A DNA stretch of 63,119 bases, counting the filler, from Klebsormidium nitens (lineage: Eukaryota; Plantae; Klebsormidiophyceae): assembly GCA_000708835.1 (NCBI GenBank). It is 8 parts of 8 records of this genome, joined end to end, with 100 filler letters (N's around TTAATTAATTAA, not from the genome) between each part and the next. Parts side by side here need not be neighbours in the genome. Positions count along the whole stretch, not along the records: positions 25,320 to 48,383 come from DF237866.1; 7 more parts are not named here. The stretch is one strand, 5' to 3'. Positions 1 through 63,119 of the stretch are shown in pieces. Numbering within the stretch: the first letter of the stretch is position 1; every line of letters begins with the position of its first letter. The position numbers were made by a program, and so were the translations under genes. The notes beneath the pieces are model-generated. The model was not told where the DNA came from, searched no databases, and saw only the letters and a list, made by a program, of their open reading frames with translations.

Positions 1-518
1 AGTTTTGGTGGAGAAGTTGGGTAGATTGCGCGGAACGTTTGGTTGCAGAATGCAGTTGAGCTGTTCGCAAGGCGCAGTCTGAAGATTGATCGGTCTCAAT
101 AGTGCCCTGTGGAAGTGCCTCAGAGAAGGACCAGGGAAGAGGTCCAGCAAGTGCTCCAGGAGTAAACAGTGGCAGAGTGGTTGTGGGAGCTGGGAACTGG
201 GAGCTTCCGCAAGGGGATCATCACCAAGCTTGTTGCTGTGAGAAGGCAGTCCTGTGGGCGGCCTTCCTCAAGTTGCTCGCGTTTCCAGTGGAACGGCGTA
301 CTGCGGACGTGCTCTGTGAGCTGTCCTTCATTGAGCCCTGTGGGCGTCAGCTGTGTACACTCCAGGCTTTGCAGACAGGTACAGTGTACCCCTTGAAACC
401 CTGGACTAACTTGTGTGTCATACACTTTGATTGAGCTGGTTCTGAGTTCCACACTTGCTGTTATCAGAGTTTGAGCTGAATCGGGCAGCCGTTTGGGAGC
501 TGAAACAGACTGAAGAAA

Positions 519-1325
519 GTGGAAGACTTAAAGGAGAAAGTTTTGCATTTGATTGCTCGACTAGACAATCTGAAGATTGGGGCAAAATCACCTCAGAGAA
601 TGGGGGGACCAGATACTCCAGCTGAAACAAGCGTCTCCGGAGAACATCCAGGGACCTTTGTATTCAGAACCAGGTTAGAGGAAGCCAATCCTTTCGTAGC
701 AACTGATGAGAGTCTTCAAAGGGGCATTGCTCAAACTCAGCATCCAGTAACTAGTGTGGAGGGAAATACGAGTGGGGCAGAAAATGAGTGTCCTCCCTTC
801 TCTTTTCAGACTGCCGGCACTCCAGAAGTAAACACACCGGCAGCTCGGCAAAGCACAATTGCCCCGTCATCGCTTTTGTCCAGTCAATTAAAGCAAGGTG
901 AAAGCTCTGGTTACGCATTGCATGCTCCTTTGAGTCCAGTATCAACTCCCACCTTCCTGTGTTTGCAACCAGACCCACGAACGGGGAGTAGCTCAATGTC
1001 ATGTTTGATGTCAACCAGTGGTGGACTCTATGGGGGGCACATAAGTGATGCAGACTTACGGATGCTTGTCGCACAGAATAGAGGTAAGCTGGCAGAAATA
1101 ATGCAAGAGCGGGAAACCCCCGCTCAAAGGCCATTTCAGTTCCCAGTCCAATCTACCCAAAAAGGGGACTATCTTACAGGAAAGTTGTCAGCTTCATTTC
1201 CTCACTTAGCATCGCAGTCTGCTTACGACTTTTCACATGCAGGGCGCTCCCCCCTTGAGGATATGAGCAGCCCTGACGCTTACGGGCCTGAAGCCCATTC
1301 TCAGCAGATTTTGAGAAGTACCTAA
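519..1325 (+). pseudogene. Probable low-complexity N-terminal part of gag, frameshifted relative to 1364
   Basis: 268-aa S/P-rich ORF directly upstream of the gag core; the frame of ORF 1364 reads plausibly (DFEKYLNHVPAF) from about 1307, implying an indel near 1300-1320. Confidence 0.45.
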
Positions 1326-1363
1326 ATCACGTCCCTGCTTTTCCTAATGTTAGTACTGGGGGT

Positions 1364-1773
1364 TTGGAGAACACCAGGAACACTGGTGACTTTCCGCCCA
1401 TGCGTACAGGCATCCCTCCTATGAATCATCTACCAACGTATGACGGGAAGCTGAAAGGGATCAGTGCGCGGTCTTGGATCAGTGATTTAGAGAACTACAG
1501 GAACTTGTATGGTTTGCATGAAGCCCAGCTCACTCCGCTTGCAAAAATCCTGTGCAGAGACGCTGCTCGGTTGTGGGCGGAAATCCAGCCTGCAAACCAG
1601 ACCTGGGCAGAGTTTGTTCTAGCTTTCAACGAGGAGTACGGCGTACACAATCGGGAGAAGCTGTGGCTTGACATGCTGAACAAGCGTCAAGGCACATCCT
1701 CGGTGGGTGAATATACAACAGACATGTTACGCTTCTTTATTCTGCTTGACATTCCTGAGAATGAACGTGTGCG
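1364..1773 (+). pseudogene. gag: gag capsid-like domain, 5' half (interrupted)
   Basis: LPTYDGK...ARSWISDLE...TWAEFVLAFNEEY...KRQGTSSVGEY is the retrotransposon gag pattern; joins in frame to 10179 after removing the insertion (ENERVR|KYIKNL). Confidence 0.85.
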
Positions 1774-1794
1774 CAACGGGTAGGCAACAAACAG
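1774..1794. repeat. Left terminal inverted repeat (21 bp), preceded by TSD TGTGCG at 1768-1773
   Basis: Reverse complement matches 10152-10172 with one mismatch at position 3. Confidence 0.95.
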
Positions 1795-2438
1795 ATAAAC
1801 AAGAGTGGCGTTTTCTGGACTAAACATGGTTTTTCGATGTCGAAACGAAAGAAAGCCGAATTACGGGGTCAACCATCATGATCGGTGTTACACGAGGTTT
1901 CGAAAAATACCCTTACTTCATAAATCTGATGTTTTTTGGGCCCGAAAAAACATCAATAAACATTGAAAAAACATGAAAAACAGTCTATACGTAGCACCGT
2001 GCAAGCCCGAGGGTCGAAAACCGGTTTTGTTTAAACAAACCAAACCAGGTTTATTACCAGGTTTGTTATGTTTTCTGAGGTTTTTTGGCTGTTTAGGTGG
2101 TTTTTGGAGGTTTTTCTGCTTCGCTAGGGGGTAACTTCAAATTAAGAGGGTTGTCACGAGCTCTAGGGGCCTCAAGAAAGCCAGAATTTACACCCCCTGC
2201 GGCGACATTGATGTTCCCACTGGTAGGCCGTTTGCAGAGTAGGGGTAAGGCTGTCAGCGACCAGTTCTGAATTGTGGTGATATCAGGAAAAGTTGCAAGA
2301 AGAAGGTTATTAGTAGAGCTGTAGGTTAGATAGGCTAGGGTCAGGGGGGATGCGGCAGTGATGGAAGCGAGGGTAGTGTGGTGCTGGGTTCTTCTGATTG
2401 CTCTTCTTGGCAGTGGCTCGCTAGAGGTTCGTGTCAAC

Positions 2439-5400
2439 ATGGCGAGCAGCCCTCGTGGTGCTTGCGCGAAAGTACACAAGGAGCTCATCCAACTTGGAGG
2501 CAAAGATGGATGCCAGGAGTTCAAACCCTCCAAGTTGGATCCAGAGACATGCAAGGGCTGCGAGTGTGACAGGACCTTCCACGAGAAGCTGAAGGTGGGG
2601 CCTGCGCAGCAGCCTGTGGGAAAGGAGACCGCTGGTGCACAACCTTTGCCCAAAGGGGGCCACCTTTCCGAGGGGGAGGACGAGGAAGTGCTGATGTTCG
2701 AGCATCCTCCAAAGAAGGTCAAGCTGGAGGGAGAGAAGAAAGGTATGTACTGGATCTTGAATCATTAGCTTAGACATTGCCCAGATTGGACACTACACAG
2801 ATGGGCATAGTATGGCTTCTCAATTGCCTGGTTGCCTGCTTTTCTTGCGCTTCAATGTGCTATCTTATTCTTTATGTAGCAGCATTGTCTGTCATGTTGT
2901 TGCAGATGTTATGGTTAATCTGCTTCAACCATGATTCTTGAGAATACTTGGAAGCAAAATGGGCAGACTGCTTGGCCTTTTTGAGTCAGCTCTGTAGGGT
3001 TTTCAGTGACCATTATCATCTGCTTGTTTAGATCATGTTAGGCTTCAGGGGTCTGCTTGAATCTTTGTCAGTCATCAGATCTTGACAGGATTGACAGGTT
3101 ACATTGGGCTGCAGGGTTTTAAACTTTGGGCCAGCATATAGATGAGATTCAATAATCTTTTCGAAGAGCAAAGTGATTTAGCTTTTTGTTTGCAGCCAAT
3201 GTTGAGATTCAGGGAAGAACAGGCGCAATGTACCCGTTTCATCGATTAGCACCTATAACGTATGCAGCCAGACTTTGCACCTCTGATCCGATGGCTTCAA
3301 TGAAGCTCACAAGCACCTCTGGATTGATTGACTACAGTGGTCAAAGAATGTAAGTTGGGACGCAAAGTCTGGCTGGGGATTGGCTGGGGACTGGCTCCAT
3401 TCGACATGTGACATTGCTTTAACTGTATCTTCACTGACAATGACATACGTTACATTGCAGATGGGGCGGCTGGCGGTCTACAGTGTCCTGACGTCACCCG
3501 GAAGAGCTTTAAGGCGCTGACCAGTAAGCGGCCATTTGAGAAATATGGGGAGTATGAGTTGAAGATCAATGCTGAGGGGGGAAAGCCGGTTTGGGCGGTG
3601 TGGTGCACGCCATGCGGGAAGTTTTTCAAGCCCAATTCCAGCAATGGCACGCTCAAGAATTTCGAGGGCCACCTCTCCGGGGCCACTCACGAGGCATCTC
3701 TGGCCAAGGCTGAGAAGAAGGGGAGGGAGGATGCTGAGAAGGCTGCAACTCTCCTGGCAAAGCGGACCGCCATGGTGGAGAAACACGAGAGCGACGGTGA
3801 GTACTAACATTGTACTCACATGATAACAAGGTTCAATCATTGTGCATCACGAAGCAATCCCAATGTTGCTTCAACCAGCGCTGTCTTGGCTTTTACTGCA
3901 ATCTGACGGTCCTAGTTTGACGGTCCTAGTTTGCCTGTGTGGCCAAGCCGCTCTCAAGTTTTGCACGAAAACAGACCTTTGCAAAGCTTGACAACAAGGT
4001 CCGGTCAAAAGCATCCTGTCTCAGATCTACCAACTTTGCAAAGCTTGAGATCAAGGTTAGGTCAGAGGACGCTGTTTTACAACTTGCAGTCCATTTTGCG
4101 AACAATGCTTTGTGCGTCCTGTAATCTGGTCAATCTGGTTGGTGAGGGCTAATGACAAAGGTCGTCCCTGCGTGGGACTCCGATCTGAACATCATGACAC
4201 CTGCTACAGTTGTCAGGTGTCTTCATGATTTGATTGTTATGAATCCATAGCTGAACGGCCTGAGGGGCAGTTGAAAAACCCCAGGCACTTTGTCTTTGAA
4301 AGTCTTGGTGGGATCTTTACCAGGCAGATCACAAGGGCTGTGATCTGATTCCTTCCTTAAAATGTGGTCTTTGCCCCTTTTTCTCAGCGTCTTTTGCAAT
4401 GCAAAGTCAGCCAGGTCTGCCCTCTCACAAGTTCTGCACTTTTGTGAGATGGATTAGTCAATACAAACTCGAGGTGACCTCACGCAACTTCACTTCATTT
4501 CATGCAGGTGCTGTCCTGGTCGTTGAGGAGAACTGGCGGTGCACGCTTTGCTCCTTCAGCGGCACCTTTGGCGGGGGGGACACTATTGCCAACCATGTCA
4601 GGGGTCAGCTTCACCAAGCCGCTGTAGCGGCAGCAGTTAAGGGGAAGCCAGCTGCCCAGAGGAGCATTGCCGATGTTTGGAACGTCGCCGCAGCAGAAGG
4701 GCGCGTCCAGTATCCTTTGGGCCATGCACCTAGCATCTCCGACATTCCGTCAGCCCAGCGGCGTGAGCACTTTGCGGCAATGTGCTGCCATGGCTTCTAT
4801 GCAAATGAGCTCAAGCTTGGGGATGAGGTCGTGTCGATCGCAAGTCTGAAGAACGATCTGCATCGGGGGGGGGAGTGGTATACCGAGCCGGAGTACATCT
4901 TTCAGACTGCTGAGGGGGTCACCGTTGTTGGCACTTTTTGCCATGTTGACTGCGAACGCTATGACTGCACAAAGTGCCCCTTGATTCCACGCTGTCCAGA
5001 CTTTTGGAGGAGGGTGGAAAGAGCAGCGAAAGCGGAGCTAACGAGGGGGGAGAGGGTTTGTGAGCCAGGGGTGGGGTTTGAGAACCTGCAGCGGGGGGAG
5101 TTGATAGAGTCCCTCAGAGAGTTCCAAAAGCGATGCCACAGTCTCAGACAGGAGGCTTTCTATTTGAACTCTTCTCTCACACGTCTTCGAAAGTCTGTCG
5201 TGTCTGTTTCCGGAAAGGTGGAGGAAGCGTTGCATAGTGGTGATCCCTCTCAGTTGGCCGAGATGGTTCGGCGTGCGTGTGATTTGGGCGCGTTCAGTGG
5301 GCGGACTCAATTGTATAACTTCCTTCTTGACCTCGCAAAGAACCTTGTTAGCGTGACAAAGCATGATGGGGACGCAAGGGGAAAGCGCTATCACAAGAGT

Positions 5401-8400
5401 ACAGTCCTGATGTTTGAGACGCTTGCGCGCTTTGGCGGACCTCTGGCTCACAATTTTGCCTCGCTCAACCTTCTTGGGCCTGTTCTAAACACATCTCTTG
5501 CCCAGTATCGCAAGGAAGCCTTCCACTTCCCTCCAGTCCTTTGCGAATTGCCCTTCGAGCAGGCTGCCAAAGTGTTGTCAGCTCATAAGCAGCGTCTTGG
5601 TATTTCAGGACATGTTCCAATCGAGTGTAGCGAGGATGAAACTGCCTCAATCAGACTGGCCACCTGGCATCGGGCTTCAGACACGATAGTGGGGTTTTGC
5701 GGAGAACTTCCTGCGGGTTCTGGAGTGCATTCCTGTTCCTTTGACTGCCAGCCCTCTGCCAGCTCACTCGAGAGCATTCAACAGGCTTTCAAAAACCTGA
5801 AAGTGGGGTCGATGTCCCGCCTTCTTCTTCTGAATCCACTAGTTGTGGGGCTCCCACGCCTCGTGTACGCCTTCTTGCCTACCTGCAATATGTTCTCGGC
5901 AGCCCAAGTGATGGAGCAGTGGAAAGTTGTGCGCGGCTTTCATGGAAGTCATTTGTCTGACATTGGGCCTCTGATTTCGCACGCCTCTGACGGCGACAAG
6001 CGACGGGTTAGGTGCATGCTGTCCAGCATAGGTCGGGGCTCTTACGGTCTTGACCACCCCACCTTTGTGATGAAAGCCGAAGTCTCCTCTGCTGGTCCAA
6101 TCCTGATGAACCAAGATCCAAATCACAACGCTAAGAAGTTGCGAAACTCCATCCTGAGCTCAACTCGAAACGTATTCTGGGGTTTGCATCTTGCTACCAA
6201 GAACCACCTAGCCCTTGTTCGAGAGCACTTTACAAGAGATCAGCATGGGCTTTTGGAAGAAGACGTTGACGTTAAAGACAAACAGAATACGGCCGCTGCC
6301 CATCGGCTTGCGTTTCCAAAAGTCAGAGCTTGTCTCGAGAAGGTGTGCGAGGGTTTCGTAGCGACCAATGGCACTTTCGTGCAGGAGGATTGTACAGGCA
6401 CCATTGCGCATCTTCTGGTTTTGGGGATGTATCTTGATATCTTCTTCGGCGCGGGAACACTTTTTGAGCGCATCAAGAGTGCCTCTTTCGTTGTCCACAT
6501 GCTTTTCTTTGCTTCCGAGTTTATCCGGCATCGGGGTGCTGGGCACACGTTGAAGGAAAACTGGGTCACTCGCGAGGCGCAGCTGGATATGCTCATTTCC
6601 TGCCACGCTGCTGTCAATCTCATCCGCCTTATGCGCGACCGCTTCCCTCACCTTCCTGTCGCTCTTCACTTATTTGGGACAGAATGCTGTGAGGAAACCT
6701 TCTCGTTGATTGGGCAAGCGGTTGTTAACAAGCATAATTACACTTACGGGGAGGCTCTGGAGCGGTTGTCGCATATTGGGCGGACCGCTGCCGTCCAAGT
6801 GGACGCGGACTCTCCCTTGTTTGCGTCCAATCGAAGGCGTAAGAATCTGTGGCACGAGGGCACTGAGCAGCCAGTGCCGACGGATCTGACGGCGGTCTTG
6901 AGCGACTACGCCTCTGTGAGCGAGCCAAAGGCGCTAAGAGCGTGGGAGCTTGGGTTGGAGTCCGCAAGGGAGAGGGCATCTAGCCTGGGCATGCGAGAAG
7001 TCCTGGAGGCGGCGAGGAAGTGGGACTCGCCGGTTCCTTTCACTTTGCGCGAAGCTGTCGCCGCTGTGGACTTGTTGCGGACGGAGGAGGATGAAGGTGA
7101 AGAAGCTGGCAGCTCTGAAGGTGGGTGTCCAAGACGTCACAACATCAAAGGATCCAGGGGTTTAAATCTGGGTTTAACACGTGGTCAATGATGTCGGTGG
7201 GTTTAGAGGCTGGTTATCAAAAGCGTTAGAGGGCTAAACCCCCATCTAAAACCTGACGGCATCCTGGGAGTTTGTAGGCTGTTTGGCATTAAATCTTGCG
7301 GGGTTTTCAAACAGGTTAAGTGGGGGTTCAAAGGAGTAACGTGCGAAACGAGTTGGGTTCTGGGTTTGGGGACAACGCAGGTTCGAGCATAGATCTGCAA
7401 CCATCTGGCTTTTCAACCTTACAATCTGGAACACATGGTTTGAGGGATTGGCTCCTGATGAGTATTGAATAGGCTGGCCGGTAGTCAGTCGAGGGGTTAA
7501 GTCTATGGTCAATTGTGTGATGACACGGTTTCAGGTTCTGCAACGTATGAACTTGAATCCATGAAACCTTCCAGACACCTGCTTCCAGATTTCTTTTTTG
7601 TTGTCGCAGCGACCACCGCCGATGCTGGAGACGCGGCTAGGCTGCCGGACGATGCAATCGACGTGCGCGCGGCGGTGTTGGACGCCGCCCAGCAGCTTGG
7701 CGATGAAGAGGGAGACACGGCGGAGGTGGACGGCGGTCGGGCTGCACACGGGAAGGTGCCGTCAACGGTTGACGTTCCTGGGAAAGGGCCCGTGTACAAG
7801 ATGCGAGTCATCTCGGAGCTCAACAAGCACCCGGGGAGTTTGCCGCTAGATTGGCTGAGGCGAGTTCAGGTCAGCACGTAACGCTCTACTTGGATTTGCG
7901 GGAGATCAACGTGCAGGGATGATCTACTTGGATTTGCGGGAGATCAACGTGCAGGGATGATTCCGTTTCTGCCATCAGTGCTTGTGAAGCTGAGATTTGA
8001 CTGCCGATTGTTGGTATGTGTCCCGACTACTTCGCTTCAGTCCATTCGTCAGGAGCCTATTTCTTTCGTCCGGAGCTCGAGCTGGAGATGATGTTTTTGC
8101 GCTCTGAAGATTGACTTCAGGCCTGGCCCATAGGATCTCCATTTTAGAATACGGACTCAATTTCTCGTGTAAGGATGAAACGTCAGCTTGAGCGTCGATC
8201 GACTATCTCGGGAGAATTCATTATTACTAACTTATAACTAATTATAACTAACGCCGAACTCTGTTCACTTTTCCAGGTGCGCGACACACCGGAGAACACC
8301 ACCGGTGCTGATGGCGGCGGAGGCGAGGAGGTTGGACTCTTTGATGTCGTCGCCGTCTACTTCGTCAACGGTCCGCTTGCGGAAGCGGACTCCCACCAGT

Positions 8401-9050
8401 GGTACCTCGGGCGCATCCAGAAGATGTTCAAGAAGTATGCTACGGGTGCGCGTGTCGACTATGTTCTGCCGGTAGGTTTTCTGCACTCGAGTGTCGCTGA
8501 AATTCTGCTGGAAGCAGAGAACTCGTAGATTGAAAAGAAGTCTTGAGATGCTCGCAAGACCTGTAGTTGCAAACCAGATTGTCTGTGTGTTGCAAGGTGT
8601 GGAAGCAGGCCCCATGCACACTCGCGCGCAGTTCTCTCATGAGCTTTTGGGTTCTTGCAGGTGTCTCTTGGCGACGAGCGGGACCCGGCAGTCCACCTGG
8701 TCCTCAAGTACTTTACGCGAACAGGGACCAAGACCTTTGTGTATGGCGGGCAGGAGGCGGCTGGCGAGGCCGACCCAATCTCGTTAGGGTCAGTAATAGG
8801 GAACGCAGACCTGCGAAAAGATGATCAAGGGTCCGCGTACACCTTGTCAGATAGCGATCTGCGGGCGTTTGAGGCATTTGTCGCTAACGAAGTTCGGAGT
8901 CAACAATTGGCAGCGGGAAGGAGGGCTCGGCCCCCTCCCGGGTCCCAAGCCGCAGAAGCACAGTCTCGGGCAGTGGCTGGTGCAAGGGTAGATCGAGTCG
9001 GGGTAACTACACGAACTGGTCGAGTTGCAAGTGCACTCGCACGCCGATAA
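2439..9050 (+). CDS. Six-exon P-like transposase (1365 aa): ZF-HD-type zinc finger, two C2H2 fingers, DDE core, C-terminal domain. Exons 2439-2742, 3461-3796, 4508-7120, 7610-7869, 8277-8471, 8661-9050
   Basis: All five introns are GT-AG and phase-compatible (1,1,1,0,0); total 4098 nt, no internal stop. Core motifs CSEDET, HASDGDKRR, QDPNHNAKKLRN (D-x2-H motif) and GTECCEETFS match P-element/THAP9-type transposases. Confidence 0.85.
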
Positions 9051-10151
9051 GAGGTCTAGGTGGATTTGTCTGCTTGGTGTTCGGCGCTCAAGACCTATTG
9101 ATTTTATTTATGGCAACACCAACCACCGGCCTTATTGAATTGCCCTCTCTACCTTTTCGAAAGCATTATTGTCCACTGTAAAACAGTTTAGGCGCGTGCA
9201 GACTTGCATGACTTCTCAAACCGCCCTCTCCGATTCTCTAGATTGAGTGCGTTGAAACTTTGTTTGAAATTCACCGAGTCGACCAAGACCAACCTCAATT
9301 GTAGATCGTACATAAGACTTGCAGCATGCTCTCAATAGATCAGTAATAAGATTTAAAGGAACACACCTCGTTGGAACATCTTTTTGGAGGTTTGAGGAAC
9401 ACACCGATGCTTATGAACATATGCAGTACATGCATGATGCACATGCACATTTCACAGATATCACTCACAAGATACAATATACAGCCTCTGGCCAGCGTGA
9501 GCACTGAGCACACCGACTCTGAGAGTCATGTCACCAATTCTATATCTTTGTAGTATGCATGAGTCAGCGCTGCGGCTTGTTGGCCGTTTCAAGGAATCCG
9601 TTTGAGTTTGCCACACTGACAAGTGTCTCCAGAGCTCAGCATTCTATAACTTCACTACCTTGATCTAAAACTGACAACATCACAGAGCATGTAATTGTGC
9701 GTATATACGAATCAACATAAGCGCATAATTCGAATCAATTGCATGGATGTTCTATGATTGACCTTTGCAGGCTCATTCTGCGAGTCTAGCAAACGTCTAG
9801 CATGTCTGCTTTGGCACCCCTATCCGTATGCAATTGTGAGGAAAGCATGTCGATATGCTAGGTTGGCCAATGATGCCATGATCTATATGCGGACTGTTAC
9901 AAAGATCACAATAGAAGTGTCGTTTAGAAGTGGTTTAGAAGTGGTTTGACTTATTTGCGACCTTTAAAAGATGCTATCTGTGTCCCACATTGAAAAAACC
10001 CAAAAAAAAACCCTAACGAACATCGACAAACCCTGAAAAACATGCTTTTGAAAATCTAATGTTTATTATGTTTATTATGTCTAACATGTTTGTGCTCCCT
10101 GGTAAAGCCACTACTTTTGCCATGTTTTTTCACGGTGGTAGTAGCAATAAA

Positions 10152-10172
10152 CTGTTTGTTGCCTACCCGGTG
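10152..10172. repeat. Right terminal inverted repeat (21 bp), followed by TSD TGTGCG at 10173-10178
   Basis: CTGTTTGTTGCCTACCCGGTG read directly from the sequence. Confidence 0.95.
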
Positions 10173-10178
10173 TGTGCG

Positions 10179-11787
10179 CAAATACATCAAAAACTTGAAC
10201 TTTGGAATCAGGAAGAACTGCATGGCTAGAAATCCTGCTACTATGCAAGAGGCCATTGCAGCTGCTCGCGTCGCTGAACAGATTTACGAAACTATTCCGG
10301 ATCAAGACCCTCAGTCAAAACTCAATTCGTTAGAGAAACAAGTAGGGCAACTTCTGCTCACAGAGTCCCCAAAGAGGACTCATGGTACTAGGGCTCAGTC
10401 CAACGGTCCTGCAAATGGGTCTGGCAATGATGGTCATACCGCGGGTGATAGTAGGGGTTCAGATGGCAGGCGCGCGTGGCGCTGTCCTAGGTGCCTGGTA
10501 GAAGGCGGGCCTTATCACACCATTCGGGACTGTCCGAATGAACAACGCGCCCAGTACAACTCTTGCTGTTGGTTTTATGGTAGACACAGGGCTGACTGTT
10601 CCGAAAGGAGCCGCGGCCCTGCGGGCGGTACAGCGGAACACAATTTTCTAGAAGAGGTGGAAGTGATTGACCAGGATTATGGGATGCCCCCTCTTGAGTC
10701 TGGTGTGCCGGCTGAGCTGTATGCAGTTGAGGGTGAAGATTCTGAATCTTGGTCTGAGGATGAGGATGAATACTCCAGTTCCGATGAGTCTTTGGAAGAG
10801 GTTGAAATCTACGCTCAGAAAAGAGGGCGTGAAGAACCCACTGTCAGTGCAGGGACTGGCCGCCAGGCGGGTCGAGACAAGCGCCGCTTACCAAATCAGC
10901 GTGAGCCGGTAAAACCTGTTGCGAATCCTCTCACTGCAGAACAAAAGCGGCAGCGCACTGAAGCTAGGGCGCGCAACCGTCAACAACAAGAAGTCCAAAA
11001 TGAGCTCATGATCAAAGCTGCACTTGGTGAGGCGCGAGAGCGCCTGGTCAGTCACAAACAAGTCAAACACTTTCGTACTGATCTTCACAGGTACGTCGAC
11101 AGACTGTTTGCACATCAGAAACGGACACGTCCAAAAGCGGCTCAAACAGCCGGGCGTGACGCTACTGGCGGAGAGCAGCAACCCCCTGCAAAGAAGGGAA
11201 GACCTTCTGATCCGCCGCGTGAGTCTAACTATCTCAAAGTAGAAACGGATCCGAAGTATGATGTTCCAAATCTGCGAACCGAGGTGCAAGTCTTGGTCGA
11301 AGATGTTCCGACTCGCATCATTCTCGATTCTGGGGCAACAATGTCTGGTGTGTCAGAGAGCTTGGTGCACAAGCTGAAAATCGCTCACAAAATCCGGCCC
11401 ACTGAGGCCGCTTACAAAACTTCTTCTGGCGAACTTCGTCCTGCTTTGGGCACCGCTCCGATTCACCTCCGCCTTGGCACTCTGAAGGTTAAAACCCGGA
11501 TGATTGTCATGCCTGCCGAATGCTCCTACAATCTGCTCTTGGCGAATGACGTGATGGCTCCTCTGAAGATTGATATCCTTAGGAGCAGAAACGAAATTCA
11601 GTGTCACTATGCCGGAGAAAAGGTCGTTTTGCCAATCGTTGCTGAAAGGGGTGATCCCCGAGACGCCTTGTTTAACGACGCTTACTTTGTCACGACGGTT
11701 GAGTCCGTTCATGGTGATGCCTGGGTCGGACAACAGCCGCCAGTCATCAAATTGACCCGCCTGTCAAAAAACGGACGGCCCCCGTAA
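10179..11787 (+). pseudogene. gag C-terminal half, CCHC-type knuckle and aspartic protease
   Basis: RNPATMQEAIAAAR; CPRC...HTIRDC knuckle; IILDSGATMSGVS protease active site; YNLLLAND. Confidence 0.88.
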
Positions 11788-11809
11788 GTTCGAGGGACTA
11801 TTGTGTCCC
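11766..11809 (+). promoter_or_regulatory. Candidate -1 programmed ribosomal frameshift signal between protease and RT
   Basis: A_AAA_AAC at 11766-11772 is in the correct phase of the gag-pro ORF, 4 codons before its stop; the -1 frame is open from there into the RT ORF; hairpins ACGG-ccc-CCGT (11775-11785) and GGGAC-tattgt-GTCCC (11794-11809) follow. Confidence 0.7.
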
Positions 11810-11852
11810 AGAAGATAAGGGACAAGTCCTTAAGGGGGTCAAAATCCGAACT

Positions 11853-13568
11853 GTGGCGGACTTAGAAGTAGTTCGGAGGTGGGCTAAAGCTGACAAGGCT
11901 CCAAACGGGCAATTGAAAAAGTTGCTAAAGAAAGCTAAAAAGGCGATTCTCAACCCGGACATTGGTTCGTTTACCTGGTTGTACCGTGATGGTGTGTCTG
12001 AACCTCCTGTTGAATTGATCCGAATGCAGGTACAAGTTGTTTCGAACTCCGACCAGGAAGTCTACTCCCAAGAGCCGGCACAAAAGGCCGACTACACCGT
12101 GGAGGACGTCCAGCGCATCGTGTCAGAGATCACCTTCGGCAAAACTTTGACACCCTCTGAGCGGCAAGAGCTTGAAGACGTCATTCGACGTCGGATCACC
12201 AGCTTCAGCCGTTACAAAGGTGATGTCGGATTCACTACCTTAATTGAGCATGAGATTGACCTTTTGAATAAAACCCCGATCAAAGTTCGGCCTTTCAAAA
12301 TGTCGTTTGCAGAGCAGAAGATTGCATTAGAGTACATTCAGCAATTTTTGAAAGAAGGAATCATTCGACGCTCTACATCTCCTTGGTCTGTCCCTGCTTT
12401 CCTGGTGGCCAAACCCAATCAGCCAGGCCAGTATCGTATGGTGGTCGACTGGCGTCTCCTTAACAAGGCCACTCGGTCCTGGGCGATGCCTCTGCCGTTC
12501 ATCACTGATTTGCACCAGAAACTGGGCAGGTCCAAGTACTTTGCAACAATGGACGTCACTTCTGGCTTTTACAACATTCCCCTAAAGAAAGAACATCAGC
12601 AGTATACAGCGTTCTCCCTTCGTAATATAGGTCTTTTTGAGTGGTTAGTGATGCCGATGGGGCTAAAGAACTCCCCGGCCACCTTCACTCGCCTTCAAGA
12701 GATCATCTTTCCTCCGATTGATTACGGTGAATTCCTCAGTATCTATCTTGATGATCTTTGTTGTCATGCAGGCACAGTCACCGAACTGGCCCGACATCTG
12801 GATCGCGTGCTCGAACGTCTCTCTTGGGCGGGCCTCAAGCTGAATCCCAAGAAGTGTACGATTGGAGCCGAGGAAGTTGAGTATCTCGGCCATATCATTT
12901 CGCAAGAAGGCATGAGAATGTCTCCTCGAAAGATAGAGGCCATCCAGAATCTGCAGAGCCCTCGTACTGTAAAACAGCTACAGGCCGTGCTTGGGTTGTT
13001 CCAGTATTATCGTGTCTTTATCCACCGGTTTGCTCACCTTGCGAAACCGATGACGAAACTCCTTTCTAAACAAGAGGATTTCAACTGGTCAGCTACTTGT
13101 CAGCAAGCTTTCGAGACTTTAAAGCAAAAGCTGTGTGCGCCGCCAATTCTGGCTCGGTACGATCCTCGTTTTCGCCTTGTCCTAGACACGAACTACGAGA
13201 AGACTACCGTTTCGGCCATCTTGGGGATGCAAAACCCCGCCTACAAACGTGAGAAGGTCATAGGTTACGCATCTCGGACCCTTAGCAAGACGAAAATGGG
13301 TACAACCGAGGGCGAACTCTCTGCTCTGATTTTTGGTTTGAAGCACTTCTCCGAGTTTCTTCGCGGTGGCCCTGAGTTTCTGGTTCGGACCGACCATGCG
13401 GCTCTCACATGGCTGAGAACCATGAACCCTCAACAGGGTAAACTCGCTCGTTGGCTTTCCTACATTGAATCAGACTTTTCTTTCGTGGTTGAGCACCGAA
13501 AGGGCATCAAGCACTCAAATGCGGACGCTCTTTCTCGCGCCAGCGCTTCGCATCTCTCTCGTGACTAA
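11853..13568 (+). CDS. pol: Reverse transcriptase + RNase H (pol), followed by an in-frame stop
   Basis: SPWSVPAFLVAK, RMVVDWRLLN, VMPMGLKNSPATF, IYLDD, LDTN, RTDHAAL, HSNADALSR. Confidence 0.95.
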   Translation: MADLEVVRRWAKADKAPNGQLKKLLKKAKKAILNPDIGSFTWLYRDGVSEPPVELIRMQVQVVSNSDQEVYSQEPAQKADYTVEDVQRIVSEITFGKTLTPSERQELEDVIRRRITSFSRYKGDVGFTTLIEHEIDLLNKTPIKVRPFKMSFAEQKIALEYIQQFLKEGIIRRSTSPWSVPAFLVAKPNQPGQYRMVVDWRLLNKATRSWAMPLPFITDLHQKLGRSKYFATMDVTSGFYNIPLKKEHQQYTAFSLRNIGLFEWLVMPMGLKNSPATFTRLQEIIFPPIDYGEFLSIYLDDLCCHAGTVTELARHLDRVLERLSWAGLKLNPKKCTIGAEEVEYLGHIISQEGMRMSPRKIEAIQNLQSPRTVKQLQAVLGLFQYYRVFIHRFAHLAKPMTKLLSKQEDFNWSATCQQAFETLKQKLCAPPILARYDPRFRLVLDTNYEKTTVSAILGMQNPAYKREKVIGYASRTLSKTKMGTTEGELSALIFGLKHFSEFLRGGPEFLVRTDHAALTWLRTMNPQQGKLARWLSYIESDFSFVVEHRKGIKHSNADALSRASASHLSRD

Positions 13569-14630
13569 TTGACTGACTCCTCTTACCTCCTCCTTTCTCC
13601 AGATCAGTCAATGAAATTCGGCGTCCCTCGTGTGACGTCATCTGACACGCCACCAGCCAACATCACCATTTCGACTGAAAAGCGGACCGGACTGCCAACC
13701 ACAGCGGATCCTGCGGCCAAGAAGCAAAAGCTTCCTGAGGACGCCAAACCTTCAGACGTTGCTGCTGGTGAGCTTGCTGGTCCATCGACTTCTTCCTTAC
13801 CAAAGAAGAAGTACGTTTATACTTTGACTGAACAGCAAGAGTTAAAACGCGCTCATTATGACCTTCTTCACCAGATCTCTGACTTCAAAGACAACACAGG
13901 GTGATTTTCCCTCGACCGTGGTCACAAAATACGAACGGCGAAACTTCAAGAACAAAGCTAAAAACTTTTCTCTTGAAAGTGGGACGTTGTATAAACTTAA
14001 ACCTCATGGTAAAGTTCGCGTTTTGTGGGAGGAAGAAGTTCTTCCTACCTTAAAGGGTATGCACGAAGAGCTTTCTCACTACCCTAAAGATAAAAGCAAG
14101 TTTCGTATCAAGGTTGAAGAGCGTTTCTTTTTCCCTCTACTGACGGAGATTTGTCATAAGTTTATTGCGTCTTGCCCGGAGTGCCAAAACGAAAAGGCAG
14201 GGCGGGCATGTAGAACCGACCGTGAACTTTTTCCGACTCCTCTTGTTTCTCCTTGGTTTCGAGTGCACATCGACTTATGTGGTCCGTTTGAACCGTCTAG
14301 AAAAAAGAAGTGGACGTACATAGTGGTAGCAATCTGCGCATTCACTAAGTTGGTCGTTGGAGGTGGCCTCAGAGAAAAGACTGCGGCCACAGTCACAAAT
14401 TGGTTTAAAGAGGCAATAATGTTTCAGCATGGTTACCCGTTTCAGGTCGTGTCTGATCAAGGGTCCGAATTTCGAGCCGAGTTTGAAGCCCTTCTTAAAG
14501 CAGCTGGGCTCAAACAAGTCCGAGTTACCACAGGCAACCAAAAAGCTAACGGCCAAGTTGAGCATATGATGTCCGTTATTAAGTCGAACCTTAGGATTAT
14601 GTGCGATGCCGAGCCTGACACGTGGGACAA
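13569..14630 (+). pseudogene. Connector and integrase (HHCC zinc finger + DDE core), frameshift near 13885, truncated by gap
   Basis: MHEELSH...CHKFIASCPECQ; RVHIDLCGPF; VVSDQGSEF; NGQVEHMM. Confidence 0.9.
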
Positions 14631-14739
14631 NNNNNNNNNNNNNNNNNNNNNNNNNNNNNNNNNNNNNNNNNNNNTTAATTAATTAANNNNNNNNNNNNNN
14701 NNNNNNNNNNNNNNNNNNNNNNNNNNNNNNAAGAACGTT

Positions 14740-17700
14740 TCATCGAATCCGACTGTAGCCCACATAATGACGTCCCGCCATTTTTGGAAACGCTCGCGGC
14801 CCTCTGAACTCGACAGCACCTTGTTCAAGCGTAAGACCTTCATTATGATGAAATGTACCCGCAGTTGCTGGTTTCAATGGAAATTGGCGTCTGAGAACAG
14901 CACTATCTTCTCTAGTAGTCGCATTGAATGAGCGGAAGGCTTTTGACACAGGTGTCCATGTACTTGAGATGTATGGCCGTTGAGCATACAGCGCAGCACT
15001 TGATTTTCTGAGGGCTCTTCCGACACGCTCGTCGGCGAACTGGAGCCACAGTAATTCTGGTGGGCCAGAATTGATATCAATCGCTTTCAAATGACCCCAC
15101 GCTCCGTGATAAAGGCCGTCCGGCACGTCCAGATTCAACGTTACTTCCAGTATGATTTCTAGCTTCAATTTTAAAGAAAAACACAAAGCTGCGGTTTTTT
15201 CAAAAGGCAATTTGTCGAGTCTACCGAAAAAGAAAGTGCGGTCCTTTTCCGAAAGGTGTTCTGCCATCAGATGATCTTGGGCGTGCACTATCACGCCCTC
15301 ACCTGGTAGAGTCTCGTACACCAAATCGTTGTGCTTATCCAACTGAACGTGTGTCGCAAAAATGTGCCGCAAGAAAATAGAATACTCTTCCGGCGGATGT
15401 TGTGCGTTGATTTCGAAACTTCTAAAGTAAGCCAAGTCTTCTACCGTTTGATCTTCAGTACGTAATCTGTTCATTGTGCATGCGTATGGCATTCCGTGGA
15501 CCTGTCACAAAATGAAAGTCAATTCAAACATGCGGAACAATTGCGCCCAAAGATTTTGGAGTAAGCATGGACGGCCGTTTGAATCGAGCACATACACTCC
15601 TTCGAAACAGTAGTGATCGCCAACAGGCTTCAATTGATAGAGATCACCTACTGCAAGAACGGGGATTCCGCCAAACGGACGCGTATCGTCAAAGATCTCT
15701 TGTAGACGTTTGTGAACTAGAAACAGCAGAGTCGCACCGTTTAGAGAAATCTCTTCGAGAATCATACCACACAAATCTCGTAGCTCGTCTTGCAAGCGGC
15801 TCCGCCATTCGGCAGACAGCTTTCTGTAGGGGAAAGGCCGAATACCAAAAGGGATCCGCAAAGCATGGTGAATAGTAGTGCCGCCGACATTAAAAGCTGC
15901 ATTGCCAGTGAATGCCATTATTAGCACCTTCATAGAATGAGGATCAACTCCAGGACGGCCGTTTTGTAACCTCGTGATAGCTTCTGCAAGACAGCGGACG
16001 GTGACACTCTTCCCTGTGCCAGCGCCGCCAGTAAGAAATTCACAAAACTGCTCATTTGGAGTGAATTTAAAGTGATGCAGCACGTGATAAAGATATTTTT
16101 TCTGATCCCAGATCAGCTCACGGGCCATCGCACGGAACTCTTGGTCTGGCATGGAAGATGACATCAAAGACAAACTAGAACTGTCGTGAGCGCCTCCACC
16201 TTTGAGTCCCAAATCTGGACCGACGTCATAAAGATCGTCTCCAGTGACAACAGCAGACGGCGGAAAGTTTCAAAATGAATGTCAGCGTTCAAAAGATCTA
16301 CATCTTCTACGTGCTTTTCCACAGACTCCCAATCGATACGTTCATTAAAGACGTACGGTTTACGATTCTCTTCAAGCTGAGTTTTGACAGCTTTGAACCT
16401 ATCTGCAAAGGACGAGTACCCTGCTAGCAGGCAAGCATCTTCTGTGTCGTGCAGATCCACAACCGTTTCCGCTTGACTTCGCCAAGGCCAGAAGAGCAAC
16501 AATTATTCCCGGTAATACATTTCTGGAGACTGCCGTAATTTGTACCGAACGTAACGGATCACTTTTCTTTGTGTATATTTTCTGTAGGTCCGAGATTCGA
16601 AAAGGCGAGTCTTATCTGCTGGTTTGGTAGACCTAAGCTGCGCATCACCTTCCATGTTAAGGGAAACTTCCAAATCTTCTTCAGTATCTGGATATTCTTC
16701 GTCATCGTTAAAGTCTGTGTCCATAACAGTAGGCGTTCGATCTTGCTCGAACCACGCTGCGAAATCCGCCAAACACAACTCATCTGCACCTAAAGAACGC
16801 AGAGACAAGTTGCGATGACGGCTGGCATACTTTTCTACGAGGCCCATTGCCATGCAGTCGGTAGAATCTGAACATAAACACTGCAATTCCCAATCTTGTT
16901 TAAGCAGAAAGGTTCTCTCCGATGGCGGCGAAGAAGGTACGAAAATCACCGACCGGGAACTTCCACGAAAAGGCAAGCCAATCGTTCCATATACAGCGTG
17001 TTGCGCACAAATTTCCTGACCGTTGAGGAGCGCGTTTCCCATCGCGCGCAGCACGACAGACGGGTCTGCACTCTCTTCCTGAGCGTGACGGCAAGCGTCC
17101 TTTAGCAAACGGCTTAGAGTTAAATTCGCTTTCATCATGTAAGAATTAATGTAAGAAGCTGCAGCATAAGGCTCCAAAACGAACTGCACGTCTATGTTTG
17201 AATTCTGCAGTTCGAGCAACCTCGGGTTAAACTGATTCACGCGGATTTCATCCGGAGTGCGCTTTATAAAGATGGTTGGCTGTTGCAAAGAAGCTCTGAG
17301 CCCGAAAATATATTGCTCGTCAGTCAAAGAAACGAGATGCAAGAATTCGGAAAACGACAATGCTTTAGCTTTATCTAAATTCGAATCCAAATCCCGAATA
17401 CCGGCACGAAGTATGCGAAGGTACGAAGCACATGCACGTCGATGCTCTTCCGGAGTGTCTTCAGGCAAAGGTCTTAAAAGCTCTGTGCGACTCATAGGCG
17501 GCCTCGGAAAATTGAATTTGCAACGGTACGGTCCACGCTTTCCGTGCTTCTTCAAGCAGTACTTTAATGAATGATTGTGACGCTGCGACTCAAGAAGCTC
17601 TGAAGACACAGCAGTCAAAGAGCACGTAATGAAACGGTCCACGAAAGCGCAGATCTCTTTATCGCTTTGGACCCCCAGAATAGGTGCTCCTTCTACCCAA

Positions 17701-17885
17701 ATAGCCATATGCGTGTGCGGCGTGCCTCGTTGCTGAAATTCGTCACGCCACACAAAATCTTGAACGTTTCCAAGGATACCAGAGCAGTTTCGTATCGCTT
17801 TCAGCAGAGCGTCTACCCTGAAACGATGATATCGAGCAGAAATAACGGGTCCGATCGGACAAGACGCGCAACAGTTCTGAAAGGC
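14740..17885 (-). pseudogene. Helitron Rep/PIF1-helicase coding region with several stops/frameshifts, both ends lost in gaps
   Basis: HUH motif EFQQRGTPHTH; CKFNFP; FNPRLL...NIDVQF; Walker A GGAGTGKS; AVGDLYQLKPV; QFPLKPA. Confidence 0.92.
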
Positions 17886-17986
17886 NNNNNNNNNNNNNNN
17901 NNNNNNNNNNNNNNNNNNNNNNNNNNNNNTTAATTAATTAANNNNNNNNNNNNNNNNNNNNNNNNNNNNNNNNNNNNNNNNNNNNC

Positions 17987-20900
17987 TGTATGTTGCCAGC
18001 AATTGGGTGATTAGCTGCTTCTGAATTCCGGTTAGTCTCTTACCCTTTTGAATAGCTCCCAAGCCCGTGAGGATACTCTCTACTTCTGAACACGTGCCAC
18101 CCATTGTGTTGCGCCAGTCTACCATTGCGTCCAGTTCCGATTCACTTACCAGGCTTTGAATCTCATCGTACAAAGCTAGATCACTGCTAAGCCCCAGTTG
18201 CTCATCTCGAAATACTTCCACTACTTCGTCCACAGCACTTTCTTCAAAAGGCTCCTCAAAAAGTACCTCTAATCCCAGTCCATCTAGTTTGCCTGCATCC
18301 TCCCAGTCTTCAAAGCTAAATGCCTCTGAAGCCTTCCAAAATTCCTCTACCTCAGGCAGCACGGCTTCTTCTATTTCCGACCACTCTTCGCTCCATTCTG
18401 ACTCCTCATCGAACTCTATTTCCTCCCACTGGTCGTGGTTAATGCTGCCTGCACCTCCTGAATCCACTTCTGTTTCCAAATCAGACTCTTCTTGCCTCTG
18501 TTTATCTTGCAATTCCCACGGAAACTGTGCCCTAGGAGCCGGCCTCCTTTCAAACCTTGCCTCTTCCCTGTGTTCCTTTCTTTCGTTGATCTTATCAAAC
18601 GGTTCTATTTCCAGATAAGCCGCCATCCCAGTACTTGCCTCAAATGCCAGTGGAAGTGTTCCTTGATGCTGATGATCAATCCAGAAGTTCAAAGTCCTAG
18701 AGTGGTAGTCAATGTTAGCCCCAATCACGTGCAGAAAGTCATTTCCCAACAGAACGTCATAGTTCGTAGCCTTGACTATATGAGCGTCCAGTGCAACCTC
18801 TAACTCCCCAATTTTTATAAGTATTCTAGGCAACAGCCCCATTGGAATCTCCTTTTCCCCCGATGAATTCCTGAAACTACACCTTGGTGGCAAAAGTTTA
18901 CCCATCAGGTCCAACCTCCTAGCCACCAGCTGACTGATCAAAGTATGAGAACATCCCGTGTCTATGTACCCCTCTACTGGCATTCCCAGTATCTCAACAG
19001 GTGCCCTAGCCGCTGTGTAATCCGAAAGCAGCACCTGAGCCTCTGCATGATGACTCTGACTACCAACTGCCCCAGTTTCACTGATCCCAGCTCTTGGTGT
19101 TGTCAAATATGTCAGCAGCTCTTGTCGAACCTTAGGTGCCAGATGTATCAAGGTCTGAAAGTCCACTCGTGCCTGTGTTGACTTCAGTTGATTCAATATT
19201 GAGTACGTTTCAGCCTTCTGCTGAACCACAGCCCGACCACCAGTCTGATACCTAGCTGGCCTCGTGTAACTCCTTATTGCAGAACCACCTTCTACCGGAA
19301 ACTGCCTTGAACCTCTGCCATCTGCCTGACTTTCATTCGGCTGCCCTTCTGCAGCATCCTTGGTCTGCCGCCTCGGTAAATTCAAAGGAAATGGAGTCCG
19401 CTTTGCAGGTCTCCCTTCCCCGTCGTCACCCCTTTCACGGGTTCTCTTCAGTGCTCCATACACATCTGCTATCAGTGCATACTCTGCCGCCGGCTCTAAC
19501 TCCTGCTTCGAACCCTCTATCAAGTCCTTCACCCATTCACGTCCCTCAAAGAAGTCTGCCATCAGTGCTGACCCCTTTTGAACCTGCTCCTTTACCTCAT
19601 CAATCTCTTTTATCAGTTCTTCAAAGCCTGAGTTTCCCGTTTCTGCAGCACCAGCTTCTGAGTCTGCTAACCCTGCGAACCTACCATCATTCGGTGGACA
19701 ATCTCTTGCTATGTGTCCCCTCTGCCCACAGATATAACAACCATCCTTTCCATACTGCGGTGCATTCCTCTCTTCCNNNNNNNNNNNNNNNNNNNNCACA
19801 AAATGGAGTCCGCTTTGCAGGTCTCCCTTCCCCGTCGTCACCCCTTTCACGGGTTCTCTTCAGTGCTGCATACACATCTGCTATCAGTGCATACTCTGCC
19901 GCCGGCTCTAACTCCTGCTTCGAACCCTCTATCAAGTCCTTCACCCATTCACGTCCCTCAAAGAAGTTTGCCATCAGTGCTGATCCCTTTTAAACCTGCT
20001 CCTTTACCTCATCAATCTCCTTTATCAGTTCTTCAAAGCCTGAGTTTCCCGTTTCTGCAGCACCTGCAGAAGTTGCTGAGTCTGCTGACCCTGCGAACCT
20101 GCCATCATTCTGTGGACAATCTCTTGCTATGTGTCCCTTCTGCCCATAGATATAACAACCATCCTTTCCATACTGCGGTGCATTCCTCTCTTCCACATGT
20201 GCCAACAGCTTCAGATTTTCTAACTTCTTTGCAATATCATCTACCTCACTGCGAACCTTCGCACTAGCTGAACCAGGCCTACTTCCTGGATTCGGCCTGA
20301 CTGGTGGACTCGGTTCTACCGGCCTTGTATTTACTGGCTGACTTCTAAACTCTGTTTCCCTTCCTGGCCCATCATTCTCAGCCCTGCGCGCTGGTGGGAC
20401 ATACACATTCGGCCGTGGTCTGCTCAAAGGACCCCTCCTTTGATCGAATGACTCTCTGTTCAGACTTCCCCACTGATTAACTGGCCCTAAGTCGAACTCG
20501 ATGGACTCGTAGTAATCGGCAGCCTCTACTGCCTCGTCCAGTTCCTGAGGAATTTTCATTCCCACTTTGTACCTTAAGCTCGGCCTCAAACCAGTGATGA
20601 ACCTACACATGAGCAGGTCATCAGACACTGCATCATCCAGCTTCGCTGCTAGGTACTTCAGCTCTTGCAAAAATGACTTTGCTCTTTCACCAGTCCTTTG
20701 CACCCTTGTCTCAAACTGTAACGGCGCTAGCTTTCCGAGCCCCTCGCNNNNNNNNNNNNNNNNNNNNACATGTGCCAACAGCTTCAGATTTTCTAACTTC
20801 TTTGCAATATCATCTACCTCACTGCGAACCTTCGCACTAGCTGAACCAGGCCCACTTCCTGGATTCGGCCTGACTGGTGGACTCGGTTCTACCGGCCTTG

Positions 20901-22460
20901 TATTTACTGGCTGACTTCTAAACTCTGTTTCCCTTCCTGGCCCAGTATTCTCAGCCCTGCGCTCTGGTGGGACATACACGTTCTGCCGTGGTCTGCTCGA
21001 AGGACCCCTCCTTTGATCAAATGACTCTCTGTTCATACTTCCCCACTGATCAACTGGCCCTCTGTCGAACTCGATGGACTCGTAGTAATCCGCAGCCTCT
21101 ACTGCCTCTTCCAATTCTTGAGGAATCTTCATCTCCACTTTGTACTTTAAGCTTGGCCTCAAACCAGTGATGAACCTATACATTAGCAGGTCATCTGACA
21201 CTTCATCATCCAGCTTTGCTGCTAAGTACTTCAGCTCCTGCAAAAACGACTTGGCCCGTTCACCATTCCTCTGCACCCTCGTCTCAAACTCCCTCCTGAG
21301 ATTGAGCTTGAACTAAGCCGTGAAAATCTCTTTACGAGTTTATATCCAAATTCATCAAACGTCCATTCGTCACTGTCCTTGTTAGACTCTAACCACTTGT
21401 CTGCTTCTCCCTGCATAAATGCATATGCCATGCCTCTGCACTTTGAACCTACCCATTCGCTCGCCAGCGCAACCTTCTTGAACGTTCGCAGCCATTCCTT
21501 GGGATCATTCCTTCCATTGTAAGGTGCAAGTAACCGGCTCAAGACCACCTGGTCCGAACCATTCATTATGTTAGCCATCTTGTCTCTTTTTGAAATACAC
21601 TGCCCACCGGGCACTAGAACCTAAAGCCCAGCTAAAACCCTTAGCGCACGACTTTCTCCAAGCCTAAAGCTACGTACCACAGCCTTATACTACCTCCGCA
21701 ATCCTTCTAAATCGCTATCCAGCCTCAACAGGCTACGTACACTCTGCTGAAATCCCTTTGTGCTACCACTGACCAGTCACAATCTAACAATCTGTGCCTC
21801 TATCAACAGCCTTGTCTCAAACCACCAAACCACAGCACAATGCTCAATGTAAGTATGACTCTATCACGCTACAACCCTTTATCTACAATGCCTAAGCCCC
21901 AAGCCTGCCTCGAGCCCTTTTTACTTAGTCGCAATCAGCCTAATCCAAAGTCTACCGAGCCGCCGCTCACTATCTGCACAAATGCTGCACAACCAGGCCC
22001 GCCGAGTCTGCTGTGCAGCACCCAGGGTGCTGGACAGGACCTCCGACCTCGACTCTGACACTTCGTCGCTCGGCCGACTCGCTCGGCACTCTACACGTGG
22101 TTAAATGACTTAGCCAAATTCTCGACTCGGCCGCCGACGCGTGCGGTACTTCACCAAAATTTTCGCGGCGACTTCCACACAACCAGTATGAAGCACGTCA
22201 GATGTACACTCGTACACCGAAAATCCCGGTAATCCGTACGCTCGGAACGCAAAAGTACACTCACTTTAACTCTACCCAATGATTAGACTGCCAAATCGCC
22301 AATGACTTCGCCGTTCTGACACCCCTTAGTCTTATATCAACCCCTTCTAGCGCGATTATACTTCACCAAAATCCCGCAGGCTAGGATCTTATGCCAGGCT
22401 AAAAAGCTGAAAATTCACCCCTGACACCAACCAAGAGCGCACCCGCTCAACAATACACCC
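17987..22460 (-). mobile_element. Second Ty3/gypsy-type retrotransposon: 5' untranslated region, gag, zinc knuckles, protease, start of pol; truncated by gap
   Basis: gag APYNGRNDPKEWLRTF (21231-21590); LRYKV...PQELDEAVEAA; CYICGQRGHIARDCP; protease YIDTGCSHTLIS and YDVLLGNDFL; gag-CTD and knuckle segments occur twice around 20-N gaps. Confidence 0.85.
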
Positions 22461-22814
22461 NNNNNNNNNNNNNNNNNNNNNNNNNNNNNNNNNNNNNNNN
22501 NNNNTTAATTAATTAANNNNNNNNNNNNNNNNNNNNNNNNNNNNNNNNNNNNNNNNNNNNAACGATAGGCAAACAGGCGACCAAACATAATAAAACACAG
22601 ATGCATAGATTCTTTGTGTACAAAAAATTGGAGGGTCAGTATCCCTTTTGGAAGGAAGAATTTCTTCAAGTCTTAGGAATAACGAAGAATGGGTTGTAAA
22701 AACAAGAATATTAGTGCCCATCCGTCACAATAACATTGACCAGTCTTCTTTCATCATCTACAGAGTGAGAATGACGTAGCCATGTACTGCATGAGAGCAA
22801 AGCACCTTTTAGCG

Positions 22815-22930
22815 TCCGTGATTTTTACGCATGGTAGCGAATGGAGAACATGATGCAGAATGCGATGGTATCTGCATTGATGGGATACTCTAGGAGCGGT
22901 ATCTACCCGGCCGGCTCGGGCATCATGTAT
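22815..22930 (-). pseudogene. Degenerate duplicate of the 3' part of the GT25 gene
   Basis: About 110-bp diverged direct repeat of 23096-23206; translates TFAYMMPEPAG*IPLLEYPIN versus TFAYMMSEPAGQIPLIEYPIN. Confidence 0.75.
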
Positions 22931-22946
22931 GCGAACGTGTTGAACA

Positions 22947-23942
22947 TCAAGCTCTGCGTAACTTCCATATCAGACCCGCCGAGCAAGCACACAGATTGAC
23001 CAGGACGAAATTGCTCGTCTTACTTCCTTCGCGTATGTCCATCAACATGTCAAAGACAAACAATGCGAACAGGAACATGAGTCCCCTCGGATACGCATGG
23101 TAGAGAATGGCGAACACTATGCAGAATGCGATGCCATGTCCGTTGATGGGATACTCTATGAGCGGTATCTGCCCGGCCGGCTCGGACATCATGTATGCGA
23201 ACGTGGTGCCCTGTTCGTTCATGGGGATGCGATCGAACAGTATGTTCAAGAGATAGGGCGGCTTGGCTGCTATCTGCGATACGGAGACGCGTTGGTCTTG
23301 AAACACTATGGGCGGATTTGCAGAGTACACTCGCATGTCTCCCCTATCCAGCGTCAGGGCTATATCTACGTGGAAGCTCGCTCTCTCGAACCTGTCCAGA
23401 AGTTTCTCAGCTCCCTTCCTGGACAGGACGTATGCGTGGAGGCCCGTGGTGAATCCAGGAATGCTGAGGTGCTCGGAGAACTGTACCGCCCGATCTGGCC
23501 AACCTCGAGAGAGGACGGTCGCCCATCCTGTCTCGAACGCCGTGACCGAGTCGTCCTGGTTGCAGAACTGAAAGCATCCCAACAGCAGCATGTCGAAGTC
23601 GTCCGGCAGCTCCAGCGTTATTGCTTCGATGACGTCGCGAAAGTCTGGCCCGAATTCGGCGTCGTCTTTCAGGATGAGGGCGCTACTCAGGTCTCTCTTC
23701 ACGATCTGCCTCCAGGCGTTGCGGTGCGACAAGAAGCACCCTATGGTGGCGGGGGTACAGAAGGCCGCGCACATGCCAGTCGAGTCGCGGCGGACGAGCC
23801 CCACCGACATCTCGGACCCGTCCACCCCCTCCAGCCGGCGCGCCGACATGCCCATCTTACCCAGCTTGGAGCGCATGTCGGCCCATCTATCTCTGGAACG
23901 CCGGAGGTTCAGGACGAAGACCTCTTCCCACGGTACGTTCAT
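22947..23942 (-). CDS. Glycosyltransferase family 25 with hydrophobic C-terminus
   Basis: VFVLNLRRSRDRW, EGVDG, GCFLSHRNAW, ILKDDA (normally EDD), LHAYVLS; two C-terminal hydrophobic stretches. Confidence 0.85.
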   Translation of the reverse strand: MNVPWEEVFVLNLRRSRDRWADMRSKLGKMGMSARRLEGVDGSEMSVGLVRRDSTGMCAAFCTPATIGCFLSHRNAWRQIVKRDLSSALILKDDAEFGPDFRDVIEAITLELPDDFDMLLLGCFQFCNQDDSVTAFETGWATVLSRGWPDRAVQFSEHLSIPGFTTGLHAYVLSRKGAEKLLDRFERASFHVDIALTLDRGDMRVYSANPPIVFQDQRVSVSQIAAKPPYLLNILFDRIPMNEQGTTFAYMMSEPAGQIPLIEYPINGHGIAFCIVFAILYHAYPRGLMFLFALFVFDMLMDIREGSKTSNFVLVNLCACSAGLIWKLRRA

Positions 23943-24017
23943 GCTGTTGCTATTGAGTCTTGGAAATTTTTGTCGCAATATAGGCAGCGATTTGAGCTCG
24001 ACCGTAGGCATATCGAG

Positions 24018-33964: not shown

Positions 33965-34390
33965 ATGGCACGAGTCCGTTTCGACCCCTCAAAGAATACC
34001 CAGCGGACCATCCCGCGCAACAGCTTCAACAAGTGGTGGGGTCCTGACGAGGTACCGTTCAAGCAGTTACTCTTGAAAAGCCGTGACCTGAACAGCTTGT
34101 CCACCGAGGAGCTCGACGAGCTGATGGCTTATCAAGAGGAGCGCAGAGTGGCCAAGGTGGGACAAGGGCAGAGAGCCACGGCCGCACAGCGGGACGCCGA
34201 CTCGCTGCGCCAGGTCGAGCAGCTCCTTGCAGAGAATCCGGACATTGGACTCGGAATCCATTGGAAAGCTCTCTCGACTTCAAAGCAAACAGTCAACCGT
34301 AAGATCGAGAGCCAACGACACTCGTGTTCTGACCTCTGGCGAGCGGCCGAGGCAGACGTGCAATGTCTGTCAGATATTTCACTCGCATAG
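33965..34390 (+). CDS. Hypothetical protein
   Basis: ORF from ATG 33965; 3' end overlaps the convergent gene, may be frameshifted. Confidence 0.35.
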   Translation: MARVRFDPSKNTQRTIPRNSFNKWWGPDEVPFKQLLLKSRDLNSLSTEELDELMAYQEERRVAKVGQGQRATAAQRDADSLRQVEQLLAENPDIGLGIHWKALSTSKQTVNRKIESQRHSCSDLWRAAEADVQCLSDISLA

Positions 34391-34814
34391 CAATCCCCGA
34401 GAGGACCTGCGGGACAATGATGCTGAGGACCTTCCGATCGAGGTCTGCCACCTGCCCTTCAACATTCGCATCACTGTTGACAGAGTACTCCAAGTATACG
34501 CCGCGCATGATTATCCGGAGTGCTTGCTCGTCCTGTTTGTCGATAGTCTGCTTCGTCTCTGCCCTCACAATCCTCTGGAGCTCCCTCTGGATGTACTCGA
34601 CGTTGCGCTTGTCAAAGAACATGACATTCACTCGGTTGGCACAGAGCTTCAATTCACGCAAGGCAGCTGCAACCTCTACGGGGACTTTGCTGATTGGGGA
34701 AGCGCATGGTAAGGGGTCAAGGGCTGGAGCATACCCAGGGCCAAAATCAGAAGCTCCCACGGTGCTGACCTCGTTGATCGAGCGTGCACGGCCAAACGGG
34801 TCCATGGCTGCCAT
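34293..34814 (-). CDS. Conserved NCLDV protein resembling the DUF5761/minor capsid P8-type family
   Basis: FFDKRNVEYIQ...IDKQDEQALRIIMRGVYL...V.SGIAMRVKYLTDIARLPRPL...NTS pattern; family name from memory, needs HMM confirmation. Confidence 0.7.
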   Translation of the reverse strand: MAAMDPFGRARSINEVSTVGASDFGPGYAPALDPLPCASPISKVPVEVAAALRELKLCANRVNVMFFDKRNVEYIQRELQRIVRAETKQTIDKQDEQALRIIMRGVYLEYSVNSDANVEGQVADLDRKVLSIIVPQVLSGIAMRVKYLTDIARLPRPLARGQNTSVVGSRSYG

Positions 34815-34915
34815 CGGTGCTTGCAAGTAGATGCAGCTTTTTTGACAGCACCACACACACACTCCGAGGCTTAGGGCGATTCAAACATAGAGGACAACAG
34901 AAACTGCCACTTGCA

Positions 34916-35602
34916 ATGGAGCCGCCCGCATGGCCCCTGACTACGGCAGTCTGGTGCTGGAACTGTTCGCAGCCGTTCGAGACCATCCCGGTGCCTATAC
35001 CGCACATCTACGACTCGAAACGAAACGTCTTTTATGGCTACGGCAATTTCTGTTCCTTCTCGTGCGCGAAGCGGTACGTCCTCGAGTCGAGCGGCAACAC
35101 GCAGGCGTGCACTCTGCTGGCCCTGCTGAGATCCAAGATTATTGGCGGTCTTGGAATGGCCAACATGGGTATCAAGGCAGCACCGCCAAAGACGAGCCTC
35201 AAGGTCTTTGGCGGACAGCTGAGCATCGAGGAATTCCGCTCGGGGCTGGAGTTCTTATTGCCTCAGAACATGCTGTTCCCTCATCAGATCGTAGAGATGG
35301 AACGGACTCTGCGCCCAGGAACAACACAGTGGCCCGGGGAGCTCGGCAGCGACTCCAAAGCAAAGATCTCAAAGACGAAGCCGTACCTGCCCCAGAACGA
35401 GACTCTGTGCGGGCAAGCAGCGAGTGACTCCGTACTGGAGGCCGCATTGGAAAGGAAGGCTATGCGTGCTATACAGTCCTCGCAGCCCGTGAAGAACAAC
35501 ACATACAAGCTTAGCAGAGCAAAGCCACTGCAGAACAATGGGGACCTGCTCTCCGCACTCCATATGGACTCAGACAACGATGAGGATGGAGACTATTTTT
35601 GA
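34916..35602 (+). CDS. VLTF2-like late transcription factor, copy B
   Basis: CWNCSQPFETIPVPIP...GNFCSFSCAKRY, LKVFGGQLSIEEFR, YKLSRAKPL. Confidence 0.88.
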   Translation: MEPPAWPLTTAVWCWNCSQPFETIPVPIPHIYDSKRNVFYGYGNFCSFSCAKRYVLESSGNTQACTLLALLRSKIIGGLGMANMGIKAAPPKTSLKVFGGQLSIEEFRSGLEFLLPQNMLFPHQIVEMERTLRPGTTQWPGELGSDSKAKISKTKPYLPQNETLCGQAASDSVLEAALERKAMRAIQSSQPVKNNTYKLSRAKPLQNNGDLLSALHMDSDNDEDGDYF

Positions 35603-35611
35603 TACTGTCAC

Positions 35612-36019
35612 CTACCGTCTGTGGGACAATCGGGTGCCAATATCGAATAACAGCAGGAAAAAGATCCCGAAAGTCAGGTACATTGTCATCCTCTGCATCT
35701 CATTGTCCGCCGAATACCCCCGTTTGAAATGATTATGACAGTGCGGGCAGAATGACTGCATGGCGGGTGTTCCCAGATGGTCTCCATGGAATCGGTTGTA
35801 TGCATAGGCCGGGTGCATGGGAGCCGACACCTGGTATGGTGCATACTCATAAGCGGAACCGTACTCTGGATATGGTGGTGGGACTCTTATGTTGCTGTTG
35901 CGACGTTTTGAGAATTCATCTTCGGCTTTAGAACCTCCATGTCTGCGCCCCCTGCTTTTGAGTGGTGGTTCTTCGCTCTTGGTTGAGGCCCAAATTTCGT
36001 CCAAAGGTGCGTAGTCCAT
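35612..36019 (-). CDS. Small viral membrane protein with a single C-terminal TM helix
   Basis: MDYAPLDEIW N-terminus and MYLTFGIFFLLLFD C-terminus, an architecture common in NCLDV genomes. Confidence 0.6.
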   Translation of the reverse strand: MDYAPLDEIWASTKSEEPPLKSRGRRHGGSKAEDEFSKRRNSNIRVPPPYPEYGSAYEYAPYQVSAPMHPAYAYNRFHGDHLGTPAMQSFCPHCHNHFKRGYSADNEMQRMTMYLTFGIFFLLLFDIGTRLSHRR

Positions 36020-36155
36020 GCTATAGTTGTGCAGAGAAAAAGACAGTACTCACCGTGCAGCGAGAATCCCTCAACACCTTGACAACAACCATACAACCAA
36101 CATCTTAGCCTGGTTTGTAAGCAACAGCAGCCTTGTGACGATGCGCAGATGGAGC

Positions 36156-36780
36156 GCAAGTTTCAAAAGTATTTCAGGATTTGAGACACCGCTTTTTTCG
36201 CTATAGGAGGGGGGTGGANNNNNNNNNNNNNNNNNNNNNNNNNNNNNNNNNNNNNNNNNNNNNNNNNNNNNNNNNNNNNNNNNNNNNNNNNNNNNNNNNN
36301 NNNNNNNNNNNNNNNNNNNNNNNNNNNNNNNNNNNNNNNNNNNNNNNNNNNNNNNNNNNNNNNNNNNNNNNNNNNNNNNNNNNNNNNNNNNNNNNNNNNN
36401 NNNNNNNNNNNNNNNNNNNNNNNNNNNNNNNNNNNNNNNNNNNNNNNNNNNNNNNNNNNNNNNNNNNNNNNNNNNNNNNNNNNNNNNNNNNNNNNNNNNN
36501 NNNNNNNNNNNNNNNNNNNNNNNNNNNNNNNNNNNNNNNNNNNNNNNNNNNNNNNNNNNNNNNNNNNNNNNNNNNNNNNNNNNNNNNNNNNNNNNNNNNN
36601 NNNNNNNNNNNNNNNNNNNNNNNNNNNNNNNNNNNNNNNNNNNNNNNNNNNNNNNNNNNNNNNNNNNNNNNNNNNNNNNNNNNNNNNNNNNNNNNNNNNN
36701 NNNNNNNNNNNNNNNNGCAAGTTTCAAAAGTATTTCAAGATTTGAGACACTGCTTTTCTCAATATAGGAGGGGGGTTGAA
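36156..36780. repeat. Diverged ~62-bp direct repeat on both sides of a ~500-N gap
   Basis: 36156-36218 versus 36717-36780 differ at several positions. Confidence 0.7.
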
Positions 36781-37167
36781 TTACCCGCGCCTCCGTGTTA
36801 TCGTCACATCATGCAGGGTGTGATATTGTAGCAGACAGCAATGATACGATGCAGACCGCCACTTGGCTGCTGCTGGCAAATCGGTGCGGGTTGTGAAAGG
36901 CATACCTGACATATTGGTCACCGAGCTTGCCACGGTCAGCCAACCCATGCCCGACGGCGCCACCGGCGTATCCATATAAAAGGCAGACTTGGGGCGACAC
37001 CAACCTCATTCCCAGAAAAGCACTTCAAGCGTTCGAGTGCAAAGGTGGGCAAAATTCTCAGCCTTCTCCCAAGGGACCTTGCATACATACATATCAGCAA
37101 GCCTCCCGGGCCACCAACACTCTCATACTATGTTTTGTTATAATTTCTTTCCTCTCCAGAGAAGGAA

Positions 37168-37358
37168 TTATAACAGATTAGTAGTACAGAGTTTTCCCTT
37201 TGGGTTCCTTTTGGCGATATGTATGTATGTAAGGCCATACCCTCAAAAGATGCAATATTGTAACTCACTTTTTGGAGAAGAGAATATAACAGATTAGTAG
37301 TACAAAGTTTTCCTTCTGAGACCCAATTGCCGATATGTATGTATGTAAGGCCATACCC
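37168..37358. repeat. Two ~75-bp direct repeats, period ~116 bp, each ending in a GTATG-taaggc-CATAC hairpin
   Basis: TATAACAGATTAGTAGTACA...GATATGTATGTATGTAAGGCCATACCC occurs twice. Confidence 0.8.
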
Positions 37359-37404
37359 AAAAGGCCCTGTTGCTGCTTCTGAGAGAAAATCTTTGGACGT
37401 GTGA

Positions 37405-38676
37405 TTACTCGAAATTCACCTCAATTCTCCCACGTTTTTTGGTGACAGATCCCTTGCCTCCGACAGCAACCTTCCGAATGGCTGGCTGGCCCTTTGGGCT
37501 GCTTATCGAGCTGACAGAGAAGCTGTCGTTCAGTCCGGAGACCTCGGCGTCTCCCGCGAGAGATAGGCTGACGCTGCTAGCATCATCGCCACCCGAGGGG
37601 TTTGGCGCCTGCGGGGCAGGTCTCACGAATCGCTCCAGAGGTTCCGCATACCGAGAGCTCTGCGGGACAGGGACGGACGCGGTTGGAACGACCGGTGTTG
37701 CGACGGGGACAACGGGCACTACCGGCACTGCTGGAACCCCCTGAGGCTGGGCTGCTGGAGGGGCCATGCCCTGCATCATCTTACGGACGAGCTCGGGGTT
37801 CTCCTCTGCAATCCTGGTCATGGTGGGCTGGGCGGCCTTCATCATGCTCTTTGTGAAGCAGAAGCTGGCCGCAGAGCCGCAGAGCATGAGCATGAGCTGG
37901 ATCTCTGGGGAGATTGCCGACACCCGCTTGCCATACTTCTTCACAAGCCTCTCGAGGACCGTATCGTAACGTTCGATGCTCTCAAAGATGCTCTGGCTCC
38001 AGCCGTCCAGGTCGAGATCAAACGGATTGTACTTTTTGTTCATGATCTCCAGGCCCGTTGTGACCGTGATGAGAGCGGTCCGGCAGCTCTCGATCCCGTT
38101 GGTCATCATCTGGTCCTCCTGCAGGGTGCGGAGCTCCATCCGCATCTCCTCAATGTCAGAGTCGATCGTGTAGTCAGAGACCTCCTCCACGCCCTCTGCC
38201 TTCATCCGCTTCAACGTCAGCAGGATGTACAGCTTCTCCTCTCGGATCGAGCCAAAGCCGGGGCTTGGCTTGGGCTCAGGGGCCTTTGGAGGGGGCGGCC
38301 TCGAGTTGGAGCGGGAGCGAGATCGAGAATAACGCCTGGATGGTGACGGCCTCCGGGGTGGGGGCGACCGGCGGCGGGGTGTAGGGCTGGGAGAGGGTGA
38401 GTGCTCACGGAAGGAGCGGCGCATCTTGTCTGGATTCGCCAGGCCGCTGACGTCGATGGTCACGGACGGGCTGCGATGGCGCCAGGCCCGAGGGGAGGAA
38501 TCGTCCGAGCTGTACATTTCGTGGGGTGAGGAGTCCCTCGGCGGAGGGGACGGCCTCTTCTCTTGCTAGCCCGGGGACTTTGGAGAGGGTGCAGGTGAGG
38601 GCTGGCGCTTGTCATCCGTCCTGACCGTGAACTGGAGGTTGTCACCTTTCGGAGTCCTCGTGGCAACTGCAATCAT
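37405..38676 (-). pseudogene. Conserved NCLDV protein (DUF5767-like) with premature TAG at 38566-38568 in the Pro/Ser-rich N-terminus
   Basis: EEMRMEL...GLEIMNKKYNPFDLDLDGWSQS...YDTVLERLVKKY...SPEIQLMLML; ATG 38676 is in frame with ORF 38517. Confidence 0.75.
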
Positions 38677-39456
38677 GCCCCCTGACTGCTCAGGATTGAC
38701 AACAAGTTTATGAGCTGTGTTCTGCTCCATGGTCTACCTTTGGTCAAGAAAACAGGCAGCACGATCTGGCCGTTCCATGGCTCTAGGGGCGCACGTTCCT
38801 TTGACATTATGCTACATCAAGAGCAAGTCTGTATGCGCACGCAAAGACACGTCTAGGATGAGTATCTCTGAGGATGTGTTTCTGGTCCCCAGCTGGTCAG
38901 CGCAACCAGCCCTTTTCAGGCACCACAGGAATTCTTCAGAACTTGGTGCAACGTCGTGGCCTCCTGCCATGTATCGCCCGTACAGCATTTTTAACGGAAC
39001 GTAAGAGCCCGTTGAAGGTACCAGCTGTAAGTCACAAAAAGCTGCCACCTCATGCTGAGTCGTGTAGCTCCAACACCTTCCGGCGAAAGTCAACGGACTC
39101 TGTCTCAGCTTTACCATGTGTCTGCCCCATGTACTGGACACCGTATCAAACTTCGCCCTAAGAATCTCTTGAGTCGAGCAAGTCCGTGGCCTTCTCCCGG
39201 GCGTGAATCACAATCCTGTCGAGATCCCGCATGCTGAGTGCTCTCGAGTCCCCCCTCAGGAACCTGCCGACTTTGTGGAGAGCAGATCGTTGCTCCGCTC
39301 GATAGTCAGGAGCCCCAAGCAAGTGACCCCAAGCTGGCCACCCAGGACGTTGCCTGCGCAGCATCTTGTCGAAGCAACCAACCAGGGCTTCACCTGTTGA
39401 AGCCCTAGGGGCGTGCGTTTTTTTGGCCCTCTTCAAAATCCCAGAGAAGAACAGCG

Positions 39457-40008
39457 ATGGCACCAAGAACTGGATCAAAGAAGGGACAGAAGGCGGCTGA
39501 GCCCGTTGAGGCAAGCGAGCCGAGGCCCGTTGACACACAAGACGTGGTACCCAAGGAGCCACCGGCATCTAGGCATGGGCCAGAGGCAGGGGATGATATC
39601 ATGAAGGCCCTCAGCAAGCTGCAGAGATCGATCAACAAAACACAAAAGGCTGTGCAGTCCCTCCAGGCAGCATCCCAGGGGCAGGGGGGAGAGAGTGTGC
39701 AACCCGCGAAGCCCAAGAAGGAGCCCAGTGGTTTCGCAAAGCCGAGCCGCATCTCGAACGAGCTTAGCAGCTTTCTTGGGGTTCCTTCCAATACAAGGCT
39801 TGCTCGCACACAGGTTACGAAGCTCCTGACCGAGTACATCAAGAAGAACGACCTGCAGTGCCCCGACAACCGCCGCAACATCCGACTCGATGACAAGCTC
39901 AAGGATCTGCTCAAGGTCCCAGAGGGCACCGTGGTGACGTTCTTCAATCTGCAGAAGCATTGCAAGAACCACTACATCTCTGATGACGAAGAAGTTGCCT
40001 CAGAGTAG
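39457..40008 (+). CDS. SWIB/MDM2-domain protein
   Basis: SGFAKPSRISNELSSFLG...RTQVTKLLTEYIKKNDLQ..DNRRNI..DDKLKDLL...TFFNLQKH. Confidence 0.93.
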   Translation: MAPRTGSKKGQKAAEPVEASEPRPVDTQDVVPKEPPASRHGPEAGDDIMKALSKLQRSINKTQKAVQSLQAASQGQGGESVQPAKPKKEPSGFAKPSRISNELSSFLGVPSNTRLARTQVTKLLTEYIKKNDLQCPDNRRNIRLDDKLKDLLKVPEGTVVTFFNLQKHCKNHYISDDEEVASE

Positions 40009-40962
40009 TGTGGATCAGAGTTCAATCATGGAGTAAGACCGGGAGGGCTTCCCAAACTGTAGGCAAAAGTATCGGTAAGCGCAGCCGAGAATGACGGCCA
40101 GAAGAAAGNNNNNNNNNNNNNNNNNNNNNNNNNNNNNNNNNNNNNNNNNNNNNNNNNNNNNNNNNNNNNNNNNNNNNNNNNNNNNNNNNNNNNNNNNNNN
40201 NNNNNNNNNNNNNNNNNNNNNNNNNNNNNNNNNNNNNNNNNNNNNNNNNNNNNNNNNNNNNNNNNNNNNNNNNNNNNNNNNNNNNNNNNNNNNNNNNNNN
40301 NNNNNNNNNNNNNNNNNNNNNNNNNNNNNNNNNNNNNNNNNNNNNNNNNNNNNNNNNNNNNNNNNNNNNNNNNNNNNNNNNNNNNNNNNNNNNNNNNNNN
40401 NNNNNNNNNNNNNNNNNNNNNNNNNNNNNNNNNNNNNNNNNNNNNNNNNNNNNNNNNNNNNNNNNNNNNNNNNNNNNNNNNNNNNNNNNNNNNNNNNNNN
40501 NNNNNNNNNNNNNNNNNNNNNNNNNNNNNNNNNNNNNNNNNNNNNNNNNNNNNNNNNNNNNNNNNNNNNNNNNNNNNNNNNNNNNNNNNNNNNNNNNNNN
40601 NNNNNNNNNNNNNNNNNNNNNNNNNNNNNNNNNNNNNNNNNNNNNNNNNNNNNNNNNNNNNNNNNNNNNNNNNNNNNNNNNNNNNNNNNNNNNNNNNNNN
40701 NNNNNNNNNNNNNNNNNNNNNNNNNNNNNNNNNNNNNNNNNNNNNNNNNNNGTATCGGTAAGCGCAGCCGAGAATGACGGCCAGAAGAAAGACCGAAGTT
40801 GCTGCGACCGTGATGCGGGCCCTTTCAAGCCGGTGAGGTTGCTGAGACTCCCCGGCACAGCAGGCGACCAAGTCATCCATAATAATGAACAATCCTTTGG
40901 CTACTGGAAGCAACACGCGTTGTCCTGCGTGCCGTTTTTTGTGGCTCTCCACTCAAGCACTA

Positions 40963-41232
40963 ATGGAAGCGCTCGAGTGCAGGCTGCAAGCAATCGTGGC
41001 AGACTTTAAGAAGACCCTGCGGGATACAGAGCCCAAGGCCTTGAAGAAGGGCGCTCTGTTGCGCCTGAAACTTATTGGCGAGCAGCTGGTGCGCAGCATC
41101 GAAGCAGAGCTGCACACCGTCATGCGGCTGCAGTACAGAGACACTGATGACGAGTCGTCTGATATCTCTGATGATGAAGCATCTCTCGGTGGTGACGACT
41201 ATCGACCATCAGATTATGTTGCAAGAATGTAA
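40963..41232 (+). CDS. Small hypothetical protein with acidic tail
   Basis: Its stop codon abuts the ATG of the SET gene (TAAATG). Confidence 0.45.
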   Translation: MEALECRLQAIVADFKKTLRDTEPKALKKGALLRLKLIGEQLVRSIEAELHTVMRLQYRDTDDESSDISDDEASLGGDDYRPSDYVARM

Positions 41233-41820
41233 ATGAGGTTTCGATTCTTCAACCAGGAGGGAGTCGAGCGGTTCCAGTGCAACCTCGAGTGCGCCAGCTG
41301 CACAGCTCATAAACGGAATGGTGGTCAGTGCACGCGAAGGGTGTGCATAGGGCTTCCCGCATGCTGGCAGCATTTGCGGACAATCAAAGACGCCAACAGC
41401 GGTTTGAAGATCCAAACATCGGCGATCCCTGGTGCTGGGAAGGGCTTGTTCGCTTGGAGTAAGCACGGTGGGAACAATATCGTGTTTGTGCCAAACGAAA
41501 CCATCTGCACTTACTATGGGGACGTTATCTCCCAGGCAGAGTTTGATGAACGCTATGGGCAAGACACGGGGCCTTACGTTGCAAGGGGCCACGCTGGGCT
41601 ACTCGTCGACGGGGCATGCAAGCGAGGGGCCGGAACCATTGCAAATGGCCGGCGGGGAAACGTTGATTCGAATGCACGGTTTGCCAACAGCCATGCTGGA
41701 GGGGTGCACAGGCTCGCGATAAAGGCGACCAAGAACATTCGGCACGGGCAGGAGATCATTGTACCGTATGGTGCAGACTACTGGCAAAAACACCGCGGTG
41801 TTGCACGTACAACCCGTTGA
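41233..41820 (+). CDS. SET-domain lysine methyltransferase with N-terminal C-C-C-H zinc motif
   Basis: CTAH...QCTRRVCIGLPACWQH; SAIPGAGKGLFA; ICTYYGD; IAN; IKATKNIRHGQEIIVPYGADYW. Confidence 0.9.
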   Translation: MRFRFFNQEGVERFQCNLECASCTAHKRNGGQCTRRVCIGLPACWQHLRTIKDANSGLKIQTSAIPGAGKGLFAWSKHGGNNIVFVPNETICTYYGDVISQAEFDERYGQDTGPYVARGHAGLLVDGACKRGAGTIANGRRGNVDSNARFANSHAGGVHRLAIKATKNIRHGQEIIVPYGADYWQKHRGVARTTR

Positions 41821-41822
41821 AA

Positions 41823-42089
41823 TCAGAAGATTGGTGCTGTTTTCCGTTCCTCTCTACTCCTCAGAATGTTGTTTGCAACATTGAAGAGGACAACTGCGAT
41901 TGCTGCATATTGCACGTCTCCAGCAGCCCAGTAGGCAACAAAGCACTGGAACATGAGTCGGAACAGCGGCTGCTCGAAAAACTGACGGAGCAGGCCTGCA
42001 GGCTCTGGGAACGATCGAGCCGCCATCAGGAACATGAGAGAAACGAGGGCAGCAACCAACTTGTGTTCGTCGAGAGCGGTGAATGCCAT
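41823..42089 (-). CDS. Small multi-pass membrane protein
   Basis: Hydrophobic segments LVAALVSLMFLM, PLFRLMFQCFVAYW, AAIAVVLF. Confidence 0.6.
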   Translation of the reverse strand: MAFTALDEHKLVAALVSLMFLMAARSFPEPAGLLRQFFEQPLFRLMFQCFVAYWAAGDVQYAAIAVVLFNVANNILRSREERKTAPIF

Positions 42090-42120
42090 GTACGCAATGA
42101 AGTGTGTGCAGGAAAAAGTT

Positions 42121-42591
42121 TTAAGCAGCACCCATCACTTCACAGCAACAATCCTCTACGTCCGCATAGTCGTCCTCTATTCTGGTGGGTATACGGAGAG
42201 ACTGTGCGTACGTCAAGACGTACAGTTCGACCTTCCGACCGACGGTCAGGTCTCCTCCAATCTCCCTGAAGCCCTTGGTAGCCAGGACAGTGTGGCCGCA
42301 GCACTCCAGCACCTTGAGCATCTCTACAATCATCCTCCATGTGACATCCTGGGGGATCAGCCTGAGGCTGTCGAACGTCTGAGTGGAATAAGGTGAGCGG
42401 AATGGACGATAATCGACCTTGAACATCCCCCGTTTGTCTTTCCAGTCAAATCGCCCGCAGCGATACACCAGGCCCTTGAGGCATCCTACATTGTTGCACC
42501 GTCTTGCAATCTCTTCTCGTGCAGCCTGCGACCACTGCGCACGGCGGGGGATGAAGTCGATGGCCACCCCTGCATCCGCAACATTCTCCAT
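42121..42591 (-). CDS. Hypothetical protein
   Basis: Clean 156-aa ORF in a co-directional run; no recognised domain. Confidence 0.5.
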   Translation of the reverse strand: MENVADAGVAIDFIPRRAQWSQAAREEIARRCNNVGCLKGLVYRCGRFDWKDKRGMFKVDYRPFRSPYSTQTFDSLRLIPQDVTWRMIVEMLKVLECCGHTVLATKGFREIGGDLTVGRKVELYVLTYAQSLRIPTRIEDDYADVEDCCCEVMGAA

Positions 42592-42632
42592 GGCTGTTAG
42601 ACCGATTGTCCATTTCTCTCATACGCGTCTTC

Positions 42633-43463
42633 TTAAGCCACGCTGAGGTTGTTGAAGAGGCGGACAATGGACGAATTGTCGAGGACTGTCCCATCTTTGA
42701 AGAATATAATCGAGAAGGTTCTTTTAAGAGCCTTTGAGGGCATGCCTTCGTCGCCTGTTGAGTTGGACAGGACGTACTTGCGGGGGAACAGACGGAGGGA
42801 CTCTGCAATCTGATTGTTGAGAGCGCGCGGTAGCTCAACCCTTGTCTCTTCTCCCGTTTGCTTCTTGCAGGCTCTGTGAAAGGTGAACGTGTTGATGCAC
42901 GTCTCAACGAGGTTGTCCACCGATCTGTCTGTGCGTGTTTCACCAAGCCGGACCACCTTCACATGAGCAAGATCGGAATGTAACGGTTTAATGGCAGAGT
43001 AGAGGCTCAGCATAAGGCTCTGAAACAAAAGGCCCTTCTCTGAGTCACTGAGGTTGCCGGCCCCTTTAGGATACAGCTTCTCCTTGACCTCCTTTGCAAG
43101 GCATTTCTTCGTCCGCTCGATCTCCGCTTTTCCAACCGATGTCTTCATCACCTCCTGTTCTGATTTTCTCTCTTCAGCCAGATCATGCATAGCTTCAACA
43201 AACAACGAGTGATATCTCTGGAGCAGCTCCTCATGTTGCCCTCTCTTCAAGAGCAGGATGACCGGTATGAGGTAGAGCTTGCGAGATGCCGGCTTGTAAC
43301 CTGCCAGTGCTGTGGATACTGCATCAACATCGCTGAGCCACACAAGGTTTTCCATGTTTGGGCGTCCGGTTACCCGCTTATGTAGCCGCTGCAGCAGCGA
43401 TAAGTACTGCGTGATTGTGCTCGTGCTTCTGCCTTCCCCTGCGAGCAGCTTGGTGATATCCAT
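42633..43463 (-). CDS. Catalytically dead, C-terminally truncated tyrosine-recombinase paralog
   Basis: Aligns end to end with the upstream recombinase (YKPASRKLY, FPRKY.LSN) but has PLHSD for PLRND, lacks the YKT lysine and the LRK box, and ends before the GH...Y segment; ORF uninterrupted. Confidence 0.8.
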   Translation of the reverse strand: MDITKLLAGEGRSTSTITQYLSLLQRLHKRVTGRPNMENLVWLSDVDAVSTALAGYKPASRKLYLIPVILLLKRGQHEELLQRYHSLFVEAMHDLAEERKSEQEVMKTSVGKAEIERTKKCLAKEVKEKLYPKGAGNLSDSEKGLLFQSLMLSLYSAIKPLHSDLAHVKVVRLGETRTDRSVDNLVETCINTFTFHRACKKQTGEETRVELPRALNNQIAESLRLFPRKYVLSNSTGDEGMPSKALKRTFSIIFFKDGTVLDNSSIVRLFNNLSVA

Positions 43464-43503
43464 GCTTCTTTTGATCATTTTCTGGAGAGCACGTACGCTG
43501 CTT

Positions 43504-44448
43504 TCAGACCCTTCTGTAAACCCGCTCTGCAATCTCGGCAGAGTGGCCCATACTTGCTGCGATTGCGTGCCTCTCTTTCAAGGTGACCTCGTCCTTGTAC
43601 AGCTCACTCAGGAAGATCTTTCTCAGCATCCATGACCCTACGTGTTTCCCTTCCTTCTCAAAGATCTGCCCAAACGTCTTGCTCAGGTAGGCTGGAGACA
43701 TGTGCTGGTCCCCGTTTGTCAGATTCGAGAGGAGATATTTCCTCGGGAAGAGTTTGAGGCTGTCCGAAACAATCTTGTTGACAGCTCTTGGGAACGGGGT
43801 TGTCTTATCGCCGTACGCCTTGTGGGTCTTGTAATGACGCAGGAGCATCGTGTAGGATCCTGGTGGGCCCTCTACGAGTACGTTCAGCTTTTGATCTGCC
43901 TCTGACTGCTCTTGCCCGTGGGGTATGATCTTGACCTCTGCATAATCGTTGCGGAGAGGGTTCATCTTTGAGTACAGGTTCAGTATGAGGTGGTGCGTGA
44001 TAGTCCTGCGGTCTTCGAGATCAATCTCTTCGAGCTTTTTTCCAACGATTCGTTTTCGTATGATCCTCTGAAGCTTGTCAATCTTGTTCTTCACATCTTT
44101 GAGGGTGATCCAGTTTTTCAACTCGCGCTCCGTCTTTGTCTGCTCGAGGTTGTCCTTGCTTGCAACCTCCTTTAAGCACTTTTCGAGCTCCTCAGAGTAC
44201 TTGGAGTGCAGTTCGCCCTCGTCACAGCCTTTCAGGAGAACGACGATTGGGACGATGTAAAGCTTCCTGGACGCAGGCTTGTAGTGGCTGATTGAGCTCA
44301 TAACCGAGTCCAAGTCTCTCAGCCAGTGAATATCATCAAAGTTCTCTGATCCTGTGAGCATGCGGTGAAGGCGCTTGAGAATAGTAATATATTGTGTCAC
44401 TGTTGTGTCTGATCGCCTCTCGCCGGAAAGAAGGTTCCGGAGGTCCAT
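43504..44448 (-). CDS. Tyrosine recombinase/integrase (NCLDV/PLV type), catalytic residues intact
   Basis: NPLRND (R), HYKT (K), WMLRKIFLS (R), MGHS (H), RVY (Y). Confidence 0.9.
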   Translation of the reverse strand: MDLRNLLSGERRSDTTVTQYITILKRLHRMLTGSENFDDIHWLRDLDSVMSSISHYKPASRKLYIVPIVVLLKGCDEGELHSKYSEELEKCLKEVASKDNLEQTKTERELKNWITLKDVKNKIDKLQRIIRKRIVGKKLEEIDLEDRRTITHHLILNLYSKMNPLRNDYAEVKIIPHGQEQSEADQKLNVLVEGPPGSYTMLLRHYKTHKAYGDKTTPFPRAVNKIVSDSLKLFPRKYLLSNLTNGDQHMSPAYLSKTFGQIFEKEGKHVGSWMLRKIFLSELYKDEVTLKERHAIAASMGHSAEIAERVYRRV

Positions 44449-44648
44449 CCGCCCTACTTCAAACGCAGATAATTTTCTAACATGGAGTGCACTATTGATT
44501 ACTTCGGTACGGTTCAGACACAAATGGGCAGATGCGCAGGTGGTTTGTACCCCCATCCCTATTATCAAAACAACATCATCCCGATTTTGAAATACTCTTG
44601 AAAGTTTGTCTCCATCCGTGTATATGCGCACGCCCGTCATTTATTATA

Positions 44649-46085
44649 ATGTCATTGCATTCTCGTTTGAAACACGTGAATGTATATCTCACAAGTGGCA
44701 TGGATGACTTCAGTGTGGAGTACGCCAGTTTCAACGAAGATGGCACTCGTATGACTGCGACACAGAGGAAGGAAGCCAAGGAGGCTGCAAATTTCCTGAA
44801 GCGAGTCACCCACACTGTAGCACGGTGCAGAGAGATTGAGAGCATGCTGCAAGAGGTCCGGGCCATACTTCCTGCCTTTGACGAGAGACAGCTTGTTTTG
44901 CGGAATAGATGGAATAGCAGCCTGAAGCAGCTGAAGACAAGAGGGATTGACACCGTTCGTTACACGATGCCAGAGTTTGATGGAACGTGCCAGGAATGTA
45001 CTAGTGGTCTTTCAGAGAGAATGGCCTGTGCTATACTCTGTGAAACACATGTGAAGTGGGTATGCATTTCGTGTGTCCCAGGTGGAGAGCGCATAGAAGC
45101 AAAAGCTGCACTGAGAGCCCTCCGGCAGGAGGTAGAGACGAGGATGAACAATCTTCATCAGACATTGGGGGAGCTTGGGGCTTTAGAACTGCAAGGTAGA
45201 GTGCGCACTCTTATTGACATTGTGCAAGTACTGAAAAGCTCTGCAAGAACGCCGTTGGATGATGATGGTTCCCAGGACATATGGACAGGCATTAGGGGCT
45301 TTGAAAGGTATGCATGGCAACTGGCTCTGAGTGCAAGCCCTGAGTTTCCAGCTGACATCATAGGACAGTGCCTGGTCTATCAATCCATGACTGTCATTGA
45401 GCGCAAGGCTTTAGCTCAGCTGCATGCACGCGTGAAGGACATGCACAATCGGGTGTTCCATCTAGATATTGACCTGTTGATAAAAGAGTCCGTTGTGGGA
45501 AGGAACAAAGCTATTCGTGGGCGCTTCAAAGGCCGACTTGTGGAGGTAATCACGCTCGAGGATGCCAGGCGACAGTGGGACCTCCAAAAAGAGTTGTGTT
45601 CGAGTTGCGGTGAAGCCTTGCTGTGGAGCAGGCTGGTTGGAGGGACCACCAACTTTCCAGAGTTGGATCGGTCAGATGTGAGATTAGCCACATACGTTGA
45701 CAACTTTACTTGGATGTGCCACTGGTGCAATACCAGCAAGGGCTTACGGACAGACCTCCGTGCTTATGATGAAGCACTCTTGGACACTATCACAACAGTA
45801 CAGGAATCAATTGCCAACGGGGAAATTGACAATGACAAGGAGTCGCTTCTCAGAATGTTGCATGAGGAGATTGCTCGGCAGGCAAGCCGACAGGGCTTTC
45901 TGTCCATGACACAGAGTAAAACTGCCATATGGGGGCAATCTGCTGTGATTGATCCATGTCAGCTGTTGCAAAAGACGCAATGCGCCTCCTGTTCGGAAGC
46001 TCTGTTGTCTTTAGAAGGGCTTGGAGCACAGCCCGGCGCACAATACCTTGTGCTGCTTCCAGTCTTTCTTGAAGCAAGCCTGTGA
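44649..46085 (+). CDS. Cys-rich protein with HNH-like (His-Me finger) motif
   Basis: CSSCG...LDRSD..LATYVDN...MCHWCNTSKG matches the C-x2-C...DR-x-D...N...C-x2-CN-x2-K pattern; additional CxxC pairs and a coiled coil. Confidence 0.6.
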   Translation: MSLHSRLKHVNVYLTSGMDDFSVEYASFNEDGTRMTATQRKEAKEAANFLKRVTHTVARCREIESMLQEVRAILPAFDERQLVLRNRWNSSLKQLKTRGIDTVRYTMPEFDGTCQECTSGLSERMACAILCETHVKWVCISCVPGGERIEAKAALRALRQEVETRMNNLHQTLGELGALELQGRVRTLIDIVQVLKSSARTPLDDDGSQDIWTGIRGFERYAWQLALSASPEFPADIIGQCLVYQSMTVIERKALAQLHARVKDMHNRVFHLDIDLLIKESVVGRNKAIRGRFKGRLVEVITLEDARRQWDLQKELCSSCGEALLWSRLVGGTTNFPELDRSDVRLATYVDNFTWMCHWCNTSKGLRTDLRAYDEALLDTITTVQESIANGEIDNDKESLLRMLHEEIARQASRQGFLSMTQSKTAIWGQSAVIDPCQLLQKTQCASCSEALLSLEGLGAQPGAQYLVLLPVFLEASL

Positions 46086-46328
46086 GCAATACGTTGCCTG
46101 CCTGCATTGTGAACACCTCTGCCTGCTATGCTTACCACAAACCATGCACGAACCCGTGACCACAGACAGCCTGCTCTCAACTTCAGCAATAGACATCTGA
46201 ACGCTGGATTCCAATCTATCAGCTTCAAACACGAAGCGTTCTCTTTCAGCCAGGGTCAACCAGACGGCGTTGTTGCTCTCACTGCGTGGGTTCTGCACCT
46301 CGACCCTGATTGCAATCTTCCCCGGCAC
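46011..46328 (-). CDS. MYND zinc-finger protein
   Basis: CMVCG...RCSQCRQATYCSQACFKKDWKQHKVLC. Confidence 0.9.
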   Translation of the reverse strand: MPGKIAIRVEVQNPRSESNNAVWLTLAERERFVFEADRLESSVQMSIAEVESRLSVVTGSCMVCGKHSRQRCSQCRQATYCSQACFKKDWKQHKVLCAGLCSKPF

Positions 46329-46446
46329 ATGTGGAGGGCAGGGGTAGGACGCAGCTGAATAGGGGCTGCAGCTGTTAAGACGGCTCGTGGACCTGAACGC
46401 AGGTGCGTTTAAATCTCGTCAAAAAACCCTTGGGGTATCTCAGATC

Positions 46447-47220
46447 ATGACCAATGAGCAGCGCTACCTCGGCACCCATGCTGCCAAGCAGGTGCTTGGG
46501 GTCTGTGGGGCCACCCTCAGACAATGGGCCGACTCGGGCCTCATCACCTCCTTCAAGACCCCAGGGGGCAAGTACAGGTATCTCATCGACAACGTCATCT
46601 CAGGGGGCTCAGCGGACACAAGGGCCGAGGAGCTCCAGAGGCCCGCAACGGAGAAGCAGAAGGTCTGCTACTGCAGGGTCTCAAGCCTTGGCCAGAAGGC
46701 CGACCTGGATCGCCAAGCCCAGTACATGCAGTCCAGATACCCAGAGCACACAATTATCCGAGACATCGGCTCAGGCATCAACTTCAAGAGGAAGGGCCTT
46801 CAGACCATTTTGGAACTCGCATTCAGAGGCCGCCTCGAGGAGGTTGTGGTTGCCTACCGTGACCGGCTGTGCCGCTTTGCCTACGAATTGGTCGCCTGGA
46901 TCTTTCATCAGCATGGCGTCAGGCTCGTGGTACTCAATGAAGAGGTGGGAGGCTGCGAAGCCGAGCTCTCTCAAGACCTCCTGGCCATCGTACAAGTCTT
47001 CTGCTGCAGAGTCAACGGCAAACGGAAGTACAAGAGAGACAAGCCTCAAGAGAGTGATAAGGATCAGGATCTATCCCAATCAGGAAGGGCGGACGATCCT
47101 GAAGCGCTGGTTCGGTTGTGCCAGGAAGACATACAACATGGCCCTCGAAGCGCTCAAGAAGCGCACAGCCCACAAGCGGACGGAGGCTTGGCTCAAGAAC
47201 CGCTTCACCAGGGCCTCTAA
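46447..47220 (+). CDS. tnpA: IS607-family TnpA serine recombinase
   Basis: MerR-like HTH (AAKQVLGV...TLRQWADSG...TPGGKYRY), catalytic YCRVSS, DIGSG, YRDRLCRF, EL.QDLLAI..VF. Confidence 0.95.
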   Translation: MTNEQRYLGTHAAKQVLGVCGATLRQWADSGLITSFKTPGGKYRYLIDNVISGGSADTRAEELQRPATEKQKVCYCRVSSLGQKADLDRQAQYMQSRYPEHTIIRDIGSGINFKRKGLQTILELAFRGRLEEVVVAYRDRLCRFAYELVAWIFHQHGVRLVVLNEEVGGCEAELSQDLLAIVQVFCCRVNGKRKYKRDKPQESDKDQDLSQSGRADDPEALVRLCQEDIQHGPRSAQEAHSPQADGGLAQEPLHQGL

Positions 47221-48253
47221 CGTGTCGAAGGCCAATTCGTTCCTCCTTGACACGCCGACTCATGTCCGGGACGGGGCTATTGCTGACTTGATGAAGGGCC
47301 TGAGGAACGAGGTCGCAAAGAAGCGCAAGAACGGCTCTCACGCCTTCGAGATGAGATACCGGTCAAAGAAGGAAGTTCAGAGCTTATATCTGGAGAAGAC
47401 GGCCATCAAGAAGCTCATCCATGCAGATTCCCATTCTGACTTCCTCTCGATGTATCCGACTCACGTCACCAATGCAATTTTCCTTATCTCCAAGAAAGCC
47501 TCCTTACTGAACTGCCGAGGCAAAGTTTCCTTTGACGCGCGCCTCGTGATGGACAAGCTGGGTCACTTTCACATCCACGCCACTGTTGAGAAGGATGAGA
47601 TCCCTTCCGAGAACCAAGGAAGGGGTATTGTTGCTCTTGATCCAGGGGTGAGGACTTTCATGACCGCCTACAGCCCATCCGACAACGTGGCCTTTCAGAT
47701 CGCTCCAGGGTGCATTCAGCGCATGGTTCGGCTCGAGCACCATATTGACCGACTGCGCTCAGAGATCTCTCTGCTTCCTCCTCAATGCAAAGGACGAGCT
47801 CGTAGGATGCGCAAGGCAGCCTTAAGGCTGCATAAACGAGTCTCGAACCTCACATCTGAGGTGCATTGGAAGGTGGCACAGTTCTTGACCGATCGGTTCC
47901 AGACAATTGTTCTGCCCCCTTTTGCAACTCAAGAGATGTGCTCAAGGACCGGGGACAGACAAAGGAGGATCGGCAAGAGCACGAGCCGCAAGATGCACCT
48001 TTGGGGCCACTACACGTTCCGCACAAGGTTGGCAATGAAGTGCAAGGAGCGTGGATGCGATCTGAAGGTTCTCGATGAGGTGTACACAACCAAGACGTGT
48101 ACGGGCTGTGGATGGGTCCATGACACGATTGGCGGCTCAAAGGTCTTCCTTTGCCAGGGGTGTGGGTTGGAGACGGATCGAGACATCAATGGTGCAAGGA
48201 ACATCTTCCTCAAGCACCACAAGCGCCTGATGGGGGGCTCACTGCCCTCCTGA
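46937..48253 (+). CDS. Fanzor2/TnpB RNA-guided nuclease (frame open from 46454)
   Basis: IRIYP N-terminal motif; RuvC-I ALDPGVRTF; VLPPF in place of the canonical RuvC-II Glu with relocated Glu in LDEVYTTKTC; zinc ribbon CTGC...CQGC; RuvC-III DRDINGARNI. Confidence 0.93.
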   Translation: MKRWEAAKPSSLKTSWPSYKSSAAESTANGSTRETSLKRVIRIRIYPNQEGRTILKRWFGCARKTYNMALEALKKRTAHKRTEAWLKNRFTRASNVSKANSFLLDTPTHVRDGAIADLMKGLRNEVAKKRKNGSHAFEMRYRSKKEVQSLYLEKTAIKKLIHADSHSDFLSMYPTHVTNAIFLISKKASLLNCRGKVSFDARLVMDKLGHFHIHATVEKDEIPSENQGRGIVALDPGVRTFMTAYSPSDNVAFQIAPGCIQRMVRLEHHIDRLRSEISLLPPQCKGRARRMRKAALRLHKRVSNLTSEVHWKVAQFLTDRFQTIVLPPFATQEMCSRTGDRQRRIGKSTSRKMHLWGHYTFRTRLAMKCKERGCDLKVLDEVYTTKTCTGCGWVHDTIGGSKVFLCQGCGLETDRDINGARNIFLKHHKRLMGGSLPS

Positions 48254-48340
48254 AGGCTTTGCCTCGCTAGTGCCTCGGTACTTCAGTGCCGTGCATGGGA
48301 GCTGGTGAAGCTGAGGCTTTGGTTCCTTTCGTTCAGCATA
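48251..48340 (+). ncRNA. Candidate omegaRNA scaffold at the Fanzor 3' end
   Basis: Nested stem GCCTCGG(48272-48278)/CTGAGGC(48311-48317) enclosing CTTCA/TGAAG, at the position expected for TnpB/Fanzor omegaRNA. Confidence 0.55.
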
Positions 48341-49408
48341 CAAACGCCGGCATCTCGCCGTGTAATTTGAAGATACATGTGCTNNNNNNNNNNNNNNNNN
48401 NNNNNNNNNNNNNNNNNNNNNNNNNNNTTAATTAATTAANNNNNNNNNNNNNNNNNNNNNNNNNNNNNNNNNNNNNNNNNNNNACAGTGGCATAATTACA
48501 ATTAATTATGTCACATCAATACTGGCCACATGTCGACACGTCGACAAACTGGCAAACCCGAAGGTTTAACTGCCGTGCGATTGTGCGGTTAGACTTAACC
48601 ATAGCCCAATCGTCACAAATAATTCATGAATGCAGCATTTTATGTCTAGATCGACCATGAGTTGTTTCGGACCATCGACTGCATTGGCAACACACGGGAT
48701 CCCTTGGCAAGCTCTCGGCTGATACCAGTTCTTGTGTCCAATGAACCAGAAGCCTAAGGGCGTAAGAGATGCATATGGTTTGATCTGGACCATACAAAGA
48801 AACATCGTATTGGCTCTAGCGCTTATAGTCGAGCAGTATCACGAGGTTCTACATTACGTGCTCGGTGCACACTCTTCAGACGGTTGGAACCAACTTAAGA
48901 GTGTTTTTAATCTGCGTGCATACATGCTATTATCTGGTCCCGACATCATGAGAGGATGGAGACCAATCAGCATTGATCTCCATGGCTGACGCCAACCTTG
49001 ATTGAAGACTCTAGCTGGTGTCCAATCAAATCTCAATCCTATTGTCGTGCTAGACTAAGCGAAAGCGACTGTTCAAGCATTTTCCGGAGCGTAATTGACG
49101 GATATCAACCTTGAAAGATAGTGGTACTACGAATAATAACAGGATTCGTAAGCTGGTTACCAGCAAGCTAATAATTTTTGTACTTTGTCTCATGACATGG
49201 CAGACTGCTTCATCTGTTGTAGTCAGAACCACCAGGCATCGATGTTAGGAGTTTCCCTCCTGTTTCTGTACGTCAAGTGCGTATGTACAGGATCAACAGA
49301 TACTTTCTACCTGTCGAAAGGCCGCTGCCATTGCAGAGCACAACGAAACCCACATTGGCAACGCAACTCAACCAGCACGCTGGCCATCCTTACAACCCAC
49401 TGAACGGC

Positions 49409-52400
49409 CTAGGTGACAACGGTCAGATCCGCTGCGTCTGCCGTCCACTTGAGATACGGCCAGTCCCCGTCCCAACCTAGTTCGAAGCACCTCAGCCAAG
49501 GTGCGGCGCCATCCAAATACGAGTGCACAAACACGACGTCTGGCCGGTCGGGCTGGTCCAATAGCACAGACGCTCCGCCGATGCCCTTCCAGCAACGGCA
49601 AGTCTGGTCGTTCTCCAACGGAGTGAACCCGTCCGCCCCGATGCGTACGGCGTCGGCAGCTGGCAGCATCTCGTAACAGCAGCTGCCGTGCCCCGCGCCG
49701 GGGGCGGTCGGGAGGCCAGGGAGCTCCGCAAGCTTGAGGAAGACGTCAGCAATTATTTCAGATGATCATCGAAACTTGATATGGAGTGTGCCTTCAGCGG
49801 ACGACCGTGATCGATCGTTGGGATTCGGCAATGCAACTTGCGATCGGCAACCCTCCGTTGCTTTGTGAAGTTTGGAGATGCGAAATGGTGAAGAAACTTG
49901 GCAGCCTCGCAAACGTAATCAGATTCCGCTTTTGAGCCAGTCCGTCCTACACGAAGACACGAAGCAACACAGAAACGTAAGCGAAGTCCGGGCGGTCGAA
50001 CAGAACAGACTCAAGCTAGCTTTCGCAGGCATCGGGCTCTTACGCACCTCCAAAAAGAAAGGGGTTTACATGAGATCTGGATAACCTGCACTCCTCCCAC
50101 CGGAGCTATGACCAGTTGAAGTCGCTGAGTGGCGCCTCGAACTGACTTATCCACGCGGGATTGAACAAAGAAGACAGCCAATCCAAAGTAAGGTAGAAGG
50201 GCTCCTTCGGTTGAATCATAGAAGGGCGTTCAACGTCGCTCCCAAGGAACCAGCCAAACTGGACTCTACTGATCCCGATACTCAAAAAGTAAAGCACTCG
50301 CTGATCGGCTTTTTGAGTTTTTGTAAAGGAAAGGCTAGATGGCTCACATCTGGGAGCCTCCTCGCCACGAGGGGCCAGTGTCCCCCATCCACCATGCTCG
50401 TGCCGTTCCGATCAACGTAGGGGCCCAGAGGCCCCGTAGTTGAGCGCCCAACCTGGGAGACAACCATCGCTGTCAGCTCGAAAACGCTTCGTAGTGCCAC
50501 TGTTCTTGCAAGAGTCTAGGACAGGGGTCGATGTGAGACGTCGAGACAAGTCAGTGTTATTCGTAAGTCTTTTCTTCGTCAGCGTCATGACCCAGAAGCC
50601 GAGATCTAAGCATGGGGTTGTAAGAGAAAGACCACGACAGTGCACCTCGTCTGCCGTGATCCGACCAGGGTCATCATGACGGATCCCGCTTTACTCTGCG
50701 TTAAGCACCTGGGATGGACAAGCCAAAGCTTATAAGAGCAACTGTGGCGAGAGGTGGGGTCAAGTTCAGAGTCTGCTTCAGGCGCCGGTCAGAGTCAACA
50801 ACAGCTGGCCATGTAAGGTGACCCTTAATAGCACGCCAGCTAGATTCAGCGAATGCTGCTCACTGCAACACGGTACGGCTTCTCGTGGAAGTTGACGGCG
50901 CCGTCTGCCGGGCAGCAGTAGTCGTATGCGACAAAGACGTAGTACGAGTCGTTGGCGCGCCGGTATGCCAGCGTAGCGCCCTCGATGGGGTTGCTCTTCA
51001 CCCCCGGCCGCGCCCCAATGTGCACGGGGCGCGCGTTGGGGTCCAGCAGGTGACCCGTCTGGGGGTTGAGCTCCTGCATTCGAGAGGACGCAAATATTGC
51101 CTTCAGGTCTTTCGTTTCAGGTGTTCTACGGTTCTGTGAACAGGGTGGATAAGCGTCCCCAGTCAACCTCCTAATCAAACAAAGAATTGAGTGGCGCAGG
51201 CCCACTAACGTAGGGGTTCGAGATTGCAAAAAAAACTCTGGGTTTTTTGAAATTTCGAGAGACAATGTGCCCAACACCTCACTAAACGGTGGGTTGCTCC
51301 CACTGTTGATGCAGGTCAACGAGTGCTGATAAGGAAACAGCTTTGTTGACATCATCAGTCTCAAGTTCCAACCCCACTGCATGATTTACAACGTACCTGC
51401 ATGAAGATGCCGTCCCAGAAGCTGCCCCACGACATCCACAGCCGCCCCTGCAAATATACACAAAAACAAGATGAAGCGACACCTGTGTTTCGAGTCTTGC
51501 TGACCGCCAGCCAAATGTCTGCTCATGCAATAACTCGTTGAAACCAACGGACAATGAGGAGTCTCAAGCACTGGTTAGCCACCAGATACTAAATGTTCCG
51601 TTGATCTCGACTCGCAAAAGGCGATTTGTACTTATCGGTGTCAACACGAAGGAGACAGGTGAGGTCGGCGGCTCCGACAGGCGGCCCCCAGTAACTGTAC
51701 ATGATAATCAGCAATCAGAGGCCGAGACAGATACTAAACTTCGAAGTTGCCCTCTCTGTCGGGGCATTTTCAGAAGCGTACCTGGGGGTCGTTGAGGATC
51801 GCGGCATCGATCGCGTTGAAGTTGGCGAGGCGGCTCGGGGACTGGATCACGAGACCCTCGTCCTGCCAGGCGATGGGGCGGTCGTCCAGCGACAGAGTGG
51901 ACACGAGCCCGATCGCCGAGTTGTTCGTGCCGAAACTGCAATGACGGGGGCACAGGAGAGCCGAGGCTTAACAGGGAATAAATACACAGTCGGTGCATTG
52001 ACGCCAAAGCTGCAGGACAAAATCACATGTAGACTGTTGGGAGAGACTGGAAGGACTGCGGGGATCCGAGATTGACCTCTCTATGGGCTGGTGGGGGGGT
52101 TTTGGCCTATCAGTTGTCGAGCAATTCAGCCCATGAAGGCCAAGGACATACAAGAGGCGGGCAAGGTTCGTTGCGAAGGCTCTGTAGAGTGATGTTAAAC
52201 ATAATTCACAGAACATGCAGCTGTTTCAATTGATTTTGCCCAGTGGATGTCACCTGACCTTTAAAAGTTGCAACAAAGAGGTGCTGATCAAACCGGAGAG
52301 TATCGACGCAACAGTCACCAGATGCCTGGGATTCGATAAATTGATGACACAGTTTGACTCAAGGCAAGAGCAGGCCACAGTGTTGACGTCCTTACTTGGA

Positions 52401-54887
52401 GTAGGCGTAGTAGAGCCAGTACCTGAGGAGAGCACCGGCGAGGGCAGGTCAGCAAGCGAGAATTGTCTTTCAATCGTCAGCACGACGTTGATCATCAACA
52501 GGGCCTGCCAGAGATCTGGGAAGAGTGTAGTTGGACACTAAGAATCATCCAACAAACGAGGTCGTCTCCAAAAGCGCAGATGCCAATGGGCCTCATCACA
52601 CAAACGTGTTCGTATTCATTCATAGATTGTGCAGAGACGCACCAATGTGTCTTTTTTCCCTCCAACTTCGTCGAGGGCTCCGATTGAGAATGAAAAATTG
52701 CTGGCCTAACTTCCAGTAGCCATGTATAAATCCGCCCATGGAAGGGGAGGGAATCACTTTCGGAACGCGATTGAGCATGAAAAATTGCTGGCCTAACTTC
52801 CAGTAGCCATGTATAAATCCGCCCATGGAAGGGGAGGGAATCACCTTCGGAACGTTCCAATCTAATTCGACTCTCCATGCAGAAGGCCCAGTGTGTGAAT
52901 TTTACCCCCTCAACAGTGAGCTCGCGGCCGCACTCACTTGCCACTGAAGAAAGCCACTTCTGGCGCCCAGAAGCCGTCATTGGCGCCCGGGGTCAGCGCC
53001 CAGGGGATGTTCTTGGCAGAGTCAGGCCGCGCGGGCATGGCCCACCCCAGAAATTCCCTGCACAAACAGCGGGCGTGAGCTCTTTGAAACAATTGCTGCA
53101 CGGTTCCTGCTGTCGTCGAACTTTGACTTTATGGTCATGGAAAAAGATTCTTCCAGCTTCAAGTAACAGCCTTCTCCTCTGCGGTTCCTTGCAGTCGGCT
53201 TGTAGAGAAAATGCGGGGCTTGTTTCCAGGTGGAAGGAAGCAGCAGCGTCACGGGACGGGCTGGCTTCATTTGTAGCTATCGGAGCACGATGTGTGCCCG
53301 AGAAGCATGCATAAACAGCCTTGTTTTGTGTGTGGAACGCCGAAGAACACTTCCTGTGTGCACAGGGTGACCTCATCAGGGAACAGCAGCGTGCCAACGG
53401 GGAGCGCGGAAGGAAGAAATGAAACAATTGGCACTTTTCTTACTTCAGCGCCCACATTCCAGCGCTGGTGTCAGTAGAGGGCCTTACCAGGTGCCGCTGG
53501 CCAGCCGGGAGGTCTTCCAGTACGGGATCTGGGAGTCTCCGGGACCCTTCCCTGGCACCAAAGGGCACAAACAGAGTGTTAGGATAATCAAAAGGCTCGA
53601 GCAGCATGAGTGGTGATGATCGTCGTTTCCTTCATTCTTTTCAACAATGTCCTGGAAAGTATCTGCAGTAAGTCCCAGAGGAAGCTCGCACCAGTTTCAT
53701 TTATGAAAAGAGTGGCCCACCCACAGCACTGAACCTTGTCCTGGTGGTATCCGGCACTCAGAGGACACAAAGACAATGTTCGGTTCCCTTCACTTTAACA
53801 AGGGAAGCTTTCGTCTATGGATTTCTCGTAGGCAGTGTAATCCAAAACTTTATTCAATTTGGGCAGCCTCAAAGACACTGATGATGTGCTGGGGAGGTTA
53901 CATGCAAGGACGGAGTCTAGAGTTAAAATCGAAGTGGATCCAATTGTCAGAAGCACTATCCCCCTGAATCCTCTCAATTTAACCACCAGTCATCAGTTGG
54001 AGACTTCCTCCATCTGGCTTAATAAACATTGACTTTGAACACAACTTCTGACTTTCTTGCACAAGCAATCCAGGCAAGCCCACAATCGGTCGCCGAAGAT
54101 GAAGCTGGCAAGAAGTTGACATGTCCTTTCAGCAATAGAGAGACTCCGAGGCATTAAGTCCCATATCAATGCAAAAGAAGTGAATCCTCTACTACAGAAC
54201 TTTATTGTCCAGACCCTGTCAAACATAGGCAACAAAGTATGGCGCATGTGTCAGAAACAACGATGGGACGACTGGGGTTTGCCTATTGTGACCAGTCTGA
54301 TTCGCAATATGCAAAGCCCAAAACAGGATTAAGCCAACTCTCCCAAGCGACAATTCATGTTTGCTCAAGCTTCTCGCATACAATCACAAACGCCAGATGC
54401 AAGGCCAAGACCCCCATTTTCCCACAATCAGCATCAACATGCAACACCACTGTCAGACATTGTGTCAACAAGACCTGAAACACGAGCGCTGTCGTCCAAG
54501 CCTAGTAGTGACGACATTGATGGCTGACCATAACAACATAATCATAGTGTGGGCACACATTTGCAGCGATGCAAGCCCTCCACCCCCACCTGTGCCAAAC
54601 ATAAACAGCGTCCCATCCTGCGCCCTGATTACGTTGGGGTCGTGCACGTTCAGGGGCCCCTCCCCGTTGAGCCCTTGCTTGATGAGTTTCACCGAGGGGG
54701 GCGGGCGATCCAAGCTGGGGTTGAACGGCTCAGGGGGCATTACGGTCGGCATGGGGAGAGGGCCAGCATCGGGGTCGGGGTACGAGTGGGGCCGCGCATG
54801 CTGGGAGATGGCGTCGTTGACCTTGTTGTACCCCTTCTCGACGTGGCGAAATGCATCCTTGAACCCGGAGACAAGTTTCTTGTCCAT
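49409..54887 (-). CDS. Nine-exon GH43 endo-arabinanase-type glycoside hydrolase (450 aa). Exons 54887-54590, 53551-53488, 53057-52938, 52422-52396, 51935-51782, 51447-51397, 51073-50864, 50452-50348, 49732-49409
   Basis: All introns GT-AG and phase-consistent (1353 nt); motifs VHDP, FWAPEV, YWLYY, NAIDA, WMSWGSFWDGI, PIEG, AYDYCC, VGRS..PLGPYVD, GWDGDWP. Confidence 0.9.
52680..52853. repeat. Intronic tandem duplication, 2 x ~87 bp
   Basis: ATGAAAAATTGCTGGCC...TTCGGAACG at 52690 and 52777. Confidence 0.85.
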
Positions 54888-56367
54888 GATGGCGCGGGGA
54901 ACATACAATCAAAGCAATGAACGGGGTCCTGGCGGTGAAGGGACAGCCAATTGGGCAGAGACAACTCCTGCTAGGCGCAATTGCAGCTGTCCTCTGGCTT
55001 TCCCAAAGAATGTGTGCAGGAAGTGCTATAGCCAGCTCTGAGCTACCTACTGTACAGTGCATGATGTTGCATGCGTCAATTTTCAAGAAGTACTCGCTAT
55101 AACTTATAAGCCTCTGGCCTCAGCAAATTTGCATAGATGGATAGATGGATAGAATGCAGTGTGAATATGTCGGTCTCGTAAAATTTGTGCGGGTCGAAGT
55201 CTGGGGCCCATGCTAGGCCCAAGCCGATCCCAGCGTATTCCCACTACCAAGCTTGGGCCTTGTCGTAGAAGCTGACACCCAAAGCTGACGGGAGGCTAAA
55301 TAGCAATACTAAAATTGGAGTTGAAGGCAGGAAGTTTTGCAGAGTCTNNNNNNNNNNNNNNNNNNNNNNNNNNNNNNNNNNNNNNNNNNNNTTAATTAAT
55401 TAANNNNNNNNNNNNNNNNNNNNNNNNNNNNNNNNNNNNNNNNNNNNTCATAATAATGCTGTTTGGGCCCGATCGTCCGCATAGAAGGGCAAGGGCATTC
55501 TAGTCGGAACAGTTGCGAATCGTGTCTTCGTGCAACCCCCAAGAAATCTCATCCACGATGCTTGAGTATGCGCATCTGAAGTCACTTGCGTCTTTCTTCT
55601 TATCCAGTTTGTTCCATGTAAGCTTGAACGTAACCGGCAGGAGATGAAGGCTCCGGTACGATGAGATGCTTTCATTGAGGTCCAGATTCATTCTAGGGCT
55701 GGGCACCCCCTATGATGAGTACTAAGGAAAAAAAATTCAGCATCCGGACGCGTTGAAATCTTGATCTTGACAGAAATCGCCCTCCATGCAAACGCGTGCA
55801 AAGCAACGGCCGGTCCGATGGAACATGCAATAAAGAAGCACATCATTGACAAGTCCATTGACAGATCTCGTTCATTGGCCTCAAATGCAAGTTGCCTTCT
55901 TGCAAATAACCGGCAACTACAAGCTTTTCCATGGTGGAAGGTCGAAGCCTTTTGCCTTCGGAATATCGAATGTAAGCTTTGCGTATACATATCTCCACTT
56001 TAACTTTGCTATAGTGCCTACGAGACCAATCTCTATATTTGTCCAGATTCGAGTGCCGATAGCGTGCTTCATACAACCGCCGGTGATGGTTGGAAGCAGG
56101 TTCTCTCGTGTCTAAGATTGACTCAGCCATAGCAATGTGCTTTACTGTCTACCCTATGAAAAGAAGATACTTGAAGGTCTCCTGACGAATCACTAGATGC
56201 ACCATGACTTGAAAACAAGTGCCAAGGTGTCCGTGGTGCCAGTATATGAAAGTATATGAAAGAGGTGCCAGTATGTGTCCTAACTCCTTTTCCTTCACCC
56301 CCTCATGAACGATAGCTCCCCACACGCTCGCGGGAAGCTCAATAGCTATCAATCAACACATAGTCTA

Positions 56368-58174
56368 TCACCTGTACCAGAGAGCTGCGCGAATTGCCGG
56401 CAACCATAAATCAACTCTGCCAGCAATCCTAATCTTCTGGTCATCAACACGTGTCAATTCTGCGTTGCGCCCGCTCACTACGTTAGCTAGGATGATCATG
56501 AACGCCTGGAGACCACTAAACCAACCTAGCACCTTGAACCTGATCAAGAAGGAGTTGACGCTCACCACCGCTGAACTGTTAACCCAGCGCACAGCATCGT
56601 AGTAGTCAGGGTTATACTGAGGGCCGCACTTGTGAGCTTCCGCGCCAGTCTTCTGGAAGTGGAACCTGTACGCGCAATATTGGATAGCTTGGACAAGGGA
56701 CGGTTGCTGACGTCATCACAATCGGGCTCCCAGAAAGTCTGGCAAAAGCTTGGACAGCTTGAACAAGGGACGGTTGCTGACATCATCACAATCGGGCTCA
56801 CAGAAAGTCTGGCAAAAAGCTTGGACAGCTTGGACACGAACAGCAGCTGGCAGAATGACACCGAATCTACCTGGAAATGTTGATTATCTTGTCCTAAAAT
56901 TACGACCAGTTCGCAAAGCATGGACGTGTTTGCGGTGTATACGCTCACCGGTCAACGAGGGCTCGCATGTCTGCAAAAAAACCAGGCTCACGCCGCATAC
57001 TGTATGCGCGCAGCTTGCAAACGTTGTCGTAGAACAGAAAGGAAGGCAAATTGTGCCGATGGAGGCGAGTATACAACACGGCGAACGGATCACGAGGAGA
57101 CTCCCCCCGGAGCATGGCATGGAAGCCGTAGATCACCCTGTGCGGGCAACAGAACACGAAGCCCCCTTTTGTATGCCGTTGCAGCCGCTTGCCCGCCTTT
57201 TCACTCTTGGCAGCCGCAACCTTGGCGTCAAACTCCCCGACCGTGAGACCGCTCTTACAGCGATGCTCCTCGCTGCTTTCGACGGCCCGACCAAGCTCAT
57301 CCTCGAACGGCTTGTACTGAGGCAGAGGCCGCTTCTGCTCCCAACCGGGGAGGGGATAGCAGCCGAGCACGTTCTGCTCTCGGCAGTAAGGGTGGTCGTC
57401 GGGGAGCGCTTCGAGGAGCCGTCCGTCCCCGGAGAGCCCCAGCCGATCGTGCAGCAGCTCGCGCTCGGCTTGGTTAAGGGCATACTCGGGGGGGTTTGGT
57501 GGGCGCAGAGCCTCGACGCCGAGAAGCAGCCGATTCGCTCTCCCTCTCCAAAAGTTGTAGCTCTCCTCTCGCTCCTCGTTCCAAGACCCTGGGACGTCCC
57601 GTCGCAACTGCAGCAACCAAATGCAGGCATCCAACCCCTCGATAGCAGACAGCGCCCACCCGGCTCGACCAACCCCCAGCCCAAGTGCCCCGCGTCCAAA
57701 CAGCGTCAGCCGATACAAGCGATGGAGCGTGGAAAGGAAGAACGTCGAAAACACCCCGTCGTAGCTATCCAGCAACCTTCGAAGGATGGGCGCATGCTCA
57801 GCCAGCACGGCCTTTCCCCGCTCATCTGCTGAGCCTCCCAGGAGTATCGTCCTGACAACAGCCAATGCCGCTCCATGCTGGATCAGGATACTGTCGTCTG
57901 CGACGGACTGGGGGGTCCCCAGAGCGTAGAGCAGTTCTGCCCACCACTTTCGTGGCGAACGCACTCGACCGTGGTTGGCGCCCAGCGCAGCAGGGGTCTC
58001 CCCCCTGATCCCCTCCAATAGCAGCCGTGCAGCTCGGTTCTTCGATCGGATCTGCCCGATCTGCTACTGCAAAAGGCGCCTCCTCCAGTGAAGCAGGACG
58101 GGCTCGGCCTCCGCGTCGTCGGGGTCAGGGACAAACTCGGACACGAGCTCCACGTCAGCGCGATCCAGCGCAAC
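56368..58174 (-). pseudogene. Kyakuja-Dileera-Zisupton (KDZ)-type transposase with intron; 5' end lost in gap
   Basis: RHTKGGFVFCCPHRVIYGFH.ML.GESPRD, FYDNVCKL...RREP.FF, then (intron 56948-56666) DR|FH...HKCG..YNP, NSSAVVSVNS; premature TAG in LLQ*QIG. Confidence 0.82.
56681..56835. repeat. ~70-bp tandem repeat (about 2.2 copies) inside the KDZ intron
   Basis: TGGA(T/C)AGCTTG...CAGAAAGTCTGGCAAAAGCT at 56681, 56751 and partially at 56822. Confidence 0.85.
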
Positions 58175-59581
58175 CTAGGTAGAATTCAAAAAAGTCAGAT
58201 TCCCGGAGNNNNNNNNNNNNNNNNNNNNNNNNNNNNNNNNNNNNNNNNNNNNTTAATTAATTAANNNNNNNNNNNNNNNNNNNNNNNNNNNNNNNNNNNN
58301 NNNNNNNNTTTTGTCTCCCCGAACTCCAATCTCTTAGAGAGCTATCACTCAACAGGTATCTTCAGCTTGTATTCAACTCCTCGTATATCGTCTCTCCAGC
58401 CCGTATCTCTCTCACCCCGAGTCGATTCTGTTCAGCGCCGCTTCAGTCTACGTCCTGCGCTATTTGGTGCAACATGAAGAACTCGGGAAAGGCGAACAGG
58501 ACCAGACTTCATCGGCTTCTTCTGTCGTTTGTAGAATGGCTGTAGGTCAACACAATCAAAGAGCTGACATGAGTGCGTGTCAAGAGCGCTGTGTGCTGCA
58601 CGCTAAGGTGAGTCGTGTCAAAAATGCCAAGAGACATTTTCAATCTGGACGAATCACTCGATCACAGCGTATCCTTAAGTTGGTATCATCTGACTTTACC
58701 CTTTTCCAATTGCATTGGCTCCTCAAAAGGCACCACCTTGTTGTTTCCGGCAATGCAGATTATCTTAATAAGGCAATAATGCAATGGAGACCAAGCAACA
58801 AGGTACTGGGCCTGATGTGGCCACCCCGGGGGATGGGAGTAGAGGGATCCCTGTTTCAACTTGAAGTTGGCTGACATTGCTTTCAAAACATGCTTATCTC
58901 GGCCATTCTTGTGAAATGAAACGATTGTTTAGAAACACGTGTCTCTTTGGTGGTGGAAGGGGCTAATTGTGGTCAACTTGTGAATACTGATGCTTTGAGA
59001 GCCGCCATCATCAGACTTCAGGTATAGTCTCCTCAATTGAAACCCTACATATGCATCTTGTCTGTTGATTGGGATGATGCTCTAAGTTAAGCAGACAGTT
59101 GTACAGTTAGCAATGGTGTGGTATCTCTACGTTTCTGCCTCTAGCCATGGCATTCTAGCCCAAGCAACAAGAAAAACGACACTGGGCTTGATGTGACCAG
59201 TCCGCTGGGATGGAGTTTTGTCTCGCCAACGCTGCTTTTGAGCGCGATTCAAGATTGAAGCCATCAGACCAGGGTTGTACCTATTCGAATTTGCTCTGAA
59301 TCAGGGTTTTATGTCTTTGTCCATCGACGATGTTTAACTTGGCAATAATCTCAATACATCTTTTATTATGCAAGATGCCATCCAACGAGTACATGGTCAT
59401 AGAACATTGAAGTTGCTGATAAGATTGCTAAACGTACCCGTAAACAGAAGGCCTGCAAGACCAAAAACAACAACGGCACATCGATCTTCACAGCAGTCCT
59501 CTCTCTCTCTCCGCTTCCTTCAACTGATCGCTGATCCCTCTAAGCGGTGACACCATTTAGTGCCTAATTATCGATCACTTA

Positions 59582-62500
59582 TCAGCTCCACCGCCTGCTT
59601 ACATTGACCAGCAACCCGTGTTTTATGGGCATAGTAAGCGCTATCTCGTATTTGACATGGTGGCCGGGAACCACTTCGAAGCGGTAGTTGTAAATCAGCG
59701 CGGCTGCTGCAGCCTTCATCTCCAGGAAAGCCAGGTCCTTGCCGATGCACATGCGAGGTCCGCCCTGTAGAGAAGTCAAAATTGGTTCCGTGAACATACC
59801 TACGTATCCCACTTTGAGGAATCGTTTGCACTTCTCCACATCCTCACGAAGGCATTTGAGTTCATCTTTCTTCCCGGTGCACTAAGTCCCGCCGTGCAAA
59901 GAAGTCGGTCGTGCATTCAAAGCTCAAAGTTGACCGGATGTAGTCGAGGGCGTTTGCGCTATACTCGGGCGATAGCGTGATACAAACTGCCTGCTGCAAA
60001 CTCACTGCTTCCAAAGAGGGAGAGGAATAATCGTGTGTCAAAAGCGCGAAACACGAATCGAATCGACGTGCCAAATGGCTGGTCAAGCTGCCGTTCATGA
60101 CCACGAACGAGAAGCAAGGTTCGTAGAGACTTCATAAGGCGCAAGACTCCAGAGCAGCGTCCCATTTAAAACAGGTCAAATTATCCTGTACCTGGAAAGC
60201 GGTGAACTTGTACGAAGATTCCGCCTTGTAGTCTCCGTTCGGGGCGAGCCACCTTTCCGGACGGAACTCGAGGGCGTCCGGGCCCCATATGCTCTCCTGG
60301 CGGCCCATGGTGTAGGCGGTCCAGACTACGAGGGATCCCCTGGAGATCTGGGTCCCGTCCGGAAGGACGTCCGAATCTACGGCGGTCTTCCGGTCCTGGG
60401 GAACAGAAGGGTGTAGGCGGAGCGTCTCGGACAGCGCCGCCTACAGAAAGCGGAAAGTAAGGATTGGTGAAAGTTTCGCCTCCAAGGAGTAATATCTTCG
60501 AAGAAAGAAACGGTGCGGATGGACGAATGGAGGCGAAAGACTATTTTCCTGATGGCCGGCATTTCAAGTCGAGACGGTGCGCAGGACAAACTGTCCGCGG
60601 CTTGCAGTCGCCCTTCCAGAATGCCTCAGCATTCGATTCTATTAGCACTGATAGCAGCTCCTTCGTACCCGAATAGATAGAGGAAGGGTGCGGGCTGATA
60701 GAATACCAACATAGGGCTGCCACGGCTGAGGTAAGGTTCTTGCTTGAGAAGGCAACACATATATATGCAAAGAAAATTCGGCGCGCAGACTATGTGAACA
60801 AATTTTTGGAACTTCTGTGATCCTCATCTTGGAGTCTTTGCAGACCGCTCCATCAGCAAATGACCGAATACCTGGGGTGCATTCTTGGCACAGCGATCGA
60901 GTTCCTGGAAGCCGACCAGCGAAGCTATTCTGTCACTCATGTGATCGCACAATTCGTTTGACTTGAACAAAGTGATGTCTCCGGGGACCCTTCGACAAAA
61001 GGAATCTAGGCTGTACCTGTAGATAATTGAGCTTCCTGACTTTTCCGAAAGACAGCTGTTCTGCTAACCGCTCCCCCTCCCCCTGCCCCAGTTCCAGCAC
61101 CACCATCACTTCTTCTAATATCCTCTCCTCCACGTGGCAATTCCTTGTCAGCTCGTATATCATCCACGTGATCGCCCCTGCTGACGTGTCCCTGCCCGCA
61201 TTGATAAAGTTGATGACGACGTCGCGCAGGTAGGCGTCCGATAAAAGCGCACCATTGCCATCCCGCATTGTCATGAACCGCGAGAGCAGGTCTTGCGGCT
61301 CGAAGCTTGGAATTTGAGGGTGTAAGGCGTGGGTCTCGGGATTTGGGGTCCCGCATTGCTGTTCTTCAGAAAGCTCCTCGGCGACTCATCCTCCCCACGC
61401 GCACTCTCAAGTCTCGCAAGCTCGCCCCTCCTTGTCCGTATCACCAAGTCCGCAAAGCGATTGATCGTTTGCACAGCCTTGACCATCTTTCCCTCCCCTC
61501 CTATTCTTAACATTCTCTTCACCTTCCAGACCACCGGAGTCAAAAACCGCTCGGCCACGACCTGGTTCGCGAGGTTGAACGCTTTGGCAAAGTCGGACGC
61601 TTCAGTGTAGCCATCTGGGGAAGTGAGGGCGACCAAACGGACCCCGAAGCCGACGTGGCAGATGGACTCAAGCGTGAAGCTCATCAAAACGTCCTGCGCA
61701 ACTTCAGCAAGCTATCAGAGCCTTCCTTTACATCGTTTTTTGCTGTCAGTGCCTGTTCCACTTTAAGACTTGGCCCGAGTGAGAGGACCCTAGAAATTGT
61801 CATGCACAGCACCAGCACATGCAGCAATTTTTAATTCATCTCTGAATCCGACTGTGCATTTCTATGTTTCCAAATTTGGACTCATCGTGACAACTTCGAT
61901 TTTCAGATCGCAGCCTCTGAATCCAAGGGATTAGAAACCTCGGGAGGTGCTGCATCGTTGTCATGATACCACAACAAAGAGGGGCCCTGTTCCGACTTTC
62001 GACTCAACCACCAGTGTTGAATTCTCTCTCCTTGGCTACTGGACCGGCAGGAAGCCCCGACAAAGCCTTGGCATCCTGGTATGCCAAGAAGTGAAGATGC
62101 TGATATGCAAGTCCTGACTTTAGGGGACACGACGCTTCAGCGAACTTGCTGCATTAGCTCCGCCCCCTTGATTCACACAAGTAGATTTTCTGCAAGTGCG
62201 ACTCTTATTAAGTTACGCTTCATGCCTTCTATCTTTTTGCTCTCGAATCCATTGAAGGACCTAGGAGAAGCCATCGTCTGCTAGGCCATCTGGGCCAGGT
62301 CTAATGCAACCACAGCCTTGATGAACTCGCATATATTCAAGGCGTAGCGAAAGAAACAACACTCAGAAAACAGCTAGCAAGGTCTACTGAGTTTCCTAGC
62401 AGTCATTTGGTCTGGTCAGAGGAACAAAACAAAACTCGCCGGCCAAGATTCTGAAGGCAAAGATCAGGCACTTGAAACACCAACCTGGAGGTCCAGGACT

Positions 62501-63072
62501 GTTCCCTGCATGGCCGCATGATCCACCTGCCTGACCAGGGCCCCCACCTGCTCTTGGAAAACGGCAGTGGCATGCTCCCGCAGCTTCTTTACCGAGAACT
62601 CATGGACCGCAGTCTGCAGAACGGAACAACGATCAACGGCACCTCACTGACCACAGTCTGCACAGATTGGAACACGAGTATGTATAGTGGCAGCAGAGAC
62701 AGTCCCGTCGCAGCTGGATAACAACTATCAGAGCTTCACCAATTGCCAGAGCTTCACCAAGTACTCGTACACTACAGTCTGCGCAGAACCAATGAGGGCT
62801 CAAGGCTTCTCGACTTATGGCTCTCGGCTTCTTCCCTCAAGATCATGCAACCATCCTGTGTAAAATTGGAAGATTCAGTGGGGGGACCGAAAGTGCACAT
62901 CTGATCATAGTGGTATGGTCTGGCTCAAGTGTACTTCAATGGTCGAATGTGTGACCCGTGGTTCAAGCGTGGATCAGAACTGCACCTTCCTCTGCAGGGT
63001 CCAATTGTCTCCATCCGCATTGAAGATGCCGCTGCCAAGAAGCTCCATCAGGTTCTCCCTGTCCCTGTCACC
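59582..63072 (-). CDS. CYP86-clan cytochrome P450 (CYP704/86/94-like); 5' part beyond the window. Exons 63072-62986, 62613-62485, 61693-61017 (1-nt frameshift near 61390), 60440-60192, 59764-59582
   Basis: LLGSGIFNADG..W..QRK, HEFS, QDLLSRFM, NFINAGRDTS, ETLRLHPSVP, FRPERW, FQ|GGPRMCIG heme motif; GT-AG introns. Confidence 0.92.
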
Positions 63073-63119
63073 CTGTGTGGCAATGGTGAAAAGGTGACTT
63101 CAACTGTAGGCATTTTGCC

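What the first reader, a model, noticed from the sequence alone, without database searches (positions are those of the whole stretch)
2439..2742. Plant ZF-HD-type zinc finger spliced onto a transposase
Exon 1 encodes C-x3-H-x9-DGCQEFKP...C-x2-C-x-C-x-R-x-FH, the signature of the ZF-HD dimerisation domain found in streptophyte ZF-HD/MIF transcription factors. It splices in phase to two C2H2 fingers and the DDE core, giving a 1365-aa fusion with no THAP domain. Either the element captured a host TF domain (possibly to dimerise or to be recruited via host ZF-HD proteins), or the plant domain itself derives from such transposons, as proposed for WRKY and FAR1/FHY3. I know of no description of this architecture (inference; unsearched).
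Basis: partly seen in the sequence, partly recalled or inferred. Interest (0 to 1): 0.85.

Follow-up and report, generated by a model that had tools for sequence, protein, structure and literature searches.

The report
P-like transposon carrying ZF-HD-type finger
The window holds a complete, transcribed cut-and-paste DNA transposon of the P-element kind whose transposase begins with a zinc finger that looks like the dimerisation finger of plant ZF-HD/MIF transcription factors, an architecture I found described nowhere, which bears on where that plant domain came from.

Summary
Exon 1 (2439-2742) encodes C9-x3-H13-x11-C25-x12-C38-x2-C41-x-C43-D-x3-H48. That is 7 of the 8 ligands of the published ZF-HD pattern, with exact spacings.

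**Finger identity.** The only Pfam match is ZF-HD_dimer: 27.2 bits for the isolated domain and 25.3 for the whole exon, against a cut-off of 27. hhalign against the Pfam consensus gives 94% probability. TIGR01566 also matches, but far below its cut-off.

**Splicing.** The six-exon model gives an intact 1365-aa protein with no THAP domain.

**Transposase.** The body is a P-element-type transposase. The AlphaFold model has pLDDT 88.5, and its top Foldseek match is Drosophila P transposase (E 7e-10, TM 0.71).

**Element bounds.** I found them at 1775-10171: 20-bp inverted ends (19/20) and a perfect 8-bp duplication, GTGTGCGC. The element sits inside the gag ORF of a Ty3/gypsy element, and that ORF is restored by in-silico excision.

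**Conservation.** Copies 47-65% identical carry the same end motif or the same N-terminal finger, and most carry both. One is in Klebsormidium nitens and five are in an algal metagenome. The finger is therefore an old part of this transposon lineage.

**Open.** Whether it was captured from the host or gave rise to the host domain is unresolved.

The parts
1767..1774 (.). left copy of the 8-bp target-site duplication GTGTGCGC
   Evidence: identical to 10172-10179
1775..1794 (+). left terminal inverted repeat AACGGGTAGGCAACAAACAG
   Evidence: 19/20 match to the reverse complement of 10152-10171. The core 12-mer occurs only twice in the window against 0.04 expected. The same motif ends the paralogs in L003, L006, L005 and L002.
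1822..1975 (.). left subterminal region with AAACATG repeats (1822-1828, 1969-1975); candidate transposase-binding sites; presumably also the promoter and 5'UTR
   Evidence: 5 of the window's 6 AAACATG matches lie within 200 bp of the element ends. Similar CATGTTT/AAACAT clusters lie at the ends of L003, L005 and L006. A contig of run X1 covers 2300-2480 and runs past 2300. Binding is inferred.
2439..2742 (+). exon 1: start codon, ZF-HD-type finger, variable acidic linker, basic PPKKVKL motif
2463..2582 (+). ZF-HD_dimer-like zinc finger, residues C9 to H48
   Evidence: Pfam PF04770 27.2 bits for the isolated domain. TIGR01566 28 bits. hhalign 94.4% against the Pfam consensus. Spacings fit CX3HX11CX12-26CX2CXCHX3H (PMC13087070).
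2706..2726 (+). PPKKVKL, a conserved basic motif and probable nuclear localisation signal
   Evidence: Similar K/R-rich motifs sit at the same place in L002, L003, L005 and L006. The NLS role is inferred from resemblance to the SV40-type signal.
2743..3460 (+). intron 1 (718 nt, GT..AG)
   Evidence: skipped in a contig of run X3; absent in the paralogs, where finger 1 and finger 2 lie in one ORF
3461..3796 (+). exon 2 with the second finger, C150-x2-C153 ... H172-x5-H178 (3604-3690), BED/C2H2-like
   Evidence: no Pfam family; conserved in L001, L002, L003, L005 and L006
3797..4507 (+). intron 2 (711 nt, GT..AG)
   Evidence: skipped in contigs of runs X2 and X3
4508..7120 (+). exon 3: third C2H2-like finger (4540-4614), HTH, and the RNase H-like catalytic core with a helical insertion domain. 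Putative catalytic D590 (5635-5637), D708 (5989-5991) and E942 (6691-6693).
   Evidence: AF2 pLDDT 88.5. Foldseek top hit 6p5a_A at E 7e-10, TMt 0.71. The family profile hits the P transposase at E 3.6e-4, aligning EDET with FDEM and CCE with VEH. Family-wide invariant D, D, D..H and E. Assignment of the catalytic residues is inferred.
7610..7869 (+). exon 4
   Evidence: tblastn to P0005/P0006, in-phase GT..AG; no RNA evidence
8277..8471 (+). exon 5 (conserved VGLFD...GRIQKMFK block of the C-terminal domain)
   Evidence: no Pfam family
8661..9050 (+). exon 6 and stop codon TAA (9048-9050)
10038..10127 (.). right subterminal AAACATG repeats (10038, 10085, 10121)
10152..10171 (-). right terminal inverted repeat (reverse complement ACCGGGTAGGCAACAAACAG)
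10172..10179 (.). right copy of the target-site duplication GTGTGCGC

Best explanation
Window 1775-10171 is a complete, apparently autonomous DNA transposon of the P-element superfamily. It is 8,397 bp long, with 20-bp terminal inverted repeats and an 8-bp target-site duplication, and it has inserted into the gag ORF of a Ty3/gypsy retrotransposon. Its six-exon gene encodes a 1365-aa transposase. The usual N-terminal THAP DNA-binding domain of P-type transposases is replaced by three zinc fingers. The first, encoded by exon 1, is a divergent member or close relative of the ZF-HD dimerisation finger of streptophyte ZF-HD/MIF proteins. After the fingers come the P-type HTH, an RNase H-like D-D-E core with a helical insertion domain, and a conserved C-terminal domain of unknown type.

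Shown: the finger sequence and its HMM matches, the two splice junctions, the fold of the core, the TIRs and TSD, and conservation of the finger in six diverged copies.

Inferred: the N-terminal fingers recognise the subterminal AAACATG repeats and/or pair two transposase molecules, as the ZF-HD finger does in plant proteins, so that the two ends are brought together for cut-and-paste transposition. The finger most likely entered this transposon lineage once, by capture of a host ZF-HD/MIF-type exon in an ancestor of the klebsormidiophycean copies. It has been kept under selection since.
For: **Finger**
- Sequence.
- Pfam PF04770: E 1.9e-5 at 25.3 bits for the whole exon and 27.2 bits for the isolated domain, against a cut-off of 27.
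- Paralogs score 28.5, 27.3, 25.1, 23.8 and 33.0 bits.
- TIGR01566 hits 6 of 7 family fingers.
- hhalign of the family fingers against the Pfam consensus printed in PMC9690586: probability 94.4%, 42 columns, 40% identity.
- The window fits the published ligand pattern at 7 of 8 positions.
- Different copies keep different plant-like features: ECLRN and a 13-residue loop in L009, H-R after the CxxCx(C/H) motif in K. nitens, and C-x3-H in the window and L006.
- The nearest language-model clusters are all ZF-HD_dimer (a lead only).

**Same protein**
- Contigs join 2742|3461 and 3796|4508.
- In L001, L002, L003, L005 and L006, fingers 1 and 2 lie in one uninterrupted ORF.

**Transposase**
-.

**Mobile element**
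- TIRs, a perfect TSD, and a 696-aa gag-protease ORF restored when the element plus one TSD copy is removed in silico.
- TIR plus 8-bp TSD also in L003, L006 and K. nitens L001.
- Decayed copies with in-frame stops in L002 and L006.

**Selection on the finger**
- Cys/His, G, Q, F and P are invariant across copies whose linkers are unalignable.
Against: - ZF-HD membership is borderline. The whole exon scores under Pfam's cut-off, and all copies score far under TIGR01566's 51.1 bits.
- The seventh ligand (His) is Asp in the window and absent in most copies. The second ligand (His) is present only in the window and L006.
- The K. nitens finger gets no Pfam hit.
- The AlphaFold model of the finger is poor (pLDDT 60), so no fold comparison was possible, and no ZF-HD finger structure was found in the PDB by sequence.
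- I could not retrieve plant ZF-HD sequences for a real profile-profile test or a tree.
- The runs with spliced contigs are only guessed to be RNA.
- Exons 4-6 rest on homology alone.
- Neither transposition activity nor the finger's role was tested.
Confidence: 0.8

Rival explanations
1. The exon-1 finger is an unrelated Cys/His finger that matches the ZF-HD models by convergence. Most of the HMM score comes from six cysteines and one histidine at compatible spacings.
For: Scores sit at or under Pfam's cut-off and far under TIGR01566's. Only 6 of the 8 ligand positions are conserved across the family. K. nitens gets no Pfam hit. No structural support could be obtained.
Against: Non-ligand residues match too: GG..DGC.EF.P, FH, ECLRN in L009 and HR in K. 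nitens, and L009 has the plant loop length. hhalign gives 94%. Among 24,736 Pfam models nothing else matches the window's finger at E<=10. Two independently built HMMs agree.
Confidence: 0.22
2. The host ZF-HD/MIF finger descends from the N-terminal finger of this transposon lineage (transposon to transcription factor), as proposed for WRKY-MULE, FAR1-MULE, BED-hAT and THAP-P.
For: The finger is ancestral to a transposon clade whose members differ by about 50% in protein sequence. The clade lives in streptophyte algae. The origin of ZF-HD is called unclear in PMC10415114.
Against: None of the 158 proteins retrieved from the wider family (1179 cluster representatives) shows the finger, and long N-termini there carry other domains. 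This suggests the finger was gained by one sub-lineage. The transposon fingers are more degenerate than the plant consensus. A 45-residue domain cannot be rooted.
Confidence: 0.15
3. The gene is a domesticated, immobile transposase-derived host gene, not a transposon.
For: The K. nitens homologue is annotated as a single hypothetical protein among ordinary genes. The ORF is intact and it is expressed.
Against: There are near-perfect TIRs, a perfect 8-bp TSD and an insertion inside a gypsy gag ORF. The K. nitens copy also has TIRs and a TSD. At least five diverged copies occur in one metagenome sample (3300060284), two of them with in-frame stops. Flanks show no synteny.
Confidence: 0.03
4. Exon 1 belongs to another gene or to a read-through transcript and is joined to the transposase only by chance or by assembly.
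For: Only one contig (209 nt, depth 5) spans the exon 1-exon 2 junction.
Against: Exon 1 lies inside the TIRs. The finger precedes the transposase in all seven copies examined. It is in the same ORF as finger 2 in five of them, with a conserved Met-Ala start just before it.
Confidence: 0.02

Closest known systems
Drosophila P element and the P superfamily of DNA transposons (THAP9-like transposases)
   Same: RNase H-like D-D-E core with a large helical insertion domain and an upstream HTH. The best structural match is 6p5a and there is a profile match. Short TIRs, 8-bp TSD, subterminal repeats, and a multi-intron transposase gene.
   Different: No THAP domain. The N-terminus instead has a ZF-HD-type finger plus two C2H2/BED-like fingers. 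There is an extra conserved C-terminal domain (exons 4-6). No Pfam TNP-like model reaches significance on this protein. GTP binding was not examined.
ZF-HD_dimer domain (Pfam PF04770, TIGR01566) of plant ZHD and MIF proteins
   Same: Cys/His pattern and spacings, plus the GG..DGC.EF.P and FH residues. Pfam score at the gathering cut-off. hhalign 94%.
   Different: It is attached to a transposase, not to a homeodomain or a mini-protein. The seventh ligand His is missing and the second is variable. The loop is 4 residues shorter in most copies. Dimerisation was not tested.
Transcription-factor DNA-binding domains shared with transposases (WRKY/GCM1-MULE, FAR1/FHY3-MULE, BED-hAT, THAP-P; PMC1702500, PMC4948706)
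   Same: A zinc-binding domain typical of a host regulator family sits at the N-terminus of a DNA transposase.
   Different: The ZF-HD finger is known as a protein-protein (dimerisation) module, not a DNA-binding one. No domesticated descendant is shown here, and the direction of transfer is unknown.

Membership tests
P-element superfamily transposon | RNase H-like DDE catalytic domain interrupted by a large insertion domain, with P-transposase fold | tested here: met
   AF2 model pLDDT 88.5. Foldseek top hits are 6p5a_A and 6pe2_A at E 7e-10 and 2e-9, TMt 0.71; the next hits, RAG1/Transib, are at E>1e-3. Profile against the PDB: P transposase at E 3.6e-4.
P-element superfamily transposon | Catalytic acidic triad present | tested here: met
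   EDET, SDGD and CCE motifs are present in the window protein (D590, D708, E942). They are invariant or nearly so in the family. EDET aligns with FDEM and CCE with VEH of the P transposase. Activity was not tested.
P-element superfamily transposon | Terminal inverted repeats and a 7-8 bp target-site duplication | tested here: met
   20-bp TIRs at 19/20 and an 8-bp TSD, GTGTGCGC. An 8-bp TSD also in L003, L006 and K. nitens.
P-element superfamily transposon | N-terminal THAP zinc-finger DNA-binding domain | tested here: not met
   No THAP hit in any exon at E<=1 or in 38 long family members at E<=0.01.
P-element superfamily transposon | P-type HTH domain (PF12017) before the core | tested here: inconclusive
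   Not detected in the window protein. 2 of 38 family members hit PF12017, best E 6.4e-5. The profile alignment to P transposase residues 95-247 covers that region.
P-element superfamily transposon | GTP-binding insertion domain and GTP dependence | not tested
   A helical insertion is present in the model, but no motif analysis or assay was done.
ZF-HD_dimer (PF04770) | Score at or above Pfam's gathering cut-off (27 bits) | tested here: inconclusive
   Window: 25.3 bits for the whole exon and 27.2 for the isolated domain. Paralogs: 33.0, 28.5, 27.3, 25.1 and 23.8 bits. K. nitens: none.
ZF-HD_dimer (PF04770) | Ligand pattern CX3HX11CX12-26CX2CXCHX3H (PMC13087070) | tested here: inconclusive
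   Window: 7 of 8 ligands with spacings 3, 11, 12, 2, 1, 3; Asp replaces the seventh. Across the family six positions are kept.
ZF-HD_dimer (TIGR01566 ZF_HD_prot_N) | Score at or above the curated cut-off of 51.1 bits | tested here: not met
   18.8-28.2 bits in six copies, none in K. nitens.
ZF-HD_dimer (PF04770) | Mediates homo- and heterodimerisation | not testable with these tools
   Needs yeast two-hybrid, SEC-MALS or similar.
ZF-HD/MIF transcription factor family | Finger alone (MIF) or followed by a ZF-HD-class homeodomain | tested here: not met
   The finger is followed by two other fingers and a transposase. There is no homeobox hit.

The most novel reading that the evidence does not exclude
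The dimerisation finger that defines streptophyte ZF-HD and MIF regulators was born in, or spread by, this P-like transposon lineage of streptophyte algae. ZF-HD would then join WRKY, FAR1, BED and THAP as a transposon-derived transcription-factor domain. Alternatively, the transposase still uses the finger to pair with host ZHD/MIF proteins and so couples transposition to host developmental or stress regulators.
Probability: 0.15. Interest if true: 0.85.

Novelty: new variant of a known kind. Interest (0 to 1): 0.66.

Why it matters
ZF-HD and MIF proteins regulate flowering, organ growth and stress responses in plants. A recent kingdom-wide study states that the origin of their signature finger is unclear (PMC10415114).

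Here the finger is a conserved part of an intact, transcribed DNA transposon in streptophyte algae. That gives a concrete and testable link between this domain and mobile elements. It also gives a set of natural variants for asking what the finger needs in order to bind zinc and to dimerise.

For transposon biology, it shows a P-type transposase that has swapped THAP for a different N-terminal module. It also supplies a candidate active element, with defined ends, for a plant-lineage organism.

As a by-product, the Klebsormidium nitens gene KFL_000070500 can be re-annotated as a transposase with a wrongly modelled N-terminus.

Tried and rejected
1. My first TIR searches covered only 1-10100 and found nothing. 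The right end lies at 10152-10171. I found it only after the paralogs gave the end motif.

2. I tried three ways to pull plant ZF-HD/MIF sequences for a real profile-profile test and a tree, and all came back empty:
- The search for homologous proteins with the finger alignment A4 gave nothing at E<=10.
- The same tool with the L009 ORF restricted to the finger gave only one paralog.

With a database of 5.8 billion sequences, a score of about 28 bits cannot reach E<=10. These blanks therefore say nothing about relatedness.

3. AlphaFold on the finger with 7 sequences gave pLDDT 60. The atlas fold search with that model returned unrelated rows at TM about 0.3, which is uninformative. The PDB holds no sequence relative of the finger.

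4. The family-finger HMM and a regular expression found no finger in the 158 proteins retrieved from the wider family. Most of those are ORF fragments lacking upstream exons, so absence is weakly supported.

5. Domesticated gene: rejected (TIRs, TSD, insertion in gag, decayed copies).

6. A conserved RNA hairpin in exon 1: rejected, because the 14-nt inverted repeat is not conserved in the paralogs.

Full report
**1. The observation**

A rice MIF paper gives the ZF-HD dimerisation finger as CX3HX11CX12-26CX2CXCHX3H (PMC13087070). The window gives C9-x3-H13-x11-C25-x12-C38-x2-C41-x-C43-D44-x3-H48. That is seven of the eight ligands, with every spacing inside the published pattern. Asp stands where the seventh ligand (His) should be.

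**2. Is it a ZF-HD finger?**

HMM and profile evidence:
- Pfam gives one family for exon 1, PF04770 ZF-HD_dimer, at E 1.9e-5 and 25.3 bits against a gathering score of 27. The match covers profile positions 7-52 of 55.
- Scanned as an isolated domain, the finger scores 27.2 bits. It matches no other Pfam family even at E<=10.
- The independently built TIGR01566 model (ZF_HD_prot_N) also matches, at 28 bits and E 2e-6. That is far under its strict 51.1-bit cut-off.
- The Pfam consensus is printed in PMC9690586. hhalign of my alignment of seven transposon fingers against it gives probability 94.4%, 42 aligned columns and 40% identity.
- The three nearest ESM-Atlas clusters by language-model features are all ZF-HD_dimer clusters (a lead only).

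The resemblance goes beyond the ligands:
- GG..DGC.EF.P and F-H are shared.
- Different copies of the element keep different plant-like features.
  - The copy in L009 has G-E-C-L-R-N, against the consensus r-e-C-l-r-N. It also has the 13-residue loop of plants and scores 33 bits.
  - The Klebsormidium nitens copy keeps H-R after the C-x2-C-x-(C/H) motif.
  - Only the window and L006 keep C-x3-H.

This mosaic retention is what descent from a more plant-like ancestor predicts.

Evidence against membership:
- Only six ligand positions are conserved across the family.
- The K. nitens finger gets no Pfam hit.
- A fold test was impossible. AlphaFold gave pLDDT 60, the fold search with that model was meaningless, and the PDB holds no sequence relative.

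I put homology with ZF-HD_dimer at about 0.75. Membership in the strict sense is borderline.

**3. Is it joined to the downstream protein?**

The splice sites are canonical and in phase. Contigs from four small runs of one study were laid on 2300-7300. They are labelled 'RNA?' as a guess and come from an organism whose name is coded. All are 100% identical to the window:
- One contig of X3 skips 2743-3460.
- Contigs of X2 and X3 skip 3797-4507.
- A contig of X1 covers 2300-2480 and runs on upstream.

Intron-less, GT..AG-bounded joins at exactly the predicted sites are hard to explain other than by cDNA.

Independently, in five relatives (L001, L002, L003, L005, L006) finger 1 and finger 2 lie in one uninterrupted ORF that starts with Met-Ala just before the finger.

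Three more exons were placed by tblastn with the relatives P0005 and P0006 and by in-phase GT..AG sites. The six exons give 4098 nt, which is 1365 codons plus a stop with no internal stop. Exons 4-6 have no transcript support.

**4. What the big protein is**

Pfam is silent on it. Homology and fold evidence is nevertheless clear:
- An exhaustive HMMER search finds 1179 cluster representatives at E<=0.001, so the family is large.
- The family keeps the motifs A-E-D-E-T, H-x-S-D-G-D-x-R-R-R-K, D-Q-D-x-x-H-x-x-K-K-L-x-N and G-S-D-C-C-E-x-x-F-S.
- A profile of 140 members hits the Drosophila P element transposase in the PDB (6p5a, E 3.6e-4). It aligns E-D-E-T with F-D-E-M and, below threshold, C-C-E with V-E-H.
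- Two of 38 long members hit Pfam's P-transposase HTH model.
- AlphaFold with that alignment gives mean pLDDT 88.5 and pTM 0.74.
- Foldseek ranks the two P transposase chains first (E 7e-10 and 2e-9, TM 0.71 by target, about 500 columns). RAG1/Transib and Hermes come well behind.
- All the acidic motif residues are present in the window protein (D590, D708, E942).
- No THAP domain is found in this protein or in 38 relatives.

**5. It is a complete transposon**

Comparing the relatives' flanks showed a shared inverted end motif, CGGGTAGGCAA(C/G)T. The 12-mer CGGGTAGGCAAC occurs twice in the window, at 1777 (+) and 10169 (-), against 0.04 expected.

The ends of the element:
- The left end reads AACGGGTAGGCAACAAACAG.
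- The right end, reverse-complemented, reads ACCGGGTAGGCAACAAACAG.
- GTGTGCGC flanks both ends, at 1767-1774 and 10172-10179.

Further support for these bounds:
- Removing 1775-10179 in silico fuses the flanks into one 696-aa ORF.
- The left part of that ORF hits Retrotrans_gag, cut off at the junction. The right part carries the capsid end and the aspartic protease of a Ty3/gypsy element, which continues with RT, RNase H and integrase.
- The element therefore jumped into a retrotransposon's gag, and the boundaries and the 8-bp duplication are confirmed.
- Five of the window's six AAACATG heptamers lie within 200 bp of the two ends. Similar clusters sit at the ends of the relatives. These are candidate transposase-binding sites.

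**6. The family**

All the relatives below are 47-65% identical to the window in the transposase.

| Locus | Source | Ends | Finger and ORF state |
|---|---|---|---|
| L003/L004 | JGI 3300060284 and 3300060285 | end motif on both sides, TSD TTCGTAAC | finger present |
| L006 | JGI 3300060284 | end motif on both sides, TSD ATTTGGGC | finger present; in-frame stop |
| L005 | JGI 3300060285 | end motif on both sides, no TSD left | finger present |
| L002 | JGI 3300060284 | left end present; right end off the contig | finger present; in-frame stop |
| L009 | JGI 3300060284 | no end motif found | finger present |
| L001 | K. nitens KFL_000070500 | 15-bp ends CCCGAGGTGGCAACT, TSD CTCAATCT | degenerate finger in the main N-terminal ORF |

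For the K. nitens copy, the annotated first exon lies outside the element.

The finger is thus an ancestral, selected part of this transposon clade. Its Cys/His, Gly, Gln, Phe and Pro positions are invariant, while the linker after it cannot be aligned.

In the 158 proteins retrieved from the wider family the finger was not seen. Long N-termini there carry other domains, such as SAP and C1. One more distant copy with 2.4 kb of upstream sequence (L007) shows no finger. Most of these proteins are ORF fragments, so this is weak evidence that the finger was gained by one sub-lineage.

**7. How it most likely works**

Shown:
- an intact transposase gene inside intact ends;
- a spliced transcript;
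- a P-type catalytic fold;
- 8-bp duplications.

Inferred:
- Cut-and-paste transposition.
- The three N-terminal fingers take the place of THAP in recognising the subterminal repeats.
- The ZF-HD-type finger contributes to pairing of transposase molecules. In plants this finger mediates homo- and heterodimerisation (PMC13087070).
- The conserved basic motif PPKKVKL at the end of exon 1 probably acts as a nuclear localisation signal.

My estimates for the origin of the finger:

| Scenario | Estimate |
|---|---|
| Capture of a host ZF-HD/MIF-type exon by the transposon | about 0.6 |
| Transposon-to-host origin | about 0.15 |
| Convergence | about 0.2 |

**8. Known or new**

Full-text searches for ZF-HD with transposase, for PF04770, and for P elements in algae found no description of this architecture. 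PMC10415114 surveyed ZF-dimer hits across 46,624 genomes. It calls the origin unclear, reports hits outside plants and never mentions transposons.

The element is a new variant of a known kind: the P superfamily with a novel N-terminal module. The closest named relative of the element is in Klebsormidium nitens, so a klebsormidiophycean or other streptophyte alga is likely but unproven.

Noticed in passing
window 1-1774 and 10180-14630: A Ty3/gypsy retrotransposon (gag, aspartic protease, RT, RNase H, integrase) is split by the DNA transposon. Its gag-protease ORF (696 aa) becomes continuous when the insert and one TSD copy are removed in silico. The integrase runs off the end of the piece.
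   Followed up: partly
L001 10180-16791 (Klebsormidium nitens DF236956.1, gene KFL_000070500): The annotated 'hypothetical protein' is the transposase of a complete copy with 15-bp TIRs (CCCGAGGTGGCAACT) and the 8-bp TSD CTCAATCT. The annotated first exon (from 10001) lies outside the element. An in-frame Met at 10905 opens an ORF (10902-11816) holding a degenerate finger 1 and finger 2.
   Followed up: partly
window 2743-3460: Intron 1 is peculiar to the window's copy. In L001, L002, L003, L005 and L006 the finger and the second finger lie in one uninterrupted ORF, so this intron was gained here or lost in the others.
   Followed up: no
window 2487-2500 and 2527-2540: A perfect 14-nt inverted repeat inside exon 1 brackets the DGCQEF codons and forms a strong predicted hairpin. 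It is not conserved in the six relatives, so it is probably incidental.
   Followed up: yes
window 7610-9047 (exons 4-6); P0005 from about 900, P0006 from about 1200, P0007 and P0009 C-termini: A conserved C-terminal domain (VPGKG.VYK...LS.DRL.RVQ, VGLFDDVA, W.LGRIQKMFK, Y..PV) is shared even with 30%-identical relatives and matches no Pfam family. One of 38 family members hits a Tudor-type model (PTM_DIR17_Tudor), but I did not locate where.
   Followed up: partly
L002 about 9240 and L006 about 1915: In-frame stop codons lie in the second-finger region of two metagenome copies (CQPC* and CEP*), so these copies are decaying.
   Followed up: no
L005 13121-13789; L009 6818-9394; L005 1-339: Other mobile elements lie next to the relatives: a PIF/Harbinger-type DDE_Tnp_4 ORF, Ty3/gypsy RT and integrase, and a gag aspartic protease. 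These copies sit in repeat-rich DNA.
   Followed up: no
L001 11439-11594 (residues 179-230 of the ORF 10905-11816): The second finger of the K. nitens copy gives a weak hit to Pfam zf-C17orf113 (E 0.0035, under the cut-off). The window's exon 2 gives none.
   Followed up: no

Follow-up and report, generated by a model that had tools for sequence, protein, structure and literature searches.

A catalytically dead tyrosine recombinase paralogue beside its active sister in a giant-virus-like block from Klebsormidium nitens

Why would a virus lineage keep, immediately next to a recombinase gene, a second copy that has lost its catalytic residues? This question is raised by a pair of neighbouring genes in a stretch of 63,119 nucleotides from the alga Klebsormidium nitens (the window, that is, the whole stretch of DNA analysed here). 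How giant viruses enter and leave algal genomes and stay latent is a largely open question, and a preliminary description of the pair had interpreted it as an active and an inactive recombinase that might act together as a latency switch for a provirus.

The recombinase pair and its genomic setting

The pair and the parts associated with it are the following:

22561-48383 (no strand assigned): giant-virus (Nucleocytoviricota-like) block around the pair, with P8 minor capsid, SWIB, SET, ABC1 kinase, GT25, DUF5767 and an IS607-type element
43504-44448 (minus): predicted active tyrosine recombinase, 314 aa, with core-binding and catalytic domains, R166/K207/R276/H302/Y311, and W273 at the first His position
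43464-43503 (minus): spacer of 40 bp between the active and dead genes, where relatives carry an insertion of ~12 nt
42633-43463 (minus): catalytically dead paralogue, 276 aa, with conserved core-binding domain and deleted His/Tyr arm; possible alternative start at 43478
42121-42591 (minus): ORF156, third co-directional gene, 41 bp downstream of the dead copy, of no known family

As first described, the two recombinase ORFs are co-directional paralogues on the minus strand separated by 40 bp, and their products are 34% identical over 281 columns (E 3e-55). The ORF at 44448-43504 is a tyrosine recombinase according to its fold and catalytic residues, and its cleavage activity is predicted. The full R-K-R-H-Y set ascribed to it was borne out in an alignment of 139 family members, in which R166, R276, H302 and Y311 were invariant and K207 was at least 90% conserved. 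This alignment was drawn from 172 proteins by leaving out the 10 of the dead clade and 23 others that were fragmentary, nearly duplicate or of odd length. A profile search had given 5,897 representatives of the family at E up to 0.001, of which the best 150 were listed. Outside the dead clade, all five catalytic residues were kept in 151 of 162 proteins, and the rest comprised seven proteins with four residues, two with three and two fragments, one of them itself a dead-clade piece. Catalytic loss among the 172 proteins was limited to the dead clade, bar fragments and single substitutions. The first position of the H-x-x-R motif is occupied by Trp (W273) in the active enzyme and by T (58), S (51), N (28) or W (13) in the family (n=162), with His in 0 of the 162 proteins, so that Trp at this position is a family-wide variant and no sign of decay.

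The structure model of the enzyme was confident (pLDDT 96), with XerA, Cre and XerH as top PDB matches (TM about 0.6 to Cre). In a Pfam search neither the active nor the dead protein gave a match when queried singly, and PF00589 (Phage_integrase) was matched by 24 of the 139 family members. Protelomerases (telomere resolvases) carry K-x-x-R in place of H-x-x-R; such an identity was rejected for the active copy, which belongs to a family with W, T, S or N at this position and for which TelA ranks 46th (TM 0.40). The ResT/TelK cluster reached a score of 0.94, but with just 136 of 256 features in common with the dead copy. The reaction run by the enzyme may be either host integration/excision or resolution of viral genome multimers. 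According to structural matches to the active model, the family is also present in isolated giant viruses, which we take to be lytic. From the accessible text of the respective sources, phaeovirus tyrosine recombinases have been proposed as integrases (PMC13236599), and a homologue in a poxvirus has been suggested to resolve dimers (PMC11296320).

The second ORF, at 43463-42633, keeps an intact frame over its 276 codons, with no internal stop, and an in-frame ATG at 43478 is its possible true start. It has His at the R166 position and Val at the R276 position, and its C-terminus is ~30 residues short, ending before the His/Tyr arm as had been noted, with H302 and Y311 missing. The initial claim that every catalytic residue was lost is firm for four of the five; the loss of the lysine is alignment-dependent, since its column holds Cys by global alignments and Lys by local-pair alignment, with 7 of the 8 dead copies having K or R there in the latter; the YKT motif itself is lost. 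Tyr and His are missing in 10/10 dead-clade proteins and the first Arg is kept in 1/10; in a global alignment of these ten proteins, seven keep none of the five residues and three keep one. The model of the dead copy was moderately confident (pLDDT 68, pTM 0.46), and both recombinase domains are kept in the predicted fold. Its best matches were Ndc10 (Z 8.5; rmsd 15.5, 191 aligned), Cre (7.7) and XerA (7.5), all with high rmsd, followed at lower rank by SroF (6.8), MrpR (5.3) and an ALOG domain (5.2). As these Z values lie close together, they are evidence of a common fold alone. Thirteen of the first 14 matches were, by title or known fold, recombinases or recombinase-fold proteins or domains, the other being a chain of the CBF3-Ndc10 complex. 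Altogether, the ORF encodes a catalytically dead recombinase-fold protein in which the fold is kept and the nucleophile lost.

The viral affiliation of the genes in the block (P8 minor capsid, SWIB, SET, ABC1 kinase, GT25, DUF5767, IS607-type) is in part our own assumption, and no major capsid or polymerase gene was found among 39 ORFs scanned. The window contains seven artificial N44-TTAATTAATTAA-N44 linkers, at 14631, 17886, 22461, 25220, 48384, 55348 and 58209. The block is bounded by such linkers and has another inside, at 25220-25319; neighbourhoods across them are hence no evidence of physical linkage to host-like DNA, and integration (att) junctions are unreadable from the window. A search for a repeat common to the two block ends, both of them artificial linkers, gave none at E 1e-4. 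Retrotransposon and PIF1-helicase ORFs lie to the left of the block.

Several neighbouring genes are described here for completeness. The gene divergent from the recombinase (44649-46085, plus) shows, by eye, CxxC pairs and an HNH-like C-terminal motif and has no Pfam match; its 5′ part was found in runs X6-X8. An IS607-type element at 46387-48253 (plus) consists of a serine recombinase with HTH and a TnpB/Fanzor-like ORF (Pfam Resolvase, Cas12f1-like_TNB). A C5 DNA methyltransferase-like ORF followed by an overlapping methyl-CpG-binding-domain ORF occupies 31842-32871 (plus), apparently as one gene in two frames. Viral chromatin-related SWIB/MDM2 and SET genes are located near the pair at 39457-41820, and a MYND finger at 46011-46328. 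ORF156 is lineage-specific and co-inherited with the recombinase pair, and it bears conserved Cys/His and an acidic C-terminal motif. It gave no Pfam match; a relationship to kelch-repeat proteins was discarded as spurious, the profile having matched kelch proteins only, over residues 13-51 and with no passing stretch. Klebsormidium nitens records contain homologues of both the active and the dead protein, and public annotation of the homologues is limited to 'hypothetical protein', once as a fused model.

Origin, inheritance and constraint of the dead copy

Nine orthologues of the dead copy were found, at 36-76% identity. Dead homologues with an intact C-terminus stop within a few residues of one another, down to 36% identity; P0024 terminates earlier and P0025 is devoid of its N-terminus. 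In a maximum-likelihood tree of 35 rows (enzymes trimmed to 285 residues, P0025 left out, P0026 a long branch), the nine dead rows formed a single clade (support 100/98), sister to 11 close active rows (99/93) and with mirrored branching. Pairwise identities of active and dead copies were correlated (rho 0.94), the 21 comparisons deriving from seven pairs and so being non-independent. Six of the nine dead homologues have a longest contig equal in size to that of an active homologue (116,760; 92,628; 40,422; 38,924; 7,952; 4,438 bp), a co-location that rests on matching contig sizes and not on reading gene order. The other three had no size-matched active partner, one of them being on a contig too short for both genes. 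Seen from the enzyme, 6 of 12 close active homologues had a size-matched dead partner, and for three on contigs of 29-39 kb there was no dead partner among the matches. Direct adjacency of the pair was observed twice within one contig, at 42001-44386 in run X7 (with 214 letters differing) and at 43119-43680 in run X8; the gaps listed for these contigs affect the spacer and the end of ORF156 but not the dead gene, 4 further gap rows lying beyond the listing. These data indicate, at the level of alignments and trees, that the dead copy arose by one duplication before the radiation of the virus lineage and that it has been vertically co-inherited with the enzyme.

Comparison with runs X6-X8, which represent one related lineage and for which 40 of 488 difference rows were listed, revealed 11 shared substitutions in the dead gene, 8 synonymous and 3 not, and 8 synonymous and 2 nonsynonymous substitutions in the enzyme gene. 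Under neutrality 24-31% would be expected to be synonymous, and the 8/11 observed in the dead gene depart from this value (P 0.0008-0.006). On the same listed rows of that one lineage, rough omega values were 0.12-0.17 for the dead gene vs 0.07-0.11 for the enzyme. Ten residues (G11, R30, G75, F88, A91, M92, H93, R172, L173 and I190) are shared by all of the 8 dead copies aligned, and none of the 9 enzymes has them. Together with the tree and the domain identities given below, these data show purifying selection on the dead copy.

Conservation is unevenly distributed along the protein. Over residues 1-98, the core-binding domain, identity was 0.60 among dead copies vs 0.58 among enzymes (CI of the difference -0.05 to 0.09), whereas over residues 99-283 it was 0.40 vs 0.68 (CI -0.33 to -0.22), in five active/dead pairs. 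The suggestion that the N-terminal binding domain and the core scaffold were kept is confirmed by this comparison and by the predicted fold, and constraint on the dead copy is shown by the alignments to be concentrated in the N-terminal core-binding domain. Four segments are relaxed in dead copies: the KTERELKNW motif of the linker, the loops of the first arginine and of YKT, and the helix of the second arginine. The motif YKPASRKLY is identical in the two paralogues of the window and more strongly conserved in dead copies than in enzymes. Both proteins also have the R-S-x-x-T-x-x-Q-Y segment; in recombinases, the helices of these two segments contact DNA. Dead copies are basic (net charge +8 to +13, n=8; pI 9.3-9.7), the former lysine loop included, and the catalytic-domain recognition helix (~residues 251-263) has diverged between the paralogues and is variable among dead copies. 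Recent gene conversion is an unlikely source of the core-binding conservation, given that the paralogues share 41 of 98 residues, fewer than orthologues do.

From the co-divergence of the orthologues with the active copy and the mostly synonymous character of the sampled substitutions, the dead copy has very probably retained a non-catalytic function of some kind. Against the absence of orthologous dead copies and neutral evolution, the two outcomes that the preliminary description had set against its own proposal, stand the nine orthologues and the predominance of synonymous change in one lineage. Of that wider interpretation, the retained role stands, while a provirus integrase, an interaction of the two proteins and a latency switch are conjectural, the block ending at artificial linkers.

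Possible functions of the dead copy

We tentatively place first, as quite possible though somewhat short of probable, that the dead twin brakes or gates its sister enzyme through the same or overlapping DNA sites and its retained core-binding domain. The dead copy would still bind DNA, with a specificity overlapping that of the enzyme, and would occupy recombination half-sites alone or beside an active subunit. We place it there because its core-binding motifs match those of the enzyme. Cleavage and synapsis would thereby be blocked or biased, up to a change in the relative amounts of the two proteins. The divergence of the recognition helix implies that the site specificity of the dead copy may no longer match that of the enzyme. 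A prediction of the active and dead proteins as a complex, run without alignments and without DNA, gave a score of 0.01 and was counted neither way.

A rival explanation involves a dispersed intergenic repeat of ~100 bp, with an 11-bp-period TTGAAA direct-repeat core and imperfect outer inverted arms, present in the window as four copies:

44529-44630 (plus): repeat copy 1, lying between the start of the recombinase and its divergent neighbour at 44649; core TTGAAA-N5-TTGAAA at 44587-44603
26180-26290 (plus): repeat copy 2
36130-36218 (minus): repeat copy 3, with ORF 35612-36019 (minus) starting ~140 bp downstream of it
36717-36803 (minus): repeat copy 4, in tandem with copy 3 across an N gap

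Four cores were observed vs 0.03 expected, all intergenic and all within the viral block, which makes up 40% of the window; the four copies represent three independent loci. In runs X6-X8 the core (44584-44630) was found on many contigs with differing flanks, with summed depths of 133, 77 and 47 (X6, X7 and X8) vs 2.6-7.5 beside it, a rough guide to copy number. The repeat had no Rfam match and no exact match in viral_contigs, its folding was not unusual (z -0.17 and -1.46), and no loxP-like inverted half-sites were found around its core. It is a candidate operator, promoter or recombination site. Two imperfect direct repeats of 90 bp are also present in the intergenic region at 37159-37363, adjoining the repeat tandem.

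On these grounds the dead copy might be a stand-alone transcription regulator, a monomeric clamp of the MrpR/SroF type that binds the TTGAAA-N5-TTGAAA repeat and represses viral genes, its own cluster included, during latency. We regard this as rather unlikely, yet as the strongest of the alternatives. It would account for the excess of intergenic copies, for the position of copy 1 at 138 bp upstream of the recombinase start, for the repeat-like sequence into which the region upstream of the orthologue likewise runs in X6 and X8, and for the multi-copy core (in X6, a summed depth of 133 vs about 6). The structural neighbours of the dead model include MrpR and SroF, and PMC10516654 describes binding of MrpR to an intergenic repeat that is likewise dispersed. 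However, a link of the repeat to the dead protein is conjectural, and a promoter, origin or small mobile element are other possible identities of the repeat. Moreover, SroF reads its operator largely with helices of the catalytic domain, as far as its source describes, and that region is the relaxed part of the dead copy. A more ambitious version, which we consider unlikely, is that duplication of the integrase gave this lineage of giant viruses of streptophyte algae a lysis-latency controller of its own, in which the dead twin would bind the ~20-copy repeat across the viral genome, silence genes and lock excision, with ORF156 as partner or antagonist. If true, it would give Nucleocytoviricota their first dedicated latency repressor, a case of convergence with the MrpR/SroF proteins of Bacillus phages.

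About equally improbable as that controller is a dead copy serving as an obligatory architectural subunit for productive recombination, in the manner of Tfp/GinC, with ORF156 as auxiliary in a three-gene module. All four homologues of ORF156, the only ones found, lie on contigs of sizes also seen with recombinase homologues (3,534, 116,760, 4,438 and 7,952 bp), and in a K. nitens record the locus tag of the ORF156 homologue is next to that of the dead-copy homologue. In addition, SE elements encode an intA gene adjoining a recombinase-fold protein without RHRY, although the role of Tfp itself is not established, in both respects following the accessible text of PMC10214605. The distribution of the wider family argues against this option: catalytic loss was limited to the dead clade as given above, and in distant viral loci with flanking DNA the recombinase was single-copy in 7/7, an eighth locus being 1.4 kb long. 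The family can thus work without a twin, and a modulator, such as the brake or gate proposed here, fits better than an essential subunit. Close relatives were absent from scans of viral_contigs, and metagenome scans gave one distant locus. On two contigs of 18-19 kb (L002 and L003, from 5806, plus), a distant family member is fused to a long C-terminal extension (~890 aa in L003).

More doubtful still is a structural role for the dead copy, as a DNA-binding protein in the virion core, in viral chromatin or in genome packaging, with no part in recombination control. The basic character of the dead protein would suit such a role, and its top fold match, Ndc10, is an architectural centromere protein. 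The bracovirus proteins vlf-1b-1/-2, which are without the active-site tyrosine, were detected in virions, from what is accessible of PMC3649998. A protein of this kind would, however, not need to stay tightly linked to the enzyme throughout the radiation of the lineage.

It is very unlikely that the two ORFs form one spliced gene giving a tandem active-dead fusion protein. The K. nitens model GAQ92076.1 (535 aa) joins both through a predicted intron and matches 284/284 enzyme residues and 251/252 dead-copy residues, but it omits the first 24 residues of the dead protein, among which M1, L6, L7, G11, R12, Y20 and L24 are invariant in 8 dead copies. In a neighbouring model of the same kind ORF156 is likewise joined to the ORF that follows, a pattern suggestive of over-joining by ab initio prediction.

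Least credible, and largely refuted, is a decaying duplicate not yet carrying a stop: the dead copy does evolve faster than the enzyme outside its N-terminal domain, the copies P0024 and P0025 are shortened, and 4 of 8 listed X5-only changes in the dead gene are nonsynonymous, but full-length orthologues extend to 36% identity with a near-common end point, dead copies have clade-specific invariant residues, and decay also affects the active copies P0010, P0007 and P0029 of this data set. Of the 262 places changed in run X5, 171 are C>T or G>A; with the shortened copies and the nonsynonymous changes, this indicates that integrated copies do decay, and it would fit methylation-driven decay.

Comparison with known systems

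The active copy belongs, by sequence and predicted structure (TM up to 0.82 in BFVD), to the tyrosine recombinases of PLV, virophages and Nucleocytoviricota, and its matches include proteins of Aureococcus anophagefferens virus, Tetraselmis virus 1, Heterosigma akashiwo virus 01 and Qinghai Lake virophage. The distant relatives examined are single-copy in 7/7 informative loci, whereas the dead twin and ORF156 were found only in the present lineage. Ndc10 (CBF3) and ALOG domains (Z 8.5 and 5.2) are eukaryotic DNA-binding proteins from recombinase domains, ALOG domains reportedly being a DNA-binding domain of this derivation; unlike the dead copy, they are host-domesticated and have no adjoining active partner.

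The phaeovirus integrase of Ectocarpus EVEs, likewise a tyrosine recombinase of a giant virus, has been proposed to insert the viral genome into that of its algal host. It differs from the present enzyme in being larger and having mapped att junctions, and no inactive paralogue is mentioned in the accessible portion of the source (PMC13236599); Feldmannia virus matches (620-689 aa) rank only 29 and 33 in the structural search with the active model. Bracovirus vlf-1b-1/-2 and int-2 are likewise paralogues of active tyrosine recombinases that lack the tyrosine, and the virus concerned is a large DNA virus of eukaryotes that can exist as a provirus. As portrayed in the available text (PMC3649998), they are nudivirus-derived and of another family, the likeness being one of sequence loss.

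Among bacterial elements, Tfp (SE elements) and GinC (GInts) are also recombinase-fold proteins without RHRY beside an active tyrosine recombinase, plus a small auxiliary gene. By the account in the accessible text of PMC10214605, the SE/GInt elements have four genes, with two active recombinases (one large) plus Tfp and Srap, Tfp exceeding 550 aa, whereas here one enzyme lies in a giant-virus block. An SE/GInt-type element was rejected for the window, which has only two recombinase-family ORFs, one of them active.

MrpR (YopR) and SroF, master repressors of SPbeta-like phages, resemble the dead copy in the non-catalytic recombinase fold as a viral DNA-binding regulator, a role that is a proposal here, and in the dispersed intergenic repeat. 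They are full length, and SPbeta excision uses a serine recombinase, according to the parts available of PMC10516654 and bioRxiv 2025.11.27.690993; the dead copy is instead a truncated direct paralogue of the adjoining enzyme, with constraint on the core-binding domain. Their Z scores (5.3 and 6.8) are tied with those of ordinary recombinases, homology being compared by fold alone, and by the tree the dead copy appears to have arisen independently of them, from the neighbouring viral enzyme.

The reuse of dead recombinase folds is thus an established principle, known from phages (MrpR, PMC10516654; SroF, bioRxiv 2025.11.27.690993), bacterial elements (Tfp/GinC, PMC10214605) and bracoviruses (vlf-1b, PMC3649998), as far as the accessible texts extend. 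The giant-virus instance was not found in the literature searched: titles and abstract openings described no inactive recombinase paralogue in Nucleocytoviricota or a Klebsormidium virus, survey supplements may list the genes, and in the main text of bioRxiv 2026.10.09.758095, as accessible, the words 'recombinase', 'integrase' and 'repressor' are absent. The cluster of enzyme, dead twin and small partner with a candidate repeat offers two small soluble proteins and a 100-bp site that are directly testable in vitro. The conversion of a recombinase into a regulator, known from Bacillus phages, bacterial elements and yeast, has likely also occurred in a giant-virus lineage, where the parent enzyme is still next door and the steps of the conversion are therefore readable.

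Follow-up and report, generated by a model that had tools for sequence, protein, structure and literature searches.

An IS607 element of Klebsormidium nitens in which the frame of a predicted Fanzor2 nuclease overprints the entire transposase gene

Introduction

How a two-gene insertion sequence of bacterial type might be expressed under eukaryotic translation, and where the extra RNA-contacting domain of Fanzor2 nucleases might have come from, are questions that are raised together by a single locus of the streptophyte alga Klebsormidium nitens. The window analysed here, i.e., the whole stretch of 63,119 nucleotides joined from eight records of the assembly GCA_000708835.1, contains an IS607 transposon of about 2.1 kb with two overlapping ORFs, tnpA and the gene of a predicted Fanzor2 nuclease (Table 1). 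The AUG of the latter is found 7 nt downstream of the tnpA AUG, its frame overprints the whole of tnpA, and neither frame is interrupted by a stop over 1.8 kb. The initial annotation of this DNA recognised both genes without mentioning that the open Fanzor2 frame reaches back to 46454 and spans all of tnpA.

Table 1. Features of the IS607 element and its borders, in positions of the window
Feature	Position	Strand	Basis
MYND-finger gene, first codons likely cut off by the insertion	46011..46364	-	open frame, relative
Left junction GGG, with the GG crossover core of IS607 and a TAM predicted as GGG, possibly RGG	46363..46365	+	three flanks
Left end and 5' leader, free of ATG before 46447	46366..46446	+	sequence
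tnpA, IS607 serine transposase, 257 aa	46447..47220	+	ORF, profile matches
Fanzor2 ORF, 599 aa, in +1 frame to tnpA, 767 nt overlap	46454..48253	+	ORF scan, profiles, fold
Fanzor2 residues 119-170 (FW..LWLP..GSW), similar to the ApmFz2 N-terminal domain including RuvC-R	46808..46963	+	profile, model, fold
RuvC triad D396 (47639), E542 (48077), D577 (48182) and zinc ribbon C549/C552/C567/C570	47639..48184	+	alignment
Predicted omegaRNA 5' hairpin, within the last Fanzor2 codons	48225..48257	+	shuffle test
TGCC(T/A)CGCT motif; CGCTAGT (48265-48271) predicted to pair with the right end in a pseudoknot	48260..48271	+	relatives, ApmFz2
Predicted remainder of the omegaRNA scaffold up to the gap; not guide	48272..48383	+	common to siblings X1, X2, X3, X5, X6
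Assembly gap (N44, 12-nt spacer, N44), hiding the right end and guide	48384..48483	.	sequence

The transposase and the nuclease

The tnpA product exceeds the cut-off of the NCBIfam profile transpos_IS607 (NF033518; 160.9 bits against 110), matches the Pfam families Resolvase and HTH_17, and combines the N-terminal HTH with the C-terminal serine recombinase domain of IS607 transposases. The motif YCRVSS (residues 75-80, including S79), the HTH and the helix E region are in place, conservation extends to about residue 195, and D177, G191 and R193, all in the helix E region, are invariant.

The nuclease reaches 131.9 bits against the guided_TnpB profile (cut-off 100), and both the C4 zinc ribbon (PF07282), with its two CxxC pairs CTGC and CQGC, and the OrfB HTH (PF12323) score above their cut-offs. 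The catalytic residues reside in the motifs ALDPG (D396), LDEVY (E542) and DRDING (D577), which amounts to the arrangement of Fanzor2 proteins and pro-Fanzors with a DPG at RuvC-I, a C-terminally shifted glutamate and a RuvC-III aspartate, and they align with D324, E467 and D501 of ApmFz2, for which the roles of these residues are described in PMC11832414. By sequence as well as by fold, the best solved relative is the mimivirus Fanzor2 (PDB 9b0l), and SpuFz chains rank 34th or lower, far under ApmFz2 and TnpB. A Fanzor1, which would be encoded by a non-IS607 eukaryotic transposon and be closer to SpuFz than to TnpB, does not fit the presence of an IS607 TnpA. By its best matches, and with triad and zinc ribbon in place, the predicted nuclease is thus a Fanzor2, so that the initial identification of an IS607 TnpA next to a Fanzor2 with rearranged RuvC and intact zinc ribbon is borne out.

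Genomic setting, left end and mobility

In database comparisons the locus corresponds to the K. nitens record GAQ92077.1, and a DUF5767 gene 8 kb upstream is a 100% match to K. nitens KFL_009170040; locus and neighbour thus match named proteins of this alga, in keeping with the encoding of Fanzor2 proteins by eukaryotes or their viruses. In the Atlas, DUF5767 falls into clusters that are 95-100% viral, with Nucleocytoviricota as the commonest group and a recognition value just below the threshold of the tool, the gene at 43504-44640 clusters with viral proteins, among which Preplasmiviricota are commonest, and Klebsormidium is listed among the species with giant-virus endogenisation and gene-body methylation (PMC11244446). 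Therefore, the region around the element is likely to be derived from a virus, which agrees with the streptophyte host and viral context that had been proposed at the outset. Single-protein locus searches of viral and metagenome collections returned nothing, and there is no second copy of the element in the window. Two matches to sigma-70 promoters, both on the minus strand, were discarded, as the host is eukaryotic.

The left end can be placed with the help of three flanks. The element unitig of run X1 has its first base at 46363 and shares 30 bases with the unitig of the window's flank, in run X3 a contig identical to 46363-47611 joins another flank at 46363, and run X5, which comes from another study, supplies a third flank on a contig of 6416 nt that shows 156 differences, this flank ending in a G run before the matching left end. 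GGG precedes the left end at all three junctions, as would be expected from the GG core of IS607 elements; the right junction lies outside the sequence. Runs X1 and X3 represent one sample, possibly the source of the window, and their two left flanks on a near-identical body, joined exactly at 46363, point to a recent transposition, the different flanks that mark copies of a transposed IS607 element being seen on the left side only. The initial annotation had started a complete-looking element at about 46390 and had looked for the TAM to the left of its left end; this rule for the TAM stands, but the position has to be moved to the GGG at 46363-46365, and the element as sequenced breaks off at 48383 before an assembly gap.

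As far as the two ends are present, they do not share a long terminal inverted repeat; IS607 elements typically insert at a GG core and lack both such repeats and a duplication of the target. Relative L085 starts with GG-CTGCAGCTG, as does the window element, and several relatives have a CA(A/G)CTG-type motif at their left ends. Both ApmFz2 (PMC11832414) and ISXfa1 (bioRxiv 10.1101/2023.08.09.552727) use GGG as their TAM, and the TAM-reading residues H215 and E260 of ApmFz2 align with H270 and E314 of the window protein; for ApmFz2 R194 no counterpart could be mapped. Several relatives carry A rather than G before the left-end GG, and the TAM may therefore be looser than GGG (RGG). A TTA TAM, as in KnFNuc, was ruled out, since the TTA at 46375 sits within the element. 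On the other side of the junction no stop interrupts the 117 codons of the MYND frame that lead up to the element, and a 120-aa relative with 87% identity begins to match at its residue 6, having a few extra N-terminal residues that include the start codon.

Whether the element is active at present in the alga is a separate matter. The same architecture might belong to a silent passenger that moved while still viral, or shortly after integration, and is now methylated and unexpressed, a reading that is compatible with the anatomy described here and disputes present activity only. In its favour, the sequence between 44001 and 48000 is CpG-poor (CpG o/e 0.67-0.68), which is consistent with silencing, Ty3-type retroelement genes occur elsewhere in the window, Klebsormidium belongs to the species with both endogenised giant viruses and gene-body methylation as cited above, and the three closest relatives below P0001, among the matches listed, are annotated as partial proteins of 273-322 aa. 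Against it stand the absence of stops from both frames and the two left flanks that join a near-identical body exactly at the GGG, and between silence and activity we find ourselves evenly divided. An excess of C>T changes in run X10 was not used as a sign of methylation, as the rows examined do not permit such a reading.

A predicted nuclease domain encoded within the resolvase gene

The part of the nuclease that is encoded inside tnpA was compared with ApmFz2 by profile and by fold. Among 28 aligned homologues, which were picked from the top 38 of 120 listed with long ones favoured, 22 reach over the N-terminal stretch of Fanzor2, although similarity of +1 peptides among relatives is partly forced by the conservation of TnpA, as exemplified by locus L183 with 20.9 bits against the N-terminal profile despite 5 stops. 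The profile of this alignment (A1) aligns ApmFz2 52-509 with residues 119-586 of the window protein and places the RuvC-R segment of ApmFz2 on window residues ~131-165, with N82, S83 and W84 on G157, S158 and W159, respectively; N82 and S83 of ApmFz2 touch the omegaRNA pseudoknot (PMC11832414).

In the AlphaFold model (pTM 0.48) the low-complexity residues 1-118 are disordered (pLDDT near 25), residues 119-170 are ordered, and the thumb region 171-196 has a pLDDT under 50. PDB 9b0l is also the top match in the fold comparison (Z 22.8, 388 residues aligned), with an alignment that begins at model residue 123 and an rmsd of 27.6, which means that the orientation of the lobes differs, whereas the rows for TnpB and Cas12f start only at model residues 193-199. 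Profile and fold alignments thus reach ApmFz2 residues 52-58, i.e., a structured N-terminal domain of the RuvC-R type.

In the tnpA frame, the bases of residues 119-170 encode TnpA residues 121-172, and those of window residues ~131-165 double as codons for TnpA residues 133-167. Residues 119-170, although coded within the resolvase core, would fold as an ApmFz2-type RuvC-R domain that contacts the pseudoknot. Since the RuvC-R segment is encoded inside the resolvase core, this domain is likely to have arisen by overprinting of tnpA.

Selection on the overlapping frame

In a set of 160 nuclease-selected loci (159 plus the window, ranked on the long query), a tnpA-like match is found upstream in 106, and in 103 of these the nuclease is in the +1 frame. 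The 47 clusters with an intact tnpA contain 49 stops in the +1 frame, compared to 170 expected from a synonymous shuffle, which left out the first two tnpA codons because their fixed TGA forces a stop, or to 437 expected from the codon use of the nuclease core; the corresponding numbers for the +2 frame are 520 against 562 or 724. Zero +1 stops over the whole tnpA match were counted in 27 of the 47 clusters, with 2.8 expected.

As the nuclease-selected loci had been ranked on the long query, the test was repeated on 160 loci found with TnpA alone (the best 80 of 236 and the best 80 of 561), of which 149 are intact and fall into 72 clusters. A downstream nuclease is present in 64 clusters (47 viral, 17 prokaryotic), and in these, which are not phylogenetically independent, the resolvase region has 5 stops in the +1 frame against 202.7 expected and 520 in the +2 frame against 551.6. 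In contrast, the six clusters with room for a nuclease but without one, i.e., solo resolvases, have 116 stops in the +1 frame against 109.4 expected, so that conservation of TnpA alone does not open this frame; two clusters at contig edges were left aside. The overlap over the resolvase region is already seen in 16 of 17 prokaryotic clusters. Counter-cases are five of the 64 nuclease-bearing clusters with the best core match in +2, and locus L196 with an open +1 frame and no nuclease. For the element of the window alone, an open +1 frame would arise by chance with P = 0.03 (shuffle) or 0.005 (core codon use), and the case for dual coding hence rests on the relatives. By these comparisons the dual-coding layout of tnpA and nuclease appears to be well-supported as a family-wide trait.

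The distance between the two starts was counted over clusters that have a long +1 ORF and in which both starts were found, with labels taken from contig names (L216 was counted as a probable chlorovirus). The nuclease AUG lies at most 16 nt from the tnpA AUG in 11 of 12 giant-virus-labelled clusters, in 10 of 26 other viral clusters and in three of 12 prokaryotic ones; prokaryotic relatives mostly (9/12 clusters) start the nuclease inside tnpA, 76-247 nt in. This prokaryotic habit, the low complexity and disorder of Fanzor2 residues 1-118, and the annotation of relative P0035 as an in-frame TnpA-nuclease fusion could be taken to mean that translation of the window nuclease begins at an internal start (M154 at 46913 or M162 at 46937, giving 446 or 438 aa) or that its frame is entered from tnpA by a +1 frameshift, the open frame upstream being a by-product of tnpA codon use. 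However, both methionines are found inside the stretch aligned with ApmFz2 RuvC-R or behind it, the nuclease frame has no AUG from M9 to M154, and neither the solo resolvases nor the excess of clusters that avoid stops over the whole tnpA match behave as a by-product of codon use would demand. We therefore regard an internal start or frameshift as improbable, and translation of the protein likely begins inside tnpA, some 200 codons upstream of its TnpB core.

The public gene model GAQ92077.1 implies another route, namely host splicing of a GT-AG intron at 46945-47083 that results in a single fusion of TnpA 1-166 with Fanzor2 211-599. The model matches the window in two blocks, the GT and AG are present, and another nearby gene is modelled with a short intron. 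However, splicing would remove TnpA's helix E region with its three invariant residues, which is needed for the formation of the paired-end complex (PMC6188088), as well as Fanzor2's N-terminal domain together with the strand that opens its core (residues 199-207), and unspliced coding in two frames is conserved in prokaryotic relatives. Such a fusion is very unlikely, and we rate the public model as a mis-model that would yield the wrong protein; in the same way, mining for Fanzor2 from the TnpB core or from spliced models would clip a domain that is needed.

Right end and predicted omegaRNA

The hairpin at the end of the nuclease gene beats all 200 mononucleotide shuffles, and hairpins unrelated in sequence do so in six of seven relatives tested, L093 being the only exception. 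Behind the nuclease gene, TGCC(T/A)CGCT is found in 13 fetched loci, which were retained from 41 of 280 loci matched by a loose loop pattern. In 11 of these 13 the bases after CGCT are complementary to those preceding an AGCGG located 144-207 nt downstream, the remaining two being L090, which ends AGCGA, and the incomplete L092; the 28 other loop-pattern loci are mostly without a pairing AGCGG, and many end ATCGG. The copy pairs L160/L161 and L086/L088 diverge directly after AGCGG. Across six hand-picked distinct relatives, 95% of the cells of the pseudoknot are paired with two-sided change in three of seven pairs, compared to 19-48% pairing in slid controls, which are lenient as the structure was read from the same sequences. 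The pattern corresponds to the pairs G(-192):C(-2) and C(-191):G(-3) of the ApmFz2 omegaRNA pseudoknot (PMC11832414). An omegaRNA region at the 3' end, as had been suggested from the start, is thus supported by the hairpin and by a motif shared with relatives.

With CGCTAGT in place and no GCGG anywhere in 48254-48383, the end of the window element is predicted to lie inside the gap, at nominal 48414-48472, and to read (C)TAGCGG; the guide can consequently not be read from the window. Seven gaps of the N44-spacer-N44 kind, including this one, are present in the window. Homology of the window to sibling elements in X1, X2, X3, X5 and X6 continues as far as 48346-48383, and past 48383 the contigs of X2, X3 and X6 agree mutually for 30 bases; the siblings differ from the window at 5-12 positions and are not its own copy. 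The layout of the initial annotation, with a right end near 48337 and the guide from there onward, is hardly credible, because some contigs do stop or diverge locally at 48339-48347 but the same siblings regain homology at ~48350-48383 and continue for at least 30 bases beyond, bases 48337-48383 are common to sibling elements at other sites, the GCGG expected at an end is missing up to the gap while relatives end 144-207 nt after the motif, and aligned copies place the end elsewhere, which the annotation itself had named as a test against its proposal.

Its nested stem-loop fared better in part. Folding is modestly stronger than in shuffled sequence over 48270-48320 (z = -2.18, 5/200 shuffles equally good) and stronger over 48190-48383 (z = -2.67, 2/200), but not over 48254-48383 (z = -0.36, 71/200) or 48254-48340 (z = -0.59), and in the minimum free energy form those bases are buried which in relatives pair with the right end. 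The stretch 46200-48400 had no counterpart in Rfam at E <= 1, and a search of viral contigs with two 3'-end DNA patterns returned nothing.

Expression and proposed mode of action

Between the left end and 46460, ATG occurs just twice, at 46447 and 46454, with A and C, respectively, at position -3. Both proteins are likely to be made from one capped mRNA by leaky scanning over two AUGs that lie 7 nt apart. From what is known of the family, TnpA would act by serine recombination at GG to excise and insert the element, and Fanzor2, together with an omegaRNA that would begin at about 48225, extend to the right end inside the gap and take its guide from the right flank, would cleave the vacated allele, whereupon repair would restore the element. 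Predicted targets are empty sites flanked by GGG, and in the window copy the guide would lie antisense to where the interrupted MYND gene starts. It is likely that in giant viruses the frames came to overlap up to the 5' end, which would let cap-dependent ribosomes reach the nuclease frame.

Taken together, we hold with considerable confidence that an IS607 element of about 2.1 kb resides in a likely virus-derived region of K. nitens, that its tnpA is overprinted by Fanzor2 and likely expressed with it by leaky scanning, that cutting would be directed by GGG, and that the omegaRNA would end in the gap. On balance we also favour, with somewhat less assurance, a history in which the N-terminal domain specific to Fanzor2, which would complete RuvC and recognise the omegaRNA pseudoknot, was born de novo from the +1 resolvase frame in pro-Fanzor bacteria and the overlap was stretched in giant viruses to a second AUG, leaky scanning replacing translational coupling; the recently mobile copy would then be a test case for the GGG TAM. 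If a folded, RNA-contacting nuclease domain is indeed the second frame of tnpA, this would clearly be a domain born de novo through overprinting, and the overlap, which likely explains the origin of this domain, would also account for the way in which a bacterial insertion sequence with two genes can be expressed under eukaryotic translation. Judged from its sequence, the locus further adds an uncharacterised, intact-looking Fanzor2 ortholog from a streptophyte alga with a predictable GGG-type TAM.

Comparison with known systems

In the literature searched no description of the overlap between tnpA and nuclease was found, with the proviso that subscription papers and some supplements may bear on it, and overprinting is undescribed in the available passages of PMC10530073, bioRxiv 10.1101/2023.08.09.552727, PMC3673617 and PMC3627910. 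Overlapping ORFs as such have been noted for IS607 in general (PMC3673617). The IS607-like element Ac3 of Acanthamoeba (PMC3673617) resembles the present one in its intact ORFA and ORFB within a eukaryotic genome; an extra 100 aa in Ac3 are read there as an N-terminal insertion of ORFB and not as dual coding.

With KnFNuc (PMC10530073) the element shares the host, K. nitens, and the family of RNA-guided nucleases. Unlike KnFNuc, which is a Fanzor1 with five copies and a TTA TAM, it is an IS607-linked Fanzor2, a contrast drawn from the published description; seven window peptides are absent from Data S1 of PMC10530073 within the first 400 characters per cell.

Closest is ApmFz2/ApmFNuc (Acanthamoeba polyphaga mimivirus L79; PDB 9B0L; PMC11832414, PMC10530073), as far as the excerpts of these sources go. 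Common to both are the IS607 setting, the DPG with shifted glutamate, the zinc ribbon, a structured N-terminal domain with an (N/G)SW motif, and a GGG at the left junction; the pseudoknot that joins the 5' scaffold with the last bases before the guide in ApmFz2 is predicted for the window element too, with its 3' partner in the gap. Differences are the identity of only ~20-23%, the length of 599 versus 520 aa and the location in an algal nuclear assembly. In addition, the N-terminal domain can here be seen to be the second reading frame of a tnpA that is intact, a point unmentioned for ApmFz2 in the available passages of PMC11832414.

Finally, the element resembles pro-Fanzors and the TnpB of ISXfa1-type IS607 elements (bioRxiv 10.1101/2023.08.09.552727) in its serine TnpA, the GG core at its left junction and its predicted CGG right end and pseudoknot, and ISXfa1 also in the GGG TAM that is predicted for it. 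Unlike the prokaryotic clusters, most of which start the nuclease inside tnpA, its start directly behind the tnpA AUG follows the near-tandem arrangement of the giant-virus clusters.

Overprinted domain and the transposase gene

In a number of related loci (amongst others L007, L009, L022, L050, L057 and L077) there is no intact tnpA, and a stop-ridden remnant of the resolvase is found in the other frame of the nuclease N-terminus. Since these tnpA-less elements retain the remnant opposite the nuclease N-terminus, the overprinted domain outlives the transposase. One protein relative, P0035 (623 aa), is annotated as a single in-frame TnpA-nuclease fusion devoid of the overprinted domain, and might be either a real fusion or the product of a frameshifted assembly. 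At two further related loci, L160 (3990-4232) and L161, the nuclease ORF enters the omegaRNA region for about 65 codons, and this region also harbours a 24-nt tandem repeat.

Elements with homology confined to the 3′ end

Contigs from the sequencing runs reveal, in the same sample, elements whose homology to the window is confined to the 3′ end of the element (48213-48383), where the summed contig depth is 130-230 as compared to 27-32 over the element body. Some of them carry a decayed nuclease C-terminus upstream, and they are possibly non-autonomous relatives or RNA-only copies. In another sequencing run, X10, comparison with window positions 45000-48383 shows C>T changes at 161 positions and G>A changes at 62, with every other kind of substitution at 8 or fewer; this excess might reflect either a converted library or hypermutated paralogues.

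Genomic surroundings

Further features of the window are listed in the table. The seven gaps are identical, each consisting of 100 nt (N44, a 12-nt spacer and N44). The methylase/methyl-CpG-binding pair and the SET-domain gene lie in the same virus-like region. With respect to the 378-aa protein, K. nitens has an annotated paralogue at 50%, its neighbours in the Atlas are viral (Preplasmiviricota), and in the nearest named cluster 16% of the members bear the name phage integrase.

Further features of the window
Feature	Position	Strand	Remark
Ty3/gypsy-type retroelement genes	10222-14682 and 17934-21183	+ and -	protease, RT, RNase H, integrase; capsid and protease
PIF1 helicase fragment	15505-16164		
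Long tandem repeats	19389-21290		
C5 DNA methylase (weak match), directly followed by methyl-CpG-binding domain gene	31842-32871	+	domain match
SET-domain gene	41233-41820	+	domain match
378-aa protein gene	43504-44640	-	without Pfam match
Gap starts	14631, 17886, 22461, 25220, 48384, 55348, 58209		parts either side not necessarily adjacent
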